A stretch of 64,000 nucleotides of DNA from Candidatus Izemoplasmatales bacterium (GTDB taxonomy: Bacteria; Bacillota_I; Bacilli_A; Izemoplasmatales; Hujiaoplasmataceae): the NCBI GenBank assembly GCA_050949045.1, contig JBMNEZ010000001.1, positions 160,001 through 224,000 of the forward strand, written 5' to 3'. The translations under genes were made by a program, and so were the position numbers. Under the pieces are notes generated by a model, which searched no databases, was not told where the DNA came from, and saw only the letters and a program-made list of their open reading frames with translations. Every line of letters begins with the position of its first letter. Within the stretch, counting starts at the first letter, position 1. Shown piece after piece: positions 1 through 64,000 of this stretch.

Positions 1-2044
1 AGACGTCTTGGATCTTACCTGTCGTATAAAGAGGAATCTTCGATAATGATACCGGCGACTTCAGTTCCGTTCCTGTGACAGAGACCACTTTGCTCAATTT
101 GATATCTTGGGAGGAGGAGCCTACCATAATATCATAATCCGCAGTCTCGACTTCCCATTGATTGGTGAGCGGATTATAGGTTTCAAAGGCTTCCTTGTCG
201 AGCTTGATCTTGACTGTCTTGCTTTCTCCTGGGCGGAGTTCGACTTTTGAGAATCCTTTTAGTTCTTTTTGTGGGCGGTAAACTTTTGAGTTCTTCGCGC
301 GAATATAAACTTGGACAACCTCTTTGCCGGGCATTTTTCCGGTGTTCTTGAGTTTGAAACTCACTTCTTCAAAAGAGGCCGAGAGATCGGAATAAGCAAA
401 AGAGGTATAGGACAGACCATAGCCGAATGGATATCTGGGTTTGACGCCGGCAGTATCGAAGTAGCGGTAACCGACATATAGGCCTTCGCGGTATTCGGCA
501 GTCATCTGTTTGCCGGGATAATTTTGGGAAGTGGGCGTATCCTCATATTTGAAGGGAATCGTTTCGGAGAGTTTCCCCGAGGGATTCACCTTTCCGACAA
601 GGATATTCAGTGCAGCTCTTGCGCCGGCTTGCCCTGCAAGCGAAGTATGGAGGATAGCGTCTGAACGATCCGCAAAATCCATTTCAACGGCACTGCCGCA
701 AGCTAGGACAACGACAAGTTTCTTGCCGAGGCTGGCGAGTTTGTCGAACAACTCCATCTGATTAAGCGGCAGTTTGAGATTGCTGCGGTCGATTCCTTCG
801 ACTTCGCTAAATTCGTCAAGACCGATATACAACAAGATTGTGTCTGCTTTCTTGGCAAGTTTGACTGCTTTTCTGATTCGACAGCTGCTTTTTCTGCCAT
901 AGCGACTATAACCCTGCTCGTAACCAACGTATTGAAGATCATACTCACCAATGGCGTCAACGGCATTGTCCAGCTTTGTCGGATTTACTATCGAAGAGCC
1001 GGCTCCCTGATAACGAGGTTTCTTGGCGAAGTCACCGATGATGGCGACTTTCTCCTGTGACTTAAGCGGGAGAGCGCCCTTGTCATTTTTTAAAAGGACG
1101 ATTGACTCTTCCGCGATCTTCTGCGCTAACAGGTGATTGGCTTCGTTATCAATAACGACCTTGCTTTCCTTGACAGCTTTGCTTGTGTCAAAGATCAAAG
1201 TCAATAGTCTATCAAGGTTCTCGTCAAGCAGCGATTCGGGGATGGTTCCGTTTTTGACAGCCGCGACGATTTCGTCATTTGTCTCTCCGCCTGTGGTTGG
1301 CATTTCCAATTCATTTCCGGCTATCAATCCCTTAACCCGGTCGTTCGATCCGCCCCAGTCGCTGACGACAACTCCCGGGTACTTCCATTCTCCACGAAGG
1401 ATGTCTCGCATAAGGGGGATATTCTCATTGGTATATTCGCCGTTGACTTTGTTGTAAGAGGACATGATGACTTTCGGCTTTCCTTCTTTGATGCCGATTT
1501 CAAACGGTCTGAGGTAGATTTCTCTCAAGGTGCGTTCATCGATGATTGAATCAACGGCCATCCTTCGGAATTCCTGATTGTTGGCGGCGAAGTGTTTCAA
1601 ACAGCCGGAAACACCGGCTGACTGGATTCCTCTGATGTAAGCGGCGGCCATCTTTCCGGCAAGCAGGGGATCTTCGCTGAAATACTCGAAGTTACGTCCG
1701 CAGAGCGGGTTTCTTTTGATGTTGATTCCCGGGCCAAGGACAACGTTGACTTTCTGGCTGACTGCCTCTTTGCCGAGAGAAGTACCCAGCTCCTCACCGA
1801 GTTTTTCATCCCAGCTGTTGGCGACAGTGGCGGAAGTTGGATAGCACGTTGCCGGAATACTGGCATTTAGCCCTAACTGGTCGGCAGCGGCCGCTTGTTT
1901 CCTTAGACCGTGGGGCCCATCCGAAAGAAAAATACTGGGAATTCCGAGTTTCTCCAGATTCATTGTGGTCCAGAAGTCTTTACCCGACATAAAAGAGGCT
2001 TTTTCTTCCAAAGTCATTTTCTGGATGATTGCTTGATTTTTCAT
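1..2044 (-). CDS. GH3 beta-glucosidase, copy 1 (3' end lies outside the window)
   Basis: Nearly identical to 6080-8123 at offset 6079; ATG at 2044; GH3 motifs SDGPHG, RNFEYFSEDP, KHFAAN, SDWG. Confidence 0.93.
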   Translation of the reverse strand, partial: MKNQAIIQKMTLEEKASFMSGKDFWTTMNLEKLGIPSIFLSDGPHGLRKQAAAADQLGLNASIPATCYPTSATVANSWDEKLGEELGTSLGKEAVSQKVNVVLGPGINIKRNPLCGRNFEYFSEDPLLAGKMAAAYIRGIQSAGVSGCLKHFAANNQEFRRMAVDSIIDERTLREIYLRPFEIGIKEGKPKVIMSSYNKVNGEYTNENIPLMRDILRGEWKYPGVVVSDWGGSNDRVKGLIAGNELEMPTTGGETNDEIVAAVKNGTIPESLLDENLDRLLTLIFDTSKAVKESKVVIDNEANHLLAQKIAEESIVLLKNDKGALPLKSQEKVAIIGDFAKKPRYQGAGSSIVNPTKLDNAVDAIGEYDLQYVGYEQGYSRYGRKSSCRIRKAVKLAKKADTILLYIGLDEFSEVEGIDRSNLKLPLNQMELFDKLASLGKKLVVVLACGSAVEMDFADRSDAILHTSLAGQAGARAALNILVGKVNPSGKLSETIPFKYEDTPTSQNYPGKQMTAEYREGLYVGYRYFDTAGVKPRYPFGYGLSYTSFAYSDLSASFEEVSFKLKNTGKMPGKEVVQVYIRAKNSKVYRPQKELKGFSKVELRPGESKTVKIKLDKEAFETYNPLTNQWEVETADYDIMVGSSSQDIKLSKVVSVTGTELKSPVSLSKIPLYTTGKIQDV

Positions 2045-2104
2045 AATTAAGGATCGTCCAATCTGTATGAAATTTTGAAAAACTAGCGACAATGTCTTTA
2101 TTGA

Positions 2105-2140
2105 CTTAAGCGCTAACAACTATATTAACATTCTATCATA
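2105..2140 (-). promoter_or_regulatory. Extended -10 (TGaTAGAAT) with a downstream cre/LacI-type operator for GH3 copy 1
   Basis: Minus strand reads TATGATAGAAT then TGTTAGCGCTTAAG; the same arrangement is conserved at 8187-8222. Confidence 0.55.
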
Positions 2141-2197
2141 TAAATAAGATAGCGCCACGACATTGAGCATATTTTGTTGATATCTAGGCATACATTG

Positions 2198-3553
2198 TCA
2201 AGTTTCCGCACGAGGAATGGGAATCAAAATGATCAAGCGAAACCAGTTGTTGCTAGTTGTGATTGAGACGTTTCCTCCGTACTTTTCGACGGTGCTTTTG
2301 ATACTTTTGAGCCTGTATCCATGGAAGCGAGTGTCTTTCTTGGTAGTAACGAAATTTCCATGAGAGATTTGAAGCGGATTCAAGTAAAAGTTCTCGAACC
2401 GAATCAACAACAATTCATTTTCTGCATAGGTTGCAATTTTGATCAATCGCTTCTCTTTGTCATCGATTTTGAGGACGCTTTCGATCGCATTGTCAATCGC
2501 ATTTCCGAAGATCGAACAAAGATCCATCGCCGAAATGAAATTTAACAGTTTTCCATCTGCGATACAAGTAACGATGATATTATTATCGAGACAAGTGATC
2601 AGTTTTGATGTCAAGATCGTGTCAAGAACCTCATTCCCAGTCTTATACTGGGCCTCGTAATACTTGATGCTGTTCTCCAAATCTTCTAGATATTTTTTAC
2701 GGATGTCAGCGTCTTTTTCAGTACGGATGGCGATGATTTGGTTCTTCAAATCATGATATTTCTGATTGATGATATTGATACTGTCTTGTGATATGCGATA
2801 TTGCTCGTATTGTTTATACAAGAGGGTTTCCATTGCATTAAGATCCATTTTTGACTTAACATTTAATTTGTGCTCTCTTTGGGAGTAAAGAATCAAGATT
2901 CCGGCGAAATCGACAAGCATGCGGATAATTAAAATTTCAGTAGGGTATCTGCCGGAAAGAGGTGTATTGGAACTAATAAAACTGATATTGCTGATGAGAA
3001 AGATCATGATGCCGATGCTGGCAAAAGATAAAAAATCGTTTCGATTAACCTCAATGGTTATTCCTTTTTTCAAATAGCGAGATTCGATCATCAAGAAAAC
3101 CAGAAAGACAAGTCCATAAATCAAGACTAAAAACAACTCATCAAAAAAAACAAAAGAAATATTGAAAGTCCGAATAGTATAACGATACATATGCCAGTAA
3201 AGAGAGGTAGCGAACTCAGAAATCACGAAAGCAAGAACCGTGATGTATCCCGCGTTGTTAATACTTTGCTTAGTTGTAGTATAGATGAAAAGAAACATTA
3301 ACAGAAAAGCAAAGATCGTTCTCAGAATCCATAGTTTCAGTGGGAAAGTACTTGTCAGCAATTGAAAACCGATCATTGTGATAGCAAAACCGACAATTGT
3401 TAAATACAAAATGACTTTCTTAAGGCGTTTTTTGGCAAGTATGATAAAAATTAAACAAAACAGCCATTCTGCAATTCCGGCATATAATCTGATTCTGGTA
3501 TATAATTCGATTCTGGCAAATAATCCGGGAATAATAAGTAACAATTCGGTCAT
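2198..3553 (-). CDS. Membrane GHKL sensor histidine kinase (AgrC/VirS-like)
   Basis: About 7 N-terminal TM helices; H-box HDLKNQ; N-box GNAIDNAIE; G-box region HGYRL; ATGA overlap with the response regulator. Confidence 0.9.
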   Translation of the reverse strand: MTELLLIIPGLFARIELYTRIRLYAGIAEWLFCLIFIILAKKRLKKVILYLTIVGFAITMIGFQLLTSTFPLKLWILRTIFAFLLMFLFIYTTTKQSINNAGYITVLAFVISEFATSLYWHMYRYTIRTFNISFVFFDELFLVLIYGLVFLVFLMIESRYLKKGITIEVNRNDFLSFASIGIMIFLISNISFISSNTPLSGRYPTEILIIRMLVDFAGILILYSQREHKLNVKSKMDLNAMETLLYKQYEQYRISQDSINIINQKYHDLKNQIIAIRTEKDADIRKKYLEDLENSIKYYEAQYKTGNEVLDTILTSKLITCLDNNIIVTCIADGKLLNFISAMDLCSIFGNAIDNAIESVLKIDDKEKRLIKIATYAENELLLIRFENFYLNPLQISHGNFVTTKKDTRFHGYRLKSIKSTVEKYGGNVSITTSNNWFRLIILIPIPRAET

Positions 3554-4260
3554 GCTTTGCCTCCAAAATGATTAGCTAAGGCTTCGAGAAATTCCTTTTT
3601 TCTAGGTCTGCTAATCTTGAGTTCGGCATTGTTGACGATCACGAAATCACCTTTGACACCCTTGACTTTATCAAGGTTGACAAGGAAACAGTTGTTACAC
3701 CTGAAAAACTGGCCTTCATTCAACTCCCCTTCAATCTTCTTCAAGGGCATTCTTAATGTGTGATCTCCGTTTTTTTCGTGAACGATTAGATAATGTTTCA
3801 TCGTTTCAACATAAAATATTTCGTTGATGTTGACACGCACAACGCCGTCTTTGGTTGTTAGGAGAAGTGATTTGTCTTTTCGCGATTTAATTTTGGTGAT
3901 TGAGTAACTGATCTCTTGTGAAAAAGCGAAGTAGGGGACCGGTTTCAGCAAGAAACTGTGTGCCTTGACTTCATATCCTTTTATTGCATACTGAGGCATA
4001 TTGGTGATGAAGATGATGATGACTTCTTTGTCAAACTCACGGATTTTCTTAGCGGCCGACATTCCATCAAGGCGTTTCATCTCAATGTCTAAAAGGATGA
4101 TATCGTAATTCGGCTTATAGTAAGTTGCGATCTCATCACCATCTTGAAACTTTGTGATGTCTATGATGACATCATTTTCTTTTTCATACCTTTTGAGCAA
4201 TTTTTCAAGGACATCCATGCATTCGGGATTGTCTTCGACGATTGCGACCTTGATTCTCAT
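3550..4260 (-). CDS. LytTR-family response regulator
   Basis: REC domain (IVED, LLDIEM, FLLKP) and LytTR domain (FFRCNNCFLVN, ISRPRK). Confidence 0.93.
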   Translation of the reverse strand: MRIKVAIVEDNPECMDVLEKLLKRYEKENDVIIDITKFQDGDEIATYYKPNYDIILLDIEMKRLDGMSAAKKIREFDKEVIIIFITNMPQYAIKGYEVKAHSFLLKPVPYFAFSQEISYSITKIKSRKDKSLLLTTKDGVVRVNINEIFYVETMKHYLIVHEKNGDHTLRMPLKKIEGELNEGQFFRCNNCFLVNLDKVKGVKGDFVIVNNAELKISRPRKKEFLEALANHFGGKA

Positions 4261-4482
4261 TGTTCACCTCTAGACATAAGGAGATCAGTTACTTTTTTCA
4301 ATCGTTATAACAAAATGATGCTAACTATTGAAAAACAAACTCAGATACTGTAAAGGCATTGGTAAGACGCTGTACTCGGTGGGGAAAGACCATGCCGGTA
4401 ATAGAGAGCCCCATTTAGCAGACTTTAATAAAAAAGGGGTAATAAGCAACACCAATAGTTTATTGAATTGCTTTCTAATCAG
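4257..4482 (-). pseudogene. Decayed, internally deleted remnant of the Lgt-like gene
   Basis: 4251-4385 aligns with 8349-8492 (Lgt 3' end); 4441-4482 matches 9006-9047 at 40/42 nt. Confidence 0.82.
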
Positions 4483-4599
4483 GTAGACCCTATTTTTTGA
4501 CCCTTATGGCTATACATAACAACCGGCTTGTCAAACCGACTATTTTAATATCATATAAATGTAACGAAGCAACTATAGATAACGAATTCGAATAATGGA

Positions 4600-5637
4600 T
4601 TAACCCAGTTTGATACGGCGAGTCAATATTTTATATCCGGCGGTCATTATGATGCCCCTGAGACGCCAGGGCAGCCAATTGACTATCACAGGCATTCCCC
4701 TCCATCTAAGGAAACGGTAGAGATCACGGTCACGATCCTTGACATATTTCCATAATTTAGACAAGGCTTGGCGCCGTTCTTTTCCGTCTTTTGCGACCGT
4801 GAAGAAGATCGTGATCATCATGATGGCCGACAGACAGTGAAGCATATATCTTCTAAGACCTTTCTCCATCTTCATGATTTGGGCATAACTATGTGCGTTG
4901 ATCATTTCCTTCATCACTCTGATTTGCTGGTCATATCGGTTGGTGAAAACACGGATATTGACGGATTGATCCACACGTCCGATGAAGTAGTGATAAAGGT
5001 TGATGTCAAGATAGTAGAGATTCTGCATTTCTGGAAGCGGGGCATAGGAATAGATATTGTCGACATAAAACGTATGGTGAGGCAACTTAAGCCCGCTTTT
5101 GCGCAATTTTTCTGTTTTGTAGGTCAGCGAATGCATCATGATGACCTGGGCGGCATAAAATTTTCCAACTTGTGACCATCTTAAAAAGCAGTTGCTTTTG
5201 AAATGGCGTGAGAAGCGCCTGACAAAAAATTTGCCCTCATTAACTTTGTCATAGACAAAGTTCGTAATGTAGAGGTCTGGCAGTTTCTTTTCCAAAAGGT
5301 GCTCTTTGATTGTCGATAGCAATGTATGAAGTGACGACGTGTCAAGCCAGTCGTCGGAATCGACAACTTTGAAATAGAGTCCGGTCGCATTTTCCAAGCC
5401 GGCATTTACACCAGATCCGTGGCCACCATTGGCTTGGGAGATCACCTTGACGATATTTGGGTATTTTTTTTCATATTGACGGGCAATCTTTTCAGTGCCA
5501 TCGGTCGACCCATCATTAATGATGATGATCTCGACCTCGTCGCCGCCGGGGATCAACGAATCCAAGCAATGTGACAAATAAGCTTCGGAATTATACGCGG
5601 GCACAGCGAATGTAAGAAACTTTTCTTTAGGCGCCAT
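4600..5637 (-). CDS. Glycosyltransferase family 2
   Basis: VPAYN, INDGSTD, NGGHGSGVN and VVDSDD (DxD) motifs. Confidence 0.93.
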   Translation of the reverse strand: MAPKEKFLTFAVPAYNSEAYLSHCLDSLIPGGDEVEIIIINDGSTDGTEKIARQYEKKYPNIVKVISQANGGHGSGVNAGLENATGLYFKVVDSDDWLDTSSLHTLLSTIKEHLLEKKLPDLYITNFVYDKVNEGKFFVRRFSRHFKSNCFLRWSQVGKFYAAQVIMMHSLTYKTEKLRKSGLKLPHHTFYVDNIYSYAPLPEMQNLYYLDINLYHYFIGRVDQSVNIRVFTNRYDQQIRVMKEMINAHSYAQIMKMEKGLRRYMLHCLSAIMMITIFFTVAKDGKERRQALSKLWKYVKDRDRDLYRFLRWRGMPVIVNWLPWRLRGIIMTAGYKILTRRIKLG

Positions 5638-5672
5638 TGACTAATCTTCCTTTTCGGTCATTTTTTCTTTAC

Positions 5673-8123
5673 TCATACACTTGTCGCTTGAGTTTTCTTT
5701 GCTTTATTTTTCTTTGAACGTTTTCTTCCTTCCGCAAAGAATTTGCCCAAGCCTTTGAAGAAGCGGCCGTTGAACATCATGATCAGGCCATCAAGCTGTC
5801 CCATGGTGATCATCCCGCCGGACATATGGGCAAGCCCTCGCATTGGCAGATGGAGAACTCCCATTGCCAGAGTGTTGGATAATGATCTCATTCCAAAGAA
5901 ACGAAGGAACTTGATCGCGAAGCGGACGCCACCGGAAAAAGCTCTTCCGACCCACCGCTTGGAGTACCTCAACTGTTCAACGGTCGTGTTGTATCCAACA
6001 ACGAGGCGGTTCTTTTTATAAAAATCATATGTTGCCTTCGGCACGGGACGGCCGAGGATGTTTTCGAATTCTTCGCTTGAGACGTCTTGGATCTTACCTG
6101 TCGTATAAAGAGGAATCTTCGATAATGATACCGGCGACTTCAGTTCCGTTCCTGTGACAGAGACCACTTTGCTCAATTTGATATCTTGGGAGGAGGAGCC
6201 TACCATAATATCATAATCCGCAGTCTCGACTTCCCATTGATTGGTGAGCGGATTATAGGTTTCAAAGGCTTCCTTGTCGAGCTTGATCTTGACTGTCTTG
6301 CTTTCTCCTGGGCGGAGTTCGACTTTTGAGAATCCTTTTAGTTCTTTTTGTGGGCGGTAAACTTTTGAGTTCTTCGCGCGAATATAAACTTGGACAACCT
6401 CTTTGCCGGGCATTTTTCCGGTGTTCTTGAGTTTGAAACTCACTTCTTCAAAAGAGGCCGAGAGATCGGAATAAGCAAAAGAGGTATAGGACAGACCATA
6501 GCCGAATGGATATCTGGGTTTGACGCCGGCAGTATCGAAGTAGCGGTAACCGACATATAGGCCTTCGCGGTATTCGGCAGTCATCTGTTTGCCGGGATAA
6601 TTTTGGGAAGTGGGCGTATCCTCATATTTGAAGGGAATCGTTTCGGAGAGTTTCCCCGAGGGATTCACCTTTCCGACAAGGATATTCAGTGCAGCTCTTG
6701 CGCCGGCTTGCCCTGCAAGCGAAGTATGGAGGATAGCGTCTGAACGATCCGCAAAATCCATTTCAACGGCACTGCCGCAAGCTAGGACAACGACAAGTTT
6801 CTTGCCGAGGCTGGCGAGTTTGTCGAACAACTCCATCTGATTAAGCGGCAGTTTGAGATTGCTGCGGTCGATTCCTTCGACTTCGTTAAATTCGTCAAGA
6901 CCGATATACAACAAGATTGTGTCTGCTTTCTTGGCAAGTTTGACTGCTTTTCTGATTCGACAGCTGCTTTTTCTGCCATAGCGACTATAACCCTGCTCGT
7001 AACCAACGTATTGAAGATCATACTCACCAATGGCGTCAACGGCATTGTCCAGCTTTGTCGGATTTACTATTGAAGATCCGGCTCCCTGATAACGAGGTTT
7101 CTTGGCGAAGTCACCGATGATGGCGACTTTCTCCTGTGACTTAAGCGGGAGAGCGCCCTTGTCATTTTTTAAAAGGACGATTGACTCTTCCGCGATCTTC
7201 TGCGCTAACAGGTGATTGGCTTCGTTATCAATAACGACCTTGCTTTCCTTGACAGCTTTGCTTGTGTCAAAGATCAAAGTCAATAGTCTATCAAGGTTCT
7301 CGTCAAGCAGCGATTCGGGGATGGTTCCGTTTTTGACAGCCGCGACGATTTCGTCATTTGTCTCTCCGCCTGTGGTTGGCATTTCCAATTCATTTCCGGC
7401 TATCAATCCCTTAACCCGGTCGTTCGATCCGCCCCAGTCGCTGACGACAACTCCCGGGTACTTCCATTCTCCACGAAGGATGTCTCGCATAAGGGGGATA
7501 TTCTCATTGGTATATTCGCCGTTGACTTTGTTGTAAGAGGACATGATGACTTTCGGCTTTCCTTCTTTGATGCCGATTTCAAACGGTCTGAGGTAGATTT
7601 CTCTCAAGGTGCGTTCATCGATGATTGAATCAACGGCCATCCTTCGGAATTCCTGATTGTTGGCGGCGAAGTGTTTCAAACAGCCGGAAACACCGGCTGA
7701 CTGGATTCCTCTGATGTAAGCGGCGGCCATCTTTCCGGCAAGCAGGGGATCTTCGCTGAAATACTCGAAGTTACGTCCGCAGAGCGGGTTTCTTTTGATG
7801 TTGATTCCCGGGCCAAGGACAACGTTGACTTTCTGGCTGACTGCCTCTTTGCCGAGAGAAGTACCCAGCTCCTCACCGAGTTTTTCATCCCAGCTATTGG
7901 CGACAGTGGCGGAAGTTGGATAGCACGTTGCCGGAATACTGGCATTTAGCCCTAACTGGTCGGCAGCGGCCGCTTGTTTCCTTAGACCGTGGGGCCCATC
8001 CGAAAGAAAAATACTGGGAATTCCGAGTTTCTCCAGATTCATTGTGGTCCAGAAGTCTTTACCTGACATAAAAGAGGCTTTTTCTTCCAAAGTCATTTTC
8101 TGGATGATTGCTTGATTTTTCAT
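5673..8123 (-). CDS. GH3 beta-glucosidase, copy 2 (complete)
   Basis: 816 aa; GH3 N and C domains plus Fn3-like domain; nucleophile motif SDWG; SD GGAGG. Confidence 0.95.
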   Translation of the reverse strand: MKNQAIIQKMTLEEKASFMSGKDFWTTMNLEKLGIPSIFLSDGPHGLRKQAAAADQLGLNASIPATCYPTSATVANSWDEKLGEELGTSLGKEAVSQKVNVVLGPGINIKRNPLCGRNFEYFSEDPLLAGKMAAAYIRGIQSAGVSGCLKHFAANNQEFRRMAVDSIIDERTLREIYLRPFEIGIKEGKPKVIMSSYNKVNGEYTNENIPLMRDILRGEWKYPGVVVSDWGGSNDRVKGLIAGNELEMPTTGGETNDEIVAAVKNGTIPESLLDENLDRLLTLIFDTSKAVKESKVVIDNEANHLLAQKIAEESIVLLKNDKGALPLKSQEKVAIIGDFAKKPRYQGAGSSIVNPTKLDNAVDAIGEYDLQYVGYEQGYSRYGRKSSCRIRKAVKLAKKADTILLYIGLDEFNEVEGIDRSNLKLPLNQMELFDKLASLGKKLVVVLACGSAVEMDFADRSDAILHTSLAGQAGARAALNILVGKVNPSGKLSETIPFKYEDTPTSQNYPGKQMTAEYREGLYVGYRYFDTAGVKPRYPFGYGLSYTSFAYSDLSASFEEVSFKLKNTGKMPGKEVVQVYIRAKNSKVYRPQKELKGFSKVELRPGESKTVKIKLDKEAFETYNPLTNQWEVETADYDIMVGSSSQDIKLSKVVSVTGTELKSPVSLSKIPLYTTGKIQDVSSEEFENILGRPVPKATYDFYKKNRLVVGYNTTVEQLRYSKRWVGRAFSGGVRFAIKFLRFFGMRSLSNTLAMGVLHLPMRGLAHMSGGMITMGQLDGLIMMFNGRFFKGLGKFFAEGRKRSKKNKAKKTQATSV

Positions 8124-8222
8124 AATTAAGGATCCTCCAATTTGTATTAAATTTTAAATAATACCAGCAACTATGTCTTTTAAAGGATTTAGCGCTGACA
8201 TCTATTACTGATATTCTATCAT
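6080..8222. repeat. Direct repeat copy 2 (pairs with 1-2140)
   Basis: Direct sequence match at offset 6079. Confidence 0.97.
8187..8222 (-). promoter_or_regulatory. Extended -10 with a cre/LacI-type operator for GH3 copy 2
   Basis: Minus strand reads TATGATAGAAT then TGTCAGCGCTAAAT. Confidence 0.55.
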
Positions 8223-8313
8223 AAATACAAGAATGCATGCCATAATAATAATGAAATTTACTATTGTTAAAATTTTAGCGTATTGATAATAAAGATTAAA
8301 AATGACTTTCTTG

Positions 8314-8358
8314 TCAATTTCGTGGAATTTCTTCGATGAACACGAAAATGATTCTCAT
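8314..8358 (-). pseudogene. 5' remnant of a LytTR response regulator
   Basis: ATGA overlap with the Lgt stop; reads MRIIFVFIEEIPRN* versus MRIKVAIVEDNPEC at 4260. Confidence 0.6.
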
Positions 8359-9170
8359 TGTTCACTTTTAGAAATAGGCAAGTCAGTTGCCTTCTTGTTT
8401 GTTTTTGCTTTGCATAGCAAAATGATGCCAGTTATCATGAGTAAGAAACTCAAATACTGTGAAGGGGTTGGAAAAACATTGTGTTCAGTGGTGATGAAGC
8501 CAAAGATACTGCCGCGGTCGTCTCCGCGGATCAGTTCCAACAATATCCTCCAGCCGCCGTAGGCGATAAGATATGTTTCCAGTTGATAACCCCTCAAGCA
8601 TTTGAGATTGGCAAGCACGAAAAACAAAACGAACAGAAATAACGCTTCGAACAACTGAACCGGAAAGAGAGGAATTCCAGGAAAGGCATCATGAGCATGG
8701 CCGTGGGGAAAGACCACACCGAGAAAGGAATCAGTCGGAATTCCGTAACAACAGCCGGCTAGGAAACAACCGATCCGACCAAAGGCATGCGCAAGGACAA
8801 CACCGATGATCACAGTGTCCATAATGCTTTTTATGCCTCTGTTATCAGCTTTATAGACGAACTTCAAGAGAACAAGCAAACAGGCGACGCCGCCGATAAG
8901 GCCACCGAGGAAAGAGATCGTTCCGAAAGACCACTTGCCCTCTTTGATGGAATGGAATATCCCATCGAACAAGAATGAGGAGAACAAAGCGAATAACAAA
9001 GAGACAATAAGCAACACCAATAGTTTATTGGATTGCTTTCTATTCAGCCCGTCATGATTCTCGAGTCTTCTGGCAACGAAAACGAGCATTAACAATACTC
9101 CCACACAAATCATCAAGTCATATAGAGGAATAGTATAGCCGAACACTTCCGGCAACAAGAATGGATACAT
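8355..9170 (-). CDS. Lgt-family (prolipoprotein diacylglyceryl transferase-like) membrane protein
   Basis: GGLIG, GRIGCFLAGCCYG, PVQLFEA and ELIRGD motifs; ATG 9170 with SD AAGGAGG. Confidence 0.85.
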   Translation of the reverse strand: MYPFLLPEVFGYTIPLYDLMICVGVLLMLVFVARRLENHDGLNRKQSNKLLVLLIVSLLFALFSSFLFDGIFHSIKEGKWSFGTISFLGGLIGGVACLLVLLKFVYKADNRGIKSIMDTVIIGVVLAHAFGRIGCFLAGCCYGIPTDSFLGVVFPHGHAHDAFPGIPLFPVQLFEALFLFVLFFVLANLKCLRGYQLETYLIAYGGWRILLELIRGDDRGSIFGFITTEHNVFPTPSQYLSFLLMITGIILLCKAKTNKKATDLPISKSEQ

Positions 9171-9360
9171 GGGACCCCTCCTTATCAAATATTGTATCAT
9201 TTGTTGGCATATTCACGCACTCTCTTTAATGAATTAGGTATGAAAATATTGTTTGAGAAGGATTTTCATCATCTCATCGACAGAATCAATATAGATGTAT
9301 GATAAAATATAATTGAATGATACGATAGAAAACAAAAATAAAAAAGGCAGGTGCATCATT

Positions 9361-10467
9361 ATAAAAAAATATGATTATTTGATTGTTGGTTGTGGTTTGT
9401 TCGGAGCAACTTTCGCCGAAAAGATGCATAGTTTTGGAAAACGTTGTCTCATTATCGACAAGAGAGACCACATAGCGGGAAACGCCTATACAGAAAGAAA
9501 AAACGGCATTTTGGTTCATGTTTACGGAGCCCACATCTTTCATACCAATGACGAGGAAGTTTGGAACTATGTTAACCGTTTTTCCCGTTTTTCCCGTTTT
9601 ATCAACTCGCCACTTGCGTATTACAAAGGCGAAATCTACAATCTTCCCTTCAACATGAACACCTTTTCAAAAATGTGGAAAATCACCACTCCCAAAGAAG
9701 CAAAAGAAATCATCGAAAAACAAAGAAAAGAGTACGGAGTTCCAAATCCGGTCAATCTGGAAGAACAAGCGATCAATTTGGTTGGGAAAGACATCTACGA
9801 GAAACTCATTAGAGGTTATACAATGAAACAATGGGGTGTCGATCCCAAAAAATTACCTCCTTCCATCATCAAACGGCTGCCGGTCAGATATACGTACGAC
9901 AATAATTATTTTAACGACTATTACCAAGGTATTCCCGAAAAAGGTTATACTGCTCTGGTCGAGAACATGATAAAGGGAATTGACCTGACCTTGAACGCCG
10001 ATTACTTTGACAACAAATCCGTGTATGATGAATTAGCAGAAAAAATCGTTTATACGGGACCGATAGACCGTTTCTTTGACTATCGGTTTGGCCGACTTGG
10101 GTATCGTTCGCTTCGTTTCGAACACGAGCTGTTACCAATTGCTAATTTCCAAGGTAATGCCGTGGTTAACTACACGGATTTTGCGATACCCTATACAAGA
10201 ATCATCGAACATAAATTCTTTGAGAAAAATGATCAAGAAGAAACCATCGTCACCAGAGAGTATCCAGCCGATTTTACAAAGACAAAAGAACCCTATTATC
10301 CGATCAACGATGAGCACAACACAAGAATTTATGAACAATATCGCGACCAAAGTAAAGATTATCCAAACATCATTTTTGGCGGCAGGTTGGCCGAGTATCG
10401 CTACTATGATATGCATCATGTTATCAAGAGTGCACTCAATATGGCAAATATGCTTATGCATAAGTAA
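9361..10467 (+). CDS. glf: UDP-galactopyranose mutase (start codon appears non-canonical)
   Basis: YDYLIVGCGLFG, YGAHIFHT, YTMKQWG, EPYYP and GGRLAEYRYYDMH motifs. Confidence 0.93.
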   Translation: MKKYDYLIVGCGLFGATFAEKMHSFGKRCLIIDKRDHIAGNAYTERKNGILVHVYGAHIFHTNDEEVWNYVNRFSRFSRFINSPLAYYKGEIYNLPFNMNTFSKMWKITTPKEAKEIIEKQRKEYGVPNPVNLEEQAINLVGKDIYEKLIRGYTMKQWGVDPKKLPPSIIKRLPVRYTYDNNYFNDYYQGIPEKGYTALVENMIKGIDLTLNADYFDNKSVYDELAEKIVYTGPIDRFFDYRFGRLGYRSLRFEHELLPIANFQGNAVVNYTDFAIPYTRIIEHKFFEKNDQEETIVTREYPADFTKTKEPYYPINDEHNTRIYEQYRDQSKDYPNIIFGGRLAEYRYYDMHHVIKSALNMANMLMHK

Positions 10468-10507
10468 GTAGATCTCTCAATTTTAAATACTTGGTCAAAA
10501 ACAACAA

Positions 10508-10546
10508 AAAACTGTCAATTAAGTCCGATTGACAGTTTTATTTCTT
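10508..10546 (+). terminator. Intrinsic terminator after glf
   Basis: AAAACTGTCAAT / ATTGACAGTTTT inverted repeat followed by a T-rich tail. Confidence 0.6.
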
Positions 10547-10760
10547 AGACGAATATTATGCTTACTTGCAAATGGCATTAGACGCTCATCCCACTCGCTG
10601 GGAGCGTTGCCTTTGCGGTTAATAATGAGCACATCACCGCCAAAACCAACAGTATTGATTAAAAAGGTAAAAATATCGGAAAGGTGGATTGAATTATTGT
10701 ATAATCGGTTATATAATTTATAATATAAAAACTTAATGATATTTTTAGAGGAGATTCATA

Positions 10761-13181
10761 ATGAAAAAACTAATTATGTTAGGTTTCGCATCTCTTTTTT
10801 TTATTGCTCTCGTAGCTTGTGACGAACTTACTAGCATATCGGGCTTGCCGACTAATCCCTTTACGACAATAAGCGATGTCGTGACAACCACTACCACTGA
10901 CACCGAGACCACTTCAGTTGGTCAAAAAACAACAACCATTACTACCGTACCGGTTACGACCACTGCACCAACAACCAAAGTTACTACTGCACCGGTTACG
11001 ACAGCGGTACCAACAACTACTGTTACTACTGTACCGGTTACTACAACGATGCCAACAACCACTGTTACTACTGCACCGGTGACAACAACAGAGGAACCAA
11101 TCGAAGAAGATCCTTTTGTTCCGGGAGCTGGAGGTGTTCTTGCCGAAAGGGCACCGTCAGAAAACGCAGAAGGAAAATTCGGAGGTCTCATGCTCGCCAA
11201 GGTCAATTGCTGGCGAAGCATTGTAGGTACCGATTACTTTGTCGAGATAGATTTCCCCTCTCCTAGCCAGTTTGATGGAACATCATATACCTTACAGTAT
11301 TATGACACAGTCAGTTCGACATGGAAAGACTATGTATATTATGATAGGACTGTGACATTTACAGATGAAAATAACGGTTATTACGGTTTAACTGTGTCTG
11401 AGTCTCGAACTTTGAGGTTACTTTTGAATGGCGGTCCCATGGCGGGATACACATCCAATGAAGAAAGTTATACTTTGCCAACAATCAAATGCCGTTTCGA
11501 CAGCTACACTGTCGATATGAGTATCAATGAGGAAGGCATCATGTACCCTTACGTCGGTTTCACAACAAGAGCTTCCTTTGAAGCCACCAACTTCGAGGGT
11601 GAAACCGATATCGATGTGACAAATACGCTGATTTACAAGTGGTATCGTGTTGATCCGGTTACTTATAAGCAAACCTTGATCGCTTCTGCGACCGGGCAGA
11701 CCGAATACGATGCGACAATGGATGATGCCGGCTACTATATCATGGTGAGGGCAGAAGGAGACCAAAACAGCTCCTCGGGTTTTTGGCAGGTATTGGTCGG
11801 GCCTGTCGTTGTCGCTAACCCTTGCTTTGTCAGAAACGAGAGCGCTACCGGATTCACTGTCAATCTTTACTATGAAGTTTCAGGGCTCGATCCGGCTTTG
11901 TTTGAGATTTTCGATCAGGACTGGAATGAAGTTGATATTCTTTCCATTGTCAAGGGAGAAAATGATGCAACCTATATCATCACTATCGATGATGCGACCA
12001 TCACCAACTTTTACTCGATCGCCTATAATAGCGGGTTTTGGACAATGCAGTTCAATATGTCCATGGGCGGTGGAGAATTCCATCATTTCACCGAGATATT
12101 GTTTGTCGAAGTTATACCGACAGAAGGAGAAGGAGAGCAAGAAGATCCCTTTATTCCGGGAGTTGGGGGTGTTCTTGCTGAAAGAACGCCGTCAGAAAAC
12201 GCAGAAGGGAAATTTGGAGGTCTTATAATCACCGAGGCCGATTGCTGGCCAGGTTTTTCGGAGTCTCCTGAATACCGGGTTATCATTAATTACCTTTCCC
12301 CTGGCCTATTTGGTGGAACATCGTATACCTTACAGTATTATGATACAGCCAGTTCGACATGGAAAAACTATATGCATAATGATGAGGTTTTGACATTAAC
12401 GACAGAAGTTGATGATTATTACGGTCTTGCCACTTTAACTGTATCCGAGGCTCGTACTTTGAGGTTGCTTTTAAATGGCGGTCCCATGGCGGGATACACA
12501 TCCAATGAAGATAGTTATATTCTGCCAACGATTAAATGCCGTTTCGACGGCTATGCTATCGATATGACCATCAACGAGGAAGGCATTATATACCCTTACG
12601 CCGGTTTCACATTGAGAGCTTCCTTTTCCGCCATCAATTTTGCGGGGGAAACCGATGTCGATGTGTCAGATACGCTGATTTACAAGTGGTATCGCGTTGA
12701 TCCGGTCACCTATGAGCAGACCTTGATCGCTGCCGCGACCGGACAGACCGAATACGATACAACGATGGCCGATGCCGGCTACTATATCATGGTCAAGGCA
12801 GAGGGAGACCAAACCAACTCCTCGGGTGTATATCAGGTATTGATTGATTCTATCGTCGTTGCCGTTAACCCTTGCTTTGTCAGAAACGAAAGCGCCACCG
12901 GATTTACTGTCAATCTTTACTATGAAGTTGCAGAGATCAATCCGGATTTGTTTGAGATCTTCGATCAAGATGAAAATGAAGTTGATGTCCTATCCATCGT
13001 CAAGGGTGAGAATGACGCAACCTATATCATCACTATCGATGATGCGACCATAACTAACTTTTACACAATCGCCTATAGCACAGAGTCTTGGGCGATGCAG
13101 TTCTATACGCTCATGAGCGATGGAGAAACCTATTATTACAGCGAGATGTGGTTTGTCGAACTTGAACCGATAGAAGAATAA
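10761..13181 (+). CDS. Surface lipoprotein with a Thr/Pro-rich stalk and two ~345-aa acidic repeats
   Basis: Signal peptide with lipobox LVAC; Thr-rich linker; internal duplication at offset 1035 nt. Confidence 0.9.
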   Translation: MKKLIMLGFASLFFIALVACDELTSISGLPTNPFTTISDVVTTTTTDTETTSVGQKTTTITTVPVTTTAPTTKVTTAPVTTAVPTTTVTTVPVTTTMPTTTVTTAPVTTTEEPIEEDPFVPGAGGVLAERAPSENAEGKFGGLMLAKVNCWRSIVGTDYFVEIDFPSPSQFDGTSYTLQYYDTVSSTWKDYVYYDRTVTFTDENNGYYGLTVSESRTLRLLLNGGPMAGYTSNEESYTLPTIKCRFDSYTVDMSINEEGIMYPYVGFTTRASFEATNFEGETDIDVTNTLIYKWYRVDPVTYKQTLIASATGQTEYDATMDDAGYYIMVRAEGDQNSSSGFWQVLVGPVVVANPCFVRNESATGFTVNLYYEVSGLDPALFEIFDQDWNEVDILSIVKGENDATYIITIDDATITNFYSIAYNSGFWTMQFNMSMGGGEFHHFTEILFVEVIPTEGEGEQEDPFIPGVGGVLAERTPSENAEGKFGGLIITEADCWPGFSESPEYRVIINYLSPGLFGGTSYTLQYYDTASSTWKNYMHNDEVLTLTTEVDDYYGLATLTVSEARTLRLLLNGGPMAGYTSNEDSYILPTIKCRFDGYAIDMTINEEGIIYPYAGFTLRASFSAINFAGETDVDVSDTLIYKWYRVDPVTYEQTLIAAATGQTEYDTTMADAGYYIMVKAEGDQTNSSGVYQVLIDSIVVAVNPCFVRNESATGFTVNLYYEVAEINPDLFEIFDQDENEVDVLSIVKGENDATYIITIDDATITNFYTIAYSTESWAMQFYTLMSDGETYYYSEMWFVELEPIEE
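10941..11090 (+). repeat. 42-bp tandem repeat, ~3.5 units (TTxPVTTxxPTTxV)
   Basis: Units start at 10941, 10983, 11025 and 11067. Confidence 0.9.
11106..13175 (+). repeat. Intragenic domain duplication (11106-12140 versus 12141-13175)
   Basis: Both units begin EDPFxPGxGGVLAERxPSENAEGKFGGL and share long near-identical blocks. Confidence 0.93.
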
Positions 13182-13206
13182 TTACGATTATAAATGACTT
13201 ATTACG

Positions 13207-13240
13207 AAAGAGGCATCGTCCAACCGATGTCTTTTTCTTT
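13207..13240 (+). terminator. Intrinsic terminator
   Basis: AAAGAGGCATCG / CGATGTCTTTT hairpin with a T tail. Confidence 0.75.
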
Positions 13241-13314
13241 ATTGCAGCGGATATTGCCTCTCAGATTGAATCAAATTTCTTGATATGGTAATATGTTTTT
13301 GAATCAAAGGAGCG

Positions 13315-14088
13315 ATGTCTATGAGTAATAAAGAACAGAAACAACTGATCCTTGAAGCGAGAAAAATACTGAGGTTTGACTACACCGAAGACAGAGAACC
13401 GACTGACCAAATGAGAAAGATTCCTCAGCCGCCTTTGGTGAAAGAAGCTTCTTCAGAAGAGATTGTCAGATTGCCGAGAGACTTTAATTCTCTCAAACTG
13501 AATAACGATGTTCTCGATATCATTTACAACCGTGAGAGCCACCGCATTTTCACAGAAGAAAGTGTGACGCTGTTGACTCTTTCCTTCTTGTTGTGGGCGA
13601 CCCAGGGAATCAAGTCGATCAGGGGCGAGAAATACGCTACTTTCAGGACGGTGCCATCAGGCGGAGCCAGACATCCTTTCGAAACATATCTGATCGTTAG
13701 AAAAATCGATGGTTTGAAACCGGGCAAATATCATTATCTTCCTATGAAACATGAATTGGAGTATCTGGGGAGCGATCCGGATCTTGATACCAAAATCGGT
13801 ATATCCTTGGCTAACCAGAGATGGGCGGTGTCGGCCAATGTTGTGCTTTACTGGTCGATTGTTCCCTATCGCGGCGAATGGCGCTATGCCGAATTTGCTC
13901 ATCGGATTATGCTTATCGATATCGGGCATGTTTGTCAGAATCTTTACCTTGCCTGCGAGGCTGCAGGGTTGGGGACGTGCGCCATTGGCGCGTTTTCAAG
14001 AGAAAATTGCGACAAGTTGTTCGGGCTTGACGGCGAGGAGGAATTCACGATTCTGGCCGCCCCTGTTGGTAGTGTACCTAAAAAATAA
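13315..14088 (+). CDS. SagB/ThcOx-family FMN-dependent nitroreductase
   Basis: RESHR, RTVPSGGARHP, GEWRY, DIGHVCQNLYL and GLGTCAIGAF motifs. Confidence 0.88.
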   Translation: MSMSNKEQKQLILEARKILRFDYTEDREPTDQMRKIPQPPLVKEASSEEIVRLPRDFNSLKLNNDVLDIIYNRESHRIFTEESVTLLTLSFLLWATQGIKSIRGEKYATFRTVPSGGARHPFETYLIVRKIDGLKPGKYHYLPMKHELEYLGSDPDLDTKIGISLANQRWAVSANVVLYWSIVPYRGEWRYAEFAHRIMLIDIGHVCQNLYLACEAAGLGTCAIGAFSRENCDKLFGLDGEEEFTILAAPVGSVPKK

Positions 14089-14285
14089 AACACCGATAAA
14101 GAAAATACCTTCTAGCGTTTTTGAAGAAAAAGACGAATTGAATCTGTCATTTAGCAAAGTAATAATTGCGGTTAGATATTGTATAGATTGAATCAATCAT
14201 TCTTTTGTTCATGGCTGTTAACTATGGCCAAAAGGCTTTATTTTTGGATACTATTACGCTATAATATTTTTGAAGGCAGGGTGAT

Positions 14286-15800
14286 ATGGTGTATACGATC
14301 AACGGAACTGATCTTGATTTGAATGCTTTCATCAAAGTCGCAAGATTCAAGGAAAAAGTCGCCATCTGCAATAACAACAAACCTCTGATTGAAGAGGCAA
14401 GCAGATTTGTCCAGAGTATCGTGAATGGCGATGGCCCCGTATACGGCATCAACACCGGTTTTGGCAAACTATCCAGCGTAGTGATTAAGCGCGAGGAAGC
14501 CAAAAAATTGCAACAAAATCTTTTGATGAGTCACGCTTGTGGCATAGGCGAGCCTTTGGCAGAGGAAATCGTGCGTGGAATGATGTTGTTAAGGGTTAAT
14601 GCCCTTGTCAAAGGCTATAGTGGAATCAGGCTTGAAGTACTTGAGAAAATGGTCGAGTTCCTCAACAAGGATGTTGTTCCTGTCGTTTTTTCCCAAGGGA
14701 GCCTTGGCGCCAGCGGCGATCTTGCGCCCTTGTCGCATATGTCTCTGCCGCTGATCGGTCTTGGAGAAATTTATTTTCAGGGTGAACGCTATCCTGCAGA
14801 AAAAGGACTCAAGATAGCCGGCATCGTTCCGCTTGCCGCTCTTGAGGCCAAAGAAGGACTGAGCCTCATCAACGGTACCCAAGCGATGACTGCTATCGGA
14901 GCTTTTGTTCTCAATGATGCTTTCGTGCTTGAAAAAACCGCATCTTTGACACTTGCGATGACGCTTGAGGCATTGGAAGGAATCATTGATGCATTTGACC
15001 CGAAAGTCCACGAACTCAGGAATCATCAGGGCCAGATGGATGTCGCCAAGAGGATTAAAGGAATCCTTTCAGGCAGTGGATTGATTACAAGAGACGGTGA
15101 AAAAAGAGTTCAAGATGCTTACTCATTGAGATGTGCACCCCAAGTTCACGGTGCTTGTCTCGATGTTTTGCGATATGTGAAAAGCATTATCGAAAAAGAG
15201 ATGAACGCGGTTACCGACAATCCAATCATCTTTGCCGAAACCAAGGAAGTGATTTCAGCGGGTAATTTCCATGGTGAGCCGCTTGCTCTTTCTTTCGACT
15301 ATCTAGGGATGGCGATTAGCGAACTTGCGAATATCAGCGAGAGAAGGATTGAACGCCTAGTCAACGTTTCGCTTTCAAACGGGTTACCGCCGTTTTTAGT
15401 CAAGACTCCCGGCATCAACTCGGGCTTCATGATCGTCCAGTACAGCGCAGCGTCCCTAGTCAGCGAGAACAAAATCTTGGCGCATCCGGCAAGCGTGGAC
15501 TCAATTCCCTCGTCAGCCAATCAAGAAGATCATGTCTCAATGGGAACAATCAGTTCAAGGAAGGCGCATGAGATTCTGAAAAACACCGCCGGCGTTATCG
15601 CAATGGAGCTGATGACCGCAGCACAAGCACTAGACTTTCGCGGACATGAAAAGCTGGCTCCCATAACCAAGGAAGCTTTCAACCACCTGAGAAAAAGCGT
15701 TCCTTTCGTTGAAAACGATATCGTGATGTATCCATTAATCCATGCTTTGACTGCTGCTGTTCTTCGCGGTGAATATGCAAACTATAATGTGGAGGTATAG
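14286..15800 (+). CDS. hutH: Histidine ammonia-lyase
   Basis: YGINTGFG; MIO motif GASGDLAPL; QDAYSLRC; SANQEDHVSMG. Confidence 0.96.
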   Translation: MVYTINGTDLDLNAFIKVARFKEKVAICNNNKPLIEEASRFVQSIVNGDGPVYGINTGFGKLSSVVIKREEAKKLQQNLLMSHACGIGEPLAEEIVRGMMLLRVNALVKGYSGIRLEVLEKMVEFLNKDVVPVVFSQGSLGASGDLAPLSHMSLPLIGLGEIYFQGERYPAEKGLKIAGIVPLAALEAKEGLSLINGTQAMTAIGAFVLNDAFVLEKTASLTLAMTLEALEGIIDAFDPKVHELRNHQGQMDVAKRIKGILSGSGLITRDGEKRVQDAYSLRCAPQVHGACLDVLRYVKSIIEKEMNAVTDNPIIFAETKEVISAGNFHGEPLALSFDYLGMAISELANISERRIERLVNVSLSNGLPPFLVKTPGINSGFMIVQYSAASLVSENKILAHPASVDSIPSSANQEDHVSMGTISSRKAHEILKNTAGVIAMELMTAAQALDFRGHEKLAPITKEAFNHLRKSVPFVENDIVMYPLIHALTAAVLRGEYANYNVEV

Positions 15801-15806
15801 CCTCAT

Positions 15807-17825
15807 ATGAAGATCAAAGCAATCAATTTGGGGATGATTTTTGAGGAGTTGCCCGAGCATCCTGGTTTTGTTCCTGGGATTCGCAGAGCTCCCAAAAGAG
15901 AAGCCAACTTATCTCCAAGCGACATTGAACTCGCGCTCAAGAACGCATTGAGATACATCCCGGAGAAATGGCAAACCCAACTCGCCGAGGAGTTTTTGAC
16001 AGAACTGACCGAGATGGGCAGGATCTATGGTTACCGCTTCCGTCCCAAAGGCAGGATCAGAGGGCTATCAATCGACGAGTATCGCGGCAGCACGCTTGAA
16101 GGCAAGGCTTTTCAGGTGATGATCGACAACAACCTTGATTTTGAAATCGCGCTCTATCCGTATGAACTTGTCACTTATGGAGAGACCGGATCGGTCATGC
16201 AAAACTGGATGCAGTACCATTTGGTTAAGAAGTATTTGGAGATGATGAATAACCGCCAGACACTGGTCATGATTAGCGGTCATCCTCTCGGACTGTTCTC
16301 GTCATTTGAGCATTCGCCAAGGGTCTTGATGACTAATGGATTGATGATAGGTCAATTTGACAATCAGCAGCACTTCAATCGCGCAGCCGCTCTCGGAGTC
16401 GCCAATTACGGCCAGATGACAGCCGGTGGTTGGATGTATATCGGTCCCCAGGGAATTGTCCATGGAACATATTCGACCTTGTTGAATGCCGGAAGAAGCA
16501 TTCTTAAGATCCCCGCAGACAAAGATTTGGCGGGGAGGCTTTTTGTCTCCTCAGGCCTAGGCGGCATGTCGGGCGCTCAGGGCAAGGCAATCGAGATTGC
16601 CGGAGGCGTCGGCATCATCGCCGAAGTGGATAAATCACGGATCGATACCAGATACAAACAGGGGTGGGTCAGCGTTGTGACCGAATCGCCTGAAAAAGCG
16701 TTCCATCAGGCAAATCAGGCTATGGCATCGAAAAGGCCTCTGGCGATTGCCTTTCATGGGAACATCGTCGATTTACTGGAATATGCCGTCAAGGAAAAAA
16801 CAAAGATTGATCTCTTGTCGGATCAAACCAGTTGCCATGCGGTATATGACGGTGGTTACTGCCCCGTTGGCATCTCTTTCGCCGAAAGAACGGCGATGAT
16901 CTCAAAGGATAAGGACAACTTCCGAAAACTCGTTGATCTCAGTTTGGCACGTCATTTCAAGGCAATTAAGGAACTTGTTGCCAGCGGCACGTATTTCTTT
17001 GATTATGGGAACAGTTTTTTGAAAGCAATCTATGATTCAGGAATCAAAGCGGTCTGCAAAAACCAAACAGACGATCTTGATGGTTTTATCTGGCCAAGTT
17101 ATGTCGAGGATATCATGGGACCGCTACTTTTCGATTATGGCTATGGACCATTCCGCTGGGTTTGCCTAAGCGGTAAAGACGATGATCTTGACAAGACCGA
17201 CCAGGCGGCCATGGCAACGATCGACAAAAATCGGCGTTTCCAAGATTACGACAATTATATGTGGATAAAAAACGCGAAAAAGAATGAACTTGTCGTCGGC
17301 ACTAAGGCGAGAATTCTATATCAGGACGCCTATGGCAGAATGAACATCGCCCTCAAGTTCAATGAAATGGTCAGAAATGGTGAGGTCGGTCCGATCATGC
17401 TTGGCCGGGACCACCATGACGCCGGAGGGACGGACTCACCATTCAGAGAAACAGCAAACATCAAGGACGGTTCGAACATCATGGCGGAAATGGCAACCCA
17501 TATCGCCCTTGGCAACAGTGCCAGGGGGATGAGTCTGGTCACGCTCCATAACGGTGGCGGTGTTGGCATCGGCAAAGCTATCAACGGCGGATTCGGCATG
17601 CTTCTCGATGGGTCCTTGCGCGTTGACGAGATCCTAAGAAGCGCGGTTTTGTTCGATGTCATGGGTGGCGTCGCAAGACGCGCCTGGGCGCGAAACGAGA
17701 ATGCCCGTGAAACCGTCGAAGACTTTAACAAAATCGACAACAATTCGCTCATCGGGTTGCCTTATCTTACGAATGACGATCTGATTAAGGATATCTTGAA
17801 CAAGCACCGGAAAAAGGGAGGATGA
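15807..17825 (+). CDS. hutU: Urocanate hydratase (long form)
   Basis: YGQMTAG, YIGPQGIVHGT, GLGGMSGAQ, GRDHHD and HNGGGVGIG motifs. Confidence 0.96.
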   Translation: MKIKAINLGMIFEELPEHPGFVPGIRRAPKREANLSPSDIELALKNALRYIPEKWQTQLAEEFLTELTEMGRIYGYRFRPKGRIRGLSIDEYRGSTLEGKAFQVMIDNNLDFEIALYPYELVTYGETGSVMQNWMQYHLVKKYLEMMNNRQTLVMISGHPLGLFSSFEHSPRVLMTNGLMIGQFDNQQHFNRAAALGVANYGQMTAGGWMYIGPQGIVHGTYSTLLNAGRSILKIPADKDLAGRLFVSSGLGGMSGAQGKAIEIAGGVGIIAEVDKSRIDTRYKQGWVSVVTESPEKAFHQANQAMASKRPLAIAFHGNIVDLLEYAVKEKTKIDLLSDQTSCHAVYDGGYCPVGISFAERTAMISKDKDNFRKLVDLSLARHFKAIKELVASGTYFFDYGNSFLKAIYDSGIKAVCKNQTDDLDGFIWPSYVEDIMGPLLFDYGYGPFRWVCLSGKDDDLDKTDQAAMATIDKNRRFQDYDNYMWIKNAKKNELVVGTKARILYQDAYGRMNIALKFNEMVRNGEVGPIMLGRDHHDAGGTDSPFRETANIKDGSNIMAEMATHIALGNSARGMSLVTLHNGGGVGIGKAINGGFGMLLDGSLRVDEILRSAVLFDVMGGVARRAWARNENARETVEDFNKIDNNSLIGLPYLTNDDLIKDILNKHRKKGG

Positions 17826-17828
17826 GCG

Positions 17829-18806
17829 ATGGCAAATATCGTTGAAGCGGTTCCCAATTTCAGCGAGGGACGCGATCAGGAAAAAATCAAACGGTTGATG
17901 AGCGTTTTTTGCCATCATCCGGACATTAAAATCGTCAACTGCGAACCCGACGCCGACTACAATCGGACAGTGGTCACTTTGCTTGGCGACGGTGAAAAGA
18001 TGGTTTTTGCCCTGATGGATCTTGTCGGTGCCGCAGTCGATGAAATCGATCTCAATCACCACAAGGGAGAGCATCCCCGCATGGGGGCTGTCGATGTCAT
18101 CCCCTTTATTCCGATCGAGGGCGTCGCCATGAAAGAATGTGTCGCTTACGCGGAAAAACTAGGATCAATGATCAGTGACAAATACCAGATCCCCGTGTTT
18201 TTATATGCCGAAGCCGCTCGAAATGAGGAAAGGGCGGCGCTTCCGAATATCCGCAAGGGCGAATTCGAAGGCATGAAGACGAAAATCACCGAGCCAAAGT
18301 GGCATCCTGATTTCGGTGAGGCGAAAATTCACCCGACTTTTGGAGTTGTCGCCGTCGGCGCAAGACCGTTCTTGATCGCCTATAACATCGATCTCGCAAC
18401 TAAAGACGAAGAGATAGCGAAAACAATCGCCAAGGCGATCAGAAAGTCAAACGGCGGTTTCCAATACATTCAGGCCGGGCCTGTGTTTCTCGAAAAACGA
18501 GGGCATGTCCAAGTGACGATGAATATCCTTGACTACAAAAAGAACCCTATTTACCGGATCTTTGAGACTGTCAAGATGGAAGCCAGGAGATATCACGTCA
18601 AAGCGACCGGAGCCGAGATCGTCGGGATGATTCCCAAAGATGCGCTCATTAGATCTTTGGAATATTATCGTGCAATTGGTGATTGCCAAGCAGATTTGAT
18701 CAAAGCTGATCTTGACGGGATTGCCGAAGCCGCTTGTAAACATCTATTGCTTAGAGATTTTTCCAAAGCGAAGATCATTGAATCCTATCTTGAGGACCGC
18801 CGATGA
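17829..18806 (+). CDS. ftcD: Glutamate formimidoyltransferase
   Basis: VPNFSEGR, YNRTVVT, HPRMGAVDVIPF and GARPFLIAYN motifs. Confidence 0.94.
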   Translation: MANIVEAVPNFSEGRDQEKIKRLMSVFCHHPDIKIVNCEPDADYNRTVVTLLGDGEKMVFALMDLVGAAVDEIDLNHHKGEHPRMGAVDVIPFIPIEGVAMKECVAYAEKLGSMISDKYQIPVFLYAEAARNEERAALPNIRKGEFEGMKTKITEPKWHPDFGEAKIHPTFGVVAVGARPFLIAYNIDLATKDEEIAKTIAKAIRKSNGGFQYIQAGPVFLEKRGHVQVTMNILDYKKNPIYRIFETVKMEARRYHVKATGAEIVGMIPKDALIRSLEYYRAIGDCQADLIKADLDGIAEAACKHLLLRDFSKAKIIESYLEDRR

Positions 18807-20059
18807 AAGCAAGTCTGTTAATCCATAATATCAGCCATCTCTATACGCAAGCCAACGAACCTCCGGTTCGGGGCAAAGCTATGAAAGACATCGTCTGTCT
18901 CGATGATGCTTTTGTTGCTTGTGATAATGACCGCATCATCGGTTTTGGCACCGGAGAATTCAATGACTATGTTTCAAACACCACGCTTCTTTTTGATGCA
19001 AAGGGGCTAATCCTTTTACCGGGATTGATTGATTCCCATACCCATCTTGTTCATGGGGGATCGCGCGAAGACGAGTTTTCACTGAAAATTAAAGGAGTCT
19101 CCTATTTTGATATTTTGAACCGTGGCGGCGGGATTCTGAGTACGGTCGCCAAGACCAGAAACGCGAGTTTTAAAGAATTATACGATAAAGCTCGGGAGTC
19201 GCTTGACGAAATGCTTCTCTATGGTGTGACCACCATTGAAGCTAAATCTGGTTACGGGCTCGATCTTGAAACCGAGATCAAACAACTAAAAGTCGCAAAA
19301 AAACTCAATCATGACCATCCAATCGACATCATCTCCACCTATCTTGGAGCCCATGCCGTTCCCAAAGAGTTTCTGAATAGAAAACAGGCATTTGTCTCGA
19401 AAGTCATCCAAGATCTTGAAATCATCAAGGACAAGGAACTCGCTAGATTTGTCGATGTCTTTTGTGAAGAGGGTGTTTTTGGCCTCGAAGAAACGGAAGC
19501 CATCATCAAGCGCGCCAAGGAACTGGGATTTATTCCCAGACTCCACGCCGATGAGATGCATCACCTTGGCGGAGCTGGACTTGGAGTTGATTATGAGGCG
19601 GCGAGCGTTGACCATCTGATGGCGATCAGCGATAGGGATATCGAAAAACTTGCCCATAGCAAAACGATCGCCAACTTGTTGCCGGCAACCTCGTTCTTTC
19701 TAAACAAAGACTATGCGCCAGCCCGAAAATTGATCGACAAAGACGCTGCCGTTGCGATTGCGAGCGACTACAATCCCGGCTCGACGCCTTCGGAGAACTT
19801 TCAACTGACGATGCAATTGGCGGGCATCAAACTGAGGATGGATCCTAAGGAGATCTTGACGGCTTCGACGATCAACCCTGCTTATCTTCTCGGGATTCAC
19901 AACGAATGTGGCAGTATTGCCATCGGCAAAAAAGCTGATCTGGTCTTGTTTAAGGCCAAGAACATTGATTATTTAATCTATCATTACGGTATCAACCATA
20001 CCGAGCACGTTTTCAAAAACGGCCGCATAGTGGTCAAAAACCGGCAACTCTGTTACTGA
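18803..20059 (+). CDS. hutI: Imidazolonepropionase
   Basis: DSHTH, GGGILSTV, EAKSGYG, HADE and SDYNPG motifs. Confidence 0.95.
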   Translation: MKASLLIHNISHLYTQANEPPVRGKAMKDIVCLDDAFVACDNDRIIGFGTGEFNDYVSNTTLLFDAKGLILLPGLIDSHTHLVHGGSREDEFSLKIKGVSYFDILNRGGGILSTVAKTRNASFKELYDKARESLDEMLLYGVTTIEAKSGYGLDLETEIKQLKVAKKLNHDHPIDIISTYLGAHAVPKEFLNRKQAFVSKVIQDLEIIKDKELARFVDVFCEEGVFGLEETEAIIKRAKELGFIPRLHADEMHHLGGAGLGVDYEAASVDHLMAISDRDIEKLAHSKTIANLLPATSFFLNKDYAPARKLIDKDAAVAIASDYNPGSTPSENFQLTMQLAGIKLRMDPKEILTASTINPAYLLGIHNECGSIAIGKKADLVLFKAKNIDYLIYHYGINHTEHVFKNGRIVVKNRQLCY

Positions 20060-20070
20060 TGGAGGTTGGA

Positions 20071-20718
20071 ATGAAACTTAGTGAACTGACAATCAGCAAA
20101 TTTCTTGATAAAATCGATTCGAAGTCACCGACGCCCGGTGGAGGCTCTGTCAGCGCTTTGGCCGCAGCCATCGGTGTGGCACTGGTGCGAATGGTAGGGC
20201 ATTTCACAATCGGTAGAAAACGCTTTGAAGCCCTCGATGAATCCGTGAAAGCAGAATTCATCTGCTTGTTTTCCGAGATGGAGAGCATAAAAAACCAATT
20301 TATTGACGCCATTGATCGGGACACCGAAGCCTATAATGAGGTCATGAAAGCCTACAAGTTGCCTAGTGACGATCAGAAAGCACTTGAAATCAGAAACAAA
20401 GCAATTCAAGAGGCAACGATTGGCGCAATTGAAGTTCCTCTCGGTGTGACAGAGACCGCCTTTGCCTTTTTAAGCAGAATCGCGCCGCTTGTCAGTTATG
20501 GCAACCCGAACACGATTTCTGATATGGGAGTTGGGATCATATTGGTCGCGAGCGCCATCGAAGGAGCGATTCTGAATGTCAAAATCAACCTTGCCGGTCT
20601 TGAGGACCGGAACTTGGCTATCAACTATCAAGAGAAAGTTCACCATATACTTGAACAAACGAATCTCCTGCGGGATGGACTGATCAAATCCATCCATGAG
20701 ACATTAAAAATCGAATAA
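20071..20718 (+). CDS. fchA: Formiminotetrahydrofolate cyclodeaminase
   Basis: SPTPGGGSVSAL, IDRDTEAY, GNPNTISD and NVKINL motifs; SD GGAGG before ATG 20071. Confidence 0.88.
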   Translation: MKLSELTISKFLDKIDSKSPTPGGGSVSALAAAIGVALVRMVGHFTIGRKRFEALDESVKAEFICLFSEMESIKNQFIDAIDRDTEAYNEVMKAYKLPSDDQKALEIRNKAIQEATIGAIEVPLGVTETAFAFLSRIAPLVSYGNPNTISDMGVGIILVASAIEGAILNVKINLAGLEDRNLAINYQEKVHHILEQTNLLRDGLIKSIHETLKIE

Positions 20719-20903
20719 AGAAGGATAACGTTAATTTTTTATTGACATAGCCGATGTCGCAGCCAGACCTTACAAAGTGTTTTTTGAAATGATCAAGTAT
20801 CCGTTCATAACCAAAAGATAGCGGTTTTTCACGAAAAATCAAGGCATAAATGGGAGAGATCCCATTTTTATTATAGAAAAGAATAGTAGAGAAATCAGAT
20901 TGC

Positions 20904-20932
20904 TTGACATATGACAACCTGTCATATAAAAT
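20904..20932 (+). promoter_or_regulatory. SigA promoter with a palindromic TetR operator in the spacer
   Basis: TTGACA-17 nt-TAAAAT; palindrome ATATGACA-acc-TGTCATAT at 20909-20927. Confidence 0.8.
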
Positions 20933-20959
20933 GATAACGAAAAATAAGAGGTGATTTTT

Positions 20960-21592
20960 TTGCCGTCAAAGACATTTATGAACCTTCCCAAAGTGAAACA
21001 GGAGCGCATTTTGGAAGCGGCCAAAAAAGAGTTCTCAGAAGCAATGTTCTCCGATGTTTCAATCAACAGAATTGTCAAGGCTGCTTCAATATCAAGAGGA
21101 AGCTTCTATATGTATTTTTCAGACAAACATGATTTGTTGATATACTTGCTTGAAAATTTCCAAAAACAATTCGACCAGAAATTAAAGTCGCTCGGTGAGG
21201 TCGCCGGTGGTAATATCAAGAAACTTATACTCGGACTACACGATTATCTGTTTACGGCGATAGCGGCGGAAGAAAACTGCAATTTCCTCACTAACTACTT
21301 TACCTATTCGCTATCTGCTTCTGTGAAAAATCACCATCAGGCAAGATCAATGGTTAGCTCGATGACAAAGTTGAGAGAATCGTTGCTTGAATATGTGGAC
21401 AAGAATCAGTTTGACAAACACTACGAAGACGACTTGGAAACAATCATCGATGCTCACCTCATCATTTTAAAACATACGCTCGCAAAAGCGTATCTTCAAA
21501 AAACCAACAGTAAGAAGAGCCGCAAAGATTTAGAGAAACTTCTTGGGATTCTCAAAGACGGCTATCAGAAAAAAGAGGAAAAAAATGCTTAA
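20960..21592 (+). CDS. TetR-family regulator
   Basis: HTH SINRIVKAASISRGSFYMYF; TTG start inferred from SD GAGGTG. Confidence 0.9.
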   Translation: MPSKTFMNLPKVKQERILEAAKKEFSEAMFSDVSINRIVKAASISRGSFYMYFSDKHDLLIYLLENFQKQFDQKLKSLGEVAGGNIKKLILGLHDYLFTAIAAEENCNFLTNYFTYSLSASVKNHHQARSMVSSMTKLRESLLEYVDKNQFDKHYEDDLETIIDAHLIILKHTLAKAYLQKTNSKKSRKDLEKLLGILKDGYQKKEEKNA

Positions 21593-23798
21593 ACTGATTG
21601 GAATTGACAAGAGCTATACAACCGGGTCTTTCACTCAAAAAGCTTTGAGCAAAGTGACACTCGACTTCAGAAAAAATGAGTTTGTCACTGTTTTGGGGCC
21701 TTCTGGGTGCGGTAAGACGACTTTGCTCAACATCATCGGGGGTCTCGATCACTTTGATCGGGGAGATTTGATCATCAGCGGCAAGTCGACCAAGGATTTT
21801 AGCGAAGTCGAATGGGACATGTATCGCAACAATTCGATCGGCTTCATTTTTCAAAACCACAATCTAATTCAGCATCTGAATGTACTCCAGAACGTCGAGA
21901 TGGGTATGACTTTGAGCGGGGTGAACGCCCACGAGCGGAAGCGCCGTGCCCAAGAAGTACTAGAACAGGTCGGTCTTCGCAATCATATGCACAAGCGCCC
22001 TAATCAACTTTCTGGCGGGGAATCGCAAAGAGTAGCCATTGCACGCGCTCTGGCAAATAATCCAGATGTCGTCCTCGCAGATGAGCCGACCGGTTCGCTC
22101 GACTCTGTCACCAGTATCCAAATTCTTGACCTTGTCAGTAAAATTGCCAAAGACAAACTGGTGATCATGGTTACCCATAACGCCGAAATGGCCGAGCGGT
22201 ACGCCACGAGAATCATCAAGCTGAAAGACGGCGAAGTAATCGACGACACGAATCCGGTCAAAGAGGATGATGAACTCAAAACCGAGTTCAGTTTAAAGAA
22301 AACTGCCATGAGTTTCAAGACTGCGGTCATCTCATCTTTGAATAACATCAAAACCAAGCTTGGAAGGACTTTTCTGACAGCTTTTGCCGGCAGTATCGGC
22401 ATTATCGGCATCGCGCTGATTATGTCGCTGTCAAATGGGATGGATCAGGAGATTGCGAACTTTGAACGCGACACCCTCTCGGGTTATCCGGTCGCAATCA
22501 CCAACTCCAAATTCGACTTTCAAAAGATTATGGAAATGGAAGAGGATGATCTAGTCTCCTTTCCTGAAACAAACTACGCTACCGCCTTTGACGAGAACCG
22601 CCTACAACAATTCTTTTCCCCGAACATCATCACCGATGATTATGTCGAATACGTCAATGACTATGTGACGAACATCGCTCCCGAAACGATCGCTGGCGTC
22701 AAGTATGTTCGGAAGATGAATCTGTCCTTGTTGCGGTATGACGAAGAAAGCGACGCCTATATCGAAATATACAATGAAAGAAAAACGGCAATACCTCAAA
22801 GCTCTGGCAATGTCTTTGGCTTTGTTTCAAGCCGGTTCACGCTCCTGCCGGATGGCAATGTGTATGGAAATAACTACGATTTGATCTACGGTGCTTATCC
22901 GGACAATAATCTTGATGAAGGCAAAATTCAGGTCGTTATTGTTGTTGATGAATATAACAGAATCTACAAATCAACGCTAGAGCGCCTTGGTTATGACGTT
23001 GATGCTCAAACTGAATTCATGTTTCAAGATATCGTCGGCAGGAATTTCAAATTGTTTGTCGGTGTCTATGATGAGTCGACCAGCGGTCTCGATCAAGCGC
23101 TTGATGTGGAGATCTCCGGCATCATCCGGATCAAACAGGGATCTAATGTCCATCTGCTTTATAACGGTTTTGGCTATACCTCCGATATTGTGGAATATCT
23201 GGCCGCAACATTTCCGAGTGAAGTCGGCGACATCAGCGGCATTTATATCTATCCTTTCAGTTTTGAGGAAAAAGACGAATTGAAAACCTACCTTGACGCC
23301 TACAACAACGAGTTTGAACCAGGTAGTGACGAGAGGATTGATTACGTCGATCAGGCAGCGACATTCACGGCGATGGCGAGCGGTATCGTTGACACGATTT
23401 CGATTGTTCTTGTCGCCTTTGCATCGATCTCTCTCATCGTCTCTTCGATCATGATCGCGATCATCACCTACATCTCCGTTTTGGAACGCACCAAGGAGAT
23501 TGGCGTCTTGCGGGCTTTAGGCGCCAGGAAGAAAGATATCGCCCGGGTTTTCAATGCCGAAAACATCCTGATTGGCTTTGCTTCGGGGATTGTCGGTATC
23601 TTGGTCGCCGCACTTTTGATAATCCCGATCAATCTGATCATTGAAAAACTGGCAGAAATGGGCAATGTCGCGAAACTATCGCCATTGCATGCGATCGCGT
23701 TGATTGTGATAAGCGTCTTTCTTGCTCTTGTGGCCGGGTTGATTCCTGCGCGGATGGCCTCAAAGAAAGATCCTGTCATCGCCCTTCGTACTGAATAA
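21585..23798 (+). CDS. MacB/FtsX-like ABC transporter (ATPase-permease fusion)
   Basis: Walker A GPSGCGKT; LSGGE; ADEPT; C-terminal ERTKEIGVLRALGA and DPVIALR. Confidence 0.93.
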   Translation: MLKLIGIDKSYTTGSFTQKALSKVTLDFRKNEFVTVLGPSGCGKTTLLNIIGGLDHFDRGDLIISGKSTKDFSEVEWDMYRNNSIGFIFQNHNLIQHLNVLQNVEMGMTLSGVNAHERKRRAQEVLEQVGLRNHMHKRPNQLSGGESQRVAIARALANNPDVVLADEPTGSLDSVTSIQILDLVSKIAKDKLVIMVTHNAEMAERYATRIIKLKDGEVIDDTNPVKEDDELKTEFSLKKTAMSFKTAVISSLNNIKTKLGRTFLTAFAGSIGIIGIALIMSLSNGMDQEIANFERDTLSGYPVAITNSKFDFQKIMEMEEDDLVSFPETNYATAFDENRLQQFFSPNIITDDYVEYVNDYVTNIAPETIAGVKYVRKMNLSLLRYDEESDAYIEIYNERKTAIPQSSGNVFGFVSSRFTLLPDGNVYGNNYDLIYGAYPDNNLDEGKIQVVIVVDEYNRIYKSTLERLGYDVDAQTEFMFQDIVGRNFKLFVGVYDESTSGLDQALDVEISGIIRIKQGSNVHLLYNGFGYTSDIVEYLAATFPSEVGDISGIYIYPFSFEEKDELKTYLDAYNNEFEPGSDERIDYVDQAATFTAMASGIVDTISIVLVAFASISLIVSSIMIAIITYISVLERTKEIGVLRALGARKKDIARVFNAENILIGFASGIVGILVAALLIIPINLIIEKLAEMGNVAKLSPLHAIALIVISVFLALVAGLIPARMASKKDPVIALRTE

Positions 23799-23924
23799 CA
23801 AACTGATCAAAAGATCGGTTTCTTATTACTCTGTTTTAAAGATAGAGTCGTTTTGTTAGTTTGACATAGTCTATATTTTGGCTGTCGATTGTGATATAAT
23901 ACAAAATTATTAAAATTAAGGAGC

Positions 23925-24638
23925 GTGACCATGACTGACATCAGGGCGAAGATTGCGGAAATTCTTAACAAAGAAGAAGATTTCACCGATGAGTTCGCTG
24001 TTCCCAAAGATGATTTGATCGAGACACACGGCGAATACGAGTATGAAGAACTTTATTCCGACATCTATGTGATAATCAAAAACATTGAAGATTTTTATGG
24101 CGATCATTCCCATCCCAAAGCCGCCGCGCTCCTTGAATCTTTCTTGCTTGAGACGATGATCGTTCTTAAAGAAGATCCGGAGGTAATTGTCGTCGAATCC
24201 GGCGATTTCTTTTGCCGGTCGACGAGTTTCACTCCTGACTCTAAAGCAGTGATGCACCTTTTTGAAAATGTCGTCTGGATCAACTCGATGGCTGAACTCT
24301 ACAACCAGGCGCTCACCGATGTCGGATTGTTGCCAATGGAATTGGGAATCGGTGTCGTCACTTTCCCTCGCGAGGCGATCAATGAGGAATTGGAAGAGGA
24401 AAGATATCCCGGATCGGACATTGAATTCGACTATGGCATTGATTTTCAAAACACGGCAATGAAATTGGCGATTATCGCCAATACTGAAGGCAGGGAAACG
24501 ATTATCGTCAACGATATGGCTTATGATTTTTTGCTTGAAGTTGACAGAGCTTTCTTTGAGGAAAATCTTGTCAAGGAGTATCTCAAAGAAGAGGAAATGA
24601 CTGTGTTTCACGGGAACATCGTTACGGATGACATTTAA
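23925..24638 (+). CDS. Acidic protein with a degenerate class III nucleotide cyclase (PycC-like) fold
   Basis: Recognised by eye: YVIIK (normally FxDI), SGD, LGIGV, NTAMKL (normally NxASKL), IIVNDMAY, FHGNIV; extended -10 TGaTATAAT at 23892-23900. Confidence 0.62.
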   Translation: MTMTDIRAKIAEILNKEEDFTDEFAVPKDDLIETHGEYEYEELYSDIYVIIKNIEDFYGDHSHPKAAALLESFLLETMIVLKEDPEVIVVESGDFFCRSTSFTPDSKAVMHLFENVVWINSMAELYNQALTDVGLLPMELGIGVVTFPREAINEELEEERYPGSDIEFDYGIDFQNTAMKLAIIANTEGRETIIVNDMAYDFLLEVDRAFFEENLVKEYLKEEEMTVFHGNIVTDDI

Positions 24639-24661
24639 TCAGTCAGAAACAGGAGGAAGCC

Positions 24662-25870
24662 ATGGATTTATTCAAAAAGTGCTATGATTTCACGACCGTT
24701 GATGAGTACAAAGCGATGGGTATATATCCTTACTTTCACTCTCTTGAGACTAAACAGGATATCGAGGTGATGATGGAAGGCAAAAGGCGGATTATGATCG
24801 GCTCGAACAACTATCTCGGCTTGACTGGCGATGAGCGAGTCATCAATGCCGGCATCAAGGCGATTGCGGAGTTTGGCTCGGGAGTATCCGGCTCCCGGTT
24901 TTTGAACGGCACACTCACGACCCATATAACCCTAGAAAATGAATTGGCGGAATTTTTAAACAAAGAAGCCTGTCTCACCTTTTCGACCGGATTTCAAACC
25001 AACCTCGGCATCATTTCTGCCATCGCGGGCAGAAATGACATCATCTTTTGTGATCGGGAAAACCACGCCTCAATCTACGACGGGGCAAAACTGAGTTATG
25101 CGACCATGGTAAGATATCGTCATAACGATATGAAGGATTTGGAAAAGAAACTCAAGGAGGCTGACCCGGGCAAAGGCAGATTGATCATTACCGACGGTGT
25201 CTTTTCGATGTCCGGAGATATTTGCCGGCTTCCGGAAATCGTTGCTTTAGGCAAGAAATACCACGCCAGAGTGATGGTCGACGATGCCCATGGCCTCGGT
25301 GTGCTAGGTGAACACGGCAGAGGCACCGCCGAACATTTTAATCTTGAAAACGAAGTTGACATCATCATGGGCACTTTCTCGAAATCGCTTGCCAGCCTCG
25401 GCGGCTATATGGCAGCCGAACATGCTGTTGTCAACTATGTCAAACATAAGTCAAGACCATTTATCTTTTGCGCCGCAATCACTCCGGCAAATGCGGCGGC
25501 CGCCTTAACTTCGCTTAGAATCCTTAAAGCCGAACCGGAACGTCCGAAAGCCCTGTTGGCGATTGCCGCTTATATGCGCAAAAGGCTGCTTGAAAAAGGG
25601 CTCAAGATTCTCGAGTCTTCGATTGCCCCGATCATTCCCATATATACCTACACCGCGCTCAGGACACTCGTTGCCTGCAAGATGCTCTATGATCGCGGTG
25701 TCTATGTTAATCCGGTGTTGCCACCGGCAACCCCTGAGGGCGAATGCCTGATCAGAACAAGTTACACAGCTACCCATACCAAGGAATTGATGGATGAAGC
25801 GGCCGACATCATCGCCGACGTCCTCCATAATCTTCCCGAAAACGACGCTGAATTGTTGGGTCAACTATGA
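24662..25870 (+). CDS. spt: PLP alpha-oxoamine synthase, Bacteroides-type serine palmitoyltransferase-like
   Basis: GIYPYF, GSNNYLGLT, GSRFLNGT, STGFQTNLG, HASI, DDAHG, MGTFSKS (PLP Lys), VNPVLPPA and RTSYTATH motifs. Confidence 0.78.
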   Translation: MDLFKKCYDFTTVDEYKAMGIYPYFHSLETKQDIEVMMEGKRRIMIGSNNYLGLTGDERVINAGIKAIAEFGSGVSGSRFLNGTLTTHITLENELAEFLNKEACLTFSTGFQTNLGIISAIAGRNDIIFCDRENHASIYDGAKLSYATMVRYRHNDMKDLEKKLKEADPGKGRLIITDGVFSMSGDICRLPEIVALGKKYHARVMVDDAHGLGVLGEHGRGTAEHFNLENEVDIIMGTFSKSLASLGGYMAAEHAVVNYVKHKSRPFIFCAAITPANAAAALTSLRILKAEPERPKALLAIAAYMRKRLLEKGLKILESSIAPIIPIYTYTALRTLVACKMLYDRGVYVNPVLPPATPEGECLIRTSYTATHTKELMDEAADIIADVLHNLPENDAELLGQL

Positions 25871-26673
25871 AAAGAAGTGATCAAGTAGTGGTTGTTACCG
25901 GCGCTTCCAGCGGTATCGGTCTGGAAACAGCCTCCCTTTTGTCGTCAAAAGGGATGAAGGTCTATGGATTGTCGCGCTCAAAGCCTAGAGGAAAATATTC
26001 CTTTAACCACCTCATCGCTGATGTCACCTCGATTGAGACGCTTCAAAAAGCCGCAGACCTCATCAGAGAATCCCAAGGTGGCATTGATGTGCTCATCAAT
26101 TGTGCCGGCATCGGGATTGGTGGCGCCGTCGAGGAGACCGATGAAGCAGATTATGACAATCTCTTTAATGTCAATGTCAAAGGTGTCTTTCAGACTACCA
26201 AGGTTTTTTTACCTCTGCTTCGCGAGGGAAAGGACAAGAAAATCATCAATATTGGTTCCATTGCCGGCATCTTACCGATACCTTTCCAAACTTTCTATTC
26301 GATGTCAAAGGCGGCTATCCAATCTTTTTCGGAAGCTTTGCGAAATGAACTGAGACCATTTGGTATCGAAGTGACCACCGTGCTTCCCGGAGACACCAAA
26401 ACCGCATTTACCAGTAATCGGAAAAACAATCCAATCTCAGAAGAATCCCCTTATGCCGAGAGACAAGCCCGCTCGCTCAAAAAGATGGAGATTGACGAGC
26501 AAACGGGAAAATCTCCAATATCGGTAGCCAATGTTATTTTTAAACTGATTAACAGAAGACGCTTGCCGGTCCAGGTCGCCATCGGATTTGAATACAAGCT
26601 GTTTGTCTTTTTGAACCGGATCCTGCCTAAAAGGCTGGTAAACTGGATTCTCTACCAAATATACGGAAAATGA
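25867..26673 (+). CDS. Short-chain dehydrogenase/reductase, candidate 3-ketodihydrosphingosine reductase
   Basis: TGASSGIG, catalytic YSMSK, PGDTKTAFT; ATGA overlap with the upstream gene. The SDR call is firm; the substrate is inferred. Confidence 0.75.
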   Translation: MKRSDQVVVVTGASSGIGLETASLLSSKGMKVYGLSRSKPRGKYSFNHLIADVTSIETLQKAADLIRESQGGIDVLINCAGIGIGGAVEETDEADYDNLFNVNVKGVFQTTKVFLPLLREGKDKKIINIGSIAGILPIPFQTFYSMSKAAIQSFSEALRNELRPFGIEVTTVLPGDTKTAFTSNRKNNPISEESPYAERQARSLKKMEIDEQTGKSPISVANVIFKLINRRRLPVQVAIGFEYKLFVFLNRILPKRLVNWILYQIYGK

Positions 26674-26926
26674 TCAACAAAACAAACAGAGCCACTTTTC
26701 AATTCTTTGTAAGGCAGAAATGTTTAGAGGGATGCGGATAGTCGCAAGAAATACCTCTGACAATTATCCATCATTATTTGAGAGTTTCTTAGAAGTCGTT
26801 TAAAACGACGTAGCGGTGTTAACGAGGAAAGTATCGATCGCCATTTAATGTCAGGGGATGTCGTCTCGAACGCTTTTTTGATAAACTGAATAATTTGTTT
26901 TCAAGAAAATTCTCATCCGAGGAGTT

Positions 26927-27499
26927 GTGATTGTGTACCGAAGACTGTTTGCGGACTATCTTCCTGTCAACGAACAGGAAGAAAAGGACAAGGAACTCAT
27001 CCTATCTTTTATCAACAAGAATAATGATGCTCTTAGCAGAGACAATCTGACTGCCCATGTGACTGCCTCTGCTTTCGTTATCAACAAAACCATGGAGAAA
27101 ATCCTCTTCGTGTACCACAAAATCTATAATTCCTGGTCTTGGGTCGGTGGTCATAACGACGGCGATCCGGATTTGCTCAAAGTCGCGATCAAAGAAGCGA
27201 AGGAAGAAACGGGTGTCACCGAGATTGAACCCTATCAAGACTCGATCTTCACGCTTGATGTGATCTATGTTCCTAACCATATCAAAAAAGGCAAATACGT
27301 TTCCGATCATCTGCATCTAAATGCGGCGTTTTTATTGTTCGCTGATGATCTCCAGAAATTAACAGTCAATCTTCAAGAGACAAAAGATGTCCGGTGGTTT
27401 TATATTAGCGAGGTTCTCGATTATGTGAGCGAGCCAAGAATGATACCGGTATATCAGAAAGCATTTTCGAAAATAAAAGCGATCCGAAACGGTATTTAA
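26927..27499 (+). CDS. NUDIX hydrolase
   Basis: Nudix box GGHNDGDPDLLKVAIKEAKEETG. Confidence 0.9.
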   Translation: MIVYRRLFADYLPVNEQEEKDKELILSFINKNNDALSRDNLTAHVTASAFVINKTMEKILFVYHKIYNSWSWVGGHNDGDPDLLKVAIKEAKEETGVTEIEPYQDSIFTLDVIYVPNHIKKGKYVSDHLHLNAAFLLFADDLQKLTVNLQETKDVRWFYISEVLDYVSEPRMIPVYQKAFSKIKAIRNGI

Positions 27500-27803
27500 A
27501 CTGTTGGCATTATTGGGACTCAACCACAAGGGTCCAGATTATGTTTATCAAAATGATTTTTCTATTACATTTTCGTGAAAATGAACCTTATCCGCCGTTT
27601 TAGATTGTTGGCAATTCCCGAGACTGACGATTCCTGTTGGCGGGTGTAGGCTTTCAAGTCAAGGGATGTAAACGACAATAGAATATTTGAATAACGTCAC
27701 AAATTGGCAAAACCTGTTCAATCAAAAAGATACTAAAGAGAGCATGGGAGCATTTCACCTGGTATTGTGATTTTAAAACATATATTTAGGAGTTGAAACA
27801 AAT

Positions 27804-28220
27804 ATGAAATCTTATCGCAAGGAACTATGGTTCCATACCGACAAAAGGCGGGCCTACATCAACATCACTCATCAAGTTGAGGCCTGCATTAGGGAAAGCG
27901 GCGTCAGCGAAGGCCTGGTTTTGGTCAACCCGATGCATATCACCGCCAGTGTTTTCATCAACGATGATGAAAGTGGTCTGCATCATGATTTTGAGAGATG
28001 GCTTGAAAAACTCGCCCCCGAGAAACCATATAGTCAATATGAGCACAATGGCTATGAGGATAATGCGGATGCCCATTTAAAAAGACAGATCATGGGCAGG
28101 GAAGTAGTCTGTGCAATCACCGCTGGGAAACTTGATTTCGGCACCTGGGAACGGATCTTCTATGCCGAGTTCGACGGCAAGCGGGACAAGCGCGTGCTTG
28201 TCAAGATTATTGGCGAGTAA
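27804..28220 (+). CDS. yjbQ: YjbQ/UPF0047 family protein
   Basis: [19 protein letters not shown] and [16 protein letters not shown] motifs. Confidence 0.9.
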
Positions 28221-28281
28221 GTTGCCAGGAAAAAATATGGTGTAGATAGATTTTGATCAAGAACAAAGACTCAAAGTGTTA

Positions 28282-28311
28282 AAAAACTCTCGGATGATCC
28301 GAGAGCTTTTC
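28282..28311. terminator. Bidirectional terminator between yjbQ and the LtaS-like gene
   Basis: CTCTCGGA-tga-TCCGAGAG flanked by A and T tracts. Confidence 0.7.
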
Positions 28312-30291
28312 TTATTTGCCGGTTTTGTTTTTCTTGGATGACAGATAGAGACTGTTGACTTTGTTGAGGCGGTCCATCACCTTCATTGCTTGTAAGCGGA
28401 AAGCCTCGATAGCCTGATCGTCAGCCGAATAGGGATCGTAGATAATCTCATAGCCATCGTTCGAGAACAGGGCATCGGTGAAGATAGATGAAAGTTTATG
28501 GGAGTAGAAAATCTGTTCTGATTCAAGGAACACCGAATCACCGAGATACTTGTCCTCATTGAAGGGGATGCCGAGGAGATCAAGGAGGGTGGGAACGATC
28601 ACATAGGGAGAAGTGAACTTGGTGATGCTGGTTGATTCGGTCTCAAAGTAATCCAGATATGTCTTTGTGAGGAGAGGATTGTAGATGCACATGAAAGTTT
28701 CATACATTTCGCTCCGGTAATACTCTTCGGCGGTCGTGTCGAAGATAGCGAGTGCCAGTTCATGATAGTAGACATTGTGATCACCATAGATGACGATGAT
28801 CGTATCTTCAATCAGGTGGTTTTCCTCCAAAGAAGCTAAAATTTTGCCAAGAGCAACGTCAAAATCCATGATCGCCGCCTGATAGTGTCTGATCCTGAGT
28901 TGATTTAACTCGGTGCTATCATAAAGAATGTTGAACCAAGTTCCGTCTTCCTTGGCTTGATCGATCAAATCAAAGTATCCGAGTTCCTCAAACAAAACTT
29001 GGTTCTCGGGTCCGTAATTATAAGGACCATGTGAAGAAAAAGAGGTCCAAAAAGAATAGAAGGGCCGATCAGTGTCGATTAATAAGGGCAGGATTTGATC
29101 GAGAGTGATGGAATCGAGAGTGTAATCACCGTCCCATTTTGGCAACGGCAGATCGGGATTAATCTCGTCATGAAAATAACAGTTTTCAAAACCAAGCATC
29201 GGCATCAAATCGCCGCGACCGTAAAAAGAAGGCTCATTGTCATGGAAATAAGAAGTGTTGTATGTGTCATTCAGTAATTCGGCGAGAGAGAACGAGAAAT
29301 CATAATCATAGAGCGAAGGGCTGAAGTTTACTGAAGGGTAGTTGCCGGCAATTGCAATCATCTCGGATTGATTGGTCTTGTTTTCCGAGTAGTTGTTGGC
29401 GAAATACAGCCCTTCGCGGGTCAGCCGATAAAGATTAGGCGTCAGATGCTCGTTGACGGCGAACGATTGTCCGGATTCGAGCATGATCGTGATGATGTTT
29501 TTGCCTTCAAGAAGACCGAAGAAAGGCGATTTTTCAAATACCAGCAGAGGGCCGGTGGTCTTTGTTGATTTGGTTGTCTCGATTGGAACTTTAGGTTCAG
29601 TCGTCACTAGGGGTTCTATCGGGATAGTCGCAGTCGGTTCCGGTTCACTGTCATCGATGAAATGGCTCAAAGCGATGATGTTTTGTGATTCCTTGAAATA
29701 GTATCCAAGTAGCCCATAACTTTCCAGATTCGCTCTTTTGAAAGCGGTAATATTCTCAATCTCATTGTATCTTTTCATCAAGGGAGTTTCGCTGGTGAAA
29801 TAACCGACAAGAACTAGGGCGATGAAAGCAAAAGCGACCAACGCGTTACGATAATAATTGGTGATTTTCGGACGTTTTTTGATGATGGTAATCAAAACGA
29901 TATTCACCGCGATAAAGACGAGCAATACAATAGTACCGGTGATAATGCTCGGGATGGAGAGAAAGTCGAAGTTGAAAACAGCTTGGGCTTCGTCGAGCAA
30001 CTGGAGTTGCTGGAGAGTGAACAGGTCGAAATTGACACCGTACATGGTCGCATTAATTAGAAACAATGACAAGATGAAAGTAAAAACAAGCGATAGATAA
30101 GCTAACGACAGTTTTAAAGATTTGATTAGGAAAATGACTGATGCCAGTCCCAAAGCTAACATAAAGTCGATAATAAGAAATTTGGGAAGGAAAGTGAAAT
30201 TGACCCAGCGGAACGTGATCGCCTCAATAATGATGAAGAACAAGAGGAAGCAAAGGATCACGCTGCCTTTTTGTAAAAGCAGTCTTTTCAT
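28312..30291 (-). CDS. LTA synthase / sulfatase-family membrane protein
   Basis: About 5 N-terminal TMs; MLES; catalytic-Thr-like NKTNQSE; SHGPY; YGDH. Confidence 0.85.
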   Translation of the reverse strand: MKRLLLQKGSVILCFLLFFIIIEAITFRWVNFTFLPKFLIIDFMLALGLASVIFLIKSLKLSLAYLSLVFTFILSLFLINATMYGVNFDLFTLQQLQLLDEAQAVFNFDFLSIPSIITGTIVLLVFIAVNIVLITIIKKRPKITNYYRNALVAFAFIALVLVGYFTSETPLMKRYNEIENITAFKRANLESYGLLGYYFKESQNIIALSHFIDDSEPEPTATIPIEPLVTTEPKVPIETTKSTKTTGPLLVFEKSPFFGLLEGKNIITIMLESGQSFAVNEHLTPNLYRLTREGLYFANNYSENKTNQSEMIAIAGNYPSVNFSPSLYDYDFSFSLAELLNDTYNTSYFHDNEPSFYGRGDLMPMLGFENCYFHDEINPDLPLPKWDGDYTLDSITLDQILPLLIDTDRPFYSFWTSFSSHGPYNYGPENQVLFEELGYFDLIDQAKEDGTWFNILYDSTELNQLRIRHYQAAIMDFDVALGKILASLEENHLIEDTIIVIYGDHNVYYHELALAIFDTTAEEYYRSEMYETFMCIYNPLLTKTYLDYFETESTSITKFTSPYVIVPTLLDLLGIPFNEDKYLGDSVFLESEQIFYSHKLSSIFTDALFSNDGYEIIYDPYSADDQAIEAFRLQAMKVMDRLNKVNSLYLSSKKNKTGK

Positions 30292-30395
30292 CGCGATACT
30301 CCTTAATTGAGAGTATTATAGCATTATCTTGTTTATTAATACACCAAATGCATTTATATTGGCAAGAAATATTTGTTATTTCCAGTAAAAAAGGG

Positions 30396-32186
30396 TCAGA
30401 TTCCGACCCTTTGTTTCAACAATTCAAGTTGCACTGCCAATGGTTCTGGCAACAAGTCTCCATATATTTTGTAGTGTTCCTCAATCAAGGCGATTTCCGC
30501 TTTCCAGGCATTCTTGTCGATCTCGAACAGTTGGTCGATTACTTCCCGGTCGATTTCGAGTCCTTCAAGATCGAGTTCTCCCGGCGCGGGGATGATGCCC
30601 ACCGGCGTGGGCGATCCCTTCGTCGTTCCTTCTGATTGCTCGAATACCCATTTGAGAACGCGGCTGTTTTCGCCGAAACCCGGCCAAAGATACTTTCCAT
30701 TCTTGGATTTGCGGAACCAGTTGATGCAGAAAATGAGCGGCAGTTTATCCTTCGAGGTGAGTTTACCCATCTTCAGCCAGTGCTCGATGTAATCGGCGAT
30801 ATGATAACCGATGAAAGGCAACATCGCAAAGGGATCGCGTCTGATTTTGCCGATTTGATCAGAGATGGTCGCGGCGGTGATCTCCGATCCCATGATCGAA
30901 CCGAGGAAGACGCCGTGTTCGTAATCGTAGCTTTGATAGATCAGAGGGATTGTCGTCGGCCTGCGGCCGCCAAACAGCATCGCCGCGATCGGAACTCCTT
31001 CGGGGTCTTCCCAGTTGTCGGCGATCGAGGGACAATTCCTTGCTGGAGCGGTGAAGCGGCAATTCGGATGGGCTGCTTTTGTCCCCAGATCGGGATACCA
31101 GTCGTTGCCGCGCCAGTCGATCAGGTGCGCCGGGGGCGTCTTAGTCATATCCTCCCACCAGACATCACCGTCATCGGTGAGAGCGACATTGGTGAAAATA
31201 GTGTCTTTCTCGATCGTCCTCATCGCATTCGGATTTGAATCCCACGAGGTTCCGGATGCGACTCCGAAAAATCCCGCCTCGGGATTGATGGCGTAGAGCC
31301 TGCCATCATCCTTGTATCTCAACCAAGCGATGTCATCGCCGATGGTTTCGGCTTTCCATCCTTGAAGCGTTGGCTTGATCATCGCCAAGTTGGTTTTTCC
31401 ACAGGCGCTCGGGAAGGCGCCGGTGATATATTTGACCTTTCCCTTTGGAGAAGTGAGTTTCAGTATCAGCATATGCTCTGCCAGCCAGTTTTCCCGGCGT
31501 CCCTGACAGGAGGCAATCCTCAGCGCGAAGCATTTCTTGCCGAGAAGCGCATTGCCGCCGTATCCGGAACCGTAGGACCAAATCATGTTTTCTTCAGGAA
31601 AATGCGCGATGAACTTGTTTTCAATCGGCGTGCATGGCCATAGGGGATCTTCTTGGCCGGGCAGAAGCGGATAGCCGACAGAATGGAGCCCCTTGACAAA
31701 ATCAGCGCCTTGATTGATGAGAGCGAGTACCTTGGCCCCGGTTCTCGTCATAATATGCATATTCAAAACGACATAAGGACTATCGGTTATTTCGACGCCG
31801 ATCTTGGAAAAGAGCGAACCGATCGGTCCCATTGAGAAGGGGATGACATACATGGTCCTTCCACGCATGGAGCCTTGATAATGCCGGTGCATCTCTTCTT
31901 TGAGAATATCGGAACGGATCCAGTTGTTGGTGGGGCCAGCGCTTTTTTCTTCCGCTGTCGCAATGAAAGTCCGTTGTTCAATCCTGGCGACGTCGGAAGG
32001 GTCGGTCCGGAACAAATAACAATTCTTACGGTACTTCTCATTGATTTTGATCGCTTTTTTGGCTTTTACCTGAGCCTGTATCAACTCGTCGTACTCTTTT
32101 TTTGTTCCGTTCCACCAGATGATTTTGTCCGGTTGGCACCAGGCTGCGGTCTCATTGATCCAATTTTTAAGGTGCTTGTTATTCAT
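30396..32186 (-). CDS. pckG: Phosphoenolpyruvate carboxykinase (GTP)
   Basis: GSGYGGNALLGKKCFALR, FPSACGKTNLAM, GDDIAW and NPEAGFFG motifs; start inferred from SD GGGAG. Confidence 0.95.
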   Translation of the reverse strand: MNNKHLKNWINETAAWCQPDKIIWWNGTKKEYDELIQAQVKAKKAIKINEKYRKNCYLFRTDPSDVARIEQRTFIATAEEKSAGPTNNWIRSDILKEEMHRHYQGSMRGRTMYVIPFSMGPIGSLFSKIGVEITDSPYVVLNMHIMTRTGAKVLALINQGADFVKGLHSVGYPLLPGQEDPLWPCTPIENKFIAHFPEENMIWSYGSGYGGNALLGKKCFALRIASCQGRRENWLAEHMLILKLTSPKGKVKYITGAFPSACGKTNLAMIKPTLQGWKAETIGDDIAWLRYKDDGRLYAINPEAGFFGVASGTSWDSNPNAMRTIEKDTIFTNVALTDDGDVWWEDMTKTPPAHLIDWRGNDWYPDLGTKAAHPNCRFTAPARNCPSIADNWEDPEGVPIAAMLFGGRRPTTIPLIYQSYDYEHGVFLGSIMGSEITAATISDQIGKIRRDPFAMLPFIGYHIADYIEHWLKMGKLTSKDKLPLIFCINWFRKSKNGKYLWPGFGENSRVLKWVFEQSEGTTKGSPTPVGIIPAPGELDLEGLEIDREVIDQLFEIDKNAWKAEIALIEEHYKIYGDLLPEPLAVQLELLKQRVGI

Positions 32187-32288
32187 TCTGCTGGCTCCCA
32201 TCGTTGTTTTTGATCCAGATAATCTAAGAATGATCATACCTTTTTACGGCGAATAATGCTATAATAATTTTAAAAAGAGGCTGATAAT

Positions 32289-33038
32289 ATGGAAAAAAGT
32301 ATAGCATTACTCATTGATGCGGAGAACATATCGCCGAATTACATCGAGATTATCATCGACGAGGCAAACAAGGCGGGCAAAATCAATTACCGCCGGGTCT
32401 ACGGAGATTGGACCACGCCCCAACTGAATCCCTGGAAACAAAAAATCAGTGAATTCGGTTTGACACCTATCCAACAATACGCCCACACTTCCGGGAAGAA
32501 CGCCTCGGATTTCACACTGGTCATCGACGCAATGGACATCCTTTACTCCGGCAAGGTCAACAGTTTCTGCATCGTCTCCTCTGACAGCGATTTTACGAAA
32601 CTCGTCACCAGGCTCCGTGAAGACGATATGTTCGTCTTCGGCATGGGCGAGAGCAAGACACCGATCTCGCTTGTGAATTCCTGTGAGACTTTCGCCTATT
32701 TGGATAAAATGCTCGAAGCGAGCAAGGAAAAGGAAGCCAAGGAAAAGAAAAAAGAGCCTGCCACTCCCAAGAAAACAAACAGCAAACCCAAACAAGAGAG
32801 TTCGATCACGCCGCTTGCAAAGGTCAAAGCCGAATTAAAAAACATCATCAACGAAAATGCCGAGGATGATGGTTGGGCTTACTGGAGTTTGGTAACTCAG
32901 TTTTTGCTTAAAAAGTATCCTGGATTCCATCCGCGGAATTATGGCGACAACATCAAGCCGCTGGCATTCTTCCAGAGGATGAAAGAATTCGAAGTGAAGA
33001 AAATCAACACCGTGATTCATATCCGCAACAAAGAGTAA
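32289..33038 (+). CDS. NYN domain protein with C-terminal LOTUS/OST-HTH
   Basis: IDAEN, RRVYGDW, GKNASD, VSSDSDF and FHPRNYG motifs. Confidence 0.9.
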   Translation: MEKSIALLIDAENISPNYIEIIIDEANKAGKINYRRVYGDWTTPQLNPWKQKISEFGLTPIQQYAHTSGKNASDFTLVIDAMDILYSGKVNSFCIVSSDSDFTKLVTRLREDDMFVFGMGESKTPISLVNSCETFAYLDKMLEASKEKEAKEKKKEPATPKKTNSKPKQESSITPLAKVKAELKNIINENAEDDGWAYWSLVTQFLLKKYPGFHPRNYGDNIKPLAFFQRMKEFEVKKINTVIHIRNKE

Positions 33039-33042
33039 AGAA

Positions 33043-33068
33043 CGCATCGGCCCAGCCGATGTTTTTTG
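33043..33068 (+). terminator. Intrinsic terminator
   Basis: CATCGG-cccag-CCGATG followed by TTTTTT. Confidence 0.7.
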
Positions 33069-33348
33069 TAAGGCGAATTCATCAGATACAGAAGATCAAA
33101 ATAATTGATTTCCGCTCTCAATAATGTCTTTAGAGTTTTTTGGTGGCTTTGATGACAATATTGTGATCGTAAGAATTATTGACATTGAACAAGTCAAAAA
33201 TGTTTTTCCCTATATTTTGTGAAGATGTCGCATATTCCGACTGAAGCGAAGGCGCTTATCGAACCGATCATTCTTGCCGTTCCGGAGTTTATCCACTCCA
33301 AAACCAAAATAGTTGTTTTGACTTTATGTTTCTTTATTTGCACTTTTG

Positions 33349-34281
33349 TCAGTTGTGAATAAGGGTGCCTGCACAGCCTTTAAGAGCGTCGGCCACCTGT
33401 TCTAGGGCGGCGATGATGGCTGTCCTTTTGGTGTTGTTATCGAGAAACAGAAGCGCGGCTTCGATTTTTGGCAACATGCTGCCGCGGAGAAAATGACCTT
33501 CGCTGATCAACTTTTTGAGAGCGGTGGCGCTGATATCATCAATGCTTTGCTGGTTCGGCTGGTTGAAATTAATCTTTACTTTGTCGATCGCGGTAAGAAT
33601 GATCAATGAGTTGGCATCGAGCAAGTCTGCGAGTTTCGCGCTCGCGAAATCTTTGTCGATGACAGCGGGAACACCGACATAACGGTTATCATCTTTGACT
33701 ACGGGGATGCCCCCGCCGCCAACGGCGATGACGATATGTCCGGCTTCGACCAAGGTCCTGATGATGTTGATTTCCACGATGTCGATCGGTTTTGGGCTTG
33801 CGACCACTCGACGATAGCCGCGATTGGCATCCTCTTTCATGATGTATCCGCGCGCCTTTTCGAGTTGATCGGCTGTCTCTTTTGAGTAAAAGGCGCCGAT
33901 TGGTTTGGTTGGATCAGAAAAAGCTATGTCATCGGGATCGACTTCTACTTGGGTGATCACCGTCGCAACGTTTTTATCGATTCCTTGTTTGGCAAGTTCA
34001 GCCTGCAAGGCGTTTTGCAGGTGGAAGCCGATGTAGCCCTGACTCATCGCTCCGCATTCAGGGAAAGGCATCTCCGGTAGATAATTGTCGGTTAAAGGCG
34101 CGGCTTCGAACGCAAGATTGATCATGCCAACCTGGGGACCGTTGCCATGGGTAAGGATGACTTGATGGCCTTCCTTGATCAATTCGACGATGGGCTTGAC
34201 CGCTTGGATGACTTTTTCTTTTTGTTCTTTCGGGGTATTTCCCAAGGCGTTTCCGCCAAGGGCGACGACGACACGTTTCAT
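33349..34281 (-). CDS. arcC: Carbamate kinase
   Basis: ALGGNAL, THGNGPQVG, PTKPIG, GYRRVVASP, AVIDKD and GSMLPK motifs. Confidence 0.95.
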   Translation of the reverse strand: MKRVVVALGGNALGNTPKEQKEKVIQAVKPIVELIKEGHQVILTHGNGPQVGMINLAFEAAPLTDNYLPEMPFPECGAMSQGYIGFHLQNALQAELAKQGIDKNVATVITQVEVDPDDIAFSDPTKPIGAFYSKETADQLEKARGYIMKEDANRGYRRVVASPKPIDIVEINIIRTLVEAGHIVIAVGGGGIPVVKDDNRYVGVPAVIDKDFASAKLADLLDANSLIILTAIDKVKINFNQPNQQSIDDISATALKKLISEGHFLRGSMLPKIEAALLFLDNNTKRTAIIAALEQVADALKGCAGTLIHN

Positions 34282-34364
34282 AGTTTTTCTCCATCAGTGT
34301 GGCGTGTATAAAGGCTTTATTGATAGGCAAACGGTTTCTTATCTATATTTCCGGTGACATACAT

Positions 34365-34378
34365 TGAAACGCTTTACC
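34365..34378 (-). promoter_or_regulatory. cre-like site upstream of arcC
   Basis: Minus strand GGTAAAGCGTTTCA. Confidence 0.55.
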
Positions 34379-34589
34379 GTTTTCGCCTTCTTCGGCTTCT
34401 AGTATTTTCAACAGTTTTTCGTGGTATCTCACACCAAAAAAGAATGAGTCTTTTTTGTTAAAAATTATAACATGAAGCTCTTTCAAAGGTATACGTTAAA
34501 AAACCATAATTTCCCACTTGTCGTTTCTTGGGCATGTGTTTTGCATCCATATCCCTTATTTAGTATAATAATAACCGAGGTGATAAAAA

Positions 34590-34982
34590 ATGGCAACTGA
34601 TACAATTCTTACAAAATGGAACAGCGATTTCGAAGGGGTCATGGAAGCCCCTAAAGGCAAGATTCTTCTCGGGGACCAGCCGAGTGGATTATCTCCATAC
34701 AATCTATTGTTTGGGGCCTTGGCATCCTGTTTCTACGCGACCTTTCTTTCGATTGCCGATAAGAAAAAATTGTCTTTCACATCCGCAACCGTTGAAGTTT
34801 CGGGAAAAAAACGCGAAGACAAAATCGCTACACTCGAGTATGTCAAAATGATCCTGACTATCAAGGATGCGAGCGACCAAAAGCAAATATTGAGGAGCGC
34901 TGAATTGGGAGCAGAGTACTGTTCGATCCACGCAACCATCAGCAAAGTCGCTAAAATCGATCTTGAGGTCAGATTTGACTGA
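34590..34982 (+). CDS. OsmC/YhfA-family protein
   Basis: SPYNLLFGALASC and YCSIHATI cysteine pair. Confidence 0.85.
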   Translation: MATDTILTKWNSDFEGVMEAPKGKILLGDQPSGLSPYNLLFGALASCFYATFLSIADKKKLSFTSATVEVSGKKREDKIATLEYVKMILTIKDASDQKQILRSAELGAEYCSIHATISKVAKIDLEVRFD

Positions 34983-35630
34983 CAGGCTAATGGAAAACCA
35001 GCGAATATTTTTGAGGTCGTTGACACAGAAAGCAAGTTTTGATTTTTTATTAACACGTTTAATATGTCAATTCAAGTTAGAATGATATTTTATTGAAAAA
35101 AGTTCGATCTTTTTACCTTTAAAATCGTATACCGCCAGTTATAGCTTTTAAGCATATCGAATTATAGATAGAAACAATTCTTAAGGCTAACGAAGATAAG
35201 GAAAGATGACGAAAAAAGTTTGCTACTATCATTTGTTTTCGTTAATGATTTTTAATATTCATAGTAATATCCACATGCCTTATCTTATTAGCGGTACCTT
35301 TTATAAATAACTTGTTTTTACCATAACAATAGCGTTGAATTTGATTTAAATGGCATACTTATATTACTTTGAGTTGTATTCCCTATTACATATATGGTTA
35401 GAAAGGAATGATTTAGCGCAGGACTGACATAATCGAAGCTAGTATTCGTATGTTGACAATCGGCATTTTGAAGTTTTTAAAAAAACTGTAAAAGAAACTT
35501 TCGAGGCGCTAATTTCAATAGCCTGTTGGGGCAACACAATAAAAAAAGCCTTTTAACGTTAACGCTTTTATTAAGTCTCAAAATGAAAAATCGCAATATT
35601 TGGACGTCAAATGGCAAAAAAACGTCAAAA

Positions 35631-35696
35631 AGAAAGCGTTATCACTTAAAAAAATGTATTTATCTTATTGACTTTGCCATTGCTTTCATATATAAT
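35631..35696 (+). promoter_or_regulatory. cre site plus SigA promoter of the opp operon
   Basis: AGAAAGCGTTATCA at 35631-35644; TTGACT-17 nt-TATAAT at 35668-35696. Confidence 0.8.
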
Positions 35697-35743
35697 ATTT
35701 ATATATTCGAGAAGAATAAATTTTTCACAAGGAGAGAAAAAAT

Positions 35744-37663
35744 ATGAAGAAAATATTAGCTTTGTTTTCCACGTTGGTGCTTGCGGTAACTCTGTTTGCA
35801 TGTCAACAAGTGACAACAACCGTTCCCTTGACCACAGCAGTGCCAACAACATCAGCTCCAACGACAACGGCTGCCCCCCTCAAATATTCTGAGGGCGTCA
35901 AATTTGAAGGCGTCAAGCTTCTTGGAGACTACAAATTCTCGTTGACAATTGATCCTGAGGAACTCCCATATTTCTATGAGACTGCCTATGCTGCTGTCGG
36001 GCCAATGCCGATGCATGTTCTCGCTCCAAGTTTCGCGGTCATCGAGTCTGATGATGATGGCGCGACCTTGGTTGGTGGCTTTGGTAAGATTGATGACATC
36101 ATTGCTCTTGATGGTTATCGCTACTATCCGACTGTTACTGCAGGGCCGTACAAGTTTGTCAGCTTTGTCAACCAAGTTGTCACACTTGAAATTGACCCGT
36201 TATTCAAAGGCGACTTCGAAGGTAACAAACCAGTTATTGAGAAAGTTATTCAAAGAAGAGTTAACCAGACACTTGATGTCGAACAGGTTATTTCTGGTGA
36301 AATTGATCTCGTTACTGGTGTCATCGAAGGTGAGAAGATTGAAGCTGCTCAAAACGCTACTACCGCAAGTGCAGATTACTACACTCGTAATGGATATGGC
36401 TTGCTCGCTATGACTTGCGATTTTGGCCCTACAAAAGATGTCAAAGTCCGTCAAGCGATTGCTTACATCACTGACCGTCAACACGTTGCTGACGTTGTCC
36501 TCGGTGGTTATGGTTCAGTTGTTTATAGCGAGTATGGCTTGGCACAATGGATGTATCAAGAAGCTTCAGAAGACAAAGAATGGGAAGATTCAATCAACGA
36601 ATACGCGTTCAGCATTGACGCTGCTAATGAACTTCTTGACCAAACTGAGTGGAAGTACGAATCCGACGGAACTACTGCATGGGATTCCTCTAAAGCTACT
36701 GCGACAAACGAATACTATCGATATAATGCCGATAAAGAAGTTCTCACAATCAAGCATTTTGGTACCGAAAACAATAATGTTACAACTTCATTGAGAGACA
36801 AGTTCGTTTTGAATATGCCACTTTGTGGTATGAAATACGAAATTACCATTGGCACGTTCGATACTTTACTTAATCACTACTACTTCGGATTTCAACTTGG
36901 CGCCGACAGAACCTATTGCTTGTTCAACCTTGCCACCAATTTTGGTACAAATTATGATCCCTATTATAGTTGGCATAGTGATTGGCTCAATACTTGGTAC
37001 AATGGCCAGGGCATGAGCAATGAAGACCTTGATGAATTGATGGTTTCTATGAGACAACTTGATCCGGAACAAAGAGATGAATATCTTGTGTTATGGAAAC
37101 AATATCAAATTCTCTGGAATGAATTGATTCCAAACGTTCCTTTGTATTCGAACCAATATTTTGATGTTTTTGACAAGAACCTCAAGACCAAAGCTGTTGG
37201 TTATACCGGTATTGGCACAACCTCATTCTTTGATTGGACCGCTGCTATCACGACTATGACATATGAAGTTGACACTCCCAATGACGTTCTTATTCATGGC
37301 GTTCCAGAAATGAACGGTGAGTTTATGTCCGGATTTGGCAACAGTGCTTATGACAACAACGTCAGAAGTTTGATTTATGGCTATGGTACATATGCAGTTA
37401 ATCGTGGTGGTGAGATCGTTTTGAATGAAACGGTTGTTAAAGACCTCGATGTTGTTAAAAACGAAGATGGTTCCAAAACCTATACTTTCACTATTTATGA
37501 TGATCTTTATTGGTCTGATGGTGTTGGAATTACCGCTGCTGACTTTGTGTTTGCGATCCTGTTCTCAGGCTCACAAGAATGGCTCAGAGCTGGCGCTACT
37601 TCAACTGCTGGCGAGGGCTTGGTCGGCTACATGAAATACCATGCTGGTGAACCCAAAGAATAA
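35744..37663 (+). CDS. oppA: Family-5 ABC substrate-binding lipoprotein, apparently circularly permuted
   Basis: Lipobox LFAC; TAGPYKF, VRQAIAY and IPNVPLY motifs; TYTFTI..WSDG..ITAADFVF located at the C-terminus. Confidence 0.88.
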   Translation: MKKILALFSTLVLAVTLFACQQVTTTVPLTTAVPTTSAPTTTAAPLKYSEGVKFEGVKLLGDYKFSLTIDPEELPYFYETAYAAVGPMPMHVLAPSFAVIESDDDGATLVGGFGKIDDIIALDGYRYYPTVTAGPYKFVSFVNQVVTLEIDPLFKGDFEGNKPVIEKVIQRRVNQTLDVEQVISGEIDLVTGVIEGEKIEAAQNATTASADYYTRNGYGLLAMTCDFGPTKDVKVRQAIAYITDRQHVADVVLGGYGSVVYSEYGLAQWMYQEASEDKEWEDSINEYAFSIDAANELLDQTEWKYESDGTTAWDSSKATATNEYYRYNADKEVLTIKHFGTENNNVTTSLRDKFVLNMPLCGMKYEITIGTFDTLLNHYYFGFQLGADRTYCLFNLATNFGTNYDPYYSWHSDWLNTWYNGQGMSNEDLDELMVSMRQLDPEQRDEYLVLWKQYQILWNELIPNVPLYSNQYFDVFDKNLKTKAVGYTGIGTTSFFDWTAAITTMTYEVDTPNDVLIHGVPEMNGEFMSGFGNSAYDNNVRSLIYGYGTYAVNRGGEIVLNETVVKDLDVVKNEDGSKTYTFTIYDDLYWSDGVGITAADFVFAILFSGSQEWLRAGATSTAGEGLVGYMKYHAGEPKE

Positions 37664-37721
37664 TAAAATCCACTGTTTTGCTTAATAAGTGATTCTTTGA
37701 AAGAGTATTTTCGATGAAAAA

Positions 37722-37755
37722 AAGGGAGAGTAGCACCTATACTCTCCCTAGTTTT
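37722..37755 (+). terminator. Intercistronic hairpin between oppA and oppB
   Basis: AGGGAGAGTA...TACTCTCCCT stem followed by GTTTT. Confidence 0.65.
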
Positions 37756-37772
37756 CGAAAAAGGAGAGTACT

Positions 37773-38747
37773 ATGCTAAAATTTTTTGGGAGGAGAATTC
37801 TTTCTTTGATCCCAGTTGTTATTGTGATCTCGATCATGTTATTTGTTATCATGAAAATGATGCCTGGGGATCCAGTAAGATACATGTTGCCTCCCGGATT
37901 GATTCGCGATCCAGAAATATATCAAATGCTCTATGATCAAGCATACACCAAATTAGGGCTTGATAAATCGTTGCCTGAACAATACTTGCTTTGGATGAAA
38001 AAAATGTTTACGGGTGATTTCGGCTATTCTTCTTATTGGCAACAAGAAGCAATAGAAGTAATCAAGGAACCTTTAGTCAATAGCATTTTGATCAATGCAT
38101 TTTCGATTGGAATTGCTTTTCTGATTTCCATTCCAGTTGGCATCAAATCTGCAGTCAAGAAAGATTCGCTCACCGACCGAGGTTGGCAAGTGTTATCTCT
38201 TTTTGGTATGTCGATGCCAACATTTTTTATTGGCTTGACCCTAATCTTTTGGTTTTCGTTGAAATTGGGTTGGTTTCCTTCTGGGGGTATGCCATATGAA
38301 GCGCCAGGAACAGCTGACTTTTACCTTTCCTATCTAAAATACTTGATTTTACCGGTTGTCACCCTCACAATCGGCGCACTTGCGGGAACGATTCGTTATG
38401 TTAGAGGATCGATGCTCGAGGCGCTCAGCAAAGACTATATACGAACTGCCAGGGCTAAGGGATTACGAGAGAAAGTTGTTATTTATACTCACGCTTTCCG
38501 AAACGCTTTGATTCCTGTTGTCACTATTATGTCGTTTTCGATCATAGGTTTGTTCGGAGGCTCTGCAATCACTGAACAAATTTTCGTTTGGAATGGCATC
38601 GGCACCGTGCTGATCAAAGCTTTGAATAATAAGGATTACAATGTTGTATTGTTAATGAATATGTTCTATGCCGTATTGTCTCTTGCGGCAAACATAATAA
38701 TGGATATAAGTTATGCGCTGGTAGACCCGCGTGTTAAGGTGGAGTAG
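37773..38747 (+). CDS. oppB: Oligopeptide ABC permease
   Basis: PGDP, GDFGYS, DYIRTARAKGL, HAFRNAL and DPRV motifs. Confidence 0.93.
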   Translation: MLKFFGRRILSLIPVVIVISIMLFVIMKMMPGDPVRYMLPPGLIRDPEIYQMLYDQAYTKLGLDKSLPEQYLLWMKKMFTGDFGYSSYWQQEAIEVIKEPLVNSILINAFSIGIAFLISIPVGIKSAVKKDSLTDRGWQVLSLFGMSMPTFFIGLTLIFWFSLKLGWFPSGGMPYEAPGTADFYLSYLKYLILPVVTLTIGALAGTIRYVRGSMLEALSKDYIRTARAKGLREKVVIYTHAFRNALIPVVTIMSFSIIGLFGGSAITEQIFVWNGIGTVLIKALNNKDYNVVLLMNMFYAVLSLAANIIMDISYALVDPRVKVE

Positions 38748-38757
38748 GAGCGAAGAT

Positions 38758-40647
38758 ATGAATACGATAAAGAAAATCTTCAAGTCCTTCACCGAAATGA
38801 TCAAGCGGTTGTTTGTACCGCAAAAGAGCATTCGTAGCATTCTTGAAGAAGAATCAATGTCAAGCCCGGGGAAAATGGTCGCTAAAAAGTTTATCCGCAA
38901 CAAGTTGGCTATCATCGGCATCATTGGTTTTCTGTTTATGCTCTTTTTCACTTTTGGCTTATCATCATTTATTCCTCTTGATCTATTTAGATCAAATGCC
39001 CATCATGCCAATTTGCCACCCAACTATAGTTACTTGAAATTTCCGAAACAGTTGCAAAAAGAGGGTGTTGTTCAAATTGAATCTGGAGTTGCTTTTTCAA
39101 TCGGTTTGTCCGCAGAAGGAAATGTCTTTATTTGGGGATCGAATATCGAAAACATTAAAGAAATTCCTAAAGCTGTTATGAATGCCAATATTGTTTTCAT
39201 TTCTGCGGGCACTAGACATGCTATGGCTGTCGACGACCAAGGCAACGTCTATCTTTGGGGAAAAAATCATATGCAACAAGCACAAATGGACCCTCGCTAT
39301 GCTGAGGCCATCGAAGCTGATCCGCTCATCTACCTTGAAGGTGGTTATGACCGGACTATCGGGATCACTGAATCTGGTTCTACATACATTTGGGGTGTTG
39401 GAACAAAGATTACCGGACAGCCTCTATTGAGATCTCCCTATACCTATAAAGATGATGAAGAGAATGTAATTAAAGCTGTTCAAGCTGTGGCAAACAATAC
39501 CAATATGATAGTCTTGCTTGAAGACGGAACCATTAGGATTGAAGGGTCAAACAGCGATATTAAACGAAAATTTCCAAAAAGTTTAACTGATGGGACTATA
39601 TCAGTTACCAAAGTAGCAATTACTTATGAAAATGCATTTGCGATTGATGACCAAGGCAATCTCTATGCTTGGGGAAGTTCAAATCGTGATTTGATCAACG
39701 TTGAAAACAACCAAGGCCAGGTCATCAAGTACATCCCTGATGAGGCTATGACCAATGTTGTCGATATCCAAACCGGTTATGAACATGCAGTCGTCTTAAC
39801 TAATGATGGTAAAGTATATGCTTGGGGCAGCAATGCCTTGCAGCAATTGAAAGTACCGAAAATGGAGAATGTTGACACCATCTTTGTGGATGCTTATCAA
39901 AACTATGCAGTCATCGACGGTAAGATTGAAACATGGGGTTTAAAGGGCTTCTTGCTTGGGACTGACGAAGCTGGTCGCGACTTTATCGTTCAATTGATCC
40001 ATGGTGGCAAAGTCACTATGACAGTTGGTTTTGTAGCGGTCATCATATCAGTTATTATTGGTACCGTTGTTGGATTGACCGCAGGTTATGCTGGAGGGAA
40101 ACTAGATAATATTTTGATGCGTTTTGCAGAAATCGTTTCATCATTTCCTTTCCTGCCTTTTGCGATTACGCTTTCGGCATTGCTGCTTGAATCGGCAACT
40201 ACGGAAATCCAGAGGATCATAATGATTATGATTGTCTTGGGCGTTCTCAGTTGGCCGGGTTTGGCGCGGCTCATCCGTGGTCAAATTCTGTCTGAACGAG
40301 AATGTGATTATGTATTGGCCGCAAGAGCACTTGGCATTAAGAATAAGCACATCATTTGGAGACACATTTTTCCAGCGGTTACTAGTATCGTGCTTGTCAA
40401 CCTCACGCTGGGATATGCGGGTTCGCTACTTACTGAAGCCGGTCTTTCCTTTCTTGGATTTGGCGTTCAGAAGCCGAGTCCATCGTGGGGAAATATATTG
40501 ACCGTCGCCCAAGACGCCAACGTTTTCAAATTCTATTGGTGGCGTTGGGTTCTTCCGGGAGTCTGCATCATTGTCACTGCCTTGAGTGTTAACTTGATCG
40601 GCGACGCACTTCGGGATGCTATGGACCCGAAGAATAACGAAAGGTAG
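38758..40647 (+). CDS. oppC: Oligopeptide ABC permease with an inserted RCC1-like beta-propeller
   Basis: OppC_N (FIRNKLA); repeated GxVYxWG units; then LGTDEAGRD, EAGLSFLGFG and GDALRDAMDP. Confidence 0.9.
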   Translation: MNTIKKIFKSFTEMIKRLFVPQKSIRSILEEESMSSPGKMVAKKFIRNKLAIIGIIGFLFMLFFTFGLSSFIPLDLFRSNAHHANLPPNYSYLKFPKQLQKEGVVQIESGVAFSIGLSAEGNVFIWGSNIENIKEIPKAVMNANIVFISAGTRHAMAVDDQGNVYLWGKNHMQQAQMDPRYAEAIEADPLIYLEGGYDRTIGITESGSTYIWGVGTKITGQPLLRSPYTYKDDEENVIKAVQAVANNTNMIVLLEDGTIRIEGSNSDIKRKFPKSLTDGTISVTKVAITYENAFAIDDQGNLYAWGSSNRDLINVENNQGQVIKYIPDEAMTNVVDIQTGYEHAVVLTNDGKVYAWGSNALQQLKVPKMENVDTIFVDAYQNYAVIDGKIETWGLKGFLLGTDEAGRDFIVQLIHGGKVTMTVGFVAVIISVIIGTVVGLTAGYAGGKLDNILMRFAEIVSSFPFLPFAITLSALLLESATTEIQRIIMIMIVLGVLSWPGLARLIRGQILSERECDYVLAARALGIKNKHIIWRHIFPAVTSIVLVNLTLGYAGSLLTEAGLSFLGFGVQKPSPSWGNILTVAQDANVFKFYWWRWVLPGVCIIVTALSVNLIGDALRDAMDPKNNER

Positions 40648-40657
40648 GTATTGTCAA

Positions 40658-41662
40658 ATGAGCCTACTGGAAATTAAGAATCTTCACACATATTTCACAA
40701 CCAGACGGGGATTGATCAAAGCCGCCTATGGTGTTTCTTTGAAAGTTGAAGAAGGTCAGACCCTTGGCATTGTCGGTGAATCCGGCAGCGGCAAGAGCGT
40801 TACTGCTATGAGTATTCTGAAACTATTCGAGAAAAACCAGAAGATCCATGAAGGAGAAATCTGGTTCCAAGGAGAGAAAATCTCCGATTTTAACGATGCG
40901 GAACTAAGAAAGATTCGCGGCAACAAAATTTCCGTCATATTCCAAGAACCGATGACCAGCTTGAACCCGGTTTTGACCGTGAAAAAGCAGCTTTTCGAAG
41001 TATTGATGCTTCACCAAAATTTAAATAAAGAACAAGCATATAAACGGGTGCTCGATTTGCTGGCTGAAGTCGGCATTTCTAACCCTGACAAGATTGCCAA
41101 TGCTTATTCATTCCAACTTTCAGGAGGCATGAGCCAAAGAGTAATGATTGCTATGGCTCTCGCTTGCCGGCCGAAGTTGCTGATTGCCGACGAACCCACA
41201 ACTGCGCTTGATGTCACCATTCAAGCTCAGATTTTGAAATTGATGAACGATCTGAAACGAGAGTTGGGAACGTCGATCATTTTTGTTACCCACGACCTTG
41301 GCGTTATCAACGAAATGGCCGATGTCGTTGTCGTCATGTATTGCGGACAAGTGGTTGAAAGTACTTCTGCGAATGTCATTTTTGCGCAAAAGTCAGATTA
41401 CATGCATCCTTATACTGAAGGCTTGATGCTTTCTATTCCTAGATTGTCTGACAAGAAAGGCAGAAAGCTTGAGGTTATTCCTGGCGCTGTCCCTCACCCA
41501 CTCGATTTGCCGGTTGGCTGTAAGTTCGCACCGAGATGCAAATATGCTACGGAAAAGTGCAAACATGAGGATCCAGAATATCTTGAGGTGGAACCGAATC
41601 ATTTCGTTCGTTGTTTCTATCCGAGAAATGAGGTGCGACGCAGTGGCAAACACAACAAATAG
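40658..41662 (+). CDS. oppD: Oligopeptide ABC ATPase
   Basis: [27 protein letters not shown] and C-terminal CKFAPRC. Confidence 0.94.
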
Positions 41663-43205
41663 AGCCCCCTTGATTCAAGTCAAGGAGTTAAAAAAGTACT
41701 TTCCCCTCAAGAAAAATACTTTTCTTGATCGCAAACAAATCTACGTCAGAGCTGTTGAGGACGTCAATATCACCCTTTTTGAAGGTGAAACATTCGGATT
41801 AGTTGGAGAGAGTGGTTGTGGTAAATCAACTCTTGGTCGGATTATCCTCCAACTCTATGAGCCAACAAGCGGTAGTGTTGCCTATTACGGTTCTATTTTT
41901 AAAACGATGACACTTGACTACATCGTCAAAGAAATTAAGATGCTTTCAGAGTACCAAGAAAAGGCTAAAAAGTGCTACTATCAAGGAACTATGATTGATG
42001 AACAAGCCGCCAATTGTCAAAAAGAGATGGATTCGATTCTGACCGCGTGCTCTGGGCTTGAGAAAGGTTGCAAAGAAGAAAAAATCGGGCAGAAAAATTA
42101 TGAACGCTTAAGCAAACGACTTGCCAGACTACAAACAAAAGCGCTTGCGAAGAAAAAACAATCATCAAGATACTTGCGCCAAGGATCGCGGATGATAGGC
42201 AGTTTGATTTTATCGAGCAAACTTAATGAGATTGTCGAATTGTTGCTCAAGGCTGTTGGGAAAGTCAAGCATAATCGGGATATCATCTTGGCTCTTGGAG
42301 ACAGTTATCCTGAATACTTTACCGAGGATCTTGTTGATTTGTTCGACAAGATCAAGAGTTATCGTGACAAAGATTATCTGCCCATCATCGCGCCGGCTCT
42401 TAGTGAAAATTTTCAAGCATCGCTGGATTATTACCGCGAATCAGGAATCATGCTCCAACTTCTTGACAAAGAAGAGATGCGCCAACTCCGGAGAAAACTG
42501 CAGATCATTTTCCAAGATCCGTATTCTTCACTTGATACTAGGATGACAGTTGGTCAGATAATCGGTGAAGCTGTGGTGGAACATGGCCTTTACAAAAAAG
42601 GTTCGAAAGAACTCGAGGATTATGTTATCGAGACTATGGCAAAGTGTGGCCTTGACCATTATATGTTGCACCGGTTTCCGCACCAGTTCTCCGGCGGACA
42701 GAGACAAAGAATCGGAATTGCGAGAGCCCTTGCGCTCAAACCGGAATTTGTCGTATGTGATGAAGCCGTCAGCGCCCTTGATGTATCGATCCAATCGCAG
42801 ATTATCAATCTCTTGATGGAACTCAAGGCACAGGAAAAACTGACCTACCTTTTCATTTCCCATGATCTGAGTGTTATCAAGCATATCAGTGATCGTATCG
42901 GCGTCATGTATCTTGGAGTGATGGTCGAACTTGGGCAATCCGAAGAAATCTATGACAATCCGCTCCATCCATATACCAAAGCATTAATGTCAGCCATTCC
43001 CACTACCGATGAAATCCAGCCGGAAAGAATCCTTCTCAAAGGTGAAATCCCATCGAATATTTTCCCGCCATCGGGCTGCAAATTCCGAACTAGATGCCCG
43101 CTTGCACGGGAAAGGTGTGCTAAGGAAGTCCCTGTCTACAGAGAAATCAAACCAGGCCACTTTGTTGCTTGTCACTTCTATGAAGAGACGAAGGATATGA
43201 AATAA
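41643..43205 (+). CDS. oppF: Oligopeptide ABC ATPase with a ~180-aa insertion
   Basis: GESGCGKS, FQDPYSSL, FSGGQRQR and CDEAVSALD; GTG start with SD GAGGTG. Confidence 0.92.
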   Translation: MANTTNRAPLIQVKELKKYFPLKKNTFLDRKQIYVRAVEDVNITLFEGETFGLVGESGCGKSTLGRIILQLYEPTSGSVAYYGSIFKTMTLDYIVKEIKMLSEYQEKAKKCYYQGTMIDEQAANCQKEMDSILTACSGLEKGCKEEKIGQKNYERLSKRLARLQTKALAKKKQSSRYLRQGSRMIGSLILSSKLNEIVELLLKAVGKVKHNRDIILALGDSYPEYFTEDLVDLFDKIKSYRDKDYLPIIAPALSENFQASLDYYRESGIMLQLLDKEEMRQLRRKLQIIFQDPYSSLDTRMTVGQIIGEAVVEHGLYKKGSKELEDYVIETMAKCGLDHYMLHRFPHQFSGGQRQRIGIARALALKPEFVVCDEAVSALDVSIQSQIINLLMELKAQEKLTYLFISHDLSVIKHISDRIGVMYLGVMVELGQSEEIYDNPLHPYTKALMSAIPTTDEIQPERILLKGEIPSNIFPPSGCKFRTRCPLARERCAKEVPVYREIKPGHFVACHFYEETKDMK

Positions 43206-43207
43206 CT

Positions 43208-43399
43208 ATGCGCTATCGAGAATCAAGAGAAGAAAGGCAAAAGAAAATCGAACGCGCCAAGGAATTACTCAAGGAAACACCGCCGGAAAAAAACGATGTT
43301 CTGGCGATGATTATTGCGGCGTTCATCGTCTTTCTTCCGGTTCTCATCATAATCCTTGCTTTTCTTATTTTGATAATCGGCTTTCTCTTTTTATGGTAG
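43208..43399 (+). CDS. Small membrane protein at the end of the opp operon
   Basis: Starts 2 nt after the oppF stop; charged N-terminus and hydrophobic C-terminus; terminator follows. Confidence 0.7.
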   Translation: MRYRESREERQKKIERAKELLKETPPEKNDVLAMIIAAFIVFLPVLIIILAFLILIIGFLFLW

Positions 43400-43400
43400 T

Positions 43401-43432
43401 AAAAGGGTGATCAATCGTTCACCCTTTTATTA
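43401..43432 (+). terminator. opp operon terminator
   Basis: AAAAGGGTGA / TCACCCTTTT. Confidence 0.75.
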
Positions 43433-43493
43433 TTTGCAAGCAACTGATATAATTACAGGTAGAATCACCAAATAATTTTTAAAGAGGTAAAAA

Positions 43494-45233
43494 GTGAACA
43501 CATTGACATTTGAACAAAAACTGCTTCGCAGGAATAAATGGTTCTATTCTATCGGTGGAATCGGTAGGGACATGATCTATCAGCTGGTTGCGACTTTTTT
43601 CATCACCTATGTCCAGTTTTCTGGGCTCGGGTTGTCGGCGCTACAATTCACGGTAATCGGCGTCATGCTCGTTATCGGAAGGATCTGGGATGCGGTCAAC
43701 GATCCGATCATGGGAACGATTGTTGAAAACACCCGCTCGCGCTGGGGCAAATTCCGCCCTTGGATCATGATCGGGGCGCTGCTCAGCGGAATCGTCATCA
43801 TTTTTATGTTCAACTTCCGGCCGAGTGGCTGGGCGTTCGTCGCTTTTTTCTTTGTTATCTATCTTTTCTGGGAAGCCTCTTTTACTCTCAATGACATCCC
43901 TTACTGGTCATTGATTCCGGCCTTGTCCAAGAACAAGAAAGACCGGGACATGATCACGACGATGGTCGTTGTCTTCGCAGCCGTCGGCGCTTTCGCCGGC
44001 AATGCAATCATCACATTGACGACAGTCGGTCAGATGGTCAGGGGCTACAGCATTATTTCTTATACTTTTGTCGTGTTTTTCATTGCCTGTACTTGTCTGA
44101 CGGTTTTTGGAGTAAAAGAGCCGAAAGAGAGTTATGAGGAAGAAAAGCAGGAAAAGGTCACGATCAGGAAAATGTTCAAGGTCATCGCTAGGAATGACCA
44201 GTTGTTATGGGCATCGCTGGCCTTGATGCTCTACAGCATCGGTTCGGGCCTGCTGGTTGCGCTGGGCTACAACTTTTTCTGGCTTGAGATCGGCTACAAC
44301 GGTTTCTTGACAATGATTTTTGTCATCAGTTTTGCCGTATCGAACATCGCAGTCCAGAGTTTTTACTCCGTTCTCGCCAAAAAGTTTTCCCGAAAGCAAC
44401 TGGTGAGTGTCAGCTTTATCATTCTTGCTTTCGGCTATTTGATGATGTTTTTGCTGGGGTGGTTTGATTTCTTGCCCGTCAATATCTATACCGCTGTCTT
44501 CTTCGGCTTGTTTGTTTTCGGAGGTCAGGCGATCTTCTATATGGTCGTCGTCGTCAATATGACGAACACAATCGAGTATAACGAGTACAAGACCGGGGAG
44601 CGGAATGAGGCGATCGTCTTTTCTCTGAGGCCGTTTGTGGCCAAATTTTCGAGCGCGCTCCAAGGTTTGATCACAACGCTTGTATTGGTTGTATCCGGTG
44701 TTTATGTGATGAGCCAAAACGTCGGTGCCCTGGAGAGCCAGACAAGCTTGTTCAACGAGATGTCCGCTGTGGAACAAGCCGATTTCGTCGACAGCGTCCA
44801 AAACGATGTGGTAGCTCTAAGCCTTGAGGATTTCAATTTGATGACCGAGGAAAACCAAGCGGTCTATATTGAAACAATCAAACTCGAGATCCCGACATTC
44901 AGAGAAAGCGCGCTCAAAGACGAGGAATTGGTCACGCTTCTTTATGCGATGCAGGATCCGAAGAATGCTGTGTTCTCGTTCAATGATGATCCGAATGATA
45001 AAATCAAAGATGGTTGGAGCATGGAAATTAACAAGGCGGCCGACAGTGTGTTTTTGAACAAGGCGACTTTTCCGATGCGATTTCTGCTTCGGCTTTCGAT
45101 CACTTTGGTCCCGAGTCTCTTGATATTTGGAGCGTTGTGGATCCTCAGAAAAAAATACATTATCACGGAAGAATACTACGAGAAAATAACCGAAGAAGTA
45201 AAAAACAGGAAAAAGAACGAAGGATTCTCCTGA
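43494..45233 (+). CDS. GPH-family (MelB-like) glycoside:cation symporter
   Basis: RIWDAVNDP, TRSRWGKFRPW, DIPYWSL and EYNEYKTGERNE motifs. Confidence 0.92.
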   Translation: MNTLTFEQKLLRRNKWFYSIGGIGRDMIYQLVATFFITYVQFSGLGLSALQFTVIGVMLVIGRIWDAVNDPIMGTIVENTRSRWGKFRPWIMIGALLSGIVIIFMFNFRPSGWAFVAFFFVIYLFWEASFTLNDIPYWSLIPALSKNKKDRDMITTMVVVFAAVGAFAGNAIITLTTVGQMVRGYSIISYTFVVFFIACTCLTVFGVKEPKESYEEEKQEKVTIRKMFKVIARNDQLLWASLALMLYSIGSGLLVALGYNFFWLEIGYNGFLTMIFVISFAVSNIAVQSFYSVLAKKFSRKQLVSVSFIILAFGYLMMFLLGWFDFLPVNIYTAVFFGLFVFGGQAIFYMVVVVNMTNTIEYNEYKTGERNEAIVFSLRPFVAKFSSALQGLITTLVLVVSGVYVMSQNVGALESQTSLFNEMSAVEQADFVDSVQNDVVALSLEDFNLMTEENQAVYIETIKLEIPTFRESALKDEELVTLLYAMQDPKNAVFSFNDDPNDKIKDGWSMEINKAADSVFLNKATFPMRFLLRLSITLVPSLLIFGALWILRKKYIITEEYYEKITEEVKNRKKNEGFS

Positions 45234-45373
45234 TCGACTGTGGGGCGCAATGCTATGGTCGGTAACCTGCCGCTTTCGTGGCGCCAAAACCGCTGAGCAC
45301 TTCGCTTTATTAGCGCTTTCATATATGTTATAATCCTATTGGAATGGAAATGAAATAATAGGAGGAAACAATA

Positions 45374-46051
45374 ATGGAAGAAAGACAAATTGTAAAAATG
45401 CCATTGATCGGTGAAAAGGCACCGGCATTCACTGCCAAGACCACGCAAGGACAAATCAAATTTCCCGAGGATTATTTGGGAAAATGGGTAATTCTCTTTT
45501 CCCACCCGGCCGATTTTACACCTGTTTGCACCACGGAATTCATGACTTTCGCCAGTATGATGGGAGAGTTCAAGGCGTTGAACACCGAACTGATCGGACT
45601 GTCGATCGATTCTCTATACGCCCATATCGCCTGGTTGAGACGAATTCGCGAACTGGAATGGAAAGGCATGAAAAACCTGGAAGTGACATTCCCGTTGATT
45701 GAAGATATCACGATGGAAGTCGCCAACAAGTATGGCATGATCCAACCTGGCCAGTCCACCACTCAAGCGGTTCGCGCTGTATTTGTGATCGACCCCGAAG
45801 GTGTGATCAGGACAATCCTTTACTATCCTCAGTCCTTGGGACGGAACTTTGACGAAATCAAACGGATCATTCTCGCTCTTCAAAAAGCCGACCGCGACCA
45901 TGTGGCCACACCGGCCGACTGGCGTCCCGGTGAAGACACCATTGTGCCGGCAGCCGGTTCTTGCGGAGCCGCTAAAGAGCGGATGGAACAGAAAAAAGAT
46001 GATGTATATTGCCTTGACTGGTTCCTGTGCTTCAAGAAAGAGAAAAAATAA
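45374..46051 (+). CDS. Peroxiredoxin (Prx6 type)
   Basis: HPADFTPVCTTE, GRNFDEI and TPADW motifs. Confidence 0.93.
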   Translation: MEERQIVKMPLIGEKAPAFTAKTTQGQIKFPEDYLGKWVILFSHPADFTPVCTTEFMTFASMMGEFKALNTELIGLSIDSLYAHIAWLRRIRELEWKGMKNLEVTFPLIEDITMEVANKYGMIQPGQSTTQAVRAVFVIDPEGVIRTILYYPQSLGRNFDEIKRIILALQKADRDHVATPADWRPGEDTIVPAAGSCGAAKERMEQKKDDVYCLDWFLCFKKEKK

Positions 46052-46062
46052 CTGTCTAGATC

Positions 46063-46094
46063 AAAAAAGATGTGTGCCAGCACATCTTTTTTTC
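46063..46094. terminator. Bidirectional terminator
   Basis: AAAAAAGATGTG / CACATCTTTTTT between convergent genes. Confidence 0.8.
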
Positions 46095-46097
46095 TGA

Positions 46098-47210
46098 TCA
46101 CGGGATCAGTTTGATTTCCATCATTACCGGATTGTGGTCACTGTACAGAAAATCAAGATCAAGGGTTTCCACGCCAAGGATGTCGATGTTGTCGGAGACG
46201 ATGAACCCGTCGATGACATAGTATTGGTTGTTTTCATGATTATCAGTATCATAGGGTTGATGGAGAAGCCTGCAGGTCGGTGTCGAGACATCGACGCCAA
46301 AGGTAAATCCATTTTCAAGAAACCAGTCTGCATTCATCGGGAAAGCCTCCCAATATTCCGGGTTTTTAAGTGGATATAAATAGTGGTTGGTTTCGTTTTC
46401 GCCATCGATAAGAGCTTGGGGAAATGTTTGGTTGAAGTCGCCGCCGACGATGACATAGTTGCCGGCTTTTGTTTCTGCTTGCATCACTTCCTGCAGATAT
46501 GCCATTTCTTTGAGGCGCATCGAACCGTCGTCATAGGCGGAAAGATGGGCATTGATGATGACGAGATATTTGGATGAGTCCGCTATTGGTAGTTTCGAGA
46601 CGACCAGACATCTTTTGAGGTTCGCCAGATTGACCGGCCAAGCGAAACTTCCGGGCAATTGATGCCTGATCGCAGAATTGACGCGGAAACTGGTGAAACT
46701 GGCGATTCCGGAGTTGACTTCGCCCATCATATGGGAAAAATCGAGCGGGAAGGGAACAAACAGACACCGATAGTTGTATCCGTAAGACGACGGCATTCCT
46801 AAAGCGTCCTTAAAGGCAGAATACTGATTGATATGATAGGAACGGGCGCTGTCTTCGTCGACTTCCTGCAACAAATAAATATCGGCTTCGCTGTCTTCGA
46901 GGATCTGCTTAATGCCGTCAATGTTGGCTTCGACCTCGCTTTTGGTGTCCATCCGCGCTTTGGCACCGCCGTCCATGACAAAATCCTCGGTCTGGCTGAG
47001 TGAAGCATAACCGACATTGAAGGAAAGGATTTTGTATGTGGTATCCAGTTTCAGATGATTTTGGCTTTCATCTGTGAGATTGTCGGTGATCTCGAGTTGC
47101 ACGAGCGGGTCGGGACGGTATTCGAAGATCTGTAATACCAAAATGAAGACAATCACAAACGAGATGGCGGTTAAGATTAACAACATCAAGATTTTGGCGA
47201 TTCGTTTCAT
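46098..47210 (-). CDS. Membrane-anchored endonuclease/exonuclease/phosphatase family protein
   Basis: N-terminal TM; SFNVGY, LLQEVD, NAHL, GGDFN and SDHNPV motifs. Confidence 0.9.
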   Translation of the reverse strand: MKRIAKILMLLILTAISFVIVFILVLQIFEYRPDPLVQLEITDNLTDESQNHLKLDTTYKILSFNVGYASLSQTEDFVMDGGAKARMDTKSEVEANIDGIKQILEDSEADIYLLQEVDEDSARSYHINQYSAFKDALGMPSSYGYNYRCLFVPFPLDFSHMMGEVNSGIASFTSFRVNSAIRHQLPGSFAWPVNLANLKRCLVVSKLPIADSSKYLVIINAHLSAYDDGSMRLKEMAYLQEVMQAETKAGNYVIVGGDFNQTFPQALIDGENETNHYLYPLKNPEYWEAFPMNADWFLENGFTFGVDVSTPTCRLLHQPYDTDNHENNQYYVIDGFIVSDNIDILGVETLDLDFLYSDHNPVMMEIKLIP

Positions 47211-47335
47211 CTTTCTTACCTCTTTTCTTGGATAGTGTAGTTATTGGCAATGGTTTTTTGAGAACGTTTTCTCTTTTTGGGCTCGACTTGATATAATAGA
47301 GACGAATGATAATATGTTATCGGGAGGTGAATTCA

Positions 47336-48061
47336 TTGAGTTATATGTTTCTGGCGATGACTGTCGTGATCACGGCGATGTTCATCTTTGTGGAAATGAA
47401 GGAATCCTCATTGTTCTCACTGTTTTTCAAAGCCTTGGCAAGCTTCAGTTTCATCTTGTTGTATTCAATCGTCATCAGCGAGAAGACTGTCCAAGCTGCT
47501 TCTCCTTATTATATTGGCGAGAATTTCATCAGTTTTATGGGGACCGGATCCTTGATTTTCATAGGGCTCGTTGCCGGTTTGATAGGTGATCTTTTGTTGG
47601 GACTCAGGCCGTTATTGCCTCAGGAAGACAACAATGCGATTATCACTTCCGGGATCGTCAGTTTCTCGGTCGGACATATCTTCTACTATTTCGCATTGTT
47701 GAGCATGGACAGATTCAGCGTGTATCCATTGATTATCGGAATCGCAGGTGCTGTGATTATCTATTTCAGCGCCAAATTTTTAGGCATAAAATTGGATAAG
47801 CTTAAAGTCCCGTCACTCATCTATTCGTTTATCATTTTTGTCGTTTTTGGACAGGCGCTGTTCAACGCCATCCATCTTGGCTTCACGCTGACTTCGTTAC
47901 TGTTTTTTGTCGGGACGATTTTGTTTATTGTGTCCGATCTGATTTTGTCGCAGATCTACTTTAGAGAAGGCACCAAAAGGGTGATGGTGATCTACAATCT
48001 TGCCACCTACTATGCCGCACAAATCCTGATCGGCTTTTCTATTCTATATCTTACGATCTGA
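47336..48061 (+). CDS. YhhN / lysoplasmalogenase-family membrane protein
   Basis: GLIGDLLL, FSVGHIFY, LFIVSDLIL and YYAAQ motifs; TTG start with SD GGAGGTG. Confidence 0.82.
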   Translation: MSYMFLAMTVVITAMFIFVEMKESSLFSLFFKALASFSFILLYSIVISEKTVQAASPYYIGENFISFMGTGSLIFIGLVAGLIGDLLLGLRPLLPQEDNNAIITSGIVSFSVGHIFYYFALLSMDRFSVYPLIIGIAGAVIIYFSAKFLGIKLDKLKVPSLIYSFIIFVVFGQALFNAIHLGFTLTSLLFFVGTILFIVSDLILSQIYFREGTKRVMVIYNLATYYAAQILIGFSILYLTI

Positions 48062-48304
48062 TTATTGCATATGGTTTCTTTATTACCATTATATCTGAAA
48101 CCGCTTATCATTGATAACGAATACTTTATTTTTATTGCGGGTGATGACATAATTCTCGCCGGTCAATGGGTGTGAATCGGGTCCAGGCCTCTTTTTCACC
48201 GATATTCAATTTTCATGTAAGTCCTATTATCAGTTTTTTGCCGTTGTGTTTTATGATTTCCCAGTATATAATCTATTATTATTATGCGGAGGCAGAAAAG
48301 CAAA

Positions 48305-48640
48305 ATGAAACTAGTTGTGTATGTCATGAATGATGTTAGCCTGCTTGATGATTTCTTGCGTCAACTGAACGATAACAATGTCAAAGGAGCGACCATTATC
48401 AAGAGTTCGGGAATGGCGAGAAAGTTGTTTGAGAGTGACGATATGAAATTCATCGGCACTCTTAAAGCGCTGTTTGACAGCCCTCGGGTCGAGTCGAATG
48501 TAATTTTGATGGTTTTACCGGACAACTTGGTTGATACCGTATATAGAGTCATCGAGAATGTGGTTGGCGATTTGAGCAAACCCAATTCGGGGATTGCGTT
48601 CACTCTGCCGATTGAAAATGTGAAAGGCTATAAGTCATAG
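48305..48640 (+). CDS. PII-like protein
   Basis: GATIIKSSGM and VGDLSKPNSGIAFTLP motifs. Confidence 0.75.
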   Translation: MKLVVYVMNDVSLLDDFLRQLNDNNVKGATIIKSSGMARKLFESDDMKFIGTLKALFDSPRVESNVILMVLPDNLVDTVYRVIENVVGDLSKPNSGIAFTLPIENVKGYKS

Positions 48641-48651
48641 GTGAGGATTCG

Positions 48652-49860
48652 ATGGATTTGACGGTTCTTTTTTATGTTGGGGTATTGATCGTTACCGGTC
48701 TTCTTTTTGGGAAGCTGGCAAAACTTGTCCGGCTCCCCAATGTCACTGGTTATCTCGTTGGTGGCTTATTGATCGGGCCCAGTGTTTTGAATTTAATCAA
48801 GGAATCCTATTTTGCCGGACTTGGGTTGGTTTCGGTCGTGGCGCTTGGCTTTATCGCCTTCTCGATTGGCAACGAACTCAAACTGTCATATTTCAAACGG
48901 GTTGGTACCAAACCGATCGTTATTGCCGTGATGGAATCTTTGTTCGCGGTAGTTTTTGTTTTCATTGCGTTAGTCATCTATTTTCTAATTACGGGAAGTC
49001 TTAACAATACGAATATCCGTTTTTCCCTCGTCCTGTCGGCAATCGCCGCGGCGACCGCCCCGGCGGCGACACTGATGGTTGTAAGACAATACAAGGCTAA
49101 AGGAGCCCTAACTGATACTTTGATGAGTGTCGTCGCCATCGATGATTCGGTCGCCATCGTCTTGTTCGGCATCTTGGTTGCCCTCGCCAATGCTTTGGCG
49201 CCTTCCGCGGCCTCGGAACCGTTGGTATTGCAAATCCTCATGCCGTTTTGGGAGATCTTCGCTTCACTGGGAATCGGGTGTGTCATCGGCTTGATTTTGA
49301 CACTCGGATGTCGCTTTTTCACTGGCAGGGGCAACCGCATCAGTCTGGTCATTGCCTCTGTGTTTTTGACGATTTACTTAGCCGATCTTGTGGGGGGATC
49401 CACGCTGCTTGCCGCGATGGCGCTTGGGACGATTTTTGCAAATCTGAGCAGGGAATACGAAGAAGTTAGCGAATTGGTCTCTTTTGTGACTCCCCCGATT
49501 TTCATCATGTTCTTTGTTTTGAGCGGAGCCGAACTGAATCTAGGAATATTGAAGATCGTGGGATTATTGGGCTTCATCTATATTATCAGCCGCGTTTGCG
49601 GTAAAATTTTCGGTGCTTGGTTTGGTGGGAAAATCACCAAGGCAGAAACAAAAATCACCAAATATCTTGGCTTTGCCTTGATTCCTCAGGCCGGAGTGGC
49701 TATCGGTCTAAGTTTGGTCGCGACCCAGGTATTAAATCCGGACATGGGGATGAGTATCAGGGCAATCGTCCTCGGGGCGACGCTTATTTATGAGTTGCTG
49801 GGACCGGTTGTGACCAAAGCGACATTACAGAAAGCCGGAGAGATCGAAAGCAGAAGCTGA
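48652..49860 (+). CDS. Cation:proton antiporter
   Basis: LPNVTGY, ATAPA, AIDD, FFVLSG, RVCGK and PQAGVAIGL motifs. Confidence 0.9.
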   Translation: MDLTVLFYVGVLIVTGLLFGKLAKLVRLPNVTGYLVGGLLIGPSVLNLIKESYFAGLGLVSVVALGFIAFSIGNELKLSYFKRVGTKPIVIAVMESLFAVVFVFIALVIYFLITGSLNNTNIRFSLVLSAIAAATAPAATLMVVRQYKAKGALTDTLMSVVAIDDSVAIVLFGILVALANALAPSAASEPLVLQILMPFWEIFASLGIGCVIGLILTLGCRFFTGRGNRISLVIASVFLTIYLADLVGGSTLLAAMALGTIFANLSREYEEVSELVSFVTPPIFIMFFVLSGAELNLGILKIVGLLGFIYIISRVCGKIFGAWFGGKITKAETKITKYLGFALIPQAGVAIGLSLVATQVLNPDMGMSIRAIVLGATLIYELLGPVVTKATLQKAGEIESRS

Positions 49861-49879
49861 TTCATCAGGGAGGTTAAAG

Positions 49880-50383
49880 ATGAAACTCGTATATATCGGT
49901 AAGATCGTTAATACTTGGGGACTTGATGGTTATGTGAAAGTCATCTCCGATACCGATTTCAAGGCTGAGCGCTATGATCAGAAAAATATCATCTATATTA
50001 AGACCGGTTCGAATTACGATAAGCAACAGATCGAAAGTTACAAACTGTCCAAAGGCTATGATCTTCTGAGATTCAAGGGCCTGGCCGATATCAACCTTGT
50101 CGAGAAATACAAAGGGAAAGAGCTGTATGTCGAGAAAAAACCCATCAAGGCCCAAATTGAAGGTGAGTATCATATCGATCAGATCGTCGGCTTGCCTGTT
50201 TTTCAGGGTGAAATGGAAGTTGGCGTGGTCAAAGATGTTAGAAGTTATCCTCAGAGCGACTATCTTGTCGTCTTGAAGCCCGATGGAAAAACAGCGCTGA
50301 TACCCTTTCTCGATGAATTTGTTCTTACCCTCGACCATGATCGGAAAATGATCAAAATCGTTGAAATGGAGGGTCTTCTGTGA
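49880..50383 (+). CDS. rimM: Ribosome maturation factor RimM
   Basis: IGKIVNTWGLDG and LIPF motifs; precedes trmD. Confidence 0.93.
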   Translation: MKLVYIGKIVNTWGLDGYVKVISDTDFKAERYDQKNIIYIKTGSNYDKQQIESYKLSKGYDLLRFKGLADINLVEKYKGKELYVEKKPIKAQIEGEYHIDQIVGLPVFQGEMEVGVVKDVRSYPQSDYLVVLKPDGKTALIPFLDEFVLTLDHDRKMIKIVEMEGLL

Positions 50384-51066
50384 AAATCACGGTTCTGACA
50401 TTATTTCCGGAATTGTTTACGGGTTTTCTCACAACTTCGATTATCAAAAGAGCTCAGAATGCCGGCATCATCATGATCGATGTTATCGATTTTCGTGAAT
50501 TCTCCACCAACAAACACAAACAAGTCGACGATTCGCCCTATGGGGGCGGTGCGGGCATGGTCATCTCGGTTGAACCGGTTCATCGCGCCCTTCAAAGCAT
50601 CGCTGATTATGATAAGGCGACAAAGATCCTGCTTTCTCCCCAGGGAGCGACATTCGATCAGACAACGGCGATCAGGCTGGCAAAGACGAAGCATCTGATT
50701 CTTATCGCCGGTCATTATGAGGGGTTCGATGAACGTTTATGTGCCTATGTCGATGAGGAATTATCGATTGGCGACTATGTCCTGACAGGGGGAGAATTGC
50801 CGGCGATGGTCGTGATCGATGCCGTCACCAGGATGCTTCCTGGAGTTCTCGGAAAAAGCGAATCATTTGAAAAAGATTCCTTTTACTCAGGGATGCTAGA
50901 TTACCCTCAATATACGCGTCCGTATGATTATTTAGGGATGAAGGTGCCCGATGTCCTCATCAGCGGCAACCATCAGGAAATCGAAAAATGGCGGAAGGAA
51001 GAAGCCCGAAAAAAGACCAAGATGAAGAGACCTGACCTTCTAAAGGAGCAAAAACAAAAAGATTGA
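50380..51066 (+). CDS. trmD: tRNA m1G37 methyltransferase
   Basis: VDDSPYGGGAGM, GHYEGFDER and SIGDYVLTGGE motifs. Confidence 0.96.
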   Translation: MKITVLTLFPELFTGFLTTSIIKRAQNAGIIMIDVIDFREFSTNKHKQVDDSPYGGGAGMVISVEPVHRALQSIADYDKATKILLSPQGATFDQTTAIRLAKTKHLILIAGHYEGFDERLCAYVDEELSIGDYVLTGGELPAMVVIDAVTRMLPGVLGKSESFEKDSFYSGMLDYPQYTRPYDYLGMKVPDVLISGNHQEIEKWRKEEARKKTKMKRPDLLKEQKQKD

Positions 51067-51120
51067 TTTCATTTTCTAAATATGATATAATTAACCCCGC
51101 TGTAAGAACGAGAAACAATT

Positions 51121-51153
51121 GCCGCATTCCGCTGGATTAGCCATGAATGCCGG
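51121..51153 (+). ncRNA. L19 (rplS) leader
   Basis: Stem GCATTC-CGCT-GG-attag-CC-AT-GAATGC directly upstream of the rplS SD, resembling the Firmicutes L19 leader. Confidence 0.65.
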
Positions 51154-51171
51154 AAAAAGGAGATGACCAAA

Positions 51172-51519
51172 ATGTCGCAGCAGATCATCGAAAAGGTGAC
51201 AAACGAGTTTATCAAAAACGACATCCCCGATTTTCGCCCCGGAGACACCGTCAAGGTGTCGGTGAAGATCAAAGAGGGAAACCGCCAGCGGATCCAAGTG
51301 TTTGAGGGTCTATGCATCAAGAGGCAGGGAGGCGGCGTCAGCGAGTCTTTCACAGTCCGGAAGATGTCCTATGGCGTCGGTGTCGAAAGAACTTTCCCGG
51401 TTCATTCGCCTTCCATCGACAAGATCGAGGTTGCTCGCAGAGGCAAGGTCAGACGCGCTCATCTTGGATATATTCGCGGTTTGTCGGCCAAAGCTTCACG
51501 CATCAAAGAAAAACGCTAA
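51172..51519 (+). CDS. rplS: 50S ribosomal protein L19
   Basis: FRPGDTV, RIQVFEG, GVERTFP and RGKVRRA motifs. Confidence 0.97.
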
Positions 51520-51527
51520 CAGGAACT

Positions 51528-51556
51528 TAAGACGATCTTCGGATCGTCTTTTTCCT
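51528..51556 (+). terminator. rplS terminator
   Basis: AAGACGATC-ttcg-GATCGTCTTTTT. Confidence 0.85.
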
Positions 51557-51626
51557 AAGAAAAATTCGAGGAAAACGCAAAAGATTAATCAGCGAATGAA
51601 AATTCTTTCATTTTATGGAGAAAACA

Positions 51627-51655
51627 TTGAAAAACGCTTTCATAAATGTTAGAAT
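51627..51655 (+). promoter_or_regulatory. ccpA promoter with an overlapping cre site
   Basis: TTGAAA-17 nt-(TG)TAGAAT; GAAAAACGCTTTCA at 51629-51642. Confidence 0.72.
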
Positions 51656-51691
51656 TATATGCAAGATCAACAGAAAGGGGGTGGGTTGACT

Positions 51692-52711
51692 ATGAACAAA
51701 GCGACCATCTACAATGTTGCCTACGCGGCCAATGTATCACTCGCTACGGTTTCTCGAACCTTGAACAATCCTCAAAAGGTTAAACCGGAAACCAGAGAAA
51801 GAGTCTTGCGTGTGATCAAAGAACTTGGTTATAAACCCAATGTTTTTGCAAAGGGACTGGCCAGCAAGAAGAGCACCACGGTCGGGGTGATTGTTCCCGA
51901 TATGTCCCGCGCCTCGATTGCGGAGATGCTTAATGGCATCAGCGTCGAAGCTAGGAAGTACAACTACTCTCTCCTATTGTATATTTTGATGGATGAAAAA
52001 GCGAATGAGCCCGAGATGCTTCGCGAGGTCGTTGCGAGCCAGGTCGACGGAATCCTCTATCTGAATGATGAGATCAACGAGGAACAATACGCCTTGCTCA
52101 ACATGATCCAAGACGAGTATAAGGTGCCGATCGTCCTCGCAAACACTCTTTACCCCTATGACAACAAACTCGTGACCGTCTGTATTGATTACTTCAAAGC
52201 TGCTTATGAACTAACGCAAAGGCTTGTTAATGAGGGACGTAAAAATATTTATTTGTTGACAACTGCACGAAAATACATGGTAAACGACCTCAAAGAGGAA
52301 GGCTATCTGAAAGCGATGAAGGAAGCCAATCTCGAACCTCACATTCTCAGGACCAGCGGCGATGTCTCGGTCAACACCGTTCATTTCAACGAATTGATTC
52401 AAGATTCGAAGACGAAGATCGATGGTGTAGTTGCCGTTCGGGATTCGATTGCGGTGTCGTTCATCAACTGCATGGTCGAAAAAGGCAAGAATGTTCCCTC
52501 CGACATCTCTGTCTACGGTTTTCAGAATACCAAGTACGCCTCGCTTTCCAGACCGAAACTCTCTTCAGTCGATATCCCGGTCATCGACATCGGGGCTAAA
52601 GCGATGGCATTTCTAAAGAATGAAATCGATGGCGACGCTGTTGAGGTCAAATTCAACGTCCTTCCTCATAGCATCATCGAACGCCAAACAACTAAATACG
52701 ACAAAGAATAA
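51692..52711 (+). CDS. ccpA: LacI-family regulator, CcpA-like
   Basis: TIYNVAYAANVSLATVSR, YKPNVFAKGLASKKSTTVGVI, QVDGI and RPKLSS motifs. Confidence 0.85.
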   Translation: MNKATIYNVAYAANVSLATVSRTLNNPQKVKPETRERVLRVIKELGYKPNVFAKGLASKKSTTVGVIVPDMSRASIAEMLNGISVEARKYNYSLLLYILMDEKANEPEMLREVVASQVDGILYLNDEINEEQYALLNMIQDEYKVPIVLANTLYPYDNKLVTVCIDYFKAAYELTQRLVNEGRKNIYLLTTARKYMVNDLKEEGYLKAMKEANLEPHILRTSGDVSVNTVHFNELIQDSKTKIDGVVAVRDSIAVSFINCMVEKGKNVPSDISVYGFQNTKYASLSRPKLSSVDIPVIDIGAKAMAFLKNEIDGDAVEVKFNVLPHSIIERQTTKYDKE

Positions 52712-52910
52712 GATCCAGTAAAAGCGATGCTTGCCTTTTAGAGACCCGGCGGCTGGTGCAAGCCGGGGGAAGTGACGCTTTGAATTACGCTTATTCTGTC
52801 TCCGCAATGATGCGGACGGTCAAGCCGTTATCCTTGTAAGCGCACCAAATCGGTGAATTAAGGTGGTACCGCGGTTTTCAATCGTCCTTTTATATGGGCG
52901 ATTTTTATTT
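52705..52910 (+). ncRNA. T-box riboswitch (Tyr)
   Basis: AGAGA and GGTG motifs; specifier TAC at 52786-52788; AAGGTGGTACCGCG T-box; terminator at 52880-52910. Confidence 0.92.
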
Positions 52911-52936
52911 AGATAACAAGGAAAGGAAGATCATCT

Positions 52937-54175
52937 ATGAGTTTGATCGCGGATTTAAAATATAGAGAACTGATCTATGGGATGACCGATCCCGATCTGG
53001 AAAAGGCTCTTGACAAAGAGAAACTGGTCTTTTATATGGGGGTCGATCCCACGGCAGACAGTCTTCATATTGGGCATCTTTTGGCATGTTTGGTCGCAAA
53101 AAGATTGGGGAAACATGGCCATAAGCCCATCATAGTGATCGGTGGCGGTACAGGATTGATCGGCGATCCCAGTTTCCGCGCCCAGGAAAGGGCGTTATTG
53201 ACGATTGAGGCTTCGCTCAAAAATGCCGAAGGGATCACAAAACAGGTCAAGAAATTGTTGCCTGAGGCAACTGTCGTCAACAACTACGAATGGTTGTCAT
53301 CTTTGAATGCGATCGAGTTTCTCCGCGATATCGGCAAGCATTTCAACATCGCATATATGGTTGCTAAAGAGAGCGTCAAATCGCGGATCGAGACGGGGCT
53401 TTCGTTTACGGAATTCTCATATCAGATCATTCAGGCATGGGACTTCGAGCATCTGTTTAACAACTATGGTTGTTCTCTCCAAATCGGCGGCCAAGACCAG
53501 TGGGGCAACATCACCTCTGGCATGGAGTTGATCCGCAAGATCCACGGATCCGACAGCAAGGCCTATGGGTTGACCTTCCCGCTGGTGACAAGAGCGGACG
53601 GGACGAAATTCGGCAAAAGTGATGGCAGTAATCTCTGGTTAGATTCAAACAAATCATCGCCCTATGAGTTCTATCAATTTTGGATCAACACCGCCGATGA
53701 TGATGTGATTCAAAGGTTGAAACAATATACCTTTCTTGACAAGAAGGACATCGAAAACCTTGCCAAACAAGTCCTTGAATCACCGCATGAACGTCTCGCA
53801 CAAAAGACTCTCGCCAAGGAACTGACTACCTTTGTCCATGGCGAGGAAGCTTGTCAGGAGGCCATCAAGATCTCGGAAGCACTGTTCTCCGGAGAAATCC
53901 ATACGTTGTCAAAAGCAGAAATCACGACGGGCTTTAAAAATCTGATCGATGTCACTCTAGATTCTGAATGCCCTTTGGTTGAGTTGATGCTCGATCTTGG
54001 ACTGGCAGCCTCAAAACGGGAGGCACGAGAACTTATTCAAAACGGAGCCCTTAATGTGAACGGCAAAAAAATCACAGATTTGAACTATATCGTGGAAAAA
54101 GCCAATGCGATTGAATCGACCTATACCGTCATCAAAAAGGGGAAAAAAGCCTTTGCGATCGTCAAACACGCATAA
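52937..54175 (+). CDS. tyrS: Tyrosyl-tRNA synthetase
   Basis: DPTADSLHIGH, QIGGQDQWGN, KFGKS and C-terminal S4-like domain. Confidence 0.97.
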   Translation: MSLIADLKYRELIYGMTDPDLEKALDKEKLVFYMGVDPTADSLHIGHLLACLVAKRLGKHGHKPIIVIGGGTGLIGDPSFRAQERALLTIEASLKNAEGITKQVKKLLPEATVVNNYEWLSSLNAIEFLRDIGKHFNIAYMVAKESVKSRIETGLSFTEFSYQIIQAWDFEHLFNNYGCSLQIGGQDQWGNITSGMELIRKIHGSDSKAYGLTFPLVTRADGTKFGKSDGSNLWLDSNKSSPYEFYQFWINTADDDVIQRLKQYTFLDKKDIENLAKQVLESPHERLAQKTLAKELTTFVHGEEACQEAIKISEALFSGEIHTLSKAEITTGFKNLIDVTLDSECPLVELMLDLGLAASKREARELIQNGALNVNGKKITDLNYIVEKANAIESTYTVIKKGKKAFAIVKHA

Positions 54176-54176
54176 T

Positions 54177-54204
54177 AAAAGCCGGAAATCGTTACCGGCT
54201 TTTT
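54177..54204. terminator. Bidirectional terminator
   Basis: AAAAGCCGG / CCGGCTTTTT. Confidence 0.75.
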
Positions 54205-54211
54205 ACTAGAT

Positions 54212-56350
54212 TTATTCCCGTTCGCGCCTTTTAGAGTATAAGTATCGAGTTTGATAAATGATGCGAAGAGCATTAAAGATGCAAAGAAGCGCCACTCCGA
54301 CATCCGCAAAGATCGATAACCACATGAACATGAAGCCAAGAGCCGACAAAACCATAGAGATGATTTTGACGATCAAGGAGAAAGCGATGTTTTGTTTGGT
54401 GATGCTGCTGGTTCGTTTGGCGATCCGGATTGCTTTGTCGAGCAGGCGAATGTCATTATTGATGATGACGACATCTGAGACTTCAATTGCCAGATCGCTG
54501 GCAGAACCCATGGAGACGCCGATATCGGCGTTTTTCAGAAGCGGAGCGTCATTGATGCCATCACCGACATAAAGGCTGATCGAATTGGTGCGGATTTGAT
54601 CAAACTTCTCTAATTTTTGTTCGGGGAGCAATTCGGCATAGTATTCGATTCCCCCCAGTTTGGCAGCGATGTCGGCGGCGGAATCCTCGTTGTCCCCCGT
54701 CAACATCACCGTGTCATAATACTTGGTGAATTCTCTAACGGTTGCTATTGATGTTTCCCTTAGCTCATCCTTGACAACGATATACCCCAAATATTGATCT
54801 GCATTTCCAAGGAAGGTATATGATCCGACAGGCAATTTTTCATCGGTTACGCTGATTCCGTTGGAAACCAAGAATCTCCGTGAACCCGCAAAATACCAGA
54901 CTCCGTCATGTTTGGCCTTGATACCGTATCCGGGGACTTCTTCGATGTCGCTAACCTCTAAAAGGGGCAATTGGTTTTTTTCGACGATCGCTTTTGCGAT
55001 TGGGTGGGACGAGTATCTTTCAATCGACGCGGCTAGTCTCAGTACCTCATCGTTTGTGTATTCCGTGACGAAAAAGGAGCCGTATGTCAGGGTGCCTGTC
55101 TTGTCAAGGGCAATTGTCTTGACATCGGTGATTGCATTTAGATAAGCGGAACCTTTGAAAAGAATGCCGTTCTTGGCGGCGACGCCGATGCCGGCATAAT
55201 ATGACAAAGGTATCGACAAAACCAATGAACAGGGACAGGAAATGACCAGAAAAGTCGCTGCACGGTAAATATATCCGGAATCGGTCGTGACATTGGCCGG
55301 GTCAAAGATCAAACCATAGATAACTAGCAAAGCGGCTAGCGCCACGACGATAGGCGTATAGATTTTGGCGAATTTAGAGATAAACATTTCAGTTTTTGAT
55401 TTTTTGATAGTTGAGTTTTCGATCAGGTCGATGACTCTGGCGAGTGTCGATTCAGAGTATGGCTTTGTCGTCTTGATATGGATGACATTGCCTACATTGA
55501 TGTTCCCGCTTAGAATCTCGTCGCCGATGTCCACATTTTTCAGATTGGCTTCGCCGGTTAATTCGCTGGTATTCAGACTTGTCGAGCCTTTGACGACGAT
55601 GCCGTCAATCGGGACACGCTCTCCGTTCTTGACGACAATCACTTCACCGACCATAACTCTTGTCGGATCCTTGACAACCATCTTTTCGCCTTCAAGAACA
55701 TTGGCGTACTCGACCTTGATGTTGACGAGAGATGTGATTTCTTTTCGTGATCTGGCTATGGCATGATTTTGTAGGAATTCACCGATGGAATAAAGAATAA
55801 CGACAGCGATGCTTTCTTCGTGCTTGCCGACAAACATCGCCGCGAAAGTGGCGATGATCATCAAAGTGCTTTCATTAAAAAAATTGAAATGTTTGATTCC
55901 GCGGGCCTGAGCAACCAGCAATTTAGATATCAACAACAGATACCCCAGCCAGTAAAGCAAGGTCGTTATCCAATGGTCATACAGTTCATAGTTGGTGCCT
56001 AAGATGGCGTTGATTACCTGAGGTATCCGGTATGCGGCAAAAGTGTATAGAATAAGCAGCATTCCGATCAGCACAACCAAGTATTCTTTCAAAAAATTCG
56101 GCTTCTTGTCGTTAGTGGTTTTTGCATCGTAATATCTGGTTATGATGTTGTCCTCAAGCAAATCAACGATTTCCTTGATTTCCTTTAGGGCAATATCCAC
56201 ATCATAATCATCCTTGAAATCAACAAGCAGAGTTTGATTTGCGAAATTGAAACTGGCACTGTTCACATAAGGAAGACGAGCGACACGCCGTTCAATTTTG
56301 GCGATGCAATTGGCACAGGACAGATTCTTCATTTCGATTATTCGTATCAT
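54212..56350 (-). CDS. P1B-type heavy-metal ATPase (CadA/ZntA-like); exact start uncertain
   Basis: HMA CANC, TGE, CPC, DKTGT, HP and GDGINDAP motifs. Confidence 0.93.
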   Translation of the reverse strand: MIRIIEMKNLSCANCIAKIERRVARLPYVNSASFNFANQTLLVDFKDDYDVDIALKEIKEIVDLLEDNIITRYYDAKTTNDKKPNFLKEYLVVLIGMLLILYTFAAYRIPQVINAILGTNYELYDHWITTLLYWLGYLLLISKLLVAQARGIKHFNFFNESTLMIIATFAAMFVGKHEESIAVVILYSIGEFLQNHAIARSRKEITSLVNIKVEYANVLEGEKMVVKDPTRVMVGEVIVVKNGERVPIDGIVVKGSTSLNTSELTGEANLKNVDIGDEILSGNINVGNVIHIKTTKPYSESTLARVIDLIENSTIKKSKTEMFISKFAKIYTPIVVALAALLVIYGLIFDPANVTTDSGYIYRAATFLVISCPCSLVLSIPLSYYAGIGVAAKNGILFKGSAYLNAITDVKTIALDKTGTLTYGSFFVTEYTNDEVLRLAASIERYSSHPIAKAIVEKNQLPLLEVSDIEEVPGYGIKAKHDGVWYFAGSRRFLVSNGISVTDEKLPVGSYTFLGNADQYLGYIVVKDELRETSIATVREFTKYYDTVMLTGDNEDSAADIAAKLGGIEYYAELLPEQKLEKFDQIRTNSISLYVGDGINDAPLLKNADIGVSMGSASDLAIEVSDVVIINNDIRLLDKAIRIAKRTSSITKQNIAFSLIVKIISMVLSALGFMFMWLSIFADVGVALLCIFNALRIIYQTRYLYSKRRERE

Positions 56351-56374
56351 CGTTAACACCTGAGTTTATAGATG

Positions 56375-56439
56375 AGAGCATTCTATGAATGCTCTTGAAT
56401 GTTATACAAACATTATACTTTATTTTTGGTTAAAGTCAA
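56375..56439 (-). promoter_or_regulatory. Promoter and inverted-repeat operator of the P1B ATPase
   Basis: Minus strand TTGACT-16 nt-TATAAT; AGAGCATTC-tat-GAATGCTCT at 56375-56395. Confidence 0.6.
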
Positions 56440-56544
56440 TTAGCCTCGCTGCTATTGTCATGGAAAATCAGATGTCTCGTTCAGGGTTTTGGCTTTGACT
56501 TCCGCTTATGGTATGATAAAATAATAACAGTGAGGAGTGATGTC

Positions 56545-57903
56545 ATGGATTGGTTGAAAGAAGCCCAAAAAGCAAGGCGCGAATACTTGGATAAAACAAA
56601 TAAATTGCTTAAGATTCCAACTGTGCTTGAAAAATTTGACGAAAGTAATTACGATGCGCCTTTTGGAGCACCGATCCGCGATGCTCTCGATTTGATGCTG
56701 GAATATGGCAAAAAAGATGGCTTCATCACGAAAAACATCGACAATTACGCCGGGCACATTGAAATGGGCGAAGGCGATGAAGTGGTCGGCATCCTCGGCC
56801 ATCTTGACGTTGTCCCAGCAGGTGAGAAATGGACCTATCCGCCATTTGCGGCTTCGCTTGTGGATGGGAAAGTCTATGCCAGGGGTGCGATGGACGACAA
56901 AGGCCCAACCATGGCCGCCTATATGGCGATGAAACTCGTCAAAGACAGCGGTATTGTTCTCAATAAGAAAGTCCGTTTGATTCTTGGCTGTGATGAGGAA
57001 TCGGGGATGCGTTGCATCAATAGATATCTTGAAGTGGAAAAGATGCCCGATCTTGGGTTCGCTCCCGACGCTGAATTTCCCCTGATCTATGGCGAAAAAG
57101 GCATCTACAGTTTTGATATTGTGGGCAATGTATCCGATGATTTGATCATCTCAATCAACGCTGGAGACCGCTATAATGTCGTTCCGGAAAGCTGCGAAGT
57201 TGTCCTAAGCAAAGATCTGAGGCGTGAATTTACCGAGTATCTTGCCTTGAACAATTACCAAGGCGAGATCAAGGGCGATAAGTATGTGATCTATGGCAAA
57301 AGTGCCCACGCTGCCTGGCCACATCTTGGCCTCAACGCTATCTTCTTGATGGTTGACTTTTTGAAGCGCCATACCAAGAGCCCTTTGGTCAGTTTTCTCG
57401 ACAACTATTTTCTCTTTGACACACTAGGCAGAAAAATCGGCATTGACCACAATGATGCGGAAATGAAGGAATTAACGCTAAATTTAGCGAAAATCAACTT
57501 TGTGGATGAAGAGTTCCGGATCGGCTGTAATATCCGCTACCCCAAGGGCTATGATTTTGAAAAAGGGCGCCGCCTGATTGGCAAAGCCGCTAAGTCGATG
57601 GGGTTTGAGGTCATTGATCTGCGTAATTCTCCATTCCACTATGTTTCGCCAAAAGATGAGTTGGTTTTGAAACTGCATCAGGCGTATATCAAATACACCG
57701 GCGATGACAAATCGCCTTTGATCACGATCGGCGGCGGAACATATGCCCGTATGCTGAAAAAAGCTGTCGCTTTTGGGGCAAGTTTTCCGGGGCAGGTCGA
57801 TCTCGCGCACCAACCGGATGAATATCTGATTATCGACGATATGTTGAAAGCGATTGCGATCTATGCGGAAAGCATTGTTCTTTTGGCGGGAAAGAGAGAC
57901 TGA
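56545..57903 (+). CDS. pepV: M20 dipeptidase PepV
   Basis: GHLDVVP, RGAMDDKGP, GCDEESG, PDAEFP and GGGTYAR motifs. Confidence 0.92.
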   Translation: MDWLKEAQKARREYLDKTNKLLKIPTVLEKFDESNYDAPFGAPIRDALDLMLEYGKKDGFITKNIDNYAGHIEMGEGDEVVGILGHLDVVPAGEKWTYPPFAASLVDGKVYARGAMDDKGPTMAAYMAMKLVKDSGIVLNKKVRLILGCDEESGMRCINRYLEVEKMPDLGFAPDAEFPLIYGEKGIYSFDIVGNVSDDLIISINAGDRYNVVPESCEVVLSKDLRREFTEYLALNNYQGEIKGDKYVIYGKSAHAAWPHLGLNAIFLMVDFLKRHTKSPLVSFLDNYFLFDTLGRKIGIDHNDAEMKELTLNLAKINFVDEEFRIGCNIRYPKGYDFEKGRRLIGKAAKSMGFEVIDLRNSPFHYVSPKDELVLKLHQAYIKYTGDDKSPLITIGGGTYARMLKKAVAFGASFPGQVDLAHQPDEYLIIDDMLKAIAIYAESIVLLAGKRD

Positions 57904-58556
57904 TGCGGTTAAGAAAAGTCAAATACGCTCCCATGTTGTTGTCGGCGAATCCACGGTTTGTCGTCAATGATCCTTTGTCTTTTCGGGGAAGATGGGCACA
58001 AGCTTTCCCCAATCACAACCAATGTCTTCATCTGGAGATCGGTTGCGGTAAGGGCAAGTTCATCACGGAGATGGCCAAACGTCATCCGGATCTCAATTTC
58101 ATCGCTCTTGAGAGGTTTGATTCGGTACTCGTCAGAGTGCTCGAAAAACTCATCAAGGATCCGCTTGACAATCTTTTGCTTGTGTGCGCTGACGCGGAAC
58201 AACTTCCATTGATGTTTTCAAAAGACGAGATCACAGGTCTGTATTTGAATTTTCCTGATCCCTGGCCTAAAAGGAGGCAGGCAAAGAAACGCCTGACCAC
58301 CACCAAGTTTTTGGATATGTATAGCGAGATCATGGCGGATAAGGGCATCATCAGATACAAAACCGATGATTTTGGTTTCTATCATTATTCACTCTTGTCT
58401 TTCAACAAACACCCATCGCTATGCATTACCCGTCAAAGCCTCGATCTCGCCAATAGCGACATCGATAACATCACGACCGAGTTTGAAGAGCGGTTTCAAA
58501 AACTGGGAAAACCGATCTTCTATCTTGAGGCCGTCAATCGAAGGAGGCTGCCTTGA
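57903..58556 (+). CDS. trmB: tRNA m7G46 methyltransferase
   Basis: LEIGCGKG, NFPDPWPK, KTDD and TEFE motifs. Confidence 0.95.
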   Translation: MRLRKVKYAPMLLSANPRFVVNDPLSFRGRWAQAFPNHNQCLHLEIGCGKGKFITEMAKRHPDLNFIALERFDSVLVRVLEKLIKDPLDNLLLVCADAEQLPLMFSKDEITGLYLNFPDPWPKRRQAKKRLTTTKFLDMYSEIMADKGIIRYKTDDFGFYHYSLLSFNKHPSLCITRQSLDLANSDIDNITTEFEERFQKLGKPIFYLEAVNRRRLP

Positions 58557-59617
58557 AACAGTACTATCAAGATCTTGTGAATCTTCCGGGGATATCCGGG
58601 CATGAGAAAATCGTCAGAAAGTATCTGAGGGAAAAACTGGAAAAAATAGCAGAAAACGTCTACCAGGACAAACTCGGATCGATTTTTGGCGTGATCAACG
58701 AGAAAAAAGACGGGCCCACCGTTATGTTGGCGGGTCATATGGATGAAGTCGGGGCCATGGTTGCTGGGATAACCGACAAAGGCTTCATCAAGATGATCGC
58801 AATCGGATCGATCAATGTTCCAATAGCTTTGTCGCAATATATGACGGTTGTCACCGCCGATGGCGATGCCATCCCCGGAGTTGTCGGCGCCAAGCCGCCA
58901 CATCTTTTGCGCGACAAAGAAAACAAACAAATCGACAGCTTTGACGATCTTTTGCTTGATATCGGCGCCGATGACAAGGCTCACGCCGCACGGATGGGCG
59001 TGAAGATCGGACAGATGATCGTTTTCCAAAACAATTACCAAGAAACCAAGGACAAACAGAAGGTTTTCTCAAAAGCATGGGATAATCGTTTTGGCTGTGC
59101 GATGGCGCTCGATGTATTGGAATCAGTCGACAAGAATGAACTTCCCTGTAGGCTCTTTGCGGGCGCAACCGTTCAGGAAGAAGTCGGCTTGCGCGGAGCG
59201 AGAACCGCAGCTTACTTGATCAAACCTGATTTTTTCATTGCGGTCGACTGTTCCCCCTGCAGTGATACTTTCGAGGATTCGGATACAAGCGGGATACTCG
59301 GAGGGGGATTTATGATCCGCTTCTATGATCCCAAGTGCATCTTGCATCAGGGGGTCAGGAAGTTTATTGAGAAAACCGCTGCCAAGCACAATATCAAATA
59401 TCAATATTATAAATCGCTCGGGAGCACCGACGCAGCCGAAGTCCAGCTATCGGAAGCGGGTGTCTTGGCCTGTACGATCGGCATGCCCTCGCGGTATATC
59501 CATTCGACGACTTCAATGATCCACAAAAGCGATTATCAAGCTGTAAAAGCGATCATCATCGCAATGTTGAAGGAACTCGACAACAATAAAATCGCATCAA
59601 TCAGACAAGAAGTTTGA
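58553..59617 (+). CDS. M42 aminopeptidase
   Basis: GHMDEVG, KAWDNR, VQEEVGLRGA and RYIHS motifs. Confidence 0.93.
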   Translation: MKQYYQDLVNLPGISGHEKIVRKYLREKLEKIAENVYQDKLGSIFGVINEKKDGPTVMLAGHMDEVGAMVAGITDKGFIKMIAIGSINVPIALSQYMTVVTADGDAIPGVVGAKPPHLLRDKENKQIDSFDDLLLDIGADDKAHAARMGVKIGQMIVFQNNYQETKDKQKVFSKAWDNRFGCAMALDVLESVDKNELPCRLFAGATVQEEVGLRGARTAAYLIKPDFFIAVDCSPCSDTFEDSDTSGILGGGFMIRFYDPKCILHQGVRKFIEKTAAKHNIKYQYYKSLGSTDAAEVQLSEAGVLACTIGMPSRYIHSTTSMIHKSDYQAVKAIIIAMLKELDNNKIASIRQEV

Positions 59618-59667
59618 ACTGATATTTCTTAGGAGACCGCCATCGGCGGCTTGGAAAGGAAAAAATC

Positions 59668-60315
59668 ATGGAAAAGAAAGCAAAAAGCACCAAAGAGAGA
59701 ACTAGGGAAATGACGATACTTGCGATGTTTGTCGCGATCATCGCTGTTTTGGGACTGGTTCCCAACGGCGCCGGCGGAGCCCTCGGGTTCATCAAAATCA
59801 CCGACAACATGGAAGCGACGATCATCCACATCCCTGTGTTGATCGGTGCTGCTCTGCTCGGAAGAAAGATGGGCGTCTATCTCGGGCTGGCATTCGGCAT
59901 CATCTCGCTGATCGCCGCCTTCATTTACAACAGCCCGCTATTTTACTACCCTTGGGTATCGGTTGTGCCAAGGGTGATTTTCGGGTTTGTGATCTATGAT
60001 GTTGTCCGTTTTTTCTTAAAAATCATCAAACAGAGATATCTTGCTCTTGCGATCAGTTTCTTTATCTTGACAGTCATCCATACCCTTTTGGTGTTGTCGA
60101 TGCTGTGGACCTCGTTTTCGATGGTCTTTGATTATGATTCGCTCGGGCAGGCGTTCATCCCCTATTTGACTGCACTCAATGCTTCCGGTGTACCCATCAC
60201 GGCGCCAATTGAGGCTGTACTGGCGGCGATTGTCGGCGCAACTGTCGTCACTAGGCTGATGCCGTTTTATGGTAAAAATCAAGAATCCTTTGGCGAAGAA
60301 GAAACGCAGGTGTAA
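59668..60315 (+). CDS. panT: ECF transporter S component, probably pantothenate
   Basis: TIIHIPVLIGA and VSVVPR motifs; adjacent to coaX. Confidence 0.78.
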   Translation: MEKKAKSTKERTREMTILAMFVAIIAVLGLVPNGAGGALGFIKITDNMEATIIHIPVLIGAALLGRKMGVYLGLAFGIISLIAAFIYNSPLFYYPWVSVVPRVIFGFVIYDVVRFFLKIIKQRYLALAISFFILTVIHTLLVLSMLWTSFSMVFDYDSLGQAFIPYLTALNASGVPITAPIEAVLAAIVGATVVTRLMPFYGKNQESFGEEETQV

Positions 60316-61073
60316 TGATGATTATCCTAATTGACATTGGCAACTCCACCATCGCGATCGGAATCTCAGAATCTGGGGAATCACTGAATAAAACTTATCG
60401 GATCAACACCGAAAAGACCCGCTCTGCCGATGAGTATGCGATTACCTTGTCGCAACTGATAAGCAGCGTTTGTGAGCGGGCGATCATCGCCTCGGTCGTT
60501 CCGGAACTCAATAATGTTTTCCGCGAGTACTTTCAGAAAAAGCACGGAATAACGCCGTTGTTTCTCCAAGCCGGAGTCAAGACCGGTATCAAGATTCTCA
60601 CCGATACCCCTAGGGAAGTCGGGGCCGACTTGATCGCCAACGCTATCGCCGCAACCACCCTATATGACGCCACTTGTCTGATCATCGATCTGGGAACAGC
60701 GACGACATTCACCTACGTCGAGAATAAGAACTTGAGAGGCGTTGTCATCACGACCGGACTGATGACTTCCAGAAATGCTCTTATAAGCAAGACTTCCCTG
60801 TTGCCGCAAGTTGAGCTGGAATCACCTTCGAAACTGATTGGGACCAACTCTTCCGACAGCATCAAATCAGGTTTGATCTACGGACATGCAGCTTTGATCG
60901 ACGGCATGATCGAACGAATAAAAGACAATGTCGGTAATCCCGATCTGAAAGTCATCATCACCGGCGGACATGCACAGATCATCTACAAACATTGCCACGG
61001 CGACCTGATATTCGACGATCAGCTGATCCTCAAAGGGCTGTTGGTGCTCGATAAACTCAACAAACGTGTTTAA
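60315..61073 (+). CDS. coaX: Type III pantothenate kinase
   Basis: IDIGNS, ASVVP, EVGAD, IDLGTATT and ITGG motifs. Confidence 0.93.
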   Translation: MMIILIDIGNSTIAIGISESGESLNKTYRINTEKTRSADEYAITLSQLISSVCERAIIASVVPELNNVFREYFQKKHGITPLFLQAGVKTGIKILTDTPREVGADLIANAIAATTLYDATCLIIDLGTATTFTYVENKNLRGVVITTGLMTSRNALISKTSLLPQVELESPSKLIGTNSSDSIKSGLIYGHAALIDGMIERIKDNVGNPDLKVIITGGHAQIIYKHCHGDLIFDDQLILKGLLVLDKLNKRV

Positions 61074-61153
61074 ACATGAACAAAGGGGATCGCGACGCGA
61101 TGCCTCTTTGCTTTTCAACTTTGTTTCTATAATGGCAATCTTGGGGTGAACCA

Positions 61154-63793
61154 ATGAAGAAACTAGCGCTAATCGATGGCAACAATCTCCTTTTTCGATC
61201 TTACTACGCGACCGCTTCGACGGGTAATTTGATGCAGAGCTCGTCAGGAGTCTACACAAATGCAATCTATGGGTTTGTCATGGGGATCCAAACGATTCTC
61301 AAAATGGATTTCACGCACATTCTCGTCGCTCTCGATGCCAAAGGCGAGACGATAAGGCATATGGAGTATCCAGAATATAAAGGAACGAGAAAGCCAACTC
61401 CCTCTGAACTCGTCATGCAATTCCCCCTGTTGCGCGATTATCTCGATGCCGCCAATATTAAGTACTATGAGACCGATCACTATGAGGCCGATGACATCAT
61501 CGGTTATTTTGTCCACCACGCCAAGAAAGATTTCGATCAAGTCATCATTTTCAGCAATGACCGTGACTTGATGCAATTGATCGATGACAATGTCGTCCAA
61601 CTGGTTTCAAAACGGGGCTTTTCGGATGCGATCACCTTTGATCGCCGGCAGTTGTTCGAGACGATGGGGATTACTCCTTCGCAGATGACAGACTACAAAG
61701 GATTGGTCGGCGATCCTTCTGACAATATCCCCGGGGTTCCCGGAATCGGTGAAAAAACTGCACAGAGATTGCTCCAGACATATGGAAATCTAGAATCGAT
61801 ATATGAGCATGTCGACGACCTCAAAGGCAAAATCAAGGAGAACCTGATTGCCTATGTCGACCAGGCTCGTTTCTCCAAGCGGCTCTCGACAATCATCGTG
61901 GATTTTCCAAACGAGTTTAGAATCGATGAATTAACACGACAACACGAGGATTTAGAGAAACTTAAAGCCTTCTACGAACAACTGGAATTTCATTCCTTTA
62001 TTCGAAAGCTGAATGCTCAGAAAAACGATGGCCAGAGTTCAAAGACCATTGATGATTACCGTGAAGTGCATGAGATTACTGAAGAGATGCTATCATCGCC
62101 GATGGGAGTCCACCTTGAATTGTTCGGAACGAATTATCATACCGCCAAGAAACTTGGCTTTGGCCTGTTCGATGGAAAAAAACGATTGTTTATCCCTTAT
62201 GAGAAAGCAATCGGATCAGAGTTGTTTCTTGATTGGTTGAAGGATCCGGAAAAAAAGAAATATGTTTTCGATCTCAAGGCGATGAAAGCAGCTTTGCTTT
62301 GGGATGATATCGAAATCGACGGGTTAGCTTTCGATCTTTTGCTCGCAGCTTATCTAGTTAATCCCAACTTGACGCAGGCAGACTTCCGTGCTGTCAGCGC
62401 AGCCTTTGGCTATAACGATGTCGCCTATGATGTAGAAATTTATGGAAAGGGCGCAAAATACACCCTTCCTGACAAAAAGTTGTATCAGCTTCAAACTGTC
62501 AAAAAAGCAGAGGCGATCTGGAAACTGAAGGATGTCATTCTTGAAAAGATCGATGAACAGAACCAAAGCGCACTGTTATATGAAGTCGAGATGCCGCTTT
62601 CCGAGATTCTGGCGGAGATGGAACATACCGGAATCGCCGTCGACGACGCCAAACTAGACGAGATTGGAGAAAACCTTGAAAGTCGCATCAGTTCACTTGA
62701 AAAAGAGATCCGCCTGCTCGCAGATTCTAATGATCTCAATATCAACAGTACCCGTCAGTTAGGAATAGTGTTGTTTGAGAAACTGAATCTGCCATACTAC
62801 AAAAAAACCAAGACGGGATATTCAACCGATATTTCCGTTTTGAAGCAACTTGAAGGCTTTCATCCGATCATTTCTTTGATTATTGAGTACCGGACGCTGA
62901 CAAAACTGTACAACACATACTACGAAGGCCTTAAAAAAGCCCTCGATTTGAAACACGACGGCCGAATCCACACGATCTACAAACAGGCCGAAACCCAGAC
63001 GGGAAGGCTGTCTTCGATCGAACCTAATCTTCAGAATATTCCGATTAGGACCGAGGAAGGCAGGGAACTGCGAAAAGTCTTTGTGGCCGATCCCAGTTGT
63101 CTATTGCTTTCCTCAGACTACTCGCAAATTGAACTGAGATTGCTGGCAGAGATGGCAGACGTCAAAAAACTGAAAGAGGCGTTCAGTGACAATGTTGACG
63201 TTCATACCCACACGGCGACACTCATCTTCAAGAAAGAGCAGGTGTCTTTGGAGGAGCGGCGGGCAGCGAAAGCCGTCAATTTCGGGATTATTTACGGCAA
63301 GACAGCCTGGGGCTTGTCCGAGGATTTAAAGATTTCCCCGAAACGAGCCGAAGCTTTCATCGCAAGCTACTACGAGAATTATCCCGAAATCAAGGTGTTT
63401 ATGGAAAAGACGATCGCCGACGGCAAAGAAAGCGGATATGTCAAAACCATGTTCAACCGCAGAAGGCTGATTCCCGAATTAAACTCAAACAATTTCCAGA
63501 CCAGGGAGTTTGGCAAACGAATGGCAATGAACGCTCCGATCCAGGGAAGCGCCGCCGACGTTCTCAAGATTGCGATGGTGAAACTGAGGCAGGCGATCAA
63601 GAACAACAAAGCGAACATCAAAATGCTCTTGCAGATCCATGATGAAGTTGTTTTCCAAGTTCCTGCCTCAGAGATCGAGAGTGCGAAAAAACTTGTGATC
63701 GAGACAATGGAAAAAGCAGTCGAAACAACTGTTCCCTTGCTCGTTGAGGTTGCTTACGGAGAAGATCTCTTTGAGGTGAATGACAATGCCTGA
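61154..63793 (+). CDS. polA: DNA polymerase I
   Basis: 5'-exonuclease motifs (LIDG, YEADD, GDPSDNIPGVPGIG); polymerase motifs DYSQIELR, KAVNFGIIYG and QIHDE. Confidence 0.97.
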   Translation: MKKLALIDGNNLLFRSYYATASTGNLMQSSSGVYTNAIYGFVMGIQTILKMDFTHILVALDAKGETIRHMEYPEYKGTRKPTPSELVMQFPLLRDYLDAANIKYYETDHYEADDIIGYFVHHAKKDFDQVIIFSNDRDLMQLIDDNVVQLVSKRGFSDAITFDRRQLFETMGITPSQMTDYKGLVGDPSDNIPGVPGIGEKTAQRLLQTYGNLESIYEHVDDLKGKIKENLIAYVDQARFSKRLSTIIVDFPNEFRIDELTRQHEDLEKLKAFYEQLEFHSFIRKLNAQKNDGQSSKTIDDYREVHEITEEMLSSPMGVHLELFGTNYHTAKKLGFGLFDGKKRLFIPYEKAIGSELFLDWLKDPEKKKYVFDLKAMKAALLWDDIEIDGLAFDLLLAAYLVNPNLTQADFRAVSAAFGYNDVAYDVEIYGKGAKYTLPDKKLYQLQTVKKAEAIWKLKDVILEKIDEQNQSALLYEVEMPLSEILAEMEHTGIAVDDAKLDEIGENLESRISSLEKEIRLLADSNDLNINSTRQLGIVLFEKLNLPYYKKTKTGYSTDISVLKQLEGFHPIISLIIEYRTLTKLYNTYYEGLKKALDLKHDGRIHTIYKQAETQTGRLSSIEPNLQNIPIRTEEGRELRKVFVADPSCLLLSSDYSQIELRLLAEMADVKKLKEAFSDNVDVHTHTATLIFKKEQVSLEERRAAKAVNFGIIYGKTAWGLSEDLKISPKRAEAFIASYYENYPEIKVFMEKTIADGKESGYVKTMFNRRRLIPELNSNNFQTREFGKRMAMNAPIQGSAADVLKIAMVKLRQAIKNNKANIKMLLQIHDEVVFQVPASEIESAKKLVIETMEKAVETTVPLLVEVAYGEDLFEVNDNA

Positions 63794-64000
63794 ATTGCCT
63801 GAAGTCGAAACCGTCAAGGAGACCTTAAAGCGTCAAATCATCGGGAAAACCGTCGCTGATGTCGATATTGTCTACGGCAAGTTGATCCGAAACCAGGATC
63901 CCAATCGTTTCAAAGCGGCTCTAATTGGAAAAACCTTACAAAAGATCGAGCGTTATGGAAAGTACTTGTTTTTTGGTTTCGATGACATCGTCTTAACGGT
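63786..64000 (+). CDS. mutM: Formamidopyrimidine-DNA glycosylase (5' partial)
   Basis: MPELPEVETV...RYGKYL; follows polA. Confidence 0.93.
   Translation, partial: MPELPEVETVKETLKRQIIGKTVADVDIVYGKLIRNQDPNRFKAALIGKTLQKIERYGKYLFFGFDDIVLT

Follow-up and report, generated by a model that had tools for sequence, protein, structure and literature searches.

Bacterial sphingolipids have mostly been discussed for Bacteroidota, for sphingomonads and other Proteobacteria, and for other Gram-negative groups. The Caulobacter-type ceramide pathway (Stankeviciute et al. 2022) proceeds by way of Spt, bCerS and CerR, as cited in the available parts of PMC11087976 and PMC11334938, and the available text of the former treats it as an open point whether SDRs of the BT_0972 type are true sphingolipid reductases. 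In the 64,000-nucleotide stretch of DNA analysed here (the window), which comes from a Candidatus Izemoplasmatales bacterium, an operon of three genes (ORFs A, B and C; Table 1) encodes an enzyme of the serine palmitoyltransferase (SPT) clade together with an SDR, and its sequence suggests that this small-genome Izemoplasmatales relative likely makes sphinganine-type lipid bases. The original prediction of a Gram-positive-lineage host of the wall-less type fits the relatives found, which are Izemoplasmatales, Tenericutes and Mycoplasmatota.

Table 1. Genes and candidate control elements of the locus (positions in the window)
Feature	Position	Strand	Remarks
ORF A	23931..24638 (alternative GTG start 23925)	+	235 aa (237 aa from GTG)
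ORF B	24662..25870	+	402 aa; AGGAGG 5 nt before ATG
ORF C	25867..26673	+	268 aa; ATGA overlap with ORF B
Terminator-like hairpin	23800..23821	+	9-pair stem, weak T tail; consensus match only
Candidate promoter-like site	23889..23916	+	TTGTGA-16-TAAAAT; 9/12 consensus match
Extended -10-like TGATATAAT	23892-23900	+	overlaps promoter-like region 23889..23916

As had been noted, the three genes are co-oriented and tightly coupled, with a 23-nt gap between ORF A and ORF B and an ATGA overlap at the junction of ORF B and ORF C. The ATG of ORF A is the more likely start, since an AAGGAG motif (23918-23923) lies 7 nt before it and only 1 nt before the GTG, and since the protein is 235 aa long in its database entry. 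A single promoter for all of the genes had also been proposed; consensus-like sites for it do exist, but they are consensus matches only, and promoter-like sites in the region are not enriched over shuffled sequence (3 observed against 5.8 +/- 2.5). The hairpin likely forms the 5' boundary of the operon and would close an upstream TetR / MacB-like ABC unit; 15 of 80 loci share a conserved TetR and MacB-like exporter pair at this upstream position. An Rfam search of positions 20000-31000 returned no family at E <= 0.1. Low-depth metatranscriptome contigs from four runs map to parts of ORFs A, B and C, one of them spanning the B/C junction (25619-26003), which is a weak sign of expression that may also reflect DNA carry-over.

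The distribution of the pair was surveyed in 151 genomes of the order, with an SPT-like gene called at a score of at least 443 bits. Such a gene was present in 78 genomes, the SDR gene in 84 and both in 77, and in 76 of these 77 the SDR gene lay directly downstream of the SPT-like gene on the same strand. Outside the order, the pair is found in Acholeplasmataceae and Clostridia, including many gut, rumen and digester Clostridia, and one Christensenellaceae locus has the arrangement SPT-SDR-bCerS-like GNAT. Of the 69 loci of the Bacillota clade, 44 have the SDR gene beside the SPT gene, compared with none of the 11 loci outside it; about 5 of the other 25 clade loci are truncated by contig ends. 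Protein searches identified Hujiaoplasma nucleasis, 'Mariniplasma sp. M4Ah' (Peloplasma aerotolerans) and Mycoplasmatota bacterium WC30 as cultured carriers.

The motifs noted earlier in ORF B were all present (first residue in brackets): GIYPYF (20), GSRFLNGT (77), STGFQTNLG (108) and GTFSKS (237). The protein matches Pfam PF00155 with 189.8 bits, and its best NCBIfam model is NF047600 SerpalmtaseCFB, the Bacteroidota-type SPT, with 517.8 bits, about 120 bits over any non-SPT family (Kbl, 381.7; BioF, 368.9; ALAS, 257.4; CqsA-type, 219). This score lies below the curated equivalog cut-off of 640 bits, which places ORF B outside strict family membership; no genome among the 151 surveyed has a protein that exceeds it. 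The cut-off is also missed by an SPT whose neighbours are bCerS-like and CerR-like (573.3 bits), and the score of ORF B is therefore not disqualifying. Among proteins in the PDB, ORF B matched the S. multivorum SPT (SmSPT; 3a2b/8guh) best, with 402 bits and an E value of 2e-119 over residues 5-387, followed by Sphingomonas SPTs (277-292 bits), Kbl (231-241; 1fc4, 231), cysteate acyltransferases (CFAT; 211-218), BioF (about 181-196) and CqsA (111). In an IQ-TREE tree of 68 alpha-oxoamine synthase (AOS) proteins, from which ALAS, CqsA and CFAT were left out, ORF B fell in a 59-row SPT-like clade with 100/100 support, together with the Bacillota sequences, which form a separate branch inside it, and with SPTs of Deltaproteobacteria and Nitrospirota whose neighbouring genes encode a GNAT (bCerS-like), an epimerase (CerR-like) and PAP2. 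The SPTs in this tree are defined by gene neighbourhood, and only HMM and PDB scores provide the link to characterised SPT and KDSR enzymes. A separate clade with 95/94 support held E. coli Kbl and the second AOS of the same genome. Both the scores and the grouping with SPT-type enzymes, defined in this way, thus bear out the prediction that ORF B is closer to SPT than to Kbl or BioF.

Public databases label close relatives of ORF B as 'aminotransferase' or '8-amino-7-oxononanoate synthase', and the latter name, like the sizeable scores of ORF B against both models, would be in keeping with a housekeeping Kbl or BioF beside which the SDR is an unrelated neighbour. However, ORF B lies under both cut-offs (381.7 against 460 for Kbl, 368.9 against 426.45 for BioF), and the second AOS (G000:C1:761509-762681) passes the NCBI Kbl cut-off (490.8 > 460) and adjoins tdh (402 > 380), so that the genome has its own tdh-kbl pair elsewhere; neither bioA nor bioB was found when the closed genome was searched. 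The split of ORF B from Kbl and BioF at 100/100 support and the coupling of the SDR gene to the SPT-like gene in 76 of 77 genomes likewise contradict a Kbl or BioF identity, which we rejected as extremely improbable. By its sequence, ORF B is a PLP-dependent AOS of the SPT clade.

The active site of ORF B was compared with that of SmSPT by use of the residue list in the available part of PMC10196870. The PLP lysine is K241, aligned with Lys244 of SmSPT, and 11 of the 12 active-site residues are identical (N49, G77, S78, H135, S182, D207, A209, H210, T238, S240 and K241); the sole mismatch, Met271 to I268, concerns a main-chain contact. The pocket is of the SPT type (Ser78, G-F-Q, Asn114) and not of the CFAT type (Ala82, F-G-Y) as described in the available text of PMC13692747; the position of CFAT Lys280 was compared by eye only. 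These residues bear on another reading, in which the pair takes glycine, alanine, cysteate or some further amino acid in place of serine, or else an acyl chain of an unusual kind, and ORF C reduces the resulting 1-deoxy, nor- or sulfono-type base to a non-canonical long-chain amino-alcohol lipid. The score of ORF B under the curated SPT cut-off and the separate branch of the Bacillota clade are consistent with such a product; in addition, SPTs accept Ala and Gly at low efficiency (PMC10196870), and sulfonolipid synthesis likewise proceeds through an AOS and then an SDR (PMC11211663, PMC13692747), as far as the available parts of these sources go. Yet 11 of the 12 residues of the serine-contacting set of SmSPT are kept, the CFAT-type substitutions are absent, and the match to CFAT structures (211-218 bits) is well below that to SPT (402 bits); we therefore consider a non-canonical base unlikely.

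ORF C matches Pfam adh_short with 155.9 bits and has the elements of a classical SDR, namely TGASSGIG (residue 11), NCAG, S131 and Y144-x3-K148 (YSMSK). The TGASSGIG, S, Y and K positions are invariant in 30 SPT-linked SDRs, and the motifs singled out before were found here as well: GIGIGGAVE (81), IPFQTFYSMSK (138), PGDTKTAFTSNR (174) and RSLKKME (202). The suggested likeness to BT_0972 held up, as the best NCBIfam model for ORF C is KdsR (NF049977, the BT_0972-type 3-ketodihydrosphingosine reductase) with 232.2 bits, 32 bits above an uncharacterised SDR subfamily (200.3 bits), and ORF C is in turn the best match to this model in its own genome (runner-up, 111 bits). The score is below the curated KdsR cut-off of 400 bits. 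The KdsR model was matched at E <= 1e-55 by 29 of 30 SPT-adjacent SDRs of Bacillota loci, more than any other family. Judged by these matches, ORF C belongs to the classical SDRs, in the KdsR/BT_0972-like group, and its translation is coupled to that of ORF B via the ATGA. Because 3-keto long-chain bases can be reduced by several SDRs that are unrelated to one another (available text of PMC11211663), sequence alone does not fix its substrate.

Based on the family placement, the SPT active-site residues, the near-invariant pair, and the separate tdh-kbl pair in a genome without bioA or bioB, ORF B would probably condense L-serine with a long-chain acyl thioester to a 3-ketosphinganine-type base, which ORF C would likely reduce to a sphinganine-type amino-diol. 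The acyl donor would be a C14-C18 acyl-CoA or acyl-ACP, and NAD(P)H the presumed reductant. Since no PF00109 ketoacyl synthase (FabF/FabB-type) was found in the genome, which has single genes for an ACP and for a long-chain acyl-CoA-ligase-like protein, the acyl chains may come from scavenged fatty acids. With a classical SDR in the place of the reductase, reduction would precede acylation, and the order of steps would be that of eukaryotes and Bacteroides (SPT, then KDSR), not that of the Caulobacter type (SPT, bCerS, CerR).

In agreement with the original prediction, there is no ceramide synthase within the window. The search for bCerS and CerR in the rest of the genome, which had been suggested as a check, gave one bCerS-like GNAT gene (G000:C1:1299877-1300986), 1.1 Mb from the pair, whose product matches the SPT-linked GNAT of one locus (L022) at E 1.3e-22 and that of the genome of another (L077) at 1.7e-40. 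This gene shows no clear co-occurrence with the pair: orthologues were present in 44 of the 78 genomes with an SPT-like gene and in 22 of the 73 without one, two closed SPT-bearing genomes lacked it, and no ceramide synthase was clearly co-distributed with the spt-SDR pair across the 151 genomes of the order. A CerR-like query retrieved only generic epimerases from the same genome (best, 57.4 bits and 30% identity), and thus no CerR-like gene. As for published lipids, the available text on Hujiaoplasma nucleasis names PE, PG, PC and PS with no mention of 'sphingo' or 'ceramide', and that on Peloplasma aerotolerans likewise contains no mention of sphingolipids. In Acholeplasma axanthum and in Bacteroides ceramides, the amide-linked fatty acids are 3-OH acids such as 3-OH C16:0 and 3-OH C18:0. 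Both of these fatty acids are reported for P. aerotolerans in the available part of its description, which we take as a lead and not as evidence.

ORF A encodes an acidic protein (54 D/E against 16 K/R) with no Pfam or NCBIfam match. Its AF2 model (pLDDT 80.3, pTM 0.74) gave 113 Foldseek matches in the PDB at E <= 0.001, of which the top ones were all cyclases (best, 7r65 at E 3e-7, 2w01 and 1wc3), and 6 of 16 distant sequence relatives pass Pfam PF00211. In an alignment, the FVD aspartate of the PF00211-positive relatives is replaced by I, M, T, L, T and A in six close ORF A members, and the position of the G-D aspartate holds D, D, D, E, P and I. In its modelled structure ORF A is thus a class III nucleotidyl-cyclase fold without the canonical metal-binding aspartates, and it looks catalytically dead. 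The protein is rare, with 52 relatives among 1.84 billion representatives; the gene is present in 28 of the 151 genomes of the order and adjoins the SPT gene, directly upstream, in 24 of these 28. It is an accessory gene specific to one subclade, and our guess is that its product is probably an accessory or regulatory partner of SPT.

The presence of a signalling-type fold within the operon, the conserved TetR and MacB-like exporter upstream in 15 of 80 loci, and the lack of a ceramide synthase or head-group enzyme linked to the pair could also mean that the pair makes a diffusible signal or some secondary metabolite, for instance a CqsA/CAI-1-like alpha-amino-ketone or amino-alcohol autoinducer, in place of a membrane lipid, with ORF A part of a signalling module. 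However, CqsA-type enzymes score far lower against ORF B (219 bits by NCBIfam, 111 bits by PDB), ORF A is without the metal-binding aspartates, most carriers of the pair do not have it (28 against 78 of 151 genomes), and the broad inheritance of the pair resembles that of a core lipid trait. We regard a signal as quite improbable and retain the synthesis of sphinganine-type bases as the preferred reading.

The new finding is a conserved spt-SDR pair with overlapping genes, present in 76 of the 151 Izemoplasmatales genomes sampled as well as in Acholeplasmataceae and many Clostridia. If the preferred reading is true, long-chain-base synthesis reaches wall-less Bacillota relatives that apparently have no fatty-acid synthase of their own, the pair would be the strongest gene-neighbourhood support so far for BT_0972-type SDRs as sphingolipid reductases, and non-Bacteroidota candidates would join the gut sphingolipid producers. 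A wider proposal, which we offer tentatively and consider rather unlikely, is that spt-kdsR is the core of a CerR-independent, eukaryote-order sphingolipid route with a long history in a broad clade of Gram-positive lineage, comprising Izemoplasmatales, Acholeplasmataceae, and the Christensenellales and Oscillospiraceae of gut and rumen. On this view, sphingolipid production with long-chain bases made from scavenged fatty acids would have gone unrecognised in wall-less bacteria and gut Clostridia, and one Izemoplasmatales subclade would have recruited a catalytically dead cyclase-fold protein as a dedicated partner of SPT or as its regulator, a bacterial equivalent of control by ORMDL or by small subunits.

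Compared with known systems, ORF A shares the fold of class III cyclase domains (PycC cUMP synthase, 7R65; Cya2, 2W01; CyaC, 1WC3; Foldseek E 3e-7 to 1e-5, TM 0.5-0.65) but stands alone as a single domain, encoded in a fixed position before an SPT gene, has no Pfam match, and has the first metal-binding Asp replaced in 6/6 close members and the second variable. The Tdh-Kbl threonine cleavage pair also consists of an AOS gene beside a dehydrogenase gene, whereas ORF C is a classical SDR and not a Zn-dependent Tdh, and the genuine pair is elsewhere in the genome. With the sulfonolipid pathway (CFAT/SulA/CapB and 3-ketocapnine reductase; available parts of PMC13692747 and PMC11211663) the locus has in common an AOS followed by 3-keto reduction by an SDR, but the pocket of ORF B is of the SPT type and its scores to CFAT structures reach only 211-218 bits. 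The first enzyme of the Caulobacter-type pathway falls in the same clade as ORF B, and loci with SPT, GNAT, epimerase and PAP2 genes are sister groups of the Bacillota clade in the tree; here, in contrast, a CerR-like gene was not found, the bCerS-like gene is neither linked to the pair nor clearly co-distributed with it, and a classical SDR serves as the putative reductase. Like S. multivorum SPT (3A2B/8GUH; NF047600), ORF B is a soluble-type AOS of about 400 aa with a PLP Lys; it differs from the Bacteroidota-type SPT in its score under the 640-bit cut-off, its separate Bacillota branch and its place in an operon with the reductase. Finally, ORF C and the BT_0972 KdsR (NF049977; available part of PMC9278070) are both classical SDRs of about 267 aa with TGxxxGxG and an S-Y-K triad, although the 232 bits of ORF C fall short of the 400-bit cut-off, and in this lineage the spt and SDR genes overlap.

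The original prediction had proposed a sphingoid-base synthesis operon of three tightly coupled genes, and the ORF coordinates bore out the gene layout: ORFs A (a cyclase-fold protein), B (an alpha-oxoamine synthase, AOS, resembling serine palmitoyltransferase, SPT) and C (a KdsR-like SDR) are co-oriented, with 23 nt between A and B and an ATGA overlap at the B/C junction. The later start of ORF A is the likelier one because AAGGAG lies 7 nt before it and the database copy is 235 aa long. All motifs cited in that prediction were found in the sequence. As for the single promoter assigned to the three genes, promoter-like hexamers do precede A, but these are consensus matches only, and such sites are no more frequent here than in shuffled sequence.

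Features of the operon and its flanks (positions in the window)
Feature	Position	Strand or place	Basis
hutI (imidazolonepropionase), then FchA-like cyclohydrolase-family gene	18803-20718		hutI 427.7 bits, over cut-off
TetR gene	20951-21592	5' of operon	family match
Fused MacB-like ABC/FtsX exporter, 751 aa	21543-23798	directly 5' of operon	family match
Terminator-like hairpin	23800-23821	ends TetR/ABC unit	consensus match only
Promoter-like hexamers	23889-23916	before A	consensus match only
TGATATAAT	23892-23900	promoter-like stretch before A	consensus match only
ORF A	23925-24638	+	ORF list; likelier start ATG 23931
ORF B	24662-25870	+	ORF list; AGGAGG 5 nt ahead of ATG
ORF C	25867-26673	+	ORF list
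NUDIX gene	26927-27499	after SDR	
YjbQ gene	27804-28220	after SDR	
659-aa membrane protein, sulfatase/LtaS-like domain	28312-30291	-	Pfam Sulfatase 84.7 bits; LtaS model only 50 bits

ORF B belongs to the Pfam family Aminotran_1_2, and its best NCBIfam model was SerpalmtaseCFB (517.8 bits, below the cut-off of 640), while the beta-proteobacterial SPT, Kbl, BioF, ALAS and CqsA-type models scored 397.9, 381.7, 368.9, 257.4 and 219 bits, respectively. Against solved structures, B scored 402 bits with the S. multivorum SPT and 277-292 bits with Sphingomonas SPTs, compared to 231-241 for Kbl, 211-218 for cysteate acyltransferases, 181-196 for BioF and 111 for CqsA. The SPT active-site residues listed in excerpts of PMC10196870 were mapped onto B, the paper numbering being the query numbering plus 3 (control: Lys244 = K241). 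Asn52, Gly80, Ser81, His138, Ser185, Asp210, Ala212, His213, Thr241, Ser243 and Lys244 were identical, and the sole listed difference was Met271, a main-chain contact, which is Ile in B. The pocket residues Ser78, G-F-Q and Asn114 were of the SPT type when compared to the set that distinguishes cysteate acyltransferases (PMC13692747, sections 10-11). Close relatives of B carry the public names '8-amino-7-oxononanoate synthase' or plain 'aminotransferase'.

The prediction that B is SPT-like, as opposed to Kbl or BioF, was examined in an AOS tree of 68 rows (IQ-TREE, LG+G4, a quick run followed by 1000 ultrafast bootstraps) comprising B, 59 hand-picked members of the 111 AOS proteins in the 80 related loci, Kbl and BioF of E. 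coli K-12, the second AOS of this genome and five other second copies. B fell within a 59-row SPT-like clade (support 100/100) that united all Bacillota sequences with deltaproteobacterial and Nitrospirota enzymes, separate from a Kbl clade (95/94) containing E. coli Kbl and the second AOS, in a tree whose SPTs include no assayed member, from which CFAT, ALAS and CqsA are absent and in which BioF is a long branch. The genes for the deltaproteobacterial and Nitrospirota enzymes of this clade adjoin those for a GNAT of 377 aa, a reductase of the epimerase family and a PAP2 protein, a neighbourhood that matches the one given for Spt-bCerS-CerR loci in excerpts of PMC11334938. The Bacillota sequences formed one group inside the SPT-like clade (40 rows, 100/99), with Izemoplasmatales plus Acholeplasmataceae (100/97) nested among Clostridia. 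The second AOS (761509-762681 of the genome contig) exceeded the Kbl cut-off (490.8 versus 460 bits) and its gene adjoins one for L-threonine dehydrogenase (402 versus 380), and neither bioB nor bioA was found in the closed genome; B is therefore ruled out as this organism's Kbl or BioF. In a further phylum, that of locus L075, an SPT-like gene was present in 59 of the 61 sampled genomes (G151 and G156-G215) at 532-580 bits. Since none of the 61 passed the 640-bit SerpalmtaseCFB cut-off, this phylum is probably not Bacteroidota, notwithstanding the record title 'Cytophagia'.

ORF C matches adh_short (155.9 bits) and is a classical SDR, with TGASSGIG, NCAG, S131 and Y144/K148. The predicted likeness to BT_0972, which is described as a KDSR in excerpts of PMC9278070, held at the family level: the best curated model for C was KdsR, the BT_0972-type reductase, at 232.2 bits (cut-off 400), followed by an SDR subfamily without characterised function (200.3 bits). 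Although 13 of 14 control genomes, B. thetaiotaomicron included, gave some match to the KdsR model, its cut-off was passed in one only. Within its own genome C was far ahead for this model (231.7 versus 111.2 bits for the next protein), and among SPT-adjacent SDRs of Bacillota loci 29/30 matched KdsR at E <= 1e-55, more than any other family.

We then related the two genes across 151 genomes of the order, this one included, counting SPT-like genes at >= 443 bits and C-like SDRs at E <= 1e-40. SPT-model scores were cleanly bimodal, with Kbl copies at no more than 395 bits. The SPT-like gene occurred in 78 genomes, the SDR in 84 and both in 77; a single genome (G088, 82% complete) had the SPT-like gene without the SDR, and seven had the SDR without the SPT-like gene, five of these seven SDR genes lying at contig edges. 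The SDR was directly downstream on the same strand in 76/77 genomes with both genes, and in the remaining one the two were on separate contigs (coordinates by hand). By family of the order, the SPT-like gene was present in 58/70 (f1), 19/70 (f2) and 0/10 (f3) genomes. Among the 80 related loci, 44 of the 69 from the Bacillota clade and none of the 11 others had the SDR adjoining the SPT gene; a stricter ORF filter counted 39 adjacent pairs and missed five. Of 399 sampled genomes of the phylum, which all belong to a single class, 38 carried the SPT-like gene (E <= 1e-135), with family counts of 3/3 (f1), 6/13 (f2), 21/31 (f4), 4/42 (f8) and 3/3 (f25); it was absent from the other 25 families, including two with 0.7-1.2-Mb genomes (0/54 and 0/89). 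Three closed genomes of f4 in this sample also carry the overlapping pair.

ORF A matched no Pfam or NCBIfam model. This highly acidic protein falls in 14 clusters among 5.8 billion proteins, and a search of 1.84 billion representatives gave 52 relatives, of which 11 reached E <= 1e-30. Its AlphaFold model, built from 17 sequences (pLDDT 80.3, pTM 0.74; residues 12-37 and 151-165 poorly modelled), matched class III nucleotidyl cyclases (7r65, E 3e-7; 113 PDB matches at E <= 0.001). PF00211 was present in 27% of members of the third-ranked neighbouring Atlas cluster and matched 9/16 distant relatives, six of them above cut-off. Because all 6 close members have another residue in place of the first metal-binding Asp (alignment A3) and the second is variable, ORF A is predicted from its sequence to lack cyclase activity; the invariant N51 was rejected as the replacement of a metal Asp, as it lies three columns off in that alignment. 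The family was found in 28/151 genomes of the order; in 24 of these its gene immediately precedes the SPT gene, and the other four show separate contigs, no assembled SPT gene or one weak match. ORF A is a subclade-specific accessory of the operon, outside its core.

The genome search for bCerS, the ceramide synthase, and for CerR, the ceramide reductase, envisaged in the original prediction gave a distant bCerS-like protein that did not co-vary with the SPT-SDR pair, and, for a CerR-like query, only generic epimerase-level matches. One Christensenellaceae locus has the gene order SPT-SDR-GNAT, and its GNAT retrieved a 370-aa double-GNAT homologue, X, located 1.1 Mb from the operon (E 1.3e-22; G000:C1:1299877-1300986, where G000:C1 is the contig of this genome); X as query in turn retrieved a deltaproteobacterial GNAT encoded beside the SPT gene (E 1.7e-40). 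However, X orthologues occurred in 44/78 SPT-bearing and also in 22/73 SPT-lacking genomes of the order and were missing from closed SPT-bearing ones, so X was rejected as a dedicated ceramide synthase and left unassigned. The X gene forms an operon with a DUF819 membrane-protein gene (11-nt overlap; G000:C1:1299877-1302162, and L083:1486-3775 in a related locus). Several relatives carry a domain resembling X (28-31% identity) as part of open frames of 671-943 aa. With respect to acyl supply, enzyme B would be fed by scavenged fatty acids, because a search of the closed genome limited to PF00109 gave no FabF/FabB-type ketoacyl synthase, and the genome has one ACP (78.5 bits, above 71) together with a single protein resembling long-chain acyl-CoA ligases (294 bits, under its cut-offs).

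The order TetR, ABC, SPT recurs in 15/80 related loci, and the hutI/FchA-like block also stands ahead of it in relatives. A D-2-hydroxyacid dehydrogenase gene (~306 aa) follows the SDR in 14 related loci (e.g., L067:8070-8990 and L072:8066-9025), where the window has NUDIX and YjbQ genes instead. In three Acholeplasmataceae loci (L023:4138-6001, L027 and L036), the pair is immediately preceded by genes for a phospholipase of the patatin type and a PAP2 phosphatase/transferase; apart from PAP2 and patatin in Acholeplasmataceae loci, no further lipid genes were found near the pair in L022, L023, L033 and L072. The sulfatase/LtaS-like gene lies 1.6 kb downstream of the operon on the opposite strand, and its phosphoglycerol-transferase-like product could use a lipid acceptor in this organism, which is likely wall-less. 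No Rfam family matched within 20000-31000. In four metatranscriptome runs, contigs at depth 2-5 covered A, B and C in part, and one of them spanned the B/C junction. These contigs are weak evidence of expression; DNA carry-over is possible, and they neither rank the genes nor show transcript ends. No contig covered 23500-23862 or 26767-27008, which at such low depth has no bearing on transcript ends.

The window represents positions 160001-224000 of a closed 1,356,138-bp genome (98.3% complete), and near-identical DNA was present in anaerobic-digester and bioreactor metagenomes. The closest loci (B at 77-90% identity) carry the record titles Izemoplasmatales, Tenericutes, Mycoplasmatota or Bacilli, and the wall-lessness assumed for this organism follows the description of Izemoplasmatales in PMC10470597. 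Cultured carriers of the pair include Hujiaoplasma nucleasis zrk29, Peloplasma aerotolerans M4Ah and Mycoplasmatota bacterium WC30; the published accounts of the first two mention no sphingolipids. The cultured Mollicute Peloplasma aerotolerans M4Ah is reported to contain 3-OH C18:0 (4.1%) and 3-OH C16:0 (1.8%) (PMC11122141), unusual acids for a bacterium that has no lipopolysaccharide. A protein of 'Mariniplasma sp. M4Ah', the NCBI name for this strain, shares 75% identity with an SPT-like enzyme from Acholeplasmataceae. Work from the 1970s reportedly dealt with sphingolipids of Acholeplasma axanthum. A tie between these lipids and the SPT-SDR pair found no support: A. axanthum was not named among the best 120 relatives of an Acholeplasmataceae SPT, and two sphingolipid reviews mentioned neither Acholeplasma nor Mycoplasma.

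Going by titles and abstracts, the papers listed as joining Izemoplasma and sphingolipid are gut-microbiome or host studies. The Black Sea Spt survey (PMC11334938) widened Spt-like carriers to 40 phyla; the main text does not mention Firmicutes, Bacillota, Tenericutes, Izemoplasma or Clostridia, and the supplement (40 phyla) may include this clade. Overall, the SPT-like and SDR genes form a genuine two-gene cassette that is conserved and, in one subclade, is joined by a third gene; the cassette most likely makes sphinganine-type bases, and represents a new lineage and a new operon form of a known pathway.

Follow-up and report, generated by a model that had tools for sequence, protein, structure and literature searches.

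Cluster C substrate-binding proteins such as AppA of Bacillus subtilis (1XOC), DppA of Escherichia coli (1DPP), NikA and OppA of Lactococcus lactis belong to the same Pfam family as the protein described here and share its oppABCDF context; their N-terminal part comes first, whereas in our protein it stands at the C terminus. Circular permutation is known to occur in nature: a 2008 paper reports it among glycine-betaine-binding proteins (2B4L, 1R9L and 1SW1), molybdate-binding proteins and CysB, and calls the origin and frequency of such events uncertain (PMC2395249). The glycine-betaine-binding permutants are also ABC substrate-binding proteins and keep the pocket in place, but they belong to another structural cluster and form pairs with less than 24% identity, in contrast to the approximately 70% of the pair presented below, which comes from one subfamily with several cut points (PMC2395249). 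For the anchor of such proteins, a close described system is DppABCD of Mycobacterium tuberculosis, which, like our putative lipoprotein, pairs a cluster C binding protein with its own translocator; there, DppB is reported to bind the N-terminal loop and the lipid, and the lipidated N terminus, held by Arg100 of DppB, is required for assembly (PMC10954201), whereas in our protein a 28-residue tether runs into a different strand. No description of circular permutation in family 5 was found in the titles and abstract openings of the open-access literature. The interest here lies in a close pair of permuted and unpermuted proteins, together with a series of cut points.

The window (the whole stretch of 64,000 nucleotides from a Candidatus Izemoplasmatales genome that was analysed) contains an opp operon, the first gene of which is an uninterrupted reading frame of 639 codons (Table 1). 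A preliminary description made from the letters alone had proposed that the segment that normally opens family-5 proteins comes last in this product, and this was borne out by comparisons with the PDB, Pfam, BLASTP matches and an AlphaFold model; the landmarks that it listed (reading frame, lipobox, Thr linker, the D514 codon at 37283 and WSDG at 37511) lie where it had placed them. Against chain A of 9P48, the closest PDB entry by sequence ('peptide-binding protein OppA', for which no mention was found in the open-access papers searched), residues 521–610 correspond to chain residues 10–95 and residues 132–499 to chain residues 175–552. The SBP_bac_5 profile (PF00496), expected to match twice in swapped order, does so: profile positions 62–304 lie at genome positions 195894–196742, ahead of profile positions 11–44 at 197457–197558 (112.5 bits over the two stretches; gathering cut-off, 32.4), and the canonical proteins P0007 and P0009 each match in a single stretch. 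BLASTP aligned residues 33–508 with P0007 168–634 (70% identity) and residues 516–633 with P0007 45–163 (69%, E = 3e-47). On a profile of 610 positions built from 93 canonical proteins, the product covers positions 158–609 and then 33–159—that is, the entire core once, rotated, in one open frame and with almost no core residues lost or doubled. The old termini are joined through about five residues, and the links of other permutants are similarly short. The new chain start falls in a variable loop immediately ahead of the FxGV strand (profile 158/159, approximately DppA residue 100–107); canonical relatives carry insertions in this loop that reach 67 residues. The new start is thereby placed within the additional subdomain of the N-lobe (domain II of the classic OppA/DppA nomenclature). 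The oppA product is a natural, derived circular permutant of family 5 (OppA-type).

Table 1 Features of the oppA locus (window coordinates).
Feature	Position	Strand	Basis
Sigma70-like promoter TTGACT-17-TATAAT upstream of oppA	35668..35696	+	11/12 consensus bases
oppA, 639 aa: predicted lipoprotein, substrate-binding protein of family 5 / cluster C in circularly permuted order	35744..37663	+	PDB, Pfam, BLASTP and AlphaFold comparisons
Putative lipoprotein signal peptide ending LFAC (Cys20)	35744..35803	+	Hydrophobic leader; lipidation inferred
Thr/Pro/Ala tether, 28 residues	35804..35887	+	pLDDT <50 for residues 1–42
Segment A, residues 49–508: middle and C-terminal part of the canonical chain, now leading	35888..37267	+	Aligns with P0007 168/185–634, DppA 100–507, AppA 126–520
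New link, residues 509–513, old C-terminal strand to old first strand	37268..37282	+	pLDDT 94 / 88 (blocks 501–510 / 511–520); bridged by contigs of four runs
Segment B, residues 514–639: canonical N-terminal core, now last	37283..37660	+	Aligns with P0007 45–163 (69%), 9p48_A 10–95
Hairpin in oppA–oppB spacer	37723..37749	+	Similar in permuted and canonical loci, spacers compared by eye
oppB, permease	37773..38747	+	PF00528, PF19300
oppC, permease carrying an RCC1-like propeller as an insert; probable ATG start 38761	38731..40647	+	PF12911, PF13540/PF25390, PF00528
oppD, ATPase; start probably 40658	40616..41662	+	PF00005, PF08352
oppF, ATPase interrupted by an insert; actual start probably close to 41652	41469..43205	+	PF00005 in two stretches, PF08352

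The operon encodes the two permeases and two ATPases with oligo_HPY domains of an Opp/Dpp/Nik-type importer, and its oppB is the only oppB-like gene of the genome at E ≤ 1e-6. As oppA is the only PF00496 gene in this 98%-complete, single-contig genome, in which tblastn and blastn searches found neither a second oppA nor a remnant of one, its product probably still works as OppA. None of the NCBIfam equivalog cut-offs for OppA, DppA or NikA was reached (the best was Opp4A, with 70.4 of 650 bits), and a canonical sister also falls below the Opp4A cut-off (81.3 bits). Family and operon together point to oligopeptide binding, in a family that also binds nickel and sugars according to PDB titles. 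In chain order the product is not a typical family-5 member; the change of order would leave its working like one untouched, and the transporter biology itself is ordinary. Cys20 is invariant in all six permuted homologs, and Lgt and LspA family genes are present in the host genome; the second letter of LFAC departs from the usual lipobox. A strong promoter had been claimed for the gene; what the sequence offers is a match to the consensus, the best of 9 promoter-like sites found (7.5 expected by chance). Contigs from RNA runs start at 35718–35737, although contig ends cannot mark the start of transcription.

Two of the partner genes carry inserts. In OppC, an RCC1-like propeller of approximately 300 residues sits between the N-terminal helix and the permease domain, and it is older than the permutation, given that canonical loci down to approximately 43% identity align with it over the full length; the length and order of oppC are the same in canonical loci. 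The propeller could provide the binding protein with a docking site or a lid, and it weakly matches a second RCC1-like stretch of the genome (G000:C1:265442-266233; 22% identity, E = 6e-8). A long insert that splits the ABC ATPase domain of OppF is present in related loci too.

For structure prediction, AlphaFold was given 57 rows, comprising 7 full-length permuted sequences and A-only or B-only canonical rows stacked in the permuted order. The resulting model has a mean pLDDT of 91.3 and a pTM of 0.87, with disorder only in residues 1–42 and values of 88–94 at the junction; six full-length permuted rows gave a pLDDT of 32.7. The model shows that the permuted order is compatible with one compact fold, although the stacking of rows in that order keeps it from proving folding. 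The best solved match was AppA (1xoc; Z = 26.6, rmsd 2.6 over 390 residues). In sequence order, AppA, DppA, NikA and lactococcal OppA match only residues ~47–510 of the model (Z = 22–27), equivalent to residue ~100–126 through to the C terminus of the solved cluster C structures; none of the 50 solved entries listed aligned in order with the whole model, and none of these 50 is permuted. Foldseek returned the same family as the fold match, and the ESM Atlas returned family-5 clusters only. The predicted model has the two-lobed cluster C fold.

In the model, the putative lipid tether enters the fold at a different strand. The preliminary description had gone further, proposing that the anchor would move to a different face of the fold; the model and the structure match show a change of strand, which may or may not amount to a change of face. 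Tethers measure 28–36 residues in five permuted proteins and 20–26 in the three closest canonical sisters, a difference of 2–16 residues; for a wider set of 25 canonical relatives the median is 10. These lengths suggest that a long tether predates the permutation and absorbs the move of the anchor, which a flexible linker of 28 residues may make unimportant.

For the history of the permutation, segments were aligned in canonical order (26 rows, 7 permuted). The permuted rows form one clade (support 95/91), sister to the canonical proteins P0007 and P0008 and inside further canonical proteins, with a single change of order across the tree; FastTree on 143 rows recovered the same clade (0.955). 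As the permuted clade nests within canonical proteins, the permuted order is derived and most likely arose once, in the ancestor of part of this lineage. The canonical sisters P0007, P0008 (locus L063, genome G026) and P0009 (locus L087, genome G031) are 64–72% identical on both segments and have a similar signal peptide, a Thr-rich tether and the same operon and spacer; they differ in their B–A order and slightly shorter tether. The gene order arcC(-osmC)-oppABCDF is the same at the permuted loci L070 and L071 and the canonical loci L087, L063 and L068 (no osmC match was found at L063 or L068), and the spacer of approximately 110 bases between oppA and oppB, with its hairpin, looks alike in permuted and canonical loci: the permutation occurred in place. 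In a tree of the OppBCD partners, the three permuted loci among ten rows grouped weakly (65/52), compatible with vertical descent.

Both segments have been under purifying selection since the permutation: among permuted genes, dN is 0.11–0.21 against a dS of 1.2–2.5 or saturated in each segment, a rough comparison given that dS is near saturation. In 68 canonical proteins, 143 columns reach a conservation of 90% or more, and the oppA product retains 136 of them. In a 28-row tree of the subfamily, the terminal branches of permuted rows (0.17–0.23) compare with 0.23 for canonical P0007; the permuted protein P0010 has a long branch (0.6, 26-row tree).

The lineage of this gene is one of several with rotated order. 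A search with the junction only returned 31 proteins from 72 candidates, three of which, P0125–P0127 (32–34% identity), also cross the junction; in these the same two natural ends are joined and the chain opens near profile position 535 (P0127 being a truncated protein of this second type). With a profile of these three, 1,060 proteins were found among 50% representatives, and 32 of the best 150 are reordered: 28 are of the ~535 type, a large second clade (P0125–P0127 and the P0180–P0222 group) that the query favours (19 near full length and 9 fragments), two are cut at ~312, one at ~425 and one at 492. Together with the oppA product, the start points are therefore profile positions 158, 312, ~425, 492 and ~535, sites that lie at the 77th–99th percentile of indel activity over 93 canonical rows and thus appear to be indel-tolerant, as far as five sites can tell. 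Another four of the best 150 (P0194, P0252, P0305 and P0220) hold two full copies in one frame, linked by about 8, 23, 71 and 219 residues, respectively; the copies within each are 28–58% identical, and all four doubles fall on branches other than that of oppA. On the 28-row tree, whose rows were chosen after an earlier tree had been viewed, the permuted or canonical label changes five times, each change being forced by starred branches, and permutation recurs at least four times in the subfamily. A single clade of all permutants was rejected on this tree (p-AU = 4e-59).

Canonical neighbours are distinct for each of the 158, 425, 492 and 535 types: P0235 (cut ~425; one member) is sister to a canonical-order protein at 59% identity and P0271 (cut 492; three members) to one at 62%. 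The two proteins cut at ~312, P0185 and P0191, nest inside the 535 clade, as does P0187, which is in canonical order; this placement points to second rotations and maybe to one return to the canonical order, unless the 535 type itself arose several times. P0185 and the double P0194 have one member each, and P0191 has two. We lean towards viewing this Bacillota OppA subfamily as a standing permutation hot spot, in which head-to-tail doubles would resolve at any tolerant loop, rotate a second time (P0191 and P0185) and return to canonical order (P0187).

We regard as likely an origin of the oppA product by duplication and trimming that left a working, nearly neutral permutant, a judgement that does not exclude the alternatives weighed below. 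A head-to-tail duplication of oppA with in-frame fusion would have given the order signal peptide–B–A–B'–A', from which B behind the signal peptide and A' before the oppA–oppB spacer would then have been lost; the four other cut points, each of them a joining of these two natural ends, would follow from the same route. The product, anchored through Cys20, would catch a peptide-like ligand between two lobes in the manner of a Venus flytrap and pass it on to OppBCDF in the way of its canonical sisters, while the long flexible tether, a feature that those sisters already have, would absorb the moved anchor and keep the change close to neutral. Duplication followed by trimming had already been put forward in the preliminary description. 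It is the best-supported route, as it would explain both the ends and short link shared by every permutant and the existence of doubles, and the in-frame doubles are tandem forms in relatives of the kind that it had asked to be looked for; intermediates on the lineage of oppA itself did not turn up. No tandem or B–A–B form was found there among homologs (best 120 of 1,509), longer proteins, the genome or the loci of the genus and order, and the search for longer proteins yielded two matches, each a single canonical domain joined to other modules; as evidence this search is weak. The doubles on other branches, with their divergent copies, indicate that the intermediate state can exist, but not that it was used.

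This absence of a tandem intermediate from the permuted clade is what an origin without lasting duplication would predict—segment B cut and re-inserted behind A (by cut-and-paste or as an excised circle), or a split followed by re-fusion. The rotation is a clean one: no duplicated residues remain and the oppA–oppB spacer resembles the canonical one. Routes of this kind are among the proposed mechanisms that the 2008 paper lists (PMC2395249). We nevertheless consider such an origin unlikely: the joining of the same two ends in all five cut types is the direct outcome of head-to-tail duplication, in-frame doubles do occur in the subfamily, no clean pair of A-only and B-only genes was present among the loci examined, and the two broken frames (L039 and L085) break elsewhere.

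A somewhat less probable alternative still is that the permutation was adaptive, the moved tether altering the seating on OppBC, the ligand range or the kinetics. Anchor position could matter, given that the M. tuberculosis permease DppB is reported to hold the lipidated N terminus through Arg100 (PMC10954201), and the repeated permutation in the subfamily and the longer tethers of permuted proteins would fit such a benefit. Permuted end branches, however, show no clear increase in rate, conserved columns are kept and the partner genes retain the same architecture. The canonical form also persists in the same genus (G026), the cut points show no convergence on a single site but are spread across the fold, and canonical P0187 nests inside a permuted clade.

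Support for the sequence itself was sought in assembled contigs, not raw reads, of 4 runs among the 24 listed. The contigs of three RNA runs from three studies (X8, X12 and X20), none of them marked as a potential origin of the DNA analysed here, span oppA with 0, 1 and 21 other letters, and a 188-base contig of the DNA run X16 bridges 37204–37391, so that the interval 37250–37290, for which read support had been called for, is crossed in all four; no joints were listed within the supporting contigs across oppA. The gene is thus present in RNA libraries of three studies, although an RNA library may carry DNA. Among the best 120 of 1,509 near-length matches, 6 have the permuted order and the other 114 the canonical order. 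The six represent 90% clusters of 1 to 13 members (that of oppA itself and five at 57–80% identity), with members from NCBI, JGI, ENA and Logan; those with a name carry the label Candidatus Izemoplasmatales or Acholeplasmataceae, and such genes are annotated plainly as 'ABC transporter substrate-binding protein'. Four of the ten genomes of the genus have a strong match, permuted in G000, G025 and G028 and canonical in G026; matches at E ≤ 1e-25 occur in 9 of the 158 genomes of the order, and all five from outside the genus have the canonical form. An assembly artefact or non-functional relic, for which the coverage gaps of X16 inside oppA and the reliance on contigs might speak, is highly improbable and refuted as far as the data allow, given the same order in six clusters at 57–100% identity from several sources and in two further genomes of the genus, a junction bridged by contigs of four studies (one with 21 other letters), purifying selection and the standing of oppA as the sole family-5 gene; the misassembly against which the preliminary description had cautioned did not appear.

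Most known permuted pairs are too divergent to trace, whereas the present pair is approximately 70% identical and shares operon and genus. With the cut points and doubles, it makes it possible to compare stability, binding and transport side by side and to map the order of events; if the hot-spot reading is true, both the route and the fitness effect of a natural permutation can be put to a direct test. A presumably lipid-tethered cluster C protein that seemingly tolerates a moved anchor bears on docking models in which the permease recognizes the lipidated N terminus. The natural cut sites offer pre-tested positions for the engineering of permuted sensors, and permuted genes pass annotation unnoticed as ordinary substrate-binding proteins.

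Several smaller features were seen along the way. The leader of permuted P0006 (…FSVVAC) resembles that of canonical P0009, whereas the other permuted leaders have …VTLFAC in common with those of canonical P0007 and P0008, which may reflect an exchange of the 5' end or a signal type of the host lineage. A PF09479 domain lies ahead of the binding domain in P0010, P0030, P0034, P0035, P0060 and P0122, and P0010 combines it with the permuted order. By eye, a TAPE-like stretch, a candidate microhomology at the ends of the deletion, recurs at tether ends and in the canonical loop of P0007, in genes whose synonymous sites are near saturation. Two canonical oppA-like paralogs stand side by side at one locus on G137:C78 (L038 and L041) and at L090, the arrangement from which a fusion would start.
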